Of a stretch of 64,000 nt of DNA, positions 1 to 64,000 are shown piece after piece; position 1 is the stretch's first letter, and each line of letters begins with the position of its first letter. The position numbers were made by a program, and so were the translations under genes. This DNA is from Lepidodermella squamata (Eukaryota; Animalia; Gastrotricha). The stretch is from NCBI GenBank assembly GCA_047495785.1, contig JBLDXI010000013.1:2604001-2668000 (forward strand), in the 5' to 3' direction. A model generated the notes under the pieces. It had not been told where the DNA came from and searched no databases. It was given only the letters and a program-made list of their open reading frames with translations.

Positions 1-124
1 ATCGTCCCGATTCTCTTCACATGGCTATATTAGGCAACTTTGAAGGCTGACGACAACAAAAGCAGGCGTTGAGATGGGTTTCTTTGATAGATACATTACT
101 TGATATGCGTGAATAACGAGCTTT

Positions 125-1311
<1,187 letters not shown>

Positions 1312-3173
1312 CAGAAATTAAATAACTATAAAACGGGATATTGTTAGAATTTATCAGAATGTGTTCGCCGTCACAACTGCAAACGCGAGTGATTAAAAAG
1401 CCTAAATTATCTAGCAATGGAAGTCAAATGATAACCTATTGAATACATCATGACTTGATGGTGGCATAGACAGATGAAATCAACTATGAACTATGAATAA
1501 ATATTAACTATGGGCCTCCTTCAATAACTCAAGGCTACGGGGTTTACGATTGTCATCGGAAAATTCCTTAAATTTCTCAGAGTGTAGAATACAGAATTAA
1601 TAACAACGATGACCAAGGCGAAGTCGAAATAATGCAGCCAACATCGACACCCAAGATTGCACATTGATCGTGGATCGTTTAGATAATGCTTGTTCTTAAT
1701 TTACAATTTGTTATAAGTTTCAAGCAGGATAATACCAATAATTGACAAGTTCCTTAAATTCTGGAGATAATCTCGCATATCGCATATCACCCCTCTACCT
1801 TCCTTACTGAAGAAGGTGTAAGCATCAGGCCTCGAGCTGAAATCTGAAATCATAGTTCACAATGGCTGTTAGCTTAATGAATCATAAAGCCAGATCGTAA
1901 CCTTTAATTAGAAACGAACTTGGATACTAGAAAAGAGGTATTGACGGTTAGAAGAACCACAAAAAAGTCTCCAAGTTTAGGTCAATTCATTAATCAGCCT
2001 TATTTTATGTCGCTCTGTGAAGTAGTAACCTTTGGAACTCATCCTTTTTCGCGAGATTTTTTGCACTTTTTACCATTCAGCCTTGACGTAAAAACTCAGA
2101 TTTAAATAGTTTGATCAAATAATTAATTGAATACGAGAAAATGTTATTTGTTATAAAAAGCGTCCTTAGCAAAGGTGTGAAGCCCTTTCGGCTACCACGA
2201 GTTTCACGGTTTCCACTTTTGTCGGCCAGTAAACAGTCAAATTTCGGGGGACAGACCTGCTACGAAACGAACATAGTGTGGAAAATGTGCGACTTTAATG
2301 ATGCATAATTTCGGGAGCTGTGTTGTGGGCTTGTAGTGGCACTGCATCTAATATCAGACCATCTAAAACGCGCTCATCGAATTGTTGTGACATCCTTGTT
2401 GAAGTCACCATTCAAGTCGCATGAAAAAAGAAAGAGCAAACTGGAATCGGGGTAGTAATCTGTAAGCCCGACGCATTGTCTATTGATTTACGAACTGATA
2501 TAGGATTTTTTTTGGAACTTACTACTTGATATGGTTCAAATCCTGAAAGTTATGCCTAAGTATGTTGGGAAGTAGCATCCATATAACAAATCAAAATGCT
2601 TTATTTTTCATGCTATCTTAGAAACTGACGCCGTGATATTTTTGCAATAAACCGCGCCCCGTTATATTTCCGAATCCATTGTGCAGCTTGGTGTATGAAA
2701 ACAGGAGAACTTTGCTTATTTTCGGGTCTTTAAACTTGTTCTTATTGCCGCAACGTTCTGCTTCTACTGCTTCTGCGATGCCAGCGTTACAGTGAATGGG
2801 ATCGCTTACGACTGGCATAAGCTATTGGCATGACTTCGAGACGCTATACATTACAATAACGAAGCTTGACGTTATGTTTGATTCCTGAGTATCTCTAGCG
2901 CCCAGAGATCTATCGCGCCGTTAGAGAATCTAAGAAGGTGGAGATTTGACGTATTAGGGTCTTGCTATAATTTAGCAAGAAAATTAACCATTGTAACAAA
3001 ACCGCTGTTGTCACAATATTGCACAATATGTCACAATCTATATCAAGTTTATATCAAGTTTATAGCGTAGATTGCTGCATGGAAGAGAGCCGCCGCAAGT
3101 ACCTGATGAATGTAAAATGTATACTTATAGGTTGTGTGCATTAAGTACGTTATTTTAAATTGATTCGAAAACA

Positions 3174-4295
3174 ATGGAGTTGCGGAAAAGTGAGGCTATA
3201 CTAGGTTAGCACTTTTTAATCAAATATTTCAAATGCTGAGAGGATTTTTTACTCACATGAACTATAGAGAAGTCAACGACGCGGTCTTTCATGGTTTCAC
3301 TGTTCTCGAGGATGATACAGCAGCAATCCTCGCCGGCTGATATTATCCAGCTAATTAATGAAACGTTCGTTCTTAGTTCAAGCCATAGGCTTCATGCTTT
3401 GAAATAATAAAAATATGCATGTTATTTCAGGATGGAAGTTACGGATGTTGGTCACTCAACAGTCTCGCCATCAGTTGCAGTAGATCGAGCTGTGCGCATC
3501 CTTATCGTTACTCACTGGGCGCGACCGACGTTTACCAGCGACATCTCCGCTGCTTACAAGCTCTTGTTGCATCATGCGAAAGGTATGGCTGGGTCGGCAA
3601 ATAATCAGCAACGAGGTATAGAGAGAATTCTCTCCTGGAATTTAATCAATGGTTACATTTGATTCATGAAAACAGGTTCGTTGTCTCCCGGTCTTGATGG
3701 TGCCTTGTTCAACTTCGTCACAGAAAAATTGATCGAGTAAGCCTTTTTTGCAAATGTTTTACAATACGTTAATGCATATATGATCAGGTCCTTCTTCCTC
3801 AATGGGAGCATTTCTTCTTATATTGTTCAACGAGTATCACGCCGCCCAACGGATGCTGTGTCATTTCCCAGCTTTCACAGTGCAATTTTAGCCTGCCAAA
3901 TCGCTAAAGGTTTCTCTTGGTTTCCTCATTATGAATTTTTCGAAATAATATTTTCTTTACCTAAGATATCGCAGCGCTTTCTGTCAAGCTTTATAATGGC
4001 ATTCAAGATCGAAAATTGAACGCTAAGGTGCTGACTGATCAGCTTCGCCATGCTGCCAAGGCCATGACATCAATCACTAGCATGCCTCTGCAGTTGTCAC
4101 AGTCATCCTCTAATCCCTCGCTGAGTTACTCTCGAACACCAGATTTGGGTTATATTACTCGAAATACAAGTTACGCAAGGTAACTCTTCTCTTATACGTT
4201 ACAGTTGCAATCAGTCAAAATTCGTATTGAAGTGTTTTGTCAGATTGCTTAGTCGCTTTCAGGCCATCCAAAATCATGTCTATCAATGGTATTAA
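3174..4295 (+). CDS. Uncharacterised 7-exon protein (~242 aa). Exons 3174-3204, 3268-3364, 3431-3582, 3676-3736, 3788-3909, 3966-4179, 4244-4295
   Basis: Six GT-AG introns join into one 729-nt open frame (MELRKSEAIL...RLLSRFQAIQNHVYQWY*). No family motif recognised; the start may lie further upstream. Confidence 0.65.
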
Positions 4296-4653
4296 CACGG
4301 AGAGAATTAATATCAGGCCCATATCTTCTCGTGCTAATGAAGGAGACAAAACTCAACAAGGTCCCATTAATCCGGATCCAAACAAGCAGCCTCAAAATGC
4401 GCAGGAATTCGCTATTAATATATTGGACACGTTCTTTATTCTTCACTAGTTATTTGAAAAATCGTTCACTTTCAGCTCGATGATCTCAATAAACAGAAAT
4501 GAAAAGAACATGAATTGGCTGGCATTTAAAAAATGATGTTGCATTAACATTTTATTTCGATTCAATATTTATCTGCACAGGTATTCCATAGCACCCAGTG
4601 TTTGAAGCGCCAACTAAGAGCACATTTTGAGCTTTTTGCTACCAAGCTTCTGC

Positions 4654-5188
4654 TTATCGAGGCAGCTCTCCCTCGCGCTCTGGAGGCGGAACTGGCCTCA
4701 AATCTTTCGTGGTGGACGCTCTTGGCCTGAAAAATCAAGATCAAAATCAAGATGATGCATACAAATATAATATAAAAATGCAAATATTACGTTGGTCGGA
4801 ATTGATGCCAGTCGTCGTTGAGAATATCGCCAAGAGTTTTCCAATTTGGCCCATGGCTTCGAGTCACACGTTTAACATGATCTGCAGTTGACTGTGCGAG
4901 TAGCTCATCTCTAATTACTGAGTCCCCAAGTGCCACGGCTTTCGCATCGTGCACGACCGGCAGTGAATGCTCGTAAGGGTGTTCGGGTTCGGGATGCCAG
5001 CAAAGAAAGGCGGCAGATTTGTTCTGAGGTGGAAAGCGGATAACAATGTTTTCGTTCCTTCTAGCTTTCAATTCTGGCTTTGAATCCACAGACGGGGATT
5101 CACTGGTCGCGGTTTTCGAGCGAGCTGCAGATAACCATCTTGAAGTATACCAAGCTAAAGCACGATTCAATTTCCGAGTGTTCAACAT
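4654..5188 (-). CDS. MRPL42: Mitochondrial ribosomal protein mL42/S32-like. Exons 5188-4791, 4726-4654
   Basis: CWHPEPEHPYEHSLPV resembles the MRPL42 CYHP...PYEHTKP motif; basic N-terminal presequence-like segment; 64-bp intron gives the C-terminus ...PVPPPEREGELPR*. Confidence 0.75.
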
Positions 5189-5298
5189 CTACCAACAACA
5201 AAAATTTATTGAGAATATTTTGCAACAGAACAATTAAATAGCCCATTTGGCGTGGGTATCACAAAACAAGTGAGTGAGTAAAAAGTGAGATTGAGCAA

Positions 5299-6189
5299 TT
5301 AATTATCGTTTTCTTTGGGGTCTATATCATAGTTATTTTCTGGCACCGTAAATAGCCCAGCATTAGGGTTTCTCGGCGTTCGCATTTGATTCAAAACTGC
5401 TTCAACGCGGTCACGAGATCTTTCGACAATTGCATCTTTGGTAGCCTCCATCATGTCAAATGGATCGGTGGAAATTTTCGAAGAACCAGAAGGATTTTCA
5501 GTTTTTGATTTTAATTTTTCCTCAGCGTCATCATCGGAGTCGTCGTTGTAATCGTCGCCATCCAAATGCAGAAGCTTGGGCAATTTCTCCAACAAAATTT
5601 GTTGATAAGTATCAGGCTTGCAAACGCTGTTACCACGAAGGTCCAATATGACTAAGCTGCTTGGAAAAGGAAGATTTCTCAAGTCAATCTCATCGATATT
5701 GTTATGCGATAAATCTAATAATCCAAGTTTCCGTAGCGAAAGTAGACATGGGGATGAATCTTTCAAATCTGATAATTTGTTGTGCGATAGACTTAAAACA
5801 CGCAAGGTATTTGACAGAACTTCCAAGCCCTCAACTTTTTCTAGGGCATTCCATTGCAGATGAAGATTCGATAAAACTGAAGGATAAAATCGCCGCACAG
5901 GTGGAACGGTGATCAAAGATTTCGATAAAGTTGGGCATTGGCCATCTCCATGGGCTATCACGCGTCCAAATATTAGGGCGATGCCCAACGTTGATGTCAA
6001 ATTTTCCCGGTCAAGCCTCAAATGAGACAATGATGAAAATACTTTAATTCCACAACGGCACGTTCCGGACGATTCAAAGGCTTCATTGTTGGCCACTATC
6101 GAATCTTTTTGCAAGCGCTTTTTCAGTAGCTTCATTCCGTCCAAATATGCTTTCAGCAACTCCTCCTCGTTCGACTTATTGCGGGCCAT
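5299..6189 (-). CDS. LRRC46: Leucine-rich repeat protein, LRRC46-like
   Basis: LRLDRENL, LHLQWNALEKVEGL, LSLSHNKL, LDLSHNNI, FPSSLVILDLRGNSV and LPKLLHLDG (LRR cap) follow the LRRC46 pattern; ATG at 6189. Confidence 0.75.
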   Translation of the reverse strand: MARNKSNEEELLKAYLDGMKLLKKRLQKDSIVANNEAFESSGTCRCGIKVFSSLSHLRLDRENLTSTLGIALIFGRVIAHGDGQCPTLSKSLITVPPVRRFYPSVLSNLHLQWNALEKVEGLEVLSNTLRVLSLSHNKLSDLKDSSPCLLSLRKLGLLDLSHNNIDEIDLRNLPFPSSLVILDLRGNSVCKPDTYQQILLEKLPKLLHLDGDDYNDDSDDDAEEKLKSKTENPSGSSKISTDPFDMMEATKDAIVERSRDRVEAVLNQMRTPRNPNAGLFTVPENNYDIDPKENDN

Positions 6190-7541
6190 TAAAAACACTA
6201 GACGATAGAAAAAATTTGCACGAAGCAATGATTGTTGAGAAATATAGCATATTTTGCATGAAGCATTTTCTTACACTGTACAAAATCTCTGGCTATATAG
6301 CCTCTAAAATGCTCACGTATTTACCCGCCATAGAACCGCATAATTAGTCCAAAAACAATTAAAAACAGCTGTGTTTCAAGATAAATAGACACAGAGCTAA
6401 ATACCAACGTCTACATAGCCAGAGATTTGTTACAGTGTACGTAAAGAAGATCATACCTTAATTCAAGTCAACAATTCAAGCCAACGACAATTTTTTACTA
6501 ACTAATTCAAGACTCCTCCAATTTTGCATTGGATCAAAGTGCATCATCTGAATGTTAATGTTGATATTGACTGCTAAACTAGGACCCGTAAAATTGCGAT
6601 AAAAGAGAAGGGCGATGCGCAAAGGACACTTCATCGAGTCGGTTGTACTCTGATATGTGCCCATAAGCCATAAGGTGAAAGTCAAGGCTAGGCTCAGATG
6701 TTACTTAGGATCAAGAATCTGGCTAGGAGCCGAACCTGGCGGTTAGATTGCCCATGGCTTTGATAAAAAATCCTGACAAACTATTTCTTAATGCTCGAAA
6801 TTCTCAGAGGAACCAACACCTAAATCGTCATTCGTCATCCCCAGTCAGGCCTAACAGGCCTTAGTCAGGGGCTTTCAACAGAACGACTGAGCAGCGAGTA
6901 AGGTCCTCTGGGATGCTTGTTTGACCAGCCAATACGCTGATCATACCGTTGAGCCGTTCGCGGCGACAGAATTGTTAGTACCCTCCCTTACCCTACAGCT
7001 TAGGAAGCACATCAGCCATCAGAGAGCCCATGGCAAACTAACATTTCAACCTCAGCAAACTAAAACGTCGGCGTGGTTACAGATGACGGCGGTCAAGGTT
7101 AGGCCATGATTTTTTTGTATATATTTTTTCAAGTAGCGAACATATTCACTTAACTTATTTGAGCGGCGGAAATCATAGTTAGCCATGAAATATGCAAGAA
7201 ATGACGATGAGAACGAAATCAATGTTTTTGAAGGCGAGTTCCTTTGGCGCGGGGTTGGTGTGGAATTTGTGAGTCACGAAGTGCAAATGAGACTTGGCAA
7301 TAGGTCTTAGGAATCTCCGAATAGGAGTGGCTGTTGTCTGTGGTCGAAAACTTGCTGCTATAGTTAACTGAATAGCATAAGCTAAGAAGCAAGAACTGCA
7401 TTAGCTAAAGAGTTGATAGATCTTCAGTCAAAAATTCTAGACTATCAAATGTTTCATATCTCAGGCAAACGTTAACCCATGCCCATTCGTTTTTTTTTGT
7501 CTCTAGATTTTTCCGCTAAATTTGATTATCAAATCCACTAA

Positions 7542-8519
7542 ATGGCTTCAAACGGAGGTGGCAAGCAGTTCAAATGCAAGATGGTATTGCTTGGAGAAAT
7601 GGCAGTGGGAAAGTCTAGCCTTGTGATGCGTTTCGCTCGCGGTCAGTTTCGCGATTACCATGAGCCAACGATTGGTGCGGCGTTCGTAACTCAAACTGTG
7701 CAGTTGCCTGACGGAGCAAGTGTAAAATTTGAGGTATTTATGCTTCATTTTTGGATTGACGGCACAGACTTGCGTGCTTTTAGATCTGGGATACGGCTGG
7801 ACAAGAGCGTTATCATGCCTTGGCTCCCATGTACTACCGTGGAGCGCACGCTGCGCTGGTGGTTTACGATGTTACAAACGCAGAATCATTTGACAGGGCA
7901 AAAGCTTGGGTAGCTGAGCTGCAGAAGCAAGCATCCGCTGATGTTGTTGTAGCCCTGACCGGAAACAAAGTTGATCTCGCCGCCACAAATCGCGCGGTAA
8001 ATCCAGAAGAAGCACAGGCTTATGCCGAACAGAATGGTCTGCTCTTCATGGAAACTTCGGCTCGCACTGGACTGAACGTCCCGGAGCTATTTCTCGCTGT
8101 CGGTAAGTAGACTCCATCATTTATATATATTGATGTAAAAGTGACAAGGTGAACGACTGGCTGAATTATTGTCTAACCCGTCCGAATCTACTAATGGCTT
8201 CGGTGTCGCCGCTCTAGTGTCTAGTCCGGCTAAGAAAGGATGCTGCTAGTGTAATAATCTTGCATTGATGCTTGCATTATCGCTTAGCTAAATTACGAAT
8301 CACCCAATATATGACTATTTGATTCCGCGCTCAAATTACACTTGACAATTTCTGAGCAATGTTGTTTTTTTTGCAGCTCAACGTCTTCGTATGGCTCTTA
8401 GTCTAACAGCTGATCAACATCAACAAAGAAGTGGAATGCAGTTGTCATCAAACACGGATAACGGCCCGAAACGTTCTTGTTGTGGGGGTTCAGTTGACGA
8501 CACGCCCGAGAATCGTTGA
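7542..8519 (+). CDS. Rab5: Rab5-family GTPase, paralogue 2. Exons 7542-7733, 7784-8102, then alternative last exon 8149-8249 (ends KKGCC*) or 8377-8519 (ends [16 protein letters not shown])
   Basis: [46 protein letters not shown] and ETSAR motifs; two intron positions are shared with paralogue 1. Confidence 0.9.
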
Positions 8520-9617
8520 TGACGGACGTTTACTGTTTTTTATATTCCAGTTAGTGAATGTTTGTGTTTTTCTTCATTATTTTCGCCGCCAGTCGAAATG
8601 AACAATGCTTTCTGAATTCTTGTATATACGCTAGTGCATTAAAGATATTTAACTTGACGAAATTTTTTGACTGAAGATGAGCATGACTATTCCAACTGCT
8701 GGCTTTGTCGAAGCCTTAAATCTTATACCGATGCTGTAGTTAGTATAACAGATCGTCTGACTGTTTGTATTTTGATTGTATCTGAAGTAAACACATGGTA
8801 TTTGTTCGATATAGTATAATCTGTCAAGTTTTGGAACCCGTTTCGCTTACTTCAGATCTACTTCCAATGGTACTCCTATTCTGGTCGATACTGGTGCCCA
8901 GACATGCATCTGTACTAGTGTGCGTGTGCTTCGCGTTACTCCTTGAGTTTATTTGAGAATTTTTCACAATATCCAATCACGGCCCCAATCTATTTTATAA
9001 CTGAAAGCCCCCGACTCTCACGTAACGTCTATGGACGAATGTATTTAATTCGACGACTCCACATGCTTTTCGAAACAGGACTTGAAATTTTTGTTGTTCG
9101 TTTTTTGATACGGAGCTGCGTAAATGAATAAAACAAGTTACGAAGCGTCAAAAATGTCGATTTATTTACAGATCGAATTACTTCACTGGAAAATCACCTT
9201 CATCTCAAGTCACACGGTTTCATCATTGACAAACGAAAATCGCAATGATAAAAGAAACAGAATACTCGTACTACACAAGAAGAGGGCAAAGAAAAAGCAA
9301 GTCGGGCACCGATGTTACTTTAAAAAATTCAAATCGCTAGGATTATAATATCTACACGAGAAAAACTATTCTGGGTGAATAGCAAAATTATGTAAAAATC
9401 AATAAACAAAGACGAGAAATTGATACCTGCCATCGGCTAATAAAAATGGGACTTCACCTCAACGAAATGCATCATAAGCGGTTGACAAGCTTAAAAAATT
9501 GTTGGGCGGTAAACATTTATTGAGCAGAGAAATCATTCCGGTTCAGGATCCCACGTAGATTTACAAGTCAACAAGAGAAACAATAATTTTCCGCAATAAT
9601 AATAATAATTATAATAA

Positions 9618-12600
9618 TCAATTGAGATACTTTCTGCAACGACGAGCACCGCAATAACAGGGTATTTTAGAAGCAGCATCCTCCAACGGGAATTTGTAGT
9701 CGTAGGTCAGTTCCTCGCCGGCGGCGATAGGCCGGATCGCGAAAATAACAATGTGTTTGAGCCCTTCGTAACCAACTACGACTCGCGAGTAGCAATTTGG
9801 CTCGCAGCAGTGGTTGATAAACCGACCAGCGTTGCCTGACCGAGTCGCGTCGATGACGGTGGTGTCGTCGAGCCGGAACATGTAACAACCTATGCCCTGG
9901 CGTTCGTAGAAGCGTTCGCGCTGGTCAGTTAAGGTGGCTCGGATGATTTCGCCCGCGTACTCGATGATCATTTCCTGAGCTTCGAAGTCACGCAAGGCAT
10001 AAAGGCCACGGGCGTGGATGGTGGACCGGAAAACACCGACGTCGAATCGCGCCGTTTCCTTCAAGTAGCGCAAACGTGTGGGCAGGGGTAGGTCGAACAT
10101 AGTCGTGGGCCTTCGCATGGCTTTGTGAGGCCTTGACGCCTCCCAAGAAACCATTCCATTTGAAGAACCAATCGCGACCGATGATTGCTCCTAGAATTTG
10201 AACCTCAGTATAACGTAAAATATGAAAAAAACAGCAACAAACCTGCTCCGTCTCAGTTACGCCGCGCACTTTCGGCTTACGGTAGTTCGACATGAGGAAT
10301 GAAAAGACGTCGCGATGTCGCTTTTGACCCGGACACCAGCTGCTGACGTATGGCTGGGCGCGGGCACAGCCAGCCGGGTTCGGCACAGTTCTCTCGTAGC
10401 GCGCGAATCGGAATGAATAAGCAGTGGTTTCTTCATCGGCGCCGGGTAGCTGCTCAATCAAGGCTATCACCGAATTGTGCGTCAGACCGAGTAAAGAAAG
10501 ACCAGATAACGTATCGTAACTGAGCTGGGGAAAACCTCGGCTTTTACGAGCATTTGAAAGACGAGAAAACAACACCCGCCAAGCATCTGATACAAAAATA
10601 AAATATAATAAAATCCAGCTAAATAATTTTTTATGTTACCTTGCCACGTGAAACCTCGAATTTTCCACGCTGGCTCCGCTTGTTCAGAATTCGAGGTTTG
10701 AGACGGCGTGATTTCGAAGACTAAATATCGTTGCTGCCTATGATCGGCGTCATTTGAGTTTTGTTTAACGCTCGGTAGAGATTCAGTCACGACTCGATTG
10801 ACGATTTCCGCAAAGGCCAACTCGGTTGTGGGCAAGCAGGCTTTCAGCGGTGATTTCGGCAATAATGTCAATAAAGAAAGCGGAGTTCTAGGCCGTTTCG
10901 GCGCTGTCACGACAACAACTTGCTTCTTCGCTTCTTTAGCTTTCACCTTCTTCGGCAAATCACCCAAGAAAATCGAATCAGCAAGGCCGTCACGTTTCTC
11001 CAGCGGCTCTTTCCGCTTCTTCGCTTTGACCCTCCGATCTTTTTCAGCAGGTTCAGTCAACTTGCAGTCGACAGATGGATGTGGATCTGCCGATTTCTCA
11101 ACCATTGGAGATTTTTTCGGCGATGGTGCTTTCGAACTGGCGGGGCTGGGATTCACCTCCTGGAACCGCACTTTAGGAGGACTGGTCATATTCGAAAACG
11201 CCTTGTTTGGACTAGGCGAGATACTTGTTAACGAAGTCTGACGCGGTATGCTAGATTTCAGATTCGAAACGGGAGAAATCGGCGGAAGGGCAACGTTCAA
11301 AAATGGAGGAGAAGCGACCTTCATAGGTTTCGGTGGTGATTGAAGCGGGACATTTGCTGTCATCGGGGCCGGCGCAGAAATTCTACCTGGCATGCGGATA
11401 GCTGGATGTAGGGCTGACATGTTGATTCTCTGCGTAGGCGGCGAACCGGGGCTGAAAACGGGCGGGGGTGCTGCGACCAACCGATGTTGAGGTTGGGCGA
11501 TGACACCAGGAATCGGCGCGATACCCGGTCTCATAATCGCTGGTCTCAGCGTGAAAACCCTGGTACCACCGACTTGAGTACCACCAACGGGTTGTAGCCT
11601 AGCGATCGGAATCACCCGGCCAGCCTGGTTATTTGCCGGGTTACTCGGGCGATGAACAATTTGGATGACTGAAATCGGGTTTTTATTCAGCTGGGTCAAC
11701 TGCTGTTGATTTATCACAGTAACAGGGAGCGGCAATTGCTGCAAAACCTGCCGGACTGGTTTTGGCTCTTCCGACGCTCGTTTCTCGGCCTCGAATGATT
11801 CAGTTGCCTGACGAATAATTTCCGCATGCTTGTTCGCCCGCGCTCCAAACCGGGGAGCCGGGAAAAGCGACACTGGGAATAAATCCATTTCGGGCAGCCT
11901 AACGTTATTTTGCTTGTGATTGTGATTCAAAATGATCGGCACAGCTCCACTGCTGGGACTGGCAGCCCCAACCACAGGCGCAGGCCCGCTAGGCGGCAAC
12001 CACGGAGTTACCCGAAGTTTGTACTTCTTTCGCATGGTAGATGCGTAGAATTCACTCGAGGCTGAAGTTGGAACCCGCTTACCGGCTATTCCAGCCGCGG
12101 TCCGCATCAACTGAAGGGTGGTTGAAGTAGGCGTGGAATACCGAGGCAATAGCGATGAATCATGCCGCAAGAAGTCGCCGTCTTGAAAGGCAACCCTCGA
12201 CACCATGAAGTCAACGATAGGCACAACCTCAGAATCTGGCTCCGGGTCGAATGTCGCCACCGAGTTGACTGGCAAAGTTAACACCATCCGATTCACAGCA
12301 GGGATCTGCGGACCAGGTGCTTCTTTGACGGGAGATTGTTCCGGGGCAGGGATATTCGGCCGAACAACCCGAGGCGGCGATGGCAATTTGAAAGGCGAAG
12401 GAGCGGTGGGTTTATTATGAGCGAATGGAACAGCTCGGCTCAGCGCATTCTTCGGCGGCGACGACTGCGTCACGTCAGTCGAACTTTGAACCGCCCGCAT
12501 CAACGCTGGTGTGTTTGTTTCTCGCGGCGATACATCGATCAATCGTCTGACACGACTCATCACCCCAGGGTCGGTTAATTTCGAAGGAGATGGTGAGACT

Positions 12601-15600
12601 CGAGGCGACGGCGCGGCGTTCGGCGGACTGGCGTAGTTATGCGCCGGCTCTACGGCTTTAACGAAGCCGTTTTGGTACGTTTCCGGTTTCTTCGCTGGCT
12701 CGGCCAAAGTTGCTGAAACGCCTGACCAAACAACGAGGGGCTGGTGATGCACCCTTTTCGTCGGAATCTCATCGTCAAAATTCAGCGACTTTTTCGCCAT
12801 TTCCGTTGCAGGAGGCATTACAGGGGTTGGCGAAGGGGTCGGTTCTGGCCTGGGTGGTTCGGGAATAGCCGGTATAGACGGTTCGAGGTCCTTTTTCTCT
12901 TCTGAATCGTGCTTTGGCGTGAGATCTTTTTCCTCCACATTGACTTTACCAGGAGTACGAAATACGATGGTAGTCGCGATGTTGTTCGGATTTTCGAAAT
13001 TCGGCGACTGGACCGCGTCGACAACACATCGGTAGACTCGAAGGCGGGTCGGGTCTTCGACATCCCAATGAACACGTTCGATCGAATAGTTCAACGGTAT
13101 CAAGATGTGTTTCAAATCCGATAAATCGCAAATCGAGCCGAGGCGGGTGATTGACAGTGAACCGATAGCGACCGTGATATCCTGAGCGTTGAAGCCATCA
13201 AGCCAAGAGCGGCGCCATTTTATCGACTCTGGATCACAAACAAGTCGCCGATCGACTGAAAAATCGCTGATGTAACCGATCGAACTCTCGTCGTCACTAT
13301 CGTCTTCCCGAGCGTGTTCCGGGCAGAAGCAGTGATGGTCTTCGGTGAATGAATGGTCATGCTCCCGGGCGCACATGAAGTGGAAGTCAAGCTGGCAACC
13401 TCTTTCACGGCACTGCAACGTCGCACCGGTTCGCCCGCAATAGTAGCACTTCAAATGCCGGGATCGAGTCAACGCCTGAGTCACATTGCACAACTGTGAA
13501 CCTTTTTCGAACACTTCAGCCGACCATAGTGCGCAATTGACGTGAACCCAATCGTCTTGGCCAACGTAAATCAAACGACCTGAGTCTTGCGATTTTTCAT
13601 CGCCGAACCGAGTACACAACCGGCACATTCTCACGTCAGTCCCGTTTTGATTGATCGAGGACACGTTTTGAAGAATGGTCGCGTTCAATTTACTCATTTG
13701 CTTCGACGAATCTTTGTCTTTACCCTTTGCTTTCGACTTCTTGTCGTCCTTCTTATCATTTTTCTTGTTCTTATTGGCCTTGTCGCGTTTTTCACGCTTG
13801 CCCTCGATTTTCGCGAGCGTTTCAGTGCGAACTCGGTTCTTGAAAGAGTCGTTGATGTCCTCGAAAAATGACAACAACGTATTGATAACCCAAACGGGCG
13901 TAACGTCTCGAGATTTCAAAACGTTCCAGAAATCGAGGATGAAAGTTGATACTTCTCGGTAACAACTGTTAACGAATTTCTCGCAAAACGGCTGAAGAAA
14001 ATCGACCTCGGCATCGATTGCTTGTAGGGCTAGTTGGCAAAGAACCGTCTCATCGGATTCAGGTGCGCCTTGAGCCAGCGACGCGCTCACGTTTTGAATA
14101 TGCTGGACGAAAGAGCCGAGAACAACGCCCAATTTATCCCCCAACAGCTTTTGAACCCTCGCTTCCCAGGTCATAGGCCGGGTCATGTTGTGTTTCGACG
14201 CACAGCTCAAACACACGAATTTCACTGAATCAGGTAGAAATTCGAATAGATCATACAAATCGTCGGTAAGTTCAGCGCACGGATTGGCATGGATCCAAAA
14301 ATTGCACCGGCTGCATTGAAGCATGCGAACTGAGTAGTCGTCCGGGTCGTATTCTTCCTTGCATTCTTTGCAGAAATTGTGCGAACGCTCCTCGGCGCAC
14401 GGCTGGCAGAATTTGAAGTCGGACGACCACTGCGCATTCGCGCCTCGGCCCGGATTCGTAGCGCCACAAAGCTCGCATTTCACGCACCTCGCACACGCCC
14501 ATGTATTGCGTCCCTTTTTCGAGTTTTCAGGCGCTGGGTAGTTCGGGGCTAGGCAGCTCGGGTGGAAGTGGTATTTGCATTTGCAGCAACGCGCGAGTTT
14601 ATTTTTGATTGCGCTAGGTTGGAAACACAATTCGCAGTATTGGCAACTCTGGCACAGCCATGAAGAGAGGTCGATTTCTGACAGATCCACCGCATCTTTT
14701 CCATCTTCATCGTTGACCCCTGAATGAAACAGAACAAATTGGATAATGATAGCTCGAAAATCGAATGGCTTAGAACTATGAAAAATTCAGAATGAAAAAG
14801 TGAAAACTAACCCAAGCAAAAAGTGTGAAATGGATGAGCACAAAGTTGACAGAAAATCATGCTCTCGAATCCAGCCGAACCGCACGATAAGCAAAGAGCC
14901 CGAATAGACGGCATCAAACAGGTCGTAACAATCGCAATGCCTTCACTCAAAGCTCGTTGTAATGAGACATCTTCCAAAATTGCAGCACAAATGCGACGCC
15001 GCTTGGTTTCAGAATAAGCAACAAGTGGCCGAAGCGGTTCGAATTCGGAAAGTACCGGCTTCAATGTGGACACGTCAACTAATTCTTCAATAGAATCGCT
15101 CCGATTAAGCGGTTCGGTCGTCGCCGAACTCGACGGCCGCTCTTCGACCTTTATAGGAAGGACAGACCCAGAGGACTTGTTGACCTCTTCTTGCATCGGA
15201 GAATGAGATACTGACGACGGTATAGGTGAACTGCCCAAGGTGTGACTCATTAGGGAGGATCGTCTCGGTAATTCTGTTGATCCTTCAAGCGAAGTTGATG
15301 AGGCGGTTGCGTCTGACAAAACATTGGCAGGCGGTGTCTGCAACACAGTCCTAGACTCGGAGTGATTCGCCTCGATCGATTTTGGCGGGGTTTTCAACAC
15401 TTCACTGCTAGTAGACTTCGTAACAATGGGCTCTTTAACCGCACATACAGGAACAGGACCTTGATTGGGCAGCTGAATTGTTGGCAGTTTGATTCTCCGG
15501 TAAGTGAACTGTTGCAGGCGATCTTCTTCCTCGCAAACTCGCTTCTCGCAGCAGTGCCGCAGATTGCCAGAGCCACCAAATTTCGGCATGTCCTTGCAAT

Positions 15601-18291
15601 AACGGCATTTACCGCAATCAGTCGCGCGGCAACCGGCGCATTTATTGCACCGGTTCGGCCGTAATCGAGTTGGCGAAACGAAACTAGACGATGACGATTT
15701 TTTCGATTTCTTCAAATTTTCATTACCAGCAGATTTCGATGGGACGACTTGACTAGGAATAGCTTTAGGTTTTTCGACTGAAATTCGTATCGGGGCGCGT
15801 AAGATAGGCGGAGGTGTAGGGCTTCGATTTCCGCGTGCGTTAGCAGCTGGAGCTGCGGGTTTTGCCGCTTGACTCGGTTGGGACGGCGGGCTTCCGGCCA
15901 AATTTGTAAGACTAGGGTTGCGAGCCAAAAATGTTGAGGAGCCTTGTCGAAAAACGTGCTTGATCCGGGGCTTTTTCTCGCCGCTATCGCCTCTTCTTCT
16001 CTAGAAAATCATAGAGATAAAAATCAGTCAAATCAGGAACGAAGTAAAATTCAACTTACCGAGTCATCTGACGCAGCTGGCATAAATTCAGGTGAATCCA
16101 AGAGTGGATTTCTCTGGGGTTCCGTGCTAGTTCTACGTGGCGGCGTAACCTTCCTCGCTCGAGGTGGGGTGACTTTCTTAACGATTTCCTTAGCCCTACC
16201 GCGCTTCACACTCTTCAACGTTGCGACCGAGATTCGAGGCACTTCAAACCCGCCAACAGTCCGCCGTTGCTTTTTCGGAGGCGATGGTTCCGGGGCATCA
16301 GCGGGTTTTCTCGGAGAAGCAGCGGGTTTGGTTTGCTCTTTCTTCGGAGAGACTACCACTTTACCAACATCTTTTTTCGGCGAAACGGACGGCCGAGTAA
16401 TGTTATGTTGAACGCGAATCGCAGCACTTGCGGCAACAGCAGCCGCTCGAGGCCTAGGTGCAGCACTCCACGGTCTATCGGATTCTAACTCGACTTCGCT
16501 AACCGGTGCTCCAATATTCGATTCCGTATTTCGAATCTCAACAACGTGATCGGCAGCATTCAAAACTGGTAACGATAGTTTGGCAGGTTTTTGACGACCT
16601 CCTCTTGTTTTCGCGACAGGAACCTGCTCAGGCTCTTTTGCGACTGGGGACGACGGGCGATCAATGACGAAGTCACCTAGTTCCACGTCAGTTATAGGCA
16701 AGCTAGGGCCATCGGCGATATCTTTGTTGCTGGATATAACAGATTCGTCATCGGCAATTATTGGCGCTGTGCTGCCAAGTCGGCTACGAGTAGAAGGTCG
16801 GCAACTTCCGATTAGATCAACAGCTTCGCTCATTTCGCAGCTTCGAGTCGTTCTACCTGATCTTCTAGAATAATTCTCAACCAGTTTAGGGTCTGAACTG
16901 ATGGTTTGTTCAACGATTTGATGTTCGTCCTTCACTGACGGTAATACCACTGTTTCACTGCGAGTTGATCGAGAAGATCGTTTGCCGACCGCGATCTCCG
17001 ATTCTAATGGCGCGACCGATTGTTTAGGCACCGCAGGAACGGTAAAATTAATTTTGTGCTCGAGGCTTTTAGGTCCACCGGTATCCCGCGATTTAACTGC
17101 TTCGATGAAGGCCCGTCTCTGATTCAGCCATATTTCTTTTGATGCCTCATCGCGAAACTTGTGCGCCAGCACGGTGTCAATAGGCCAGACTTCGAGAGCC
17201 TTCTTCATACGACAGAACCGGCAGGTGTGCTGAACCAAGCCTTCGAGAGAACAGTCACCGGTTCCTTTAATGCAACTCGGAGCGAATTTCGGCAGGCCAT
17301 AAATCATATGGTTTTCGAAAAACTTCCCGCACGTCTGACAAGCTATTTTACCGTAGCGAACACCACCCCAAAAAGACGAGACGATTGAAGTAGTTCCACA
17401 CACTGAACATTTAACAGGTACTTCTGGCGGGATGTCAAATTTCGATCGTATCGCAGCTATCTTTGAGCTTTCTAAAGGTAGAGAATCCGAATTTTCAAAT
17501 GTGTCTGATCCTCGTTTTCGCGACGCTTTTGGCTCGGAGGACGGATTAAGTGGCGAGAGTAAGCTCGGTTTGTCATCGGAAACTTTCAAAGCGGAGCCCG
17601 TGCTTTTCCTAAATCTCCGCCAGTCAACTTTCTCCTTCGGATTCTCTGTTAAAAATAAGATCAGTCATTTAAAAAACCGAAAATATCCTAGAGAACAAAC
17701 TTGAGCTTGATGCAATAGCTGGTGCATTTGAAACGGACGCAGGAGCAGCGGCAATTTCTGCTACACGTTTGGGCAATATTGAAAGACCTGTGTGATCCAT
17801 TTTTCTCCTTTTAGCATTCTTCGGCTGATCAACAGAAGCAGGAAGCTCATTGACATCTTCAACAGTCGAATTAGATGCTTCAGCTTTGGTAACATCAGCA
17901 AACATTGCTTGCGATCCCTCATTGGGAAAAGGACAGCTCTTGCGTCTGTAAGCTACATGCCAAAAATTAAATTGTCAAATAGGCAGAAAAATATTAAACC
18001 CACCTTCTGATGGTCTCCCAGACGGGGCGGTATTGTCGCTAGTGATAGCAGCTCTTTGTGACCTCCTAAGCCATGGAACGGGACTAACTACATATTCACG
18101 CCTTTGAGTCTCAAAAAATATGAGACCGCTTGGGTCGACTAGCACATATTTGTCATGCCAAGTGTCGAGGTCAGCTCGCCAGCTGTCTGTCGAAGGTAAA
18201 TTTGAAGGAACTGCGAAAGAGATTATAAGTAAGAAATTGCGGAATACATTTTCATAGCTGGCAACTCACGCGGCAATTCCGTTGGGTCCAT
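9618..18291 (-). CDS. trx: Histone H3K4 methyltransferase, trithorax/KMT2A-B type, multi-exon (5' exons approximate)
   Basis: C4 nuclear-receptor-like zinc finger (~17410-17200), CXXC finger (CGKCRYCKDMPKFGG, ~15650-15530), PHD1-3, extended PHD (WVHVNCALWSAEV), FYRN, FYRC (IEQLPGA), WIN motif GCARAQPY, SET (RFINHCCEPNC, GEELTYDY) and post-SET CYCGARRCRKYLN*. Confidence 0.93.
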
Positions 18292-20885
18292 GAAACAAGA
18301 GCACTGAAGATTAAATCAACATCATTTCGTATAAAGTTAAATAGTTTCTCCTAAGCACAGCGAAGACTAGAAACTAGAAAAAACGTTTCGTTAGCCAATA
18401 ATAAGAAACGGCCCCTGAGGACAAAGCAAATGCTTGAGAAATCTGCCACGCTAGCAAATACAGGCGCCTGAGTTTCTTGCTTCTCCCAAGTCCACAGAAG
18501 ATTAATGCTCAACGCCCAACACCCAGAATTCCAACATTACCCATTACCACTGTCGGTCTGCAGCCATTGACAGTTGACAGGGAACTCCCCGTGGTTACTG
18601 CGTTCGGATAAGCCTTTTGGATGGTAAAGCGAGGAACGCAGTCTGAACGGAACAAAGACGCCCCAACGACAACGCGGAATTCCCCGTCATTTACTGCCAT
18701 CAACGCTCATACCGTCTACTGCAAACTTGGACTCCAAGTAGGTAATCCGTAATCCGTCTCATTATGGAAAATGATAGTTAGATTCGAGAAATTAATCTAA
18801 AAGTAATCCACACACCACACGCGGCACAGCGATCTCAGTAAGAGTTGACACTTGCAAGTTTAATATTTAGGGGAAAGTATAACGAATAGCAGCGAGCAGT
18901 GAGTATAAATATTTATCGGTTTTCTATCCTCGATCCTCGATCCTCGCTCCTTGTCCCAAAGGGTCACAAAAAGCATCAAGAAGGATGGACCAAGTACAAC
19001 AAAGCAAAAAGGCTTTCAGCGCTGAAATGCAAGCGGAGACGAATTCGGCGCCAAAACATCATTTCGAATAAATTTTCCAGATTTCGCTTCATTTTATATT
19101 TAAATTATTAAATATAACATTTTAAGCAAAATTAGAAATTATATAAAATCCCAACCTTGACGTAACTAAACGCGGTATTTTCAATTCAAACGACCAACGA
19201 GCGCTGATAAATGCTTGCGGTTTGGGGGGACTCTTTTGGTTGAAGGAGTTGAATACCTTCTCGCAATGCGTTGTGTTTCGAGCGCTTGCTCTTTGTGTGG
19301 GAGTCAATGTCAAACCCAATCGAAGAGTGTTGGACAGGCGATGATTAGGAGCGAACAAATATACCCGCTGGCGCTTAAGGGTGCTTAACGTATCCCCTGC
19401 GGTCGGGGATTGTCTTCCTTTCCTCAAACCGTGTGCGGCGGCAAAGTTCTTCGAATGGAAAGCCTAACTCTTAGGGGTCTGTTTTGGCAACAATTTCAAT
19501 TAATAATTGCAATTATGTAGGAAAACGGCAACAAATGAAGAGTGGGGTGAATTAACTTTTAGATGCTTCTCTGGCACATTTTTAACGCTTTGATTCAAAT
19601 ATTCCTGATTTATCCTGATTTTGACGAAGCGATCGCAGTCTCTGGATTGAAACGGATAATTTAAGCCCTGCGTCATAACTGCTTCACGAACTGTTGAAGC
19701 TAATATCATCAAAGTTGCCGCAAAAGTTGTCAGCGAGGCTTTTACACGAGCAAAGTTGTTCTTACGCTCAACGATTTCTCTTTTTCCGTGTTATTCTGAT
19801 CGTTTATGTTCGCCTGATCGTCTGATTTACCGAGTTTCGCCTGGTTTTGGTTCTCTGCGGATCTTCCAACCAAAACTGCTTGATGAGATGAATTGGACAA
19901 TTTTACCGGGAGCGTGCGCCGTAAACGAGTTTAAACTTGTGGACCGGTTGTCATTATATTCATGGTTACATGAAACATCACAGTTAACGAAAACTCTCAT
20001 TTATTTTACCGCAGTCGTGCCGTTCTCGATAAAAAAGCATACCACAGGTGGAAGCAGAGGACAGGAGAACAAATAGCTCGCACATGAACCCTTTGAGTCA
20101 TGTGAAGTAGACATTAAAATAAAATAGACAACAATAACGATTTGTCTGTTCAACATTTATATGATTAAAATGATATGAATCAAGTAGGGCATCATTAAAT
20201 AGACAGATTTATAATAACGCGACTATAAAACAACAATTTGCTTGATAAATTTTGAAACAAAGAGAGACGATATGGCCACTTCCGTATTGGCTCGAAATTA
20301 AATGTTTCCCGAATCGGCTCATTTTTGCCAGGAACAAATGAATCGTGAATGGAAAAAGCGCGAATTGCGCGAGTGAAAACTATGTCAAATAAATGAACGA
20401 TGTGATGCGTTGCTCAAGTCCTCTCCGATGAATTCAGGCAATAATCAACACCCAGTAAATCCTAACATGGATGATTGAAATTATTTACATTCAGGTCATG
20501 TGAGAAGAAAAAAATTAAGGCATGTGTTTTTGAGTAGAGGGTCACAAATGAGCCGACGATTTTTCAAACGGCGAAACGATCAGCTTCGCCCAGAGTATGT
20601 CACACAATTTACAAATTTCTTTTAAAGAACTGTAATCGAATCGCCCTCATTCTTACTTATTCGATGATCCAACTGAGTAATTCTGAACCGATCAAGTTAA
20701 ATAAGTAAGAAATGTATATCACGTAACGCTTCAGACGATGCGCCCGATATAATGATTGACGGTTGGCGACGCCAATTTAAAACCAAACGGCTGTGAAGTT
20801 TTGGTTCTTGGGGCGAGTGACGACGGATGAAATTCGACAATTGCGCTATAATGGAACATACTGCCTATATACAAGACGTCGATTA

Positions 20886-24478
<3,593 letters not shown>

Positions 24479-27400
24479 GTTCGTGTTTGCAGCAATTTTA
24501 AAGCTGTGGTTCGCTGAATCCTTTAATTAAATATCACTTGATCTGCGTGCCAACGAACAGGCGCTAATTGCATTGTTGTGATGAAGCTGGAAGCTATCAC
24601 CGCATCGGCTGTCGAAGGTGATTTGTCCTCGTGTTAACAAGTCAGGGATCTCATCAATTGATAAACAAAAACAACCTATAACAATGAATATGAAGAACCA
24701 TTGCTCGTTGGAAATTTGATATTGATCCGAAAAGATAAACATGAAAGATTAGGTAAGCAAAAAAAGATTAGCACTACATTAAGCTGGAAGTGACCGCTAA
24801 AGGTCTATTGTCCATATTCTGGTCCACGTGGCGAGGCCTATAAGCTATACGAAGACATTCCAAGTGCAGAGCGAGATGTACAATGGAAACCGTGCAAATG
24901 GACGTCTTCCGGTGGTAGCGGCGGATGGATGCGACGATACGCACCGCATGAGAAAAGTAGCGTTGTACAAGAGCGCATTGTGCGCATTGAAGAGACCGCG
25001 GCGACATGGGCAAAAAATGCGCGCCCGTGTACCTGGTCGCGCACAAGCGCGTTTTTTAAGGTGGTGTTGCGAGTCAATTACTGCCGCATGCCGTTATGCC
25101 GGCACTTTGTACCATTGCGTGGCCCATCAGTGCACATATGATAAAGCACCGGGCTATTATAGTAGGGGCCGCTTACAAGGCAAAAGGCGGTTGAAAGTAA
25201 ACGATGAAGAGCGCAGCTAATTGTTCGTTGCGCCGGTTGATAGGGTATAGCTATTGCCACCCGCCTCCTCCGAATGTTCATACTAGAATTGATGAGCAAC
25301 TTTTTGTTCAGACGAACATAGTACTCGCTGATGAAACTTGCTGTCGTTCAGGCGTTTTGCGTGTAATATAAAATACTAGACCAATAGAGAATTTCTATTA
25401 CAAAGTGAACACATTACCTATAGATATCAGGCAGGTGGCTTTAGCTGCAATGCTTTTTGTACGAAGAAGTATTATTGTTATAGAAATATTACAACAGCCC
25501 TGTCGGTTTCGGGCATTCGGAAGCGAAAGACGTATTTCGTAGACAGTGACTGGCATTTACTTGTACCTTGTACCTCGGCTGGAATTTTTTCTGCTGCGCG
25601 TTATATCGAACAAGGTAGCAACTAACAGGCTGATGAGCCCAGTTAGGTGTATTCTAGCTGCTTTTTTACTCGACGCTTCTTCGTCTTAATAATAATGATA
25701 ATGCGATGTGTAATCTACCAGTTTTACGTGGTATGTACCGGCTACAGCAAAACCACTGATAGATAATCACAGAAGGCTGGAATATTGAAAGCGACATCGG
25801 ATGAAACTGGGGAGAGTGTGGACGATATATCAAAGCATATTGAGTAAAACACGGCTTTGGAAATCGCGCGAATCCTATAAAGCTGAGCGGATTACTATTA
25901 TTATATTAAGGTTCGAGCCTTATTTTTGCCGGGCTAAATGATTTGGCCAGTAATAAGGCGAAAGAAGAAAAAAATAGCGCTGCTGCTGCTGCTGCAGGCT
26001 GCGATGTTCTTCACGCAACGCGTACCGAAGAAATCGTGAGCGCAAAGCTCGCATATTTCCGGCTCTGACGGCAGCTAAACGGCATAACGGTGTTATAGTA
26101 AATTGGTTATGGCCTCGAAAAATATTGCTAGACATGCATTCGATGGGCGCGTTGTTCGCGTTGCCGCACCACGGCCAGTCGATTGTAATAAGCCGCGCGT
26201 ATAATATAAGTATTGCTAGAAGCCGGTTGCTGATGCCGGCTCAATACCTGGTTTGGCGCGCCTCAGCGCTCGCGGCGGGGTGGTGCGGATAGCCGCTATC
26301 GCAGACGCGAAGATGATGCGCAATAACCTAAAAACCAAACCGGCAGATCAGCTTGTTTCCGGCTCTTGCTTTTTCTGACGCGCTCGCTCGCTTTCTCATC
26401 ATTTCGCTCGCAAGCATCAATCCATCCCTACTACAGATCACACATTAATATAAATACCTCCGTAATAACAACAGTAATGACCATAATAGTATTGGGAATA
26501 TAGCGGCAAATAATAGGATCTATATTATTGTGAACAGACGCTGCCTAGAAATCTCCACCTATAAACCTTAGTATAGCTCGAACAGCAATAAGTGAAAATT
26601 CCGCGGCTGGGAATCCGAATGATAATAATAATGAAAGATGGCCATGGGCCACCTTAATTCTTGGTATTATTACAATTTATAGCACAGCTTTGTGCCTGCG
26701 AAGTAATCGCACCGTACCCAACCTTCTACTGCTACAACAAAATCTCTGTCTGATATCTAACGCGTCAGACGAATAACGCTGGAGCCACGTGTATAAAAAC
26801 AATATCGGTGGGTTAAACTGCGATGGGTTGTAGAAGGAGGAGAGTAGGTGAGTCATATTTTCCAACATTTTCGCACATAAGAACACGTCCGATTGTAAGC
26901 CCCTGTATCATTAATAATAATTCCCGATATATATGTAATGGAATAATCTGTACACATAACTCAGCCCACATTATTCTCAGGGCTAATAGTCACCGCAACT
27001 CCGTGTAAAAGCTAACGGAGTTGTGGAGGTTTTTAAGCGGGGCGGTGTGAAAAGTATTACAGGTTTTGTAAATAAATTAGAACCGCGAAACCACCAAACG
27101 TGATCGGTGTAGTCCCACATCATAACTGAACAACAACCCAACGCAAGGAAAGACAACAGGCGAGATGAGTATAATCGATTCACGGTTTCTCGTCTTTTAC
27201 TATATACCGATTATCATTATACCGGCACCCTGGAAACTTACAAATATTTTCCACCTATTTGATTGTTTATGTATTTCTGGTGTATTAGCGGTGTAACATA
27301 TATCTGACGAGATCGTAAGGTTAAAAGAATAATCGCCTATGGGCAGAAAATAGCAATAAAAATGAAATGGATGGAAACATGAATTGCGTGAATTACCGCG

Positions 27401-29110
27401 TCGCCCCCATGATGAATCCTACTATAGAGACGCAAGCGCGTGTAACTTTCGAAAAATATTTGATTTCGAAAATAATTAATTAAGCCCCTAGATCCTAAAT
27501 GGTCAAGGTAATATTTAGTACGAAAGAGAATTCGGGCATGCGAGAGCGTCACTTTGATGAGCAGCAGAATCGTTTTTTGCAGCTGCTGTTAATAGGTTAT
27601 TAATGATGGATAGGTCCATTGATTATCCGCTTAAAAAATCAACAGTTTTTTGGCAGATATTAAAAGCGTGCGACACCTTTCGTCATTCGGCATTTAACAC
27701 GAAGCGGCTGGTTGTTGATAGGCTGTCTTAATTCTTTAAAAGCCAAATGCTAAATCCCATTCACTTCAGCGCCGATGGTCTAAAAAATATATATATCGTG
27801 TACTGGCGATATTGTATGGTGGCGATATTGGTGTTGAGAGTTTTTCTGCTCTTTCAAGCCTCCTACGACGCGCGTTAATGTTCTATGGAGAGCCGAGGAG
27901 CGAAGAGAACATGAGTGACATGCGCGCTATGAGTTATATATGCGCCAATTATATTAATATTATTCCAGAAAATATCGCGATATAAATCAATTTCTTCCCA
28001 TGATTCCAATACACACGCACACAAGTTTTGGAGTGAAATGACTAATATAGGAACACTTTGGTGCCTAGTAAAGAAATGTCACCCGAGACGGCAGTCTATT
28101 AGTGTGATAATGAAATTATATTTTATTGAGAATGAGTCCTAATGAGCAGAAAACAATTTCCCCGTTGCGTGAAAATCAAAGATGGTGATTTCTCGTTGCT
28201 GAAAAGGCTTCAATTACGTATCATCAGGTTGTCAAGCTTTGTGTTGAACGCTGCCGTCAAGCGCTTAGCGATCCCCTGTGCTGTTCGGAGCTCGACAGGA
28301 TATACAGTTGTGAACAGTAAAACATATTTTATTCATATTCATTTTTGATTAAAATTCCTTTATTATGTCTTGCAGAGTTTCCTTTTTCTCCATTTCAAGG
28401 GAGAATTCTCAGAAAGAGTTCTGCGTGGAGTTCTGCGGTACCTTTCCTGATTTCTGCGTTACAATTACATCTATAAAGAAGTAATTTAAATGAAATTAGG
28501 ATAGGAAGACGTTTAGGGCGTTTAGGGCGTTTCCCAACCTTCCCAGCAACACAACATTCTGAAATATTAACAGAATAGCAACTTTCTCAATCAAGAAACT
28601 CCAAGCATAAGTACTTAATTTTAAAATGTGATGTCGTGTGATATATTTTTGGACACCTGAAAACAGAACTATTTATTAAAGGAAGCTCCAGAAAATTCGC
28701 TAGAAATGCGAACAAATGCGAGATGCGAGAAACGAAAAGCCTGTGCATCACTATGAATTATGCTGGACAACTTGAATTGCCACAAAAAAACTCACCTGGC
28801 AACGTATGCTTTTTTAGCGCTATGGATACGTCGGACAATCAAATGGCTGATTTTCGGCGGCGTCTATGTGTTATCAAATCATGGGTAGCGTACGGCGTGG
28901 ATTGCGCAGCTAATATCGTTACCAAAATTGATCGCAAATGACGATTCAAAAAACTTAAGGACAGAACTTAAGAAATCAGTCAAGCGTCGAAATGTAGATT
29001 ATTTCATTCAGAATCCTAATAATAGGCACCAAAAAATGATCGCAAAAACTTTCGGTACATGAAGGAATGTAGCAAAAGGTAGAAACGTTTCTTTGACGGC
29101 TTTTGTCGAC

Positions 29111-30344
29111 ATGGCCTTCGACGAAATTTTTCTTGCAATCATGATATTCGTGACATCGGCCACGATACTTCAAAACGGAATAATTCTGTTCGGCACTATT
29201 CTAAACTGGCAAGAAGTCCAACGGACGGTTCCTCAAAGAGCAATAATTCTTTCAACTACAATTGCAGACCTCATTATGGGGCTGGTAAGTCAATCACTGC
29301 TTTTTTGCGTTTTTGCTTTGAGGTCAAATCGTGATTTCTAAGGTTGTGATGCCTTTCGGTCTCTACTTCGAATTCAATAAAGGATGGGATTTAGGCTCAC
29401 TTGCTTGTGATTTCTGGATTAGCTGCGATATCCTCTGTTCAACAGCTTCCATCGTTTCGATTGCATTTCATTCGATGGATAAGTATTACTCATTGTGGAC
29501 ACCTCAGCGGTATTGCGGCGAAACGCGTCATACTTGGTCTAAACTGTATGTTTTTGTAACTTGGGGACTGTCCGGCTTCGTAGCTCTTTCAGCTGGTGCG
29601 AGTGGGTGGGCGAGAAATGACGATTGGGCCCATGGTCAATATCCCGCACAAAATAATGTTGAAGATGACATCATCGATTTCGACAACTTTGAGCTCCATA
29701 TGCTGATGCACGAACAGCTGAAATCGCTGGACGTTCCTGAAGAAGAATGTACAATCACTAATAACCCGATGTTTGCGGTCTACTCCGCCGCTGTTTCCTT
29801 TTATGTCCCAGCAATCGCTATCATTTACTACAGCTATCACATACGAAATCTGGCTTTCATGACTCTTGAAGAACGGCGTCGCATACGGCAGCAATCTAAA
29901 GATAGGCGTAAAAGGACGATTTCTCGAAAGCTAATTCGTCATCAAACGGCAGTCATGAAAGCGGCGAAAAGAGCGCAAGTTTCGCGATCCCGAAGGTCAC
30001 AAATGCATGGCCGTGAACGTCAGGTAGCCATTCTTTGGGAACTCACAATTTGCACTTTCTTGATTTGTTGGGCTCCCTTCTTCATCGCGCACCCTTTGAG
30101 TTGTTTCGGAGTAGATATACCTGAAAAGATTCTGATCATCCTGCCATGGTTGGGCTATTCTCACTCCATAGTCAACCCGATACTTCACGCTTTTCTCGAG
30201 CCGGACTACCTGCGTTCGTTTGCCAAGATAATATTCAACTGTTTGTCAAAAACACTTGGCACTAGAAGGAGGTCTTCAAGCTTACCATCTCCTTCTTCTA
30301 ATGTTAGCCTGGCCGATATGACAATACAACGAGGAGAAATATGA
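29111..30344 (+). CDS. Class A biogenic-amine-type GPCR. Exons 29111-29284, 29343-30344
   Basis: TM2 IADLIMGLVVMPF, TM3 CDFWISCDILCSTASI with the amine-binding Asp, DKY in the DRY position, TM5 YSAAVSFYVP, TM6 CWAPFF, TM7 WLGYSHSIVNPILH. Confidence 0.88.
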
Positions 30345-31067
30345 TTTGAGGAATGATTGAATAAAGATTTAAAAATACATTGATTGATCTGATATTATAA
30401 GGCAGATTCTAAATTCGGTTGCAAAGCATTCTTATAGTAGCATTTCCAACTACCTATGTTTAGATAATCAGGTCTGCAAGTTGACTACGGATCTGGGTCA
30501 AGATTTATTCAGGCCAACCAACCTGGTGCCTGCTTTGGGCTCAAGTCAGGCCTAACATCAAGGGCCTTAATCGGACCCGCATTTCAGCCCTGAAACAGTC
30601 CGGAGACCCTGAAGTAGGCCTCAGCTCGAATGATTGGAATTTCGTAAAATGTTAAAATGTAGAGGAATTCATTTCCTCTGCCTCTCCCCTCTCCAATATC
30701 AGCGAGCTATTACCTCGTTAACACGTGCCACGGAAAAGTCCATACTCCAGACTTTTGGCACACGTGACCAAGAAAAAAAGGAAAAAAGCAATCGCCTTAA
30801 AACATCATTTTCATTAAATTATTGCTGAAATAAATGTTTTAAAATTATATTTGTATTGAAAATACTATAAAAATTAGTTTAAATACAACCTTCACATTTA
30901 TATCGGCGGAACCACGTGGTTTTACTTTTCAAGTTTCGTAAATCTTTTCACGCGTCCCCATGTCGTGGAACATCCGATCCCGTCCTAGTTCTGTTTACGG
31001 CAGTGTAAAATAGTTTATGTCTTAGTCTCCGGCAATTTACTTTGAGGTAAGAAAGGGATATTACCAG

Positions 31068-34000
31068 GACCTATCAAAAGCCTTCGACACTGTGCCACAC
31101 TCTAAACTAATGAATGTCTTGGAATCTTTTAATGTTAATCGATGTCTGCTTAGCTGGATTTCTTCATTTCTAACTGGTCGCAAATTTAGAGTAAAAATAC
31201 ACAACTCGTTCTCTGATTGGTACGATGTTAGCAGCGGAGTCCCTCAAGGCAGTGTGCTGGGCCCTTTGCTATTCCTACTTTATATAAATGATCTTCCTAA
31301 ATATAGCAAGCAGCAATGATTTTATTATTTGTTCAAAGGCTTTCAAGCACCGGCCACGGGTGGGCTTTGGGCGCGTCCAATAATATTCAGTAACATTTTT
31401 AAAACTGGTGATTAGCTATACAGTAAATGATGTTGTATGATAATGATACATTTTTTTTTTTTCCGAGCACAGATATTATAATTATTATGAAGATGCATAC
31501 ATCAGAACTTATAACAGAGAGGCTAAAATATGGCATGTCAGTTTATAGTATTCGTAGGATAGATGTGCGATTTAAGATGAAGGCGGTAGCTAAGAGCGAG
31601 AGAGAGGATATGCGATAAAGAGATATCGCCTACGGATTTACAGGAGTTGATACTTTCGATAATCGAGGAGGTATTGATTTCAATATCATTGGTAGTCGTA
31701 CGGGGCACAGCCAGATTATTTGGAATATGGATACATTCTAAATAGAGATGGCAGATTAGATCTACAGCGTTTGAATAGTTTCTTAGAGGCATGGATAGAG
31801 GGTTACCGTCCTTAAAACAGAAAATACATTTTATTCCGAAATTATTAACATAACAAAAAGGCTTGTGAAGCGAGTTGGTCCTGATCATACTGAGAGTTCT
31901 AATATTTTTCACTGACCAAAAAGCTTTCTGGGCATTTGAATAGAGCAGCAATCTGTCGAAATTTTCGTCGGTGTAGACAGGATTTTGGTACAGGGTTTTC
32001 AAACCATTTACTGTCGATAATTTGTCATTTTTTAGCCATATTTCATACCACTTCCCAAGATGAGCCAAACCCTCAAATTGGGAGGTAGCAGAGAAAATGT
32101 TGGCACCGCCTAGTTTTTCAACGTCCCCTTGCAAATTCTTGAAAATGTTTCGATATAAATTTTTGTTCGAGTCAATAACATGGAAAGCGATTTTCAGAAG
32201 CTCATGATCGTTCTCAAATTTGAGCCGCAAGAAATATCTGACGGCTGATTTTGTGAGGATTAGATCGGGGGGATCAAGGTAAAATTCGCGTTTCACCAGT
32301 TCATTTCTGGCAGACGTTGGAATTCGACAGATCTGTTTCACAAAATAAGTATTGAAAGGGAAAATTTTGGTTTTTTTTGACTGACCCCAGAGGCCACTCG
32401 CGTAACTGTAGTTACCAACAACGTAGGAATTGTGTAGAATATTGAAAGTTTTAGGTGGGAGGTATGTAATAAAGTTTTCAATCATGTTTGGGATAAGTGC
32501 GGTGATACGCTTAGTGTTCGCATTGATAACCTCCACCATTTTGTCGAAATTAAGGTTGTGGGTGAAATAGACACCTAGGTATTTGAATTCCTTAACTCTT
32601 TCGAGGGTTTCCCCATTCAGGGTAAATTTTAAACTAGAATTTTCGGAGAACCGCTTTTCAAAAATCATAATTTTGGTTTTTTCTATGTTGATTTTGAGGG
32701 AATTTTCGTCGCAGTAGGTGACAAGCTCATTGAGTAGTTTTTGTAGTTTTTCTGGGCTTTCAGCCATCAATACTAAGTCGTCCGCGTAGAGAATAGCGAT
32801 AATGACATATTGCTCGAATGTCAGACCGGGTATCGTTTTCATAAGATATGGTATCAGGTCATTGATGAAAATAGAGAAAAGTAAAGGGGAGAGAGGGTCA
32901 CCTTGTCTTACTCCTACGTTGGAACTTATTGGACTATCGTAAAGAATGGATGATTTGTATCGCAAAAATAATTTATTGTCGGCATACATGTTTTTGATGA
33001 CCTCGATGAAGGGTGACGGCAGTCCTAGTTTAATTAACTTTCCTCGAGGGCTTTATTCATCTTTTGTTGGTGTGGAGTGCGGTACTTTGCGACCCAAACG
33101 CCCTTGCTAATCAGGAATTGCTGGGATTCCCATTTCAAAATTTGGTACATCAGGCTCGTTGAACGTTCAGTCGGAGGTAGCGTTACCTGGATTTTTCGCA
33201 CCAAAGGTGAGCCGTCTTGTTTGCGACGCGGTGGGCCGAAACGCTGGCACGCCATCGGCTCGTTTACCAGTAAGTGGACGTGTTCTTCGATAATGTTGAC
33301 GAGATCGCCCTCAGTCTCCCCCTCTACCTCTCCAACACTCGGGATCGAGAAAAGTAAGGAGGCCCTCCAAAGGAAAGATTCGATTACGCTGATTCGCCTG
33401 CCATCAGCTTGCTGTATCGATAGGAGAAAGGCTACCTGTTCTTCCAGACGGGCGATCCTAACTTCCGGATCTTCGGGCTGCTCTACTTCACCGTTGTTGT
33501 TGCTGTGGTCGTCACTCATGTGTATTATGTATTAGTAGTATTGATAGTAGTAGTAGTTGATGAAAATTTTTTTTTTCACAAGCACGAGTTTTAATTCACG
33601 AAAAAGCAAGTTGCTTTTAGATCGAACACTAAGCGAATCCTAAATATATAAAATTTAGTATTATTCGTATGTTTGCCGACGACATCAAATTATTTCCGCA
33701 CACTTCTCTTACTCCGGTTGACAAAGAAAAAAATATTTTTGACTACAGCTACATTCAAAAAGATGTTGATAGCATTGTAAATTATCTTAAAGAACGACAA
33801 CTGATTCTAAATTCTGAAAAATGCGTTATATTAAAAATTAATACCTCTGAATCTGTAAATATAAAAATCGGGAATAACTATCTTGAATGTGTTGACGAAA
33901 TTCGTGACCTTGGTGTAATTGTCGATAGTAATCTGAACTTCTCTAATCACTGTGCTAAGACTGTGGCAAAAGCTAGAAAAATATGTGGCATGATACTTCA

Positions 34001-34640
34001 CTCCTTCCAGACTAAGAAAGTTGATATATTAATGAAAGCTTTCGATATCTATGTACTACCTATAGTTCTTTATTGTAGCACAGTATGGTCTCCTAGGTTT
34101 ATCGGTGACCAGAAGTTGTTAGAAAGTGTTCAAAAAAATTTCACGTGGCGAGTCATGAAAACACACGACTATGAATTAAGGCTTCGTTCTCTTAATCGCT
34201 TAAGTATTATTCAACGCCACCAAGTAAGGGACCTGTGCGTTACAAATGATATTCTAAAAGGAAATGTTAACTTGCATACCACTTGCTTTTTCGATATTAA
34301 AAAATCTAATTATGACACGCGTAGTCACAAGTATTATCTCTTAATGCGTAAATCTCATCTCGATGTATTGTATAATTTTTTCAGCTATAGAGTAGTTAAT
34401 AAGTGGAACAAATTGCCTGTAAATATTATTGATATCAAAGATAGACTTATCTTTAAAAATAATGTTAAAAATTCTATCTCAATGCTGTGATGCGGATGGA
34501 CAGGGCGCATAAGTGTCCCTGGCTCCAGATTTATCAATATATATGTGATATATATAACTACTTAGTATCTATATGATAGATACCTAAAAAATTGTAACAT
34601 GTTGGGAGCAAAAATAAAACTAACTAACTAACTAACTAAA
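31068..34640 (+). mobile_element. 5'-truncated CR1-like non-LTR retrotransposon (RT domain to 3' end), split by a nested insertion
   Basis: DLSKAFDTVPH...SGVPQGSVLGPLLFLLYINDLPKY (31068-31305) resumes as IKFSIIRMFADDIKLF...YCSTVWSP...TRSH...FFSYRVVNKWNKLP (33649-34490). 3' stem-loop CAGGGCGC-ATAA-GTGTCCCTG at 34501-34521, then AATAAA and an (ACTA)n tail at ~34619-34640. Confidence 0.9.
31306..33637 (-). mobile_element. Internally deleted RTE-X-like non-LTR element nested in the CR1-like copy; 11-bp TSD TCCTAAATATA (31295-31305 and 33638-33648)
   Basis: ORF1-like 33519-33034 (coiled coil plus RRM-like), followed directly by an RT C-terminal half (GVRQGDPLSPLLF, YADDLVL, FKYLGV, YASGLWG, CxxC...HLYLEC knuckle) ending at 31538. 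Clade assignment is inferred from motifs. Confidence 0.85.
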
Positions 34641-34912
34641 ATCGATTTTTAGGATGGAAGACTCATGCTCCTTTTCGGCGAGAAGTTCTCGGATGCCTAG
34701 GCGGGCGTTGACGTCATTGCCAAGCGCCAAGAGAAGTGTGTTAGAGAGCCGACGATCAAGGGCTAACCTATGTATCCGTAGCCCGCTAACCGGTTACTAT
34801 GATTTCATGTCATGCTTGAAAGATTTCTTGTATAACGTTTTTATTAATAAAACATAAAATAACGCTACTAAATGTGTTATCATTTTTACTCGTGGTGCTA
34901 GATAAATTATTC

Positions 34913-36460
34913 ATGTCCGCTTCAGAGAAGTTGTTTCTGGCTGTTACGAGGTCATGCTTTATTAGCAAGCGCTTTGTTCGTGATCGATTTCGGCCCTCAC
35001 TTGTTGCTCTTACTGGCGCAGGGAAAACTTTCGACGAGAGAGTCGCCGGTCAGTCTGAAAGCATTCATAAGAAACCTAGACTATTCATTATGATTTAGAA
35101 TTGAACGGGACAAAAAGTCGTACCGTTGAAAGGGTAAATATAGGACTTCCCTTATCGCGTGTCGTCGACGAAAAGAAGGAAGCCACCGTTAAATGGAGCT
35201 GCCAAGGACCGAATGACTCTTCTCGTCGTTCAATTCTGGACGCTGTCTCTTCGCATTGGATGAATGACAACGGTATTGTGCTAGTGTTTGCCTAACTCTC
35301 GAAAATTTCAAGTCGAATATCATACAGGAACTGTGGATATTGCAAATATCGCAGATCACTACGGTGTTTTTCAGCATCTTTTTGGCGATGCTTTCTTCTA
35401 TCCTCAGTTCGACTGGCAAGTGACTTTCGAAAACGATAAGAGTGATCGGAGATCAGTTGCTAAATTTGGCAACTCACTGTCTGCTTCTGTCGTAAGATAT
35501 TGAATTATACAACTTGGATTTCAATACCCGATCACTTCGAAATAGTGTTTGAGCGAACCCAAAGTCGAATTCAAGCAACCTTTATCTACCGATGCATCTC
35601 ATTGGTGCCTGGTTATGACCGCTCTCGATGGACATCTGTCCAATTCCAAACGCGAATATGTTTTGTGGATGGCGTAAGCTTTTGCATTGCACTAAGCACT
35701 AAAATAAACTTATTTTATTCCATTTCAGAGCTAATCTTGCTGGGAATGCCTCCGACCCCATGTCTTCGGCTGATATTGTTGTGCCTTATCTCCCGCCTTT
35801 CCCGTTGCATGGCTTCGGAAATTGCCGCGTGGCTCTTGTCTTATATAAGCAGCTGAATGGCCGAGTTGAAAAGCCGGCAAATTTATTTTCGACTCAGATT
35901 TCCAACCAAATCGAAACCCGAGACTTCTCTACCCTCGAGTGGTATCGTTCTCGCCAGGAAGTTCTCACACCAGCTTCTCTGCGATTTTTTCAAACTCACT
36001 GGGATGATTCTGTTACAGAAACTTTCCATAACCTACTTGGTGCGTTCAAGCAATTTCGTATGAGCCTTTTAATTTATTTTTGTTGAATGTTAGGCATGAA
36101 GGAGCCTAGATATGAATACCAGACTCCCGAGCCTCACCGAGAAGAACAGCTCGTGAGACCCCCTGAAGATGTGCCTTTCAACGAGTAAGATTTTGAATAT
36201 TGATAGCCTATTGATAGTAAGTTATTCATCTTGCTTATAGTTACCTTGACCGCTATCGTGATCGCAAAGACATCGCGGAAGAAGTCTTTAGGTACTACAT
36301 GTACCACCAGAATAAACCGATCGGACCTTGGAAAACTCCTTCAAAATATCCCAATCTAACTCGGCTTGATCCAAGGAAAACGGTTTCGTGGATTCGTGAC
36401 GAAGAGAAAAACAAAAGACTGCGAATTGGAAAGTGGAAGAATCTTCCGCATCCCATATAA
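34913..36460 (+). CDS. MRPL38: Mitochondrial ribosomal protein mL38 (PEBP-like), multi-exon
   Basis: [72 protein letters not shown] and YLDRYRD; stop TAA at 36458-36460. Confidence 0.92.
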
Positions 36461-36594
36461 CAGTAATCTAGTCCTTTACTATATCAAAATTGGACGTTAT
36501 TTTATAGTCATGTGCACATTCGATGCCTAAATTCGGAAAAAAATAAAAATAACAAGATGAATGTCTTGTTCATAAAATGCAGGACCCTTTCAGC

Positions 36595-39308
36595 TCAAAG
36601 CTCCGTTTTGCTTTGTTCTTGACTCTCGGTTTCATTGTCCTGCTCTGATGTTTGCGTGGATACGCTGCAAAAATTGCTAGAACCCGTTCCGCGATGTGTC
36701 CTGTGGTGTAAACCGTCTCGATACTCTGGACTTGTCTCGTCAATAGAATAAATAGGCCTGGATCCGTAGACAGATGAAACTTTCCGGAAATGATGAGCGT
36801 GATTCGCGTTATCTGCATTTGACTGGGGAGAAGCTGGATCCTGACTTGCCGAGTCTGGAGTTTCCATCTCAGTGCCAACTGAAAGAAAAATATTAATCAG
36901 GTCCATGTTTTTTCTCACTATACCTACCTGTCATGGGAATTCCACCGTAGAAGTTTGGTGCTGTTGTCTCAAGAAGCTTCATTAATCTAGCCTCTTGGAC
37001 GTGGTGATCATCAGAAGATGTTGAAACGCCGTCAGCATGCATGCCAACGACTGTCGAATATTTCCTCTGCGGGAAAAGAGAAATTTCGTTCGCAGTTACT
37101 GATCTTGATCTCCCGAATCGTAGTTCGCTGCGAGATGAAGTATGAGTGAGCCCAGAAACCACCGAAACGGTATGTCTTAAGCGGCTGATAATTTCCTTCT
37201 CCGTCGGTTCAGCCGTTTTATTCTCGGGTTTGACCAGCGATGAGCGATACTCGTTTATCGCATTTTCAATATTATCAGCGTAATTGAAATTTTCCAATCC
37301 ACTCGCTTCGAGTTGAAGCCTGACTTTGTCCGATAAATTTGCGAAAATGATATGCTTCTTTCGGCGAAATGCCATAGCCAATATCATATGCCAAGCCTTG
37401 AATTAAACAACGATATAATTTTGATAGGTGACGCTTTATTTGTTACCTGCAGTCCAGTAAAATCGAACCCTGTAACAAATCGACAGTCCAAGACAAAATG
37501 AGTGCTGTCCATCGCAAAGATCAGAGCCATCTTATCAATAAATTTGTCGACAGATGGATACTTCATTCCGTGCGACAGTTGAACCACAGTGACAGTCTGA
37601 TTTTCATCGTTCGAGTCCACGGCAATAATCGTGTCGACAGGCTCATGCGTCACTGAAAGCTGCATGTGAATGACGCCGTGCAAAAATGTGAGCATATTCA
37701 ATAGAAGAGCTATTTTAGGGACATTTTTACGAAAATCACAAAAATTTGTTTTCGAAGTAAAATTAATTACCAATTAAAATTCCATACGCCAAATCGAAAA
37801 ATAAGCAAAGAAGGAAGGTGGCGATGAAGAGGAAGAGGTCAGGCTTGTACTCCCGCCAGATCTTGATTATCGCCCTGTAGTCAAACAAATGATGAGCAGC
37901 CGCGACAAGAATAGCAGAGAGAGATGCTTTAGGAACGTAGAAAAACACTTCGGTTAAACAACCGATCGAGACTACGATGATAATGACGCTGACCAGAGTA
38001 CTCAACGGCGTTCGAACTTTGCATTGGTCATTCAAGGCTGTTTTTGCCGTAGCAACCGTAATTGGGTAGGCGTAGTAACAGCTTTGAATGGCATTCCCCA
38101 AACCGATTGCCAACAATTCTTGAGTCGCGTCAATGCGATAGCCGTTTTTGCGAGCCAGCGATTTCAAAATCGCGAACATTTCCATAATAGCCATAAGAGG
38201 CATGATGATAAATGCGACGGATAGCGTAGATAAAACTTCCTGAGTGCCCTGAAGGAGCTCCTCTTTTTCTTCGAATGCTGTTCCGTTATCGATTGGTATC
38301 TTGGTCACGTTGTAGACCTGAAATCTTGGAAATCTCGGAATCGGAAAGCCAGGTTTTATATAACCAACTACGGTCAACTTTTCCCCCATATCAGGGTTCG
38401 TCGAAAACAAATGGTAAGCAACACCAGTTGTAACGATGAAAACTATGACGTTTCTCGAAGCTACGACTAATCGAAGAATGTTCAACAAAGTTTCTTTTAA
38501 CTGGGGACGTTGCGTTGGACGGCGGTTGATAAATTCGACGAAAATCATGTGCGAATACTCAACAATCAACAAGAAAGCAAGAGATGTGAAACCGAATATC
38601 ACGTCAAGATTTCGAATTTCGTCGCGCCGATCGTAGACATTTTTCACTTGTTTCACGAACACGCCTGGCGAGTCGTAAGGTGACTTGTGAAGTCCGAACA
38701 TTGTTTTCAGCTGGCTAGCAGTGATTGCAAAGGCAGATGCAGACGTGAACCCGCTGACGACAGGGATCGAAAATAAATTTACGATAAAACCGAGTTTGAA
38801 TACGCCGATCAAAATTAAAATAATTCCGTTGCTTAGAGCAAGAATAGACGCGTAGGTGTTGTCACCTATCGAAGAGAGCGGATTCAGGACGTTGAACTGA
38901 GCCAAAATCATGGAACCAATAGCCGAAGGTCCGACAATCGCATCCTTCGATGTTCCGAGGAAAATGTATATCAGTTGGCCGATGAAGCTGCTGTAGAGTC
39001 CAAACTCTGGTCGAAGATAAGCCATCTGCGCATAAGCCTGAAGGTTTTAATATAAAAAAATGCACGTTTTCTATTTCGACTGGTGAATGGCAGATACCAA
39101 TGATATTGGCAGTAAAGTCAGTCCAACTGTTAGTCCCGCCACGAGGTCATAAGGTGCGTCGGCTAATCTAGATGAAAAAATGAGTAAATGTTGCAGTCTC
39201 ACAAAATCGCCGAATTGAATACTTGTAATTCGGCAGCCACTTGGTGATGGGTACAGTATTCTTCATCCATTCTCTGGGGTTCTCCTTGAGTTGCTTGATC
39301 AGCTTCAT
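36595..39308 (-). CDS. SLC26/SulP anion transporter (SLC26A11-like) with STAS domain, multi-exon
   Basis: PITKWLPNY, DLVAGLTVGLTLLP, AYAQMAYLRPEFGLYSSF, FLGTSKDAIVGPSAI, PVVSGFTSASA, IDATQELLAIG and STAS-type VLDCRFVTGFDFTG. Confidence 0.88.
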
Positions 39309-40244
39309 TTCAACTTTATGTGAAAGCAAGCCTAAAGAATTCTAGGCGCGCTACATACGATACAGTTGTTTTTAATGTATGACGAGCATCTCAGCTTCTG
39401 GCCTTGAGAAACGCATAACAGTGACATTGGCAATTGGCAGCAACAATACAATGGGATTATATACAAGGAAAGAAAGGCGGTTGTTGTAATTTCTTTGGCT
39501 ACTTGAACGCCAGAACAATATTTCTTTGTGCCCAACCCTGGAGGCGGCAAAGGTTGTTTTAATTAATACCATATACTTTCTTACAAAGCTCGTCAATACA
39601 ATATTATCATTCAGTCTTTGTTTGATTATTCTGCGCCTCATCTGCGCCTGATAAAAAACACTGCACGTTTGGCCTGTACTATAACGTCCTTTCAAGGAGG
39701 TCAACGGCCGTTGTATTGTGAATAGCACGATATCCGGAAAATATCCAGACCGACGAAAACTATTTTATGATCAACATTTTCATTTTTTAAACACAATGCG
39801 TTCAGCTGAATGAATGTGAAAAAGTGAGCTGGAAATATGAAGTCGAGAGTTGTGATCGGATCCGGCTCCCGGGCTGGGAAGGCTGAGGTCAATAAAATTA
39901 TCTTGCAATCACTGTCTGTCTGTTAAATGACAGCTATATAAATGACAGAAATGATTTGGGTGAATATTATGAATATGTCAGGGAGATTCCCGCTTGCCCG
40001 AAGCCTGAATATACAGGATAAAATCCAGAAAATTCCAAACCAAGCTACTGAGTCCCATAATATATAAGATGGAACTGGAAAATGTTGCGTGCCTACATTA
40101 ATTAAGTGGAAGAGGCGCCTTAATTTTCGCGGCATAAGAACTCGAGAAAAACGCGTGCGATATTAAAAATGCGTTTTTTCGAGAAAACAACCAACTTTTT
40201 AAAACCAAGGCTTGAGGTAGAAAATCCCACTTCTTAATTCCTAA

Positions 40245-40589
40245 ATGCAATCTCTGGATTATTTTTGTCGCACTGTTATGGAACTTGCCGAGCCACCACC
40301 GTCCTATACCGATGTTAACGCCTTGACAGGCAAGCCCCCAAGCTACGCGAGACTGGTAGACGCGATCGATCCGCCATGGATGATGCCCCCTCCAGCCGGT
40401 GCTTCGTTGACGCAAATTTCGGCTATTCGCATGCACGCGCCACTAGATGACAGCGGCAAGCACTCGTGCTGTCTAAACGTGTTCATCATTTTATGCACCA
40501 TCACTTGGCCTCTCCTCGCCCTGATGGTACTTTTCTTGGGAGCCGCATATTTCATCCACGAGACTAGCAATTTCTCACGACAAGCCTAA
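40245..40589 (+). CDS. Small single-pass membrane protein with two PPxY motifs
   Basis: 114-aa ORF with PPPSY and PPSY, then CC and a hydrophobic stretch VFIILCTITWPLLALMVLFLGAAYFI; AATAAA immediately after the stop. Confidence 0.65.
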   Translation: MQSLDYFCRTVMELAEPPPSYTDVNALTGKPPSYARLVDAIDPPWMMPPPAGASLTQISAIRMHAPLDDSGKHSCCLNVFIILCTITWPLLALMVLFLGAAYFIHETSNFSRQA

Positions 40590-40964
40590 GAAATAATAAA
40601 AAATTCGCGGTTTCATCGTCTCAACGCTGCAGAGGTGTTGATATATTTTCTGATTGCAATTCTCATTCCTGAAATAAATAATAGGTAAATACCTACTTCG
40701 TTTATAATCGTATCCATTCCAATTTAACCAATTTAACTTGAGCTTGGGATTTCATGTTATTCCAGGCGAATTGAAGACTGGGTTCTGCATAAAATCGTAT
40801 TTTTTGCCAAACAGGACATGTAAGCTCTAGTAAGAATAAACGTAATCGATCTTCATTCTCGAAAATCGAACTCGAAGCACGTGAGCCGTCGAATTCGAAT
40901 TACAGCGAAATTTTCCAACATAATGCCTAGGGTCATACAATTTTTCTTTAGAGAAAATTTACGT

Positions 40965-41035
40965 TTCGTGGATGGAAATCGAACCCAGAACCTCTATCCG
41001 ATCAGTCAAGCAGCAGTGTTATTAAAAAGCTGTTT
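40965..41035 (-). repeat. Degenerate tRNA-derived (SINE-like) remnant
   Basis: Minus strand reads GCTTGACTGATCGGATAGAGGTTCTGGGTTCGATTTCC: a B-box/T-loop-like motif preceded by an anticodon-arm-like segment, with no intact cloverleaf. Confidence 0.35.
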
Positions 41036-41545
41036 AAAATTTATTGAAAGATTTTAAGTTTAATAGCGAAACTTCGGTGACCGCGCAACGAGCCAGGTAA
41101 CCTTTGTGGGCCCTTTCTGAAATGGCCAAGGTGTTCTGAAGTCTTTAGACAATCATTAGCGCTTTATTAAATTAATGCAACTTAGCAGGAGCGTCAATAT
41201 AGATACTAATTAGCCCCCACCGCCCCTACGGGCCGCTGTAATGATGGGCAGAGCTCATATCTTCCACAAACCAGCAATTCTTCAAGATCATTTGAATCTT
41301 CATGTAATGCACATAATACTCGTTAACTCGTTGAACAAATCGTGCGAACGTCGTTTGACTTTGTTCGGTCACTTCAAGGCACTTTTTCTCAAATTTAGTT
41401 GAAAACAAACGCGTTTACCGTTCCATCTTGACATAAGATGAGCTCTTTATTATCAAAACTTGACATACAATACAATAGCATCTCGATATATGCAGGCAAT
41501 TTTTCTTCCATCGGAAAACAAAACATGAAATTTTGTAAATTCAGA

Positions 41546-41902
41546 CTAGTAAACATGTACGATGCCGTAGAAGAACGTCCAGAACAGGATGTAGGTGAGC
41601 AAATTGTTCGAAAATGAGCCGGTCACAACAAAGGACCATTGCGCGAAAAACGCGCCGATCTGGTTGCCGGTTTTCCACGACATCAGGCCAATGAAAAATC
41701 CGTACAGGAATACGAAAAACACGAAACCGAGAATACCAGTCATGCCAACTATGCCGGCAGTACAGCCACCGAGTAGGAAAACCGCAGTTCGGCAAAACTC
41801 CAATAGCCCTGAGTTGTGTTGAAGCGCCTGGGTGCTGTACGATAGCGGTTCATCGACGGGAACGAACGAGGCCGGATTTTGGACAACGGTACGGCTCGAC
41901 AT
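41546..41902 (-). CDS. EMC6: ER membrane protein complex subunit 6
   Basis: HNSGLLEFCRT, GCTAGIVGMTGILGF and LLTYILFWTFFYGIVHVY* are diagnostic of EMC6. Confidence 0.95.
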   Translation of the reverse strand: MSSRTVVQNPASFVPVDEPLSYSTQALQHNSGLLEFCRTAVFLLGGCTAGIVGMTGILGFVFFVFLYGFFIGLMSWKTGNQIGAFFAQWSFVVTGSFSNNLLTYILFWTFFYGIVHVY

Positions 41903-42241
41903 TTTGATGTTTAATAAAATCTACGAAAAAACTGAACTCGTAAAATGAATACATAAGCCTTTCAATTTAAATACGAAAATAATCAGCAGTCTGATTTGTT
42001 TTACCCGATTCCCGCGTGTTAACAACATAAAATATCTCAAAAAATCATCAATAAATTGCTCAATCACCGCAGCAAAAACGAAAAATCCAACGCAATAATC
42101 GAGGAAGTGCAAATCTGTTTTTCCGTGGATATAAAAATCGATATCATCTACGGTTGCATTTCGTTGGAAAAAATCACAAGACTCGAATGATTTTGCAAAA
42201 GAAATCGCAACAACAAATCATTTAGGCCATGCGATTTTCTC

Positions 42242-44036
42242 TCAAGCAACAGGCTCATCGAGGGCTTCAAGAGTTGCCCCGACCAAATACAGGCTACCTG
42301 TTACAAGTATGTGACACCCATCCGGGTATTTTTGTTCAATTTTAGTCACCGCCTCTTCGACTGTTGTCGCAACTTCGGCGACTGATGACGCGTTTTCAGT
42401 AGCCGTCAGCCAAAAATTGGCCATTTCGCGACATCTCGCCACTTGGTCTTGATGCGTCGAGACATTGTACGCTGAGTCTACAGCTGGCGGTAGATAGGCG
42501 ACGGTCGGGCTGAAAACAGCCATGTCGAAGGGTTTGGATTGGCGCGCGACTTGGATGAATACTGATAGGAATTCGTCAAAATTGCGAGGGCCGGTTGTGT
42601 TGAAGAGCAGGACGCTTGCGGCGGCGTGATTGTCGCTGAAAAACCAGTCTGCGCACAGTTTAATGCTTTCCGGGGTGTGAGCACCGTCGATGAAGAAGGT
42701 GTAAGGGCCTCTGGTGATTCGCTGGAACCGGCCCGGCCAGCGAGTTTCTCTGAGCCCGGTTAGCATGGCATGGCTGGGTCGAAAAGCTGTAGCCATCAAA
42801 TCATGAACTCTGAAACTAAAAAGTAGAAATATGTAGAGTTGCTATGGCAAAATCTTACTAATTAATCGAAAAATCTTATTTATTATTATAATATACCAGA
42901 ATTTTTTTGGTATTGTTATAGAAAAAATTAAGGAGGAATTTTAACGGTTCAAATCTCTCAATTATAAACTCTTATTGTGAACGAGATTTGAGAAAAATAA
43001 TAAAAAATTACTTGTTAATGGAAGACTTTGAATCGATGTTGCGCGATTGCGTCCAGGCATTGACTAGCTGAAGGGCCAAACTCGCATTGGCACGTTGCAC
43101 CACACCATCGAGGCCCAAATTGTGCGCATTTTGATGATTGGACGACGAAGATAACGAATCATCCGATGAAAAATACGCATCATAGGGCGGAGCGACAGCA
43201 AGAGGGCACTCGGCTTTCGCAGCTCGCTCAATCAACACACGCATAGCTTCTTCGGGCTGCGGTTGCGTGAAGGCTGGAACGCCACTTTTGAAAATTCCAG
43301 CTTTATGCCACGCGATTTTAGCGATTGTATCACCCAACATAGCGATATGATCAAGACCTAAAGCGGAAACACCGCACACAACCGGCCGCCTTAATATATT
43401 CGTTGCGTCGTATTCGCCGCCAATACCGACCTCGATCACAGCAACATCGACGCCCTCTTTCAGAAAGACTTCAAACGCCAACAGGGTTAAAAAGTGAAAA
43501 TAACCAGGCAGCGGCAGTTTCGAGTTCAGCCGCAGCCTCTCGCTAACTGAGTTAAAATACCGGGCGAATAGTTCCGGTGAAATTGGCCGACCATCCAGCC
43601 GAATTCGCTCCCTGGCCTGCCGTAGATGAGGCGAGGTGAACAGACCGGTTTTAAACCCACTATGCCGCAGCATCGACTCGGTGAAAGCGCAAGTTGAGCC
43701 TTTTCCTTTCGTTCCGGAGACATGAACCGCATTTAGCCGGTCTAGATCGGACACAGTATAGCCGAGACAATCCAACCATTTTGTCATAAGTTCCAGCACT
43801 TCCGAAGATTGCTTGTTGAGGTTCCGCGGTAGACTGATGAAAACCTGCATATTGTTCAGGGCAGTGACGGCTCGGTCGTATTCGGCGCATTTCGCACGTT
43901 GCGAGTGAAGCGGCCGGAAAGTGGCGGATAAGCCGCCACTAACTGGTTGCTGCGTCATCAACGCCTGCTGCACGAAATGGCCGTTAGTTTTGCTGAGAGC
44001 CGATAGAAAAACAGCGGTAAGTTTACCGAGAAACAT
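42242..44036 (-). CDS. FPGS: Folylpolyglutamate synthase, two exons (intron ~42812-43010)
   Basis: VHVSGTKGKGSTCAF, FTSPHL, EVGIGGEYDATN, WHKAGIFK, WPGRFQ, DGAHT and VTGSLYLVG. Confidence 0.95.
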
Positions 44037-44505
44037 ACATCGAACACGAAAAAATTACACAAAAAAATAGAAATCTAAAAAAAAAATAGAACAATTTGTA
44101 ACAAGGCAATTTTAATTGAGTTCGAAAAGCTGTGTGAAAAATTCAGTCCAAACAATTGTGCAAAGAGATCTCAGCTTGTGAGTAAAAAATATTGGTCACA
44201 AATCAACTCGACTTCTTTGAGACGGTGAAGAAATTTGACGAGTTCAAAAAGCTATCTGCCTTAATAAATGAGCCTTATCTACCTTAATCTGAGACAGACA
44301 GTGACACGTGACCGCCCACGATTATACCCGGAGATAACAGGCGTCTTAATTCAAAGTTCAATTTTTAATTAGCCTTAATAATAAAATACCGAAATCCATT
44401 TCTTACAAGTCGCCTTTGATTTGTGACTAACAGATGAGGAATATTATGAGGTATAAAAATTGAAAGCTTTATTATGATTCATGGAATCTCGTTTTAATAT
44501 CATCC

Positions 44506-47452
44506 TCATTTCGCTGCTGGAATGTCGAGACCAACAAGTTGGCTAAGACCGGCTTGTAGCTGCTTGACCCGCTGCTCCATAGCGCGGCGTTGCGTCTCCG
44601 TTTCCGATAACAATACCCTCATTTCATCCTCGACTTGTCGCACCCGAGACTGCGCCTTGGCCACCTCGTTTTGCGCCTCGCTCCTCACACGTTCTAACTG
44701 CCGGGCGTGTTCGACCTGGGTCAAGTCTAGCTGCTCACGGAACCGGTCGTCCAACACCCGAATCCGCTCTCGCGCTGTTTCCAATTCCATTGCTAACTTA
44801 GTTTTCTCCTCATGCAACTGCTTCTCTTTTTCGACCGAATTGTTTTGCAGTTCGATAACTCGAGATTCGAGGTCGTTTATTCCCGTTATTCTCTCGCGCC
44901 ATTTTTCGTTGTCAGCCTGATGAGCGTGCTTTTCCGCAGCGAGTTGATTCTGCAGCTCAACCGCTCGTTTCTTCAACTCGGTCGCTCGTCGATCTGACGT
45001 TTCGAGCGCCTCGCTGGACTCCTTCAACTCGGCCTCTCGCTCATCGGCCAGTTTTTGCAAATCGACTATTTCAGCCCTCGCGTCTTTCAGCTGCTTCTCC
45101 CGCTCGAATAACGCGTCCTTCAACTTTCGAATCGTGTCCAATTGATCGTCGATAATTTTTGTTTTGATCTTCACAGCCTCGACTTCTTTGTCTAATTCGC
45201 GGCGTAACGTAGAGTTTTCAACGGTCAAAGATTCGATTTTCGACTCGAGGCGGCCTCGATCGGAAGATAGCTGGGCGCCTTGCTTGGCCAACTCCTCGCC
45301 CCAATGTTTCCGTTCTGACCTCAAACCTTCGACAAGCGATTGAAGGGCTTGTAATTCCGCTATCAATTTCACTTTTTCTTGTCTTAATAGATCAGCGGCT
45401 TGAGCTTGCTTCCGAATTTCTCCCAATTCACGCTCATAAGCTGCGATTTTTGAGTCAGCTTCGTTGAGTTTGGCGAGGTAAATCTTTTCCTGGTCAGATA
45501 ATTTCGCTTTCAGACCCTTGACGACATTAGTTAGTTGAGCTGATGCCTGCTGGTGTTGAGCTAATCGTTGTTCTGTGCTTTTCAAGGTGGATTTAGTTTT
45601 ACGCTCATCTTCAAGAGTCCGTTTTAGTTCCTCCTCAATTGTGTCATAACGGCCAGCTTCAATACGAAGGGCGTCGCGAAATTCATCTTCCAGCTGCCGA
45701 TACTTTGCATTTATTTCATCTACTCGCCGTTTTTCGGTTTCGAGACGTTCTTTCCATAGGGTCTCAATGGCGTTCATTCGCTCGGTGTAGTCGCGGCCGG
45801 AAACTTCGCGACGATATTCGCCCTCACGAGCTGCTAACGTAGCCTGAACATCCTGTAAACGACGTTCCAAATCAACGACTTGGCTGTGAAGCCGTTTAGA
45901 CTCTGCCTCGCTTTCTAATGCTCGTTTTTCTGCGAGCAACGTCTTTTTGGTAGATTCGTCTAAATCCAGCTTAACACGATCGACCTCAGCTTTCGATTTT
46001 TGGAGAAGAGATTCAAGTTCTGGAAGTCGTAAATTTGCCTCCTGAATTTGATTTCGGAGTCTTTTCATCTCTTCTTCGGCCTTCAAACGGGCTGAATGTT
46101 CGATTTCTGTCGTAGTTGCAATATCCTGACATTGCCTGATGCGTTCTTCCATTGACCTAACTGAGTCAGCGAGTTTCTTCGCAGCCATTTCTGCCTTGAA
46201 ACGACGCTCTCTTTCCGACTCGACCTGTCGAATCAGTTCGGTGAAGGTTTTAACAGCCTCGCGCCGATGCTCCGCGTCTTCGTTTTTCGGCGTTGGTGCT
46301 TTTCTCACCGGCTTTTCTTGAGCTTGAACACCAGCATCGGCGATTTTCACCTTTTTCTCCTCGATTAAGGCGGCTGATTGCTGACCGACGGAAGATTTTA
46401 GCCGGGATAATTCGCTTTCAAGCTCTTTCAGTCGATTTTCATATAAGGCCATTGTTTTACTCTCCGCATCTTCGACTCGTTTTTTCGGCGAAATTGAAGG
46501 CGATTGAGGGGTAGTTTCTTCCTCGTCTTCGTCAATCGGGTTATCGAGTTTTTCCAGTTCATTTTGTTGCGTTTGTCTGATTCGAGCTAAAACTGCATCG
46601 ACATGAGGCGTTCTCACCGGTGGTTTTCCTTTATTAGGGCTAGATTTGACTTTTGGTTTTGGGTCTTCCTCAAGTTCTGCCACGAAATTACTGTCGATAA
46701 GTGAAAGAACTAGATCACTCATCACGTCTTCCTGTTGCAACCAGCCGTTATCAACAATGGGATTTCCGTATCGATCATTGCCGTCGAGAACTGTGAGAGT
46801 TTTCAGCGAAGACATAATTCGACCACGGTATGAAGAAATTGAGCAGACTGGGTTGGTCGCGTCGTCTTTTTCAAGGTAGAGCTCATGAAGAGAGGTGAAT
46901 TCGCAGAAAGCAGCGATTATCAGGTCAATTGATGAGATGCTATTGCCCTGAAGATCAACTCGTTCGAGCGCACATTGACTCATATTAGTCAGTGAAAGTT
47001 GTCGGAAACCTTGTAGACCGGTAATTCGATTGTATGCCAAGTTCGCATAGCGAAGATTCCTAAATAATAAATTTCGAAAATTTAATTTGTATTATTCAAT
47101 TCTGTAAGAAAATTTACCTCAGTTTCGCAATTGAGGCCACTGTGACGAGTCGATTTGAAGCTAAATTCAGGTAGACCAGCTCGTGAAGTTCATTCAGCCC
47201 GTTCATGCTTGCCAAACGATTCGATGAAAGATCGAGAAATCGCAGTGTATCACCGAGATGTTCAAGTCCGCGAATAACTGATATGTTATTTCCATGTAGA
47301 TTGATACTGACAAGGTACCGGTAGTGGGAAACCAGTTCAGGTACTTCTTGCAGACCGCGGTCAATTAAACTGAGTTCACGATTCATATTCAATGGGGCTG
47401 AATGAGAGGAACCCGGCTGATTTTCCAACTTCTTAGTCGCAGATTTTCTCAT
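44506..47452 (-). CDS. LRRCC1: LRR and coiled-coil centrosomal protein, two exons
   Basis: N-terminal LRRs (INLHGNNI, LDLSSNRL, LNLASNRL, VDLQGNSI) followed by a long coiled coil with ERERRFKAE, YRQLEDEFRDALRIE, WGEELAKQGAQLSSDRGRLE and VEDEMRVLL. Confidence 0.88.
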
Positions 47453-47532
47453 TTTTCAAGAAAATCTATTAAAAAATCAGAAAATTTAAAATTCAAAATT
47501 TATACAAATAAGATAACAAATGGCAGAGAAAA

Positions 47533-48027
47533 TTAATCATTGAGCCAATCTCTTCGCAGCGCCTTGTAAGCCTGCATTTCCTTTTGGAATAAACGACTAA
47601 GTTCAGCCAACATGATTGCCTTGAAACGGCGATACGACGCAATTCGATCGCGAGCGTGGTCGTTTTCTTTCACGGCTTTCGTCATCGCTTGAACAGTGTA
47701 ACACTCCGGATTTTTACCAGCATCGACAAATTCGAGCACATCGCGAGGCACCATCAATCGCTCGGCCGGGCCGCGTTTCAAGCGATCGAGTTCAGCGAGT
47801 TCTTGCACGATTCCCGTAATTTTTCCGTTGATAAGCGCCTGACTCTGCGGCTGGACATCGCTTACGATGATTCCGAGCTCGCGAGCGTGTTCAGTGCACA
47901 GCTCTAAATGATCGCGAATCGACTGTATAATTGCCGCATCGTCCGCAGCCGCTGCTCCGCCATCAGCTCCATTATATCCATCTTCACCATAGCCATTATC
48001 GTGATTTTGATCGTAGTTTTGGTCCAT
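47533..48027 (-). CDS. MED10: Mediator subunit 10
   Basis: RELGIIVSDVQPQSQ and VPRDVLEFVDAGKNPECYT. Confidence 0.93.
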   Translation of the reverse strand: MDQNYDQNHDNGYGEDGYNGADGGAAAADDAAIIQSIRDHLELCTEHARELGIIVSDVQPQSQALINGKITGIVQELAELDRLKRGPAERLMVPRDVLEFVDAGKNPECYTVQAMTKAVKENDHARDRIASYRRFKAIMLAELSRLFQKEMQAYKALRRDWLND

Positions 48028-48293
48028 AATTGTTTCAAAAAATCTAAGAATCATATGAAATGAAATTGAACCATCACTGATTTTTTAATAATATAATCAT
48101 CGATAATTTAAATCACAAAGCACCAATGAAAAAATCATGATATCATTACATGGACAGTTTTTCCAACATCAAAATATCGCCTTATTATACCTATGCGGTT
48201 TGCGTAAATGGAACAACCGTTTTCATTGATATTACACATTTAAATATTTTATTATGAATTCAGAAGAGGGGATATCTCTTTGAATTGCTAAAT

Positions 48294-51200
48294 TTAATCA
48301 GTTTTCTCTGAATAATTAATGTGAATGAAAGGCCCAAGTTCAGGCCGAACCGAAGACTTGTTGCTGCTAGGCGGCACAATGAACTCTATAGTGGGCGGCA
48401 GGGGGCGAAAGACTCCAGAATGCGTCGCGAGCAGCGTCAACGGAATGCTGATCGCATCGCCGGGTTCCATTGAAATCGGCCAAATCGGCTGCGGCGCGAG
48501 CCACAACAGCCCTGTAGCATCATCCGAACCAGTCGCAATGGGCAGGTTGCAATCGACCAGTTCAATACGAGATGTCGATTTATTGCGGCAGAAAATAATC
48601 GCCGATATCCGATGCGGTGTCTGACAGTCGTCTTCCTTAACGGTTTCGACTTGAACGATTTGCGGGTACTCCATGTGAACAACAAGTAGAGAAATTCCGT
48701 CGCCTAGTGCTGATTGCGTCGAGCGGCGACCTAGGCCGAACGCGACCCGGCGGGCCGACATGTCAGGGTCGGAGGCGGCGAAAACCGCGGAGGAAAATTG
48801 GTCGCCCGGGAATAGAGGTGGGTCGACCACGAAATTACAACCTCGGATAGTAAATGAGCCCTCGCCAGACGCCAGAGTCCACTGAAACACAAAAATTCCA
48901 TGAAGGCGAGACGAGCTTGAGACACTCGAGAAAACACTGGTTTTATGCGCTGATAAAGCCATTCGAACAATTGCGACGTAGATCTCTGAATTCACGTCAG
49001 ATTTCGCGGCGGATTTCTGTGGGACAGAGCCGATTGTGGTCGAAAGACTACTGTGAGTGAGCAGTTCCAATTGTGGTGTGCCAGTTGATTCTGGAAGAGG
49101 CGAGTCGCGGCGAGATACCACAACTGTGTTGACCACTCTAGAAATCGATTTCAACAAATCGTCCTCCTCTTTGGATTTCAGTTCGATCGAAGAGCTGATC
49201 AAAGCTAGACGATCGAGTTCAAGGTGTGACCAATTTTGTTGCTGCTGGTTTTCGCTGGCCATCAGCGACGCGGAGAAGCCGAGCGAGAATAGGAAGCAAT
49301 CACGCACGTTGAGCAAGCCTACGGGCGAAGACGGGTGTGGCATGGCGGCCACAGAGAGTAGGAAAGGCGTTTCGCAAATCGGCAGTTTGACCAGAACAGG
49401 AGAAAGGCGATATCGTCTAAAATAAGAAACAATTTTGATAAGTTTGACCAGATTGAAGTCCGAAACTAAATTGTTCATGAATTGAAAATTAAAAACTTGA
49501 TCAGAAAACGAATTCGACTTATGAATACGGTATCAAGCGGCTGCACTAGTTTTTATCGCAATGAATCATTGCAAGGTATCGCTAACAGTATGTCTTAAAT
49601 TACAAAAACTCACTTTTTCCCCGTTCGCTTGACGGGCTCGTAAGCGACCAATAGGCTAAATGTGAAGATTGAAGAAGCTATTTCTTGCGAATTCGGTGCC
49701 ACCCTAACAAGAGCATTCAACGACCACGTCGACGATTCCGTCGCGTTTTCCGGCACCAAAACACGCCAAGACTTGTTTGTATCTACCGGGGTTGGGTTAT
49801 TCGCGGCTTGCTGCGCATTTTGAGGCGGCGGCGGTGGTACAGGTATATCCACAAAGCCGTCCAATAATTGCACACATTCCGAACGATTTGTCGACAAAAC
49901 AATAGATTTAACGCCGTTATCCGACCCGGCTCGGTCGCCTGATAGCTGGAATGTAACTTTCATTGGAAGTAAGGTGCCGGGTATGAAGGGCGAGGCTGAT
50001 TCGTCTATTTGCACATGGGCCGAAACGCAACCGGATGACTCACAAACGTCGATATTCCACGGTTTATCCATCGACCAGTGAGCGTGAATTGCCGCTGAAG
50101 ACTGGTCATCAAACGGGGCAGGAAGGTTCAATTGAGCGCAAATTTTGTCAATTTTCAACTTCCCAGCAACAGAACAAATCACTCGAATGATGAACCTCGC
50201 ACTCTGCCTGGGTTGCAAGTCTAAAATACTCGGCGCTTCGAGGTTAATGCACGAATCTTTTTCACCATGACCGAACAGCAAAGTTGAATTATCGCTGGAT
50301 TCAATGCAACCGGATAAAGCAACACTCGATAGAGTTAATGGAATATCTAACGGGTTTTCGACATCGACTAGAAGTAAAAACTGCTCCCCGGCAAAAACCG
50401 ACGGAACTTCAGGAGCTTTTTGCACTTTCCCTCGAATTTTGCTGTTGAACAGGAATGAAGCAGGCCGAACAATAACAGAATTTATCAACGCTTTCACTGC
50501 AACTTCTTCCAAAACCCCGAAACTTTGCCAGTCATCCGTACCGGGCAGGGTAAGACTCGTCGGCGATAGCTGGTTGACCAAAGTCGGGTCAATTAACAGG
50601 CAGGTTGATGGGAAAATCGGCACAGGCGAATTCACCGCATTTTCAGCCGGTGTCAAGGCGGATTGCGATTGAGCTTCCTCGAATCGTTTCGCAACGTAAA
50701 GGTACTCTCGAATAAATCCAGCCTGCGTATTCGCGGTTTGATGCTGATTTTTCGTGTCATTGTGATGGCACAACAGCCCAGCAAACGCTTCAACGGCAGT
50801 TTTCAAGTCACGCAGGGCAAAAGACTGGCGACCAATCGTTAACAAAACGTGGTCTTCAGCGAGAGCTAGACCTTTTCCGGCATAAGTCGACAAAGCGGTT
50901 TGATAACAGCGTAAAGCGTGTTTTCTACGACCAGCCCGGCTGTAGCGAGCGCCGGCTAGCAATAGATTTAAGGCGGATTTCCTCAAACGAGGCGATGGTC
51001 GGTAAGCGGCCCAACAATGCGCAGCTTGTTCCAACGCTATGGCTGATCGAATTTCGAATTCAGGTGACGAGATTTCCGGAGCGAGTCTCGCAAAAACCGC
51101 CGCTGCTTCATTGAACAATTTAAGAGATCGCAATGAATCAGCCCACAGTAAGCCACATCTCGTCATTAAATACTGAGCTCTCGGAACTGTCGCCGCTAAA

Positions 51201-52566
51201 CTTTGATATAGCGAGAAAGCGTTTTCCAAATATTTCAAACACGTCGCAGGGAATCGTTTTGATGACGGCTGAGGGTGGAGAAGCAACGCCACAGCTGCTG
51301 CCTCTAACGCAGTTGCTTGAGGTAACAAAGCTTGATCACGTTGAAAATCGTCCTTCAATCGATGATATCCTTCGAAAGCAATGTCAAATGCGCCCATTAA
51401 TAGAGCTAAATCAGACAAACGGCGAAGTTGGATCTCGGCAGATTCGTCCGTGTAAACAACATCGGCGGATGAAATTCCCTGCGTTTGTCCGTTCATACCA
51501 GCTAGTGACCCAGAACTGCCACGATTTGGTAGGCCCATCTTATTCGCTGGTTTAGAACCGGCCGAAAAAATGCGGCCTAAACCCATTGAAATTCCTCGGC
51601 CTTTATTCAACTGCTCATATAATTGATTAACATGTTTTTCGGACCATTGAAGAAGCGATGGTAGCACGACATCTCGCGCTAATCTTGCAAAGAGGCCGGC
51701 AATGATTGTTGAAGGCTTAGCAGCTGCTGAATTATCAATAGGGACAAAAGGCACGGCTTGAGTTAACAGACCAGGTAGAACCGTTCTAGCTTGTTCAATC
51801 GATGCATTCAGTCTAGTGCCACTATCACTCGGTGAGCTCGGCGAGAAAACAACGGCGCAACACCGAGGACACGGCATCATCAAATGCCGGCTGGGTCCGA
51901 CCGGAGTTGCGGGTGAGCTAGTGTTTTGAGGAGCATTCGCAATTCGAATCGAGCTTCGGTCGTTATGTTGCTCGGCTAACGTGACTAGATTGCCCGACGG
52001 GCTTTCCGCCATTTCCGAGGTGAGAAAGACGCAAGAAACACAAGAAGACATAAATTCGACCTCACTCGCCTCACTCGTTTCAACAACCGCAGCTCGATAC
52101 GCAGAATACCACGGGCAACTTTGCATATTAGCCAGGAATCGATTACTCTGCTCACCAGGTTCACATGGTGAATAAGCGTGGCCGACTCCGGAGACCATAA
52201 AAGGCGATAAAGCCATTGATTCGTCATCAAACCATTCGCCAATCGCTTGCTCGTATTTTGACTTATTATAATCATTCAAAGTCCGGGCATCGATGAATCG
52301 AAATCCTATCCGCCGCTGAACAGTCGTAGCTACGCCATTGATAATATCACGAACATACGCTGAATCAAATGAAAATTCAATAAAAATTCAATAAACTTGA
52401 CATAGGTACGGAATTTCTTACCGTTGTCAATAAATACAGAGAACTTCTCAGGCATACTACAGCCCGTGAGTTTTCTGCATAGCGCATCGACTTCTTGATC
52501 TGCATAGTAAACAACTCGGACTTGATAAAAATTAGCCAAATAGTCTACGAGGTCATTTTTCTCCAT
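48294..52566 (-). CDS. TRAPPC8: TRAPPIII subunit TRAPPC8/Trs85, at least three exons
   Basis: EIQLRRLSDLALLMGAFDIAFEGYHRLKDDFQRD, RSAIALEQAAHC, RKSALNLLLAGARYSRAG and LAEDHV; beta-rich C-terminal part (VENPLDIPLTL). Confidence 0.87.
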
Positions 52567-52661
52567 CGCATAGATAATATGTAAGAAAACCTAGGGAGCA
52601 TAATTCGAGTTGAGCTTCTGTTATTCCTTTAAAATTACAAGACGCAACAATTATTCTTTGA

Positions 52662-53612
<951 letters not shown>

Positions 53613-54708
53613 TCAGATGAAAAATTAACGGGTCTAAAATGGCGAGAAAAATGTGATGACAGATGATTTTTTCAAACCGCTACGACATAGATCGCACATT
53701 TTGCTTAATAACCAAAGCCCAAAGCCTTGCATAAGAGCATATTATAGATTGCTTAACTATAAAAAACTATAATAAATAACAATTTGGACTACGCCACAAG
53801 GTAAGAATAAAAACCAATCTCTTAAAAAATGGCACGTGCAACTAATAAGTTTTTATGCTGCTGATGAAAGCCTCAAAACTCAAAAGAGCTTCGAAACAAT
53901 TATAATTTGCTTGATACCTCGTACCTCGCACCGAGTAGCAAGTTCGGAGTTCGGAGCTGAGACAGAATTTAAGAGAAGCAACATATAAGTTTTAGGAAGC
54001 GCGATATTCACCCGAACCATCAATCACGTTTTCAAAATCTTCGGAATAATCAAGGGCCAAATATAGCGTAATTTGTTTTAGCTGCCTGGAGATGTACACT
54101 AAATGACACCTAGAATAAATGATACATAAACACTATTTCCTCGATCCTAGAGCTTCCGCCAACTTCGAACTTCGATTGTCGCTTCTTCTGGACTTTCGCT
54201 ACTCAGCATCAGCATTATTCCCGAAACACAATACACAAGACACAAGCATGAATCACTTGAAAGAACTATAAAGGTGTCACAAACAGTAAACAGATTACAG
54301 ATAATCGCTGCTCGCGGAACAGCCTAGCCAGGAGCCAGCAACCTGTCTGTGCCACGAAAAAAAGCAGCGGTTGGCGGTCGATGGAGCGATGGAATCCCTG
54401 TGGATTTCACCCAGATCGCCTTCCCACCCTTTATTACACGTATTTCTTTCAAAGTTTTATCAGGGTGAGTAATATGAGATTTTTTAAATGTCAGTAACAA
54501 TATATGTCGCTATTTAAAAAATTAGGTGAATTTTGCATAATGTTCACATGAAGTTTTTGCATGTCGGTGTGTTGGACTTTGCCCCAATGAAAAAATGTGT
54601 GCTAGTATTAGTGTCAGAAAAAAACGCGTAAGCTTTGTTAACGACCACGCCACTCACGAAAATGCCCCAGTTAATCAGGCCAATTCTAATTCCGGCACAA
54701 ATGTCTTC

Positions 54709-54802
54709 TGGCTGGACAGATTTGAACCCGGGCCGTAAAAGTCGGACTTTGCCCCTCATCGCCTGCGATCCCACGTTGTGTTGTTGACCACTGCTTTATG
54801 GG
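54709..54802 (-). repeat. Possible tRNA-derived SINE head
   Basis: Minus strand has an A-box-like AAGCAGTGGTC and a B-box-like GGGTTCAAATC about 60 nt apart; stems are degenerate. Confidence 0.3.
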
Positions 54803-55261
54803 TAGAGTGGGTGGCAGTATTTAAATCACCGCATTATTTGCATTGAGTATTCAATTGTTGGCTGGTGCTCAGTATCTTTTTCTTCAAATTGCAAGGTAAA
54901 TTCATGATTCAAGATTTGCTTGAGATCGATAGATGGCTTGGGTGTTAGCATTTAGCATGTGGTATTGTGTAGGATTATTTATGTGAAGTAAGGGATTTAA
55001 ATAATTGATTTTGTTCGAAAGATTAATTAAAATTGAAAAATATTTGAGCTATGGTGAGTTTCTTTAGGTATAAGAGGCCAGCACTTGAATACTAGCGTTG
55101 GTCGCTCAAGATTTACTAGAGGCGCCGTGCTCTATTGTATTATTTAAAAAAAAGGCCAAGGGAAGAGATTCAGGACTAGGATGTTTATATAATTTTTAAA
55201 GTGTTCTTTTCTTTGAATCTTTAAAGGAAATCAAATTTTATTCTTGTTGACTCAGGTCATA

Positions 55262-56104
55262 ATGGCTGCTGCCGCTGCTGCTGGTGCAATCAATGCATCC
55301 TTGCCGTATTTCGAGTTTGAGCTGCAATTCCGCCCCGACGAATGGCGTGATTGGTCCAAACTGCCGGGTAATCGTTGGCTCGGTCTACCGATTGCCTTTG
55401 TCTATGTTGTGGGGGTATTTGTTATCAAAGCTGCAATGGAGAAGCGTGAGCGTTTTGAGCTTAAAAATCTACTTGTCGTGTGGAATTTCTGTCTCGCAAT
55501 GTTTTCGTGGTTTGGGAGTATGCGAATGGTGCCTTTCTTCTGGGACCAAATTTCCAAACATGGGGTAGATTACAGCTTGTGCGACGACTCAGTCTATCGC
55601 AATCCGGTCACTGGATTTTGGATTGCTGCATTCGTCTTTTCAAAGCCTTTTGAGCTGCTCGATACCGCGTTTATTGTTCTTCGAAAGCAGAAGCTCATTT
55701 TTCTACATTGGTATCACCATGCCACCGTCGTTATTCTAGCTTTTGCCAATTGGTACGCCTGGCCGGGCATCGGAATCTGGCAAACGACCATGAACTATTC
55801 GGTTCATGCGGTCATGTACAGTTATTACATGCTGCGCGCCATGGACATTAAGCCACCTTCGATCGTTAACAAAACAATTACTACGCTTCAAATCATCCAG
55901 ATGATCATTGCCTGCGTTCTTGGAGGCCGCGCCTTCTATTTCATCACTTCAGGTCGAGGTTGCGGAACTGACAACATCGAAACGGCAAGCTTGGCTTTCG
56001 CTTTCTATTTCAGCTATTTTGTTTTGTTCGTGCACTTCTTCTGGGTCACTTACATCAACCCTCCGAGGAGCCGATTGGTTGACAACAAGAAGAAAGCAAA
56101 TTGA
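55262..56104 (+). CDS. ELOVL: Fatty acid elongase (ELOVL3/6-like)
   Basis: SKPFELLDTAFIVLRKQKLIFLHWYHH, MNYSVHAVMYSYY and ITTLQIIQM; C-terminal KKxx ER-retrieval motif (KKAN). Confidence 0.93.
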   Translation: MAAAAAAGAINASLPYFEFELQFRPDEWRDWSKLPGNRWLGLPIAFVYVVGVFVIKAAMEKRERFELKNLLVVWNFCLAMFSWFGSMRMVPFFWDQISKHGVDYSLCDDSVYRNPVTGFWIAAFVFSKPFELLDTAFIVLRKQKLIFLHWYHHATVVILAFANWYAWPGIGIWQTTMNYSVHAVMYSYYMLRAMDIKPPSIVNKTITTLQIIQMIIACVLGGRAFYFITSGRGCGTDNIETASLAFAFYFSYFVLFVHFFWVTYINPPRSRLVDNKKKAN

Positions 56105-56318
56105 AGCCCGTCGTCGCTTAATTGACTAATCGCATTGTAGCTTATATGCATTCGATTCAGTGCCCGAAATTTTAACTGTTATTCGAGCAACTTATTTTCC
56201 AAGGGATCATTTCCTTAACTGCGAGCATGTCATGTGATCTTGTGGTCTGAGATGTGAACTTCGAATACATTTAAACGTGCAATTTATTCTATTTCTGCTA
56301 GAATTTTGATTTACTGAT

Positions 56319-57609
56319 ATGTCTCACGACCCAGATTACGATAACTCGAATACGGGAGATTGCTCAAAATCACCGGACGACAACAGCAATATGGATAACC
56401 ACAACAATCAGAACAACAACAACAACAGCAATAATAATAATGAAAAATCGGAACGGAAGCACAAGAATGGAAAAAATAATGAGGATGGCCATGCAAAGGA
56501 TGTGTGTCGCGAATTCATTCGCGGTTTTTGCTTTCGAGGCAATGGCTGCAAATTCCGTCATCCTCCACCCAATGAAATGAATGAACTGGGCCATCGCGGT
56601 CCTCAATTCTGTCATGATTACCAGAACCGCTTCTGCCACCGAGGTTCGTGTCGTTACACACACGCAACAAAGGAAGAGGAGGCGGAGTACCATCGAACTG
56701 GAATTTTGCCTCTTCGCGCTCTTCGCCTGCAATTCGGCGACCCTGATATCCCGGTGTGCCGCGATTTTTTGAGTGGAAAATGCTCTCGAGGCAAGGACTG
56801 TAAATTCCGTCATTTAAGTGAGCGCGAGGTCGAACAGGAGAAGAGGAATCTTGAACTATACGCCAAATCCGGAGGTCCACCCGTTGGGCCAGGAATGGGC
56901 GGTATGGGTGATATGGGACCATCGCCCCTTTTCGGAAATGGAGGCTTCCCACCCGTACCCCGCAATCCCATTGCAGCGGCTATGATGAATCCTGCTGCGA
57001 TGAGGATGATGAGCCAAGGTGGCGATGGGAATTCCAACGATTTGAAACGTCGGCGAATGGGCGAAGGCTTCCCAGGTATGCCTGGTGATATGTTTTTCCC
57101 TACAGATAACATGCCTGATGCGGCGGCTACCCTGTTTCGCAACAAGCAGTTGGAAGATGAAAACGGTTTGTTGAGAAATTTTTCTTGAATTGAAAGTTTT
57201 ATTCAAGGCATTTTTGTTGTTGTGTTGAATTCGCGCGTTGCGCATTTGCGAATGATGCGAATTGCGGCGTGCGTAATGCGTGTGTAATATAGGCGCGTTG
57301 CTTCGCAAGATCGACGACTTGAAGCGTCAGATCCAGCAGCTGAACGACACGAATGACGAGTTGCTTGAGCAAAACGCGCGCTTGCGCAGCCAGTTGCAAA
57401 AGGCACTAGCCTCGAGCGGACCCCTGCCGGTCCCCGCCCCGCAGCAGCAGGCGGCGTCGGCGGGCGCCATGAACGTCGGCAATGGCGCTAACATGTTCTC
57501 GATGGTTGCTGCCGCGGCCGCTGCGCAACACCAGCACTCTCAGCAACAACAGCAGTCGCAATTTATGAAGCGAGACCCTTACTCGTCTGATGGCTACGAT
57601 TTCCGTTGA
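56319..57609 (+). CDS. ZC3H10: Three-CCCH zinc-finger plus coiled-coil RNA-binding protein. Exons 56319-57165, 57293-57609
   Basis: CREFIRGFCFRGNGCKFRH, CHDYQNRFCHRGSCRYTH and CRDFLSGKCSRGKDCKFRH; spliced coiled coil EDENGALLRKIDDLKRQ...TNDELLEQNARLR. Confidence 0.88.
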
Positions 57610-58686
57610 TTAACCTCTATGTCAGTCATCTCACCGCAGTTAATTAATTAACGACTAACAACTGCTTAATGTTGCTCGCAGTTTTTTCGCCGTATCGATG
57701 ATACAATTTGTAAAGGGTTGCCGTTTTACCATCATCAATTGTTGAATTAATTATAAATCATAGACTGAAATTAGCATAATTGGCATTGTAAGCCGTTCAG
57801 TCCGCAAATTATCAGGTTCAAAAATGGAAGAGTCGCTTCTAAGTCGATTGATGATGTTGAACTGTGACCTTTTCTGTAAATAATTACGCGTTGCTGCGAA
57901 AAGTACAAAACGTATGGTGTTTGACTGTCTGTGTTTTACTTGCAATCTCAAAAATCTTGGAATAGCTCTTGTTGCTTCTTGTGGTGACACAGCGATATAT
58001 GCCTGGTATCATCATGTATAATGCGAATTTCTTCCACTTGCGCTCTAGTTGTCCTAATTTTTACTATATTTATACACGCCCACTAGTGAGGAAGAAAGCG
58101 AGCGGCGGCTTTTCATTCATCCGCGTGAAGTAATGTTCGATTCAGTCTTGATTCTTATATATTAACTGTATAAATAATTAACCGCTCACAAGTGCGTTAT
58201 CGGTATTTTGTTGTAAATATTGCTGTTATCGAAAAAAACATGAGCGATGCATTCGTTTGGTTAGACCACCGGAGCCTCCCGGAGCGTTGCGCTTTTTCTT
58301 ATTCTTCTCTCGACCTTGTAACAATGATGCGCCAAAAAAACCATCCAGTTGTATTCGGCTCACTATATTCTGTCTGATCGCGCATATTTCAGTAGCTCGC
58401 CCTGTTCTTTGCCGATTCGCGAGCTGCCTTTCCACCGCAAACTCTAGTTCATAACTTGTAATCATAATATGTCGTCTTTGCGAAAACGTTTTGTTACTTG
58501 AAAAAGTTCACGAAATGAAAAAAATCAAGGTGAATCGCGGCGCATGCGATCTTGCTGGCGTTTTTTTCTTGCTATGAAAATTCTACAAATTTAAATTTTC
58601 GACAATTTTAGGAGAGATAGTTAAGTTGAAGAGACACATTATTTTGTTGCAATATCCTTTCGATTCATCAACTTCCACCCCTCACA

Positions 58687-59338
58687 ATGAAAATCTGGAC
58701 ATCTCAGCACACATTCGAGTGAGTTTTCTTGGGGTTTTTTTCAATATTCAAAAACTAATTTATTTGTCTAATAATTTCTAGCTATAAATGGGAGAACGTA
58801 GCTGCCGCTGCACAACGAAAATACCCTAACCCCCTGAATCCCTACGTAGTTGGAGTCGATGTTATCGACCGTTACATGGACCGCAACGGCATTCTTCGCA
58901 CCCACCGCCTCATCCACACCTCTTGGAGCCTCGCAGACTGGGCGGAACGTATTCTAGGTCGCAATAAACCCTGTTACGCTAGTGAACACTCAGCTTGTGA
59001 TCCCATCAAACAAAAATTGGTTCTACGCTCTCGAAACGTAAATTAAAAAATGACTAATTATAAGTTTGATGTTTTATTCTTGATTTTAGCTTACATTTTG
59101 TGACACCATAACTATCGATGAAACGCTAATCTACACAAAGCACCCAACGGACCCCGAAAAGACACTGCTCACCCAAGAAGCCATCATCAACGTATACGGC
59201 GTGCCACTCGGTTCTTACTGCGAAAATATGCTCGCGAAGAACATGGCTGGCAATGCGAGTCAGGGTCGTAAGGGTCTCGAGTGGGTAATCAATCAAATGA
59301 AAGACGTCGAAGGCGCTATTACTCCTGCAACCGTTTGA
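58687..59338 (+). CDS. PRELID3: PRELI/MSF1-domain protein (slowmo/PRELID3), three exons, absent from the ORF track
   Basis: MKIWTSQHTF | YKWENVAAAAQRKYPNPLNPYVVGVDV...RTHRL...YASEHS...LRSRN | LTFC...DETLIYTKHPTDPEKTLLTQEA...NASQGRKGLEWVI. Confidence 0.93.
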
Positions 59339-60358
59339 TATCCTGCAACGTGTTATAGATAAAATAATAGCTATTAAAATTTAATAATTGTGAAAGATCG
59401 AGTTGGTTTCGATTGCTCTGAAAACCCAGTGCGTTTGTATACACACAGCTGAGTCTTGCAGCGACTTCAGTTTTTTGATATGAAAAAGTTGGCGAAAGAA
59501 AGGAGAAACATTTGGGTGATTTTAGACTCAGTTTGTTTAGTTTCTTTTCAACTTCTGTTCCGTCTCATCATCCGGCCTTCCTCGAAGTAAAACTCTCTGA
59601 TAATCGATCATAACTCGGTTCATTATTGTCATGCTCCATTTTTCTCTATGACGGTAATTTTCACGCGCAACAATGTAAAAAAATCCGCCTTGAAAAATGG
59701 ATTTTTTTGTAAGCATTATCTTGAGTGAATTTAGCTCGGAAAATCGCTCGCTTTTTCTTAAATGAAGAAAAGCTGTAAATAGTCATAAATATTATCCTAC
59801 CTACACCTAGTTATGTTCGTTGTGATCGCACCATATTACTATGTATGTAATCATCGAAGAAACTAGGATACGGTTGTGCTTCGACGGTCGCATGGCGGCT
59901 TGCATTTAATTGTACCTGCTGATGCAAATATTGCTATTGTCAGCCTCATATGAGCCTAAATTCAATTAGAGTAAACCTCTCCTTGTTACATCTCATGTTA
60001 GCCATTAGTATGTGTGCAAATTAATGACTCTGGAAATTATATTTATTTTGCAATTGGAATCTGTTATAAATCGTGTGTATCAGGAAATATTATTTACAGC
60101 ACACAATATCCTCCCACACCTACGCGCCTTGACCAGTGCCACATCAACGGCCATTATATATGTGTTTTTTTCGTTCATCGCTTGTTCAACACTCACGAAA
60201 CGTTATTTCAGCCTTAAATGCTGCTCTTTCGATGGTGAAAGTTGACGATCGCAAAATGATGATAATGCAACAAATGAATGTTTTATTGGGAGAAAGAAAA
60301 TGAAATCAGGGGGTTAAAAATTTGTTTCTTAAATTTTAGAAATTTTATCTGTAAAATA

Positions 60359-61144
60359 ATGCCTGAATTGGTGCTCGATTCGCAAGTTCGGTTCTGGGTA
60401 TTCATTCCCATTGTTCTCATTACGTTCCTGTTCGGTCTTGCCCGACATTATGCCGCGCTATTTATGGCCTCTCAGAAGAAGGGAAACGTGCAGCAACTGT
60501 CAGATGCGCATTATTTGACTCGGTCGCATTTCCTACGCGAAAACGGGAAATTTCTGCCGAAATCTGCGTTCCACGGCCGGCGTTTTCATTTAGCCGACAA
60601 AACAGAGGGTTATTTTCGGAAAACTCAACGCGAAGCCCCGATGCGAATGCCGCTTGACTCGTCTTCAGCCTCTGATATGATGAAGGGCAATTTGACTAAT
60701 GTTTTACCGATGATTTTACTCGGTGGTTGGATCAACTGGGCGTTTTCCGGCTTTCTGACCACGAAAGTCCCGTTCCCCCTCACGTTCCGCTTCAAAGACA
60801 TGCTTCAACGTGGTATTATGTTGACTTCCCTCGATGCTTCGTGGGTTTCGTCTGTTTCCTGGTATTTTATCAACGTTTTCGGCCTTCGGTCTGTCTATTC
60901 GCTGGTTTTGGGCCGGCAAGCGGCGGGTGATGATACATTCCGGCTCATGCAGGATGAAGTCGCGACAGGACCGGCTGGGCAAGATATGGCAGCGGCTTTC
61001 AAGGCGGAAGCTGACGCTCTCGATATGACTCAGCACGACTTTTTCCTGGAAAAGCGGTATGGAAGTGGTCTCAATCTTGCTCAACAAACGGCGGCGCTCA
61101 GTAAAATCAAGCACCCGATCATGCCGACGGCTGCTAGCTCGTGA
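60359..61144 (+). CDS. EMC3: ER membrane protein complex subunit 3
   Basis: MPELVLDSQVRFWVFIPIV, MMKGNLTNVLPMILLGGWINWAFSGF, KVPFPLTFRFKDMLQRG and WVSSVSWYF. Confidence 0.96.
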   Translation: MPELVLDSQVRFWVFIPIVLITFLFGLARHYAALFMASQKKGNVQQLSDAHYLTRSHFLRENGKFLPKSAFHGRRFHLADKTEGYFRKTQREAPMRMPLDSSSASDMMKGNLTNVLPMILLGGWINWAFSGFLTTKVPFPLTFRFKDMLQRGIMLTSLDASWVSSVSWYFINVFGLRSVYSLVLGRQAAGDDTFRLMQDEVATGPAGQDMAAAFKAEADALDMTQHDFFLEKRYGSGLNLAQQTAALSKIKHPIMPTAASS

Positions 61145-62261
61145 ACAATTTGCTATAAAATATTGGTATAATTGATCGTTATATGTGTCGATAGATGATT
61201 TGTCAAATCAAATCGCGAAAATAGTCATTATAAAATATGTGTCGAACTTTTGAAGTTGTTTGTCCCTTCAACCGTAAAACGCAAAGTTTGTATAACGAAA
61301 ATAAAACAAGATGAGTAATGTTAACGAGAGTGTTGATTCACGATATACGAAAAATGGTAAAATACTAGGTATCATTATTTGATGGCGCAAATACAGAAAG
61401 GTAGACGGTCTACGTTAGACGTGGAGATGGAGAAGTGCATCTATCAGCCGTACGCCAGGCTAGTACTTCCAGGCGAGTGAAATTGACCGTAAGCTACGGA
61501 CAAAAGGCTAATTTTACTCGAGTTGGGGATACGTTTTTAGGCATGTAGAGTTCAGGTTCATATGTTCACTAACTAGCCTGACTAGCAATGGACCTCTAAC
61601 TAGCTGTCATCCTGATGTATGGATTTCAGCATTTTCACCGGGGACCGCCAATCCGTAGTCTCCGCACACAAAAAACCTTTGCTCACTTCTTAGTTAGCCG
61701 AATTCTCTGTTTACAAATTCAGCAATAGAGTAAAAGCTCTTCGACTCGTCCATGATCTTCAATTCGAAAAATTATGGAAAATGTCCATTATTTCATCCAT
61801 GTCTTCACAATTATTCGAGTTATAACCGCAGCGTCAACGCCGATGGGTAAAACTTTGATTACTGCATTCGGGATAACTTCGAAACAATATCGAAACAAAA
61901 ATAATGTGGTGTGATCCCATGGTCTAAGATCATAACCAACCAATATCATTGTGATGATACAATGGTCCATTCTCGAACTTCATTATTTCATTCATTCGTA
62001 TCAAAAAAATGTATGATGTGTTTTCACACTGCTGGGCTGTGCAACAGCCAAATGCAATCGTTCTTCGAGCTGAAAATTTGTTGGGCGGGGTTGTATGCAA
62101 AGAGGAGCTTCGATGTATTTATTCATCGATGAGCTTTGGGGAGCGATCTAACGGCAACACCGTTGTTCATTCTACCTATCAACTTAATCATACGAGTCAA
62201 TAACGAAAACTGAAGTGGAATTTATTTAATGCGGCCAATAATATTATCGCGACAGAATCAA

Positions 62262-64000
62262 TCACCGATCAGTAGCCTGAGAAACCAAGACAGTATCCAT
62301 GCTGAAATCAAATACTGATCCGGGATCGTTAGCTTGACTCGCAACAAGCTCCGCTGCCGTTGGAGCTTTCTCCATCTCTTCAATGAGCCTGGCAAAATTG
62401 ACCTCTGTCTCTTTGTCCAATCTGATACCGAGGCGATCCAACAGCGCCTGTTCTTTTTGAGTCCGGATTCGCGCCAAATTATCTGCATACAACCGTTCGC
62501 GGATCAATTCTGCGTGCTGTCGAGATAAGTTAGTCTATTACAACGATAAAGGCAATCATTAGCAAAGGATCGCCAATGATCAAATAAAGTCACCTTGTGG
62601 TCACGAAGGGCTTTGGTTTCGCGAATGAGTTTTAAAATTTCGAACCGCAACTTTTTATTTTCGTCTTGAATACTCTCGGTATGTTTCCTCAAAAACTCCA
62701 CCGCGCTTTTTGTGATTTTGGAGCTCATTTCTTGAACATGCTGATCGGCGTTCTCGCGCAACTGCTTTTTCTCCTTTTCTATCCGTTGGCGCAACTTGCT
62801 TATTTCTTGGCCTTGCTGTATTCGCATTAGTTTAACTTCTCGGTTCAGCTGCTTTATTTTCGCCTCTTTCTCTTTTTGTACATCCTGGATAAGTGACGAT
62901 GAAAATTAAAATTGGAGACAAAAAAGGCATTCAATTACTTTCAACGGCTCTAGCTCCGAAAGCTCTGCTCTTGTTTCTTGCAATTTTTGTTCCTTCTCCA
63001 GTAGAATTTTCCGGAGCTCTGAAAAACAGTACTCAAACATAAAGACTAATGCAAGTCGGCTAAAACAATACCTTCTTTCTTTAATTCGTACTCCCTCAGC
63101 ATTAGTTCCTTTTCTTGCTGAATTTTTTCTATTTCGACCTGGCAATAGTCGGTTATAGTGACTATATTTTCTTTTCGCTTAGCGATTTTGAGGTCGATGT
63201 AGCTGGCATACTTATGCTGAAGGTAAATCAAACGTAAAATGCAAGAATGCATATTATACGCAAGGCAAATGCATACATTTTGTATCCGAATTTCGTTTGA
63301 ACGCTCTTGCAATACGGAGTATTCCTCTTGCCTGGAAAGCATATTAGCTTGAGGGAAACAGAACATTTTGATAGTTGATTGAAACTTACAATGCCTTAGT
63401 GCGTGCTTTGAGCAGTTTGTGTTCGTCCTCCAGTTTTTCCAGCCTTGAAGCGAAATAATCAAGAGATAAAATGAATCTCAGTTTTAACCATTGAGCAAAT
63501 AATTAAATTTATTGTACTAGAGAACTGTTGTCTTAACGAATAATTAACCCTTGCTGTTTGCCACCCTTCAGGATAGCAATCACGCTGAACCCCCAAAGTA
63601 AGCTGACTATCAGACGCGTAAGAACCATAAGAAGATTATTTTTATTTCCGTGGGCAGAAAAAATAATGCCATTTACAAATGACTGTTGAGTTTTAAGCCG
63701 TTCTGAAATCAGGAAATCATTGAGAAAAACGCTGCGACCCTTATTCTAAAAGCTACTGTAATACTTTAGAATCCGAATAAAGATAAGAAATTTTGAAAAA
63801 CTGCTTTATATTAAAAAAACAAGATTCGGATCAGAATCTGATTTCTTGATTTTATAAGGTTGTAAGATTTAATTCTTCAAAATGGAAACTTACTCCTCTT
63901 GCAAAAGAACCTCTTTCAGCGGCGGCTGATTAGCATTGGGATCAGCTGGAGGAGCGTCCTTCTTTTTTGACCCTCCGCTTTTCTTTTTCTTGTTTTTGTC
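62262..64000 (-). CDS. CCDC166/CCDC121-like coiled-coil protein, multi-exon, start codon beyond the window
   Basis: Lys-rich N-terminus, ...KEVLLQKE, then coiled-coil exons YASYIDLKIAKRKENIVTITD, ELEPLK, HTESIQDENKKLRFEIL and RERLYADNLARI resembling DUF4515 proteins. Confidence 0.7.

Follow-up and report, generated by a model that had tools for sequence, protein, structure and literature searches.

A stop-containing cassette exon yields two alternative mRNAs with different predicted C-terminal tails in a putative divergent Rab5 gene of Lepidodermella squamata

Introduction

The tails of Rab GTPases bear the lipid anchor and contribute to the choice of membrane, and the locus described here raises the question of whether a single Rab5 gene can supply two such tails from one pre-mRNA, and by what arrangement of exons. 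The locus lies in the window, a stretch of 64,000 nucleotides from the gastrotrich Lepidodermella squamata (assembly GCA_047495785.1, contig JBLDXI010000013.1, forward-strand positions 2,604,001 to 2,668,000; coordinates below count from its first letter), which contains two Rab5 genes, paralogue 1 and paralogue 2, arranged head to head. The original prediction, made from the letters alone, held that the G domain of paralogue 2 can be joined to either of two in-frame terminal exons, that this layout repeats that of paralogue 1, and that it is a conserved system kept by selection after an exon duplication older than the gene duplication. We confronted these claims with assembled sequencing runs, a distant relative, database and literature searches and the systems known from other small GTPases.

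Results

Gene model and family of paralogue 2

The plus-strand gene is made up of the following parts:

7505-7506 (+), AG of the trans-splice acceptor at which the 5' UTR starts
7507-7733 (+), exon 1, from the open reading frame and its translation (Pfam Ras, E 4e-12); the coding part starts at ATG 7542 and holds 64 codons with the P-loop and switch I
7734-7783 (+), intron 1, 50 nt, GT..AG, phase 0, after KFE (joint 7731>7782, cut +2, in run X4)
7784-8102 (+), exon 2, the remaining G domain, 106 codons and 1 base (Pfam Ras, E 1.5e-37)
8103-8148 (+), intron 5' of the cassette exon, 46 nt (joint 8102>8149 in X1 and X2)
8149-8250 (+), cassette exon, 102 nt, proximal tail ...SSPAKKGCC (joints 8102>8149 and 8250>8377; frame checked)
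8251-8376 (+), intron separating the cassette and distal exons, 126 nt (joint 8250>8377, GT..AG with the AG ending at 8376, in X1)
8377-8519 (+), coding part of the distal exon, a 47-residue tail (joint 8102>8377 in X1 and X4)
8520-9142 (+), 3' UTR common to both mRNAs (X1 contig 8377-8892, X4 contig and signal scan)

Exon 2 ends at LFLAV-G/gtaagt, with the donor G/GTAAGT at 8102/8103 in phase 1, and both the proximal and the distal piece are in frame with the exons at 7542-7733 and 7784-8102. The proximal piece (8149-8249) encodes a 33-residue tail ending in KKGCC, giving a protein of 203 aa when the cassette is included; its stop codon, TAG at 8247-8249, stands 1 nt before the donor T/GTAATA (GT at 8251-8252). 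In the distal tail, 11 residues come after CC (CCGG and nine more), and the protein made when the cassette is skipped is 217 aa long. A check against the sequence found the coordinates, the frames, both tail peptides and the 11 residues after CC to be exactly as originally predicted. The signal scan placed the poly(A) signal AATAAA at 9127-9132, so that the 3' end of the mRNA would be at about 9142.

The G-domain motifs are intact in the translation (GxxxxGKS, WDTAGQE, NKxD and ETSA; Pfam PF00071). Among solved structures, exon 2 matched Rab5A/B/C best (155 bits), ahead of plant RABF2b (138), Ypt51 (125) and Rab31, Rab22 and Rab21 (107 or less). By these comparisons, the product of paralogue 2 would be a divergent Rab5-family GTPase, nearer Rab5 than the other Rab subfamilies.

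The proximal exon is a cassette exon

Splice evidence came from assembled contigs, not raw reads, of four runs (X1-X4) covering the stretch. X3 covered exons and introns alike, which marks it as a DNA run. X1 is without depth at 8267-8368 and carries a spliced leader, and X4 supplied a contig lacking both introns, so that these two behave like RNA runs, though the run records do not say so. X2, about 95% alike (some 5% diverged), is labelled as another organism.

The two joints foreseen in the original prediction were both present in the assembled RNA contigs with GT..AG borders, 8102>8149 in X1 (2 contigs) and X2, and 8102>8377 in X1 and in an X4 contig of 1187 nt, from which both introns are missing and which extends 242 nt beyond 8900 to end just after the AATAAA at 9127. 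A further GT..AG joint, 8250>8377, was found in X1, in a single contig whose shorter side measures 30 letters and which may have extra letters at the joint. Joint depths in X1 were about 107 for 8102>8149, about 120 for 8250>8377 and about 202 for 8102>8377, and a rough reading of these contig depths puts cassette inclusion at about a third of transcripts in this one sample; the X4 contig represents the skipped form only. The joint 8250>8377, the zero X1 depth across 8267-8368 and the matching depths of entry and exit identify the proximal exon as a stop-containing 102-nt cassette exon, not a terminal exon. Two alternative mRNAs are thus made from one pre-mRNA, with the cassette included or skipped. 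Of the two terminal exons originally proposed, both are indeed spliced to the core, and only the distal one is terminal.

These data bear directly on a reading in which both exons are genuine alternative last exons and the proximal one has a poly(A) site of its own, so that splicing competes with polyadenylation. Both exons do end in a stop and are joined to exon 2, as that reading expects, but a GT 1 nt after the proximal stop is used for the joint 8250>8377, the entry depth (about 107) is matched by the exit depth (about 120), and the X1 depth falls to zero at 8267-8368. The signal scan found neither AATAAA nor ATTAAA between 8250 and 8376, with only an AATATA at 8306. We consider alternative last exons very improbable here and retain the cassette exon.

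An X1 contig of low depth (20.8), spanning 8075-8176, retains the 46-nt intron; its translation would end in ...LAVGK and a stop, and it is probably pre-mRNA.

At its 5' end the transcript is also processed in trans. The mRNA of paralogue 2 carries a spliced leader: one X1 contig begins at the AG acceptor (7505) and bears 19 letters that do not match, CGAATTTGATTTGTGTCTA. This 19-mer has 27 copies in the genome, mostly in tandem arrays with a spacing of about 680 bp (G000 C11, C17, C19 and C54), and its copies in L018 and L019 continue with AG/GTATGT, as in SL RNA genes. Two other copies, L016 (G000:C2:993646) and L017 (G000:C4:652787), run on into AG and ordinary sequence without a GT donor, and could be retro-copies of trans-spliced mRNAs.

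Indications of coding constraint

Coding differences among the runs were synonymous third-position changes in 13 of 13 cases. Within the cassette exon, all three placed differences (8177, 8198 and 8207) were synonymous, and a further difference in the X2 piece was left unplaced. Compared with the window, the DNA run differed mainly in the two small introns and showed 0 differences in the distal coding part.

In its sequence, paralogue 1 has the same layout

Paralogue 1 provides the comparison within the same window:

125-1311 (-), Rab5 paralogue 1, canonical Rab5, gene model from sequence
543-419 (-), its proximal tail exon, 125 nt, ...GKKNCAC and a stop
250-418 (-), the intron directly 3' of its proximal exon
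249-125 (-), its distal tail exon, 125 nt, ...GGCCGGGGP and a stop (CCGG and 3 residues)

The cores of the two paralogues are 68% identical. The core of paralogue 1 is split into four exons, and its introns follow KFE, TSQ and DTD and precede the tail; of these, paralogue 2 has only the first and the last, so that two introns are absent from it and the phase-1 intron before the tail is the same. The proximal stop of paralogue 1 has no GT directly after it. Setting 7542-8102, 603-1311 (-) and the coding region of a distant relative, locus L020 (3905-4614; see below), side by side shows a fast turnover of intron positions.

The order of the tails is the same in both genes, KK-C(x)C proximal and CCGG distal, each with a Cys pair, and this part of the original prediction holds. 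All four tails start with x-x-R-L, the end of the last Rab5 helix. Against 2000 shuffles, the distal tails of paralogues 1 and 2 were significantly alike (p < 0.001), having QQ..G..L..N and CCGG in common. The proximal tails were not (p 0.06-0.11) and have little in common beyond the terminal P-x-K-K-x-C(x)C. Within paralogue 2, the proximal and distal tails gave p 0.001-0.007 in the same number of shuffles, the CC match carrying part of this similarity. At the DNA level, no similarity is left between the tail exons, and no direct or inverted repeats were found between them. Searches of the animal's own genome with the DNA and with the tails returned 0 further copies of either tail exon and 0 second, allele-like copies. 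Exon duplication before gene duplication, the order given in the original prediction, may stand as the economical reading, by roughly two to one, but is unproven in view of the non-significant likeness of the proximal tails; it would make the cassette exon an older duplicate of the tail exon, in a layout common to paralogue 1.

A third, very divergent Rab5-like gene was seen elsewhere in the genome, in L101 (G000:C15:4554500-4560500) at about 2508-3340. Sixteen extra residues are inserted between its switch I and interswitch strands, and its one tail, ...SGGCC and a stop, is continuous with the last core exon.

A distant relative has the distal tail only

A search with exon 2 returned one close protein, P0052 (85% identical), from a 15.5-kb ENA metagenome contig (locus L020). 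In both places a large gene for an MLL/SET-type histone methyltransferase (PHD, FYRN/FYRC, zf-CXXC and SET domains) stands tail to tail with Rab5, a case of conserved microsynteny:

9618-14690 (-), MLL/SET-type gene in the window
5222-12770 (-), MLL/SET-type gene in L020

Because it has the same convergent neighbour, the Rab5 gene of L020 is taken as the orthologue of paralogue 2. The two proteins are 78% identical, and the third positions of conserved residues only 38%, which means saturation at synonymous sites and a distant relationship.

The L020 gene has a single intron, inside TIG/AAF, and is without an intron after KFE or before the tail; its core continues directly into a distal-type tail, AQRLRTALALTADQNQQRQGVNLNQGSQNSSNAPCCGGGNGGEGNN, followed by a stop. 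When all four tails were compared with L020 by tblastn, only the distal-type tail was found and no trace of the proximal exon. The L020 tail is 58% identical to the distal tail of paralogue 2 over 38 aa, and keeps CCGG followed by eight residues (10 after CC, against 11 in paralogue 2). On this comparison, the distal tail, with its CCGG and extension, is old, constitutive and under constraint. The two-tail layout is not kept everywhere, and the proximal form is dispensable at least in the L020 relative, from whose copy the cassette exon was lost, if it was ever there. Since the position of the tail intron is common to paralogues 1 and 2 and to an unrelated eukaryote Rab5, whose isoforms P0010 and P0011 diverge there, the relative most likely lost this intron together with any exon inside it; a cDNA of the skipped mRNA, recombining with the gene, could account for the loss.

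The idea of a conserved system kept by selection consequently needs dividing. It gains support for the distal tail, which is conserved in L020, and loses it for the layout as a whole, as L020 lacks the proximal exon and has one distal-type tail, and the third Rab5-like gene likewise has a single one.

It could be argued from the same relative that proximal inclusion is tolerated splicing noise, or a decaying duplicate, and that the distal form alone is working. The intronless, distal-only L020 gene fits this argument, as do the weak proximal acceptor, the exclusively skipped X4 contig and the lack of significant likeness between the proximal tails of the paralogues. Noise would not, however, be expected to leave an exon that is open in the right frame with a canonical Rab XXCC directly before its stop, that accounts for about one third of the X1 junction depth, whose joint recurs under a second organism label, whose placed differences (3 of 3) are all synonymous third-position changes, and whose layout is repeated in paralogue 1. 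We therefore judge noise or decay unlikely, and read the cassette as a probably functional alternative exon.

Predicted anchors of the two forms

Skipping of the cassette (8102>8377) would yield the 217-aa protein, with a hypervariable tail ending in CCGG and nine residues. Inclusion (8102>8149 and 8250>8377) would yield the 33-residue tail ending in KKGCC and turn the distal exon, which is untranslated in that mRNA, into 3' UTR. Both mRNAs are presumably translated and stable, and the included form would escape nonsense-mediated decay because its stop lies 1 nt from the last junction. Each tail may then be geranylgeranylated at its two cysteines by Rab geranylgeranyl transferase with REP, and the difference between the tails may affect the manner or site of this Rab5's membrane association. 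In all four tails, a small hydrophobic patch is found 8-17 residues upstream of the cysteines (GVAAL, GMQL, SYKL and GVSL), of G-x-x-L type in both tails of paralogue 2; human Rab5A and other Rab5 proteins have GVDL, the C-terminal interacting motif, at the same place.

In known Rab motifs, the cysteines lie within 3 residues of the C-terminal end. The proximal GCC before the stop is a canonical Rab end by this measure, and the distal CC with its 11 residues falls outside the known motifs. Prenylation is reportedly not lowered by as many as 5 residues added after the Rab cysteines (Wu et al. 2009, cited in PMC3504004). Eleven residues after the Cys pair is beyond the range tested for Rab geranylgeranyl transferase. 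The distal form might accordingly be pictured as lacking a lipid anchor on account of its extension, acting as a regulator that is soluble or held by some other anchor, and leaving the proximal form as the sole membrane Rab, and the positions of the cysteines in known Rabs and the short extensions reported as harmless speak for this. Against it, the only tail of the L020 gene is of the CCGG type with 10 residues after CC, conserved despite saturation, and the distal tail of paralogue 1 similarly has CCGG and 3 residues. As the sole tail of that gene, with CCGG conserved, the distal type would have to work as a Rab anchor and support normal Rab function. An unanchored distal form thus seems quite unlikely, and so does the unprenylated distal form allowed for in the original prediction, given that the relative has no other tail; an anchor on both forms remains our preferred reading.

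Choice between the exons

The cassette acceptor, gtgacaag/G, has no pyrimidine tract, and the distal acceptor is strong and follows a T run, a disparity that had been predicted correctly. Exon choice probably depends on this weak, pyrimidine-poor cassette acceptor set against the strong distal one, and the acceptor strengths would fit skipping as the default with regulated inclusion. Folding of 8090-8390 gave z = 0.27, and so no local RNA structure to explain the choice.

CTTGC, often as GCTTGC, occurs in the introns directly 3' of the proximal exons, four times in paralogue 1 (250-418, -) and twice in paralogue 2 (8251-8376, +, both copies near the 5' end). The total of 6 compares with 0.32 expected, and the same score was reached in 30 of 3000 random segment pairs. 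CTTGC is a candidate splicing element and a possible lead only.

Searches for further relatives

A protein search with exon 1 gave no close kin (best match 75%, within a length window that excluded 217-aa proteins), and the closest match to exon 2 in a JGI metagenome scan was 71%. The distal tail returned 0 candidates among short proteins. Against 1.84 billion representatives, its only match was a 936-aa repeat protein, which was judged spurious. Full-text literature searches turned up no Rab5 described as having alternative tails. Most C. elegans rab genes come in a single variant, and the exceptions listed do not include rab-5 (PMC3504004).

Discussion

We think it probable that the stretch from 7507 to about 9142 (+) is a divergent Rab5 gene with a cassette exon placed in its last conserved intron, after the KRAS 4A/4B design. 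In KRAS, a stop codon closes exon 4A at its 3' end, and the mRNA that includes this exon still contains exon 4B, untranslated (PMC5945503). Paralogue 2 resembles KRAS in having tandem tail exons after the G domain, the upstream one a stop-ended cassette, in giving each tail its own membrane-anchor motif, and in having one dominant form. The KRAS tail exons are homologous; for the tails of paralogue 2, the corresponding figure is the p of 0.001-0.007 against shuffles, due in part to the CC match. Unlike KRAS, the gene belongs to the Rab family, both tails bear a Cys pair where KRAS has CaaX together with palmitoylation or a polybasic stretch, the introns are very short (46 and 126 nt), and the arrangement is found in a second paralogue as well. 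The predicted tail motifs of the two forms also differ from each other, GCC at the very end against CCGG with nine residues.

The other well-known case is CDC42, in which the alternative C-terminal exons 6 and 7 (prenyl versus palm/brain) change the lipid motif and nearby basic residues (PMC9868626). CDC42 belongs to the Rho family, with CaaX/CCaX motifs and Ptbp1 as splicing regulator, whereas paralogue 2 is a Rab with Cys pairs. In a survey of 167 human Ras-superfamily genes, CDC42 was the only one besides KRAS to make distinct membrane-targeting tails (PMC9882654). C-terminal alternative splicing is listed there for KRAS, CDC42, HRAS, Arl6, TRIM23, Rab8A, Rab28, Rab35, Arl8B and Rab15; Rab28, Rab8A, Rab35 and Rab15 also have alternative 3' coding exons, but not two membrane-targeting tails, and Rab5 is absent from the human Rab genes with alternative C-terminal splicing (PMC9882654). 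Variants of human RAB5A/B/C differ in middle segments or in reading frame rather than in the tail (PMC9714508). Tail swapping by splicing has been well studied for K-Ras and Cdc42, and the survey holds nothing comparable for Rabs (PMC9882654). The mechanism is known, being of the KRAS kind, and paralogue 2 adds a Rab-family case to it; what stands out most is the long extension after the Cys pair, which is conserved.

For annotation, the layout carries a risk, as a gene caller would give one isoform and miss the other, and the arrangement is easily mistaken for alternative last exons.

Vertebrate Rab5A, Rab5B and Rab5C have near-identical G domains and differ mainly in the hypervariable tail, as do the isoforms of paralogue 2. 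Tail diversity, which vertebrate Rab5 obtains from separate genes, comes here from two genes with two spliced tails each. It is conceivable, if doubtful, that paralogue 2 switches between a canonical and a non-canonical Rab5 anchor (CC and 10-11 residues), the latter prenylated internally, trimmed or serving as a binding handle, and that together with paralogue 1 four Rab5 species would mark different endosome populations or cell types. With one G domain joined to two tails, paralogue 2 and its neighbour paralogue offer a natural experiment on the role of the Rab5 tail.
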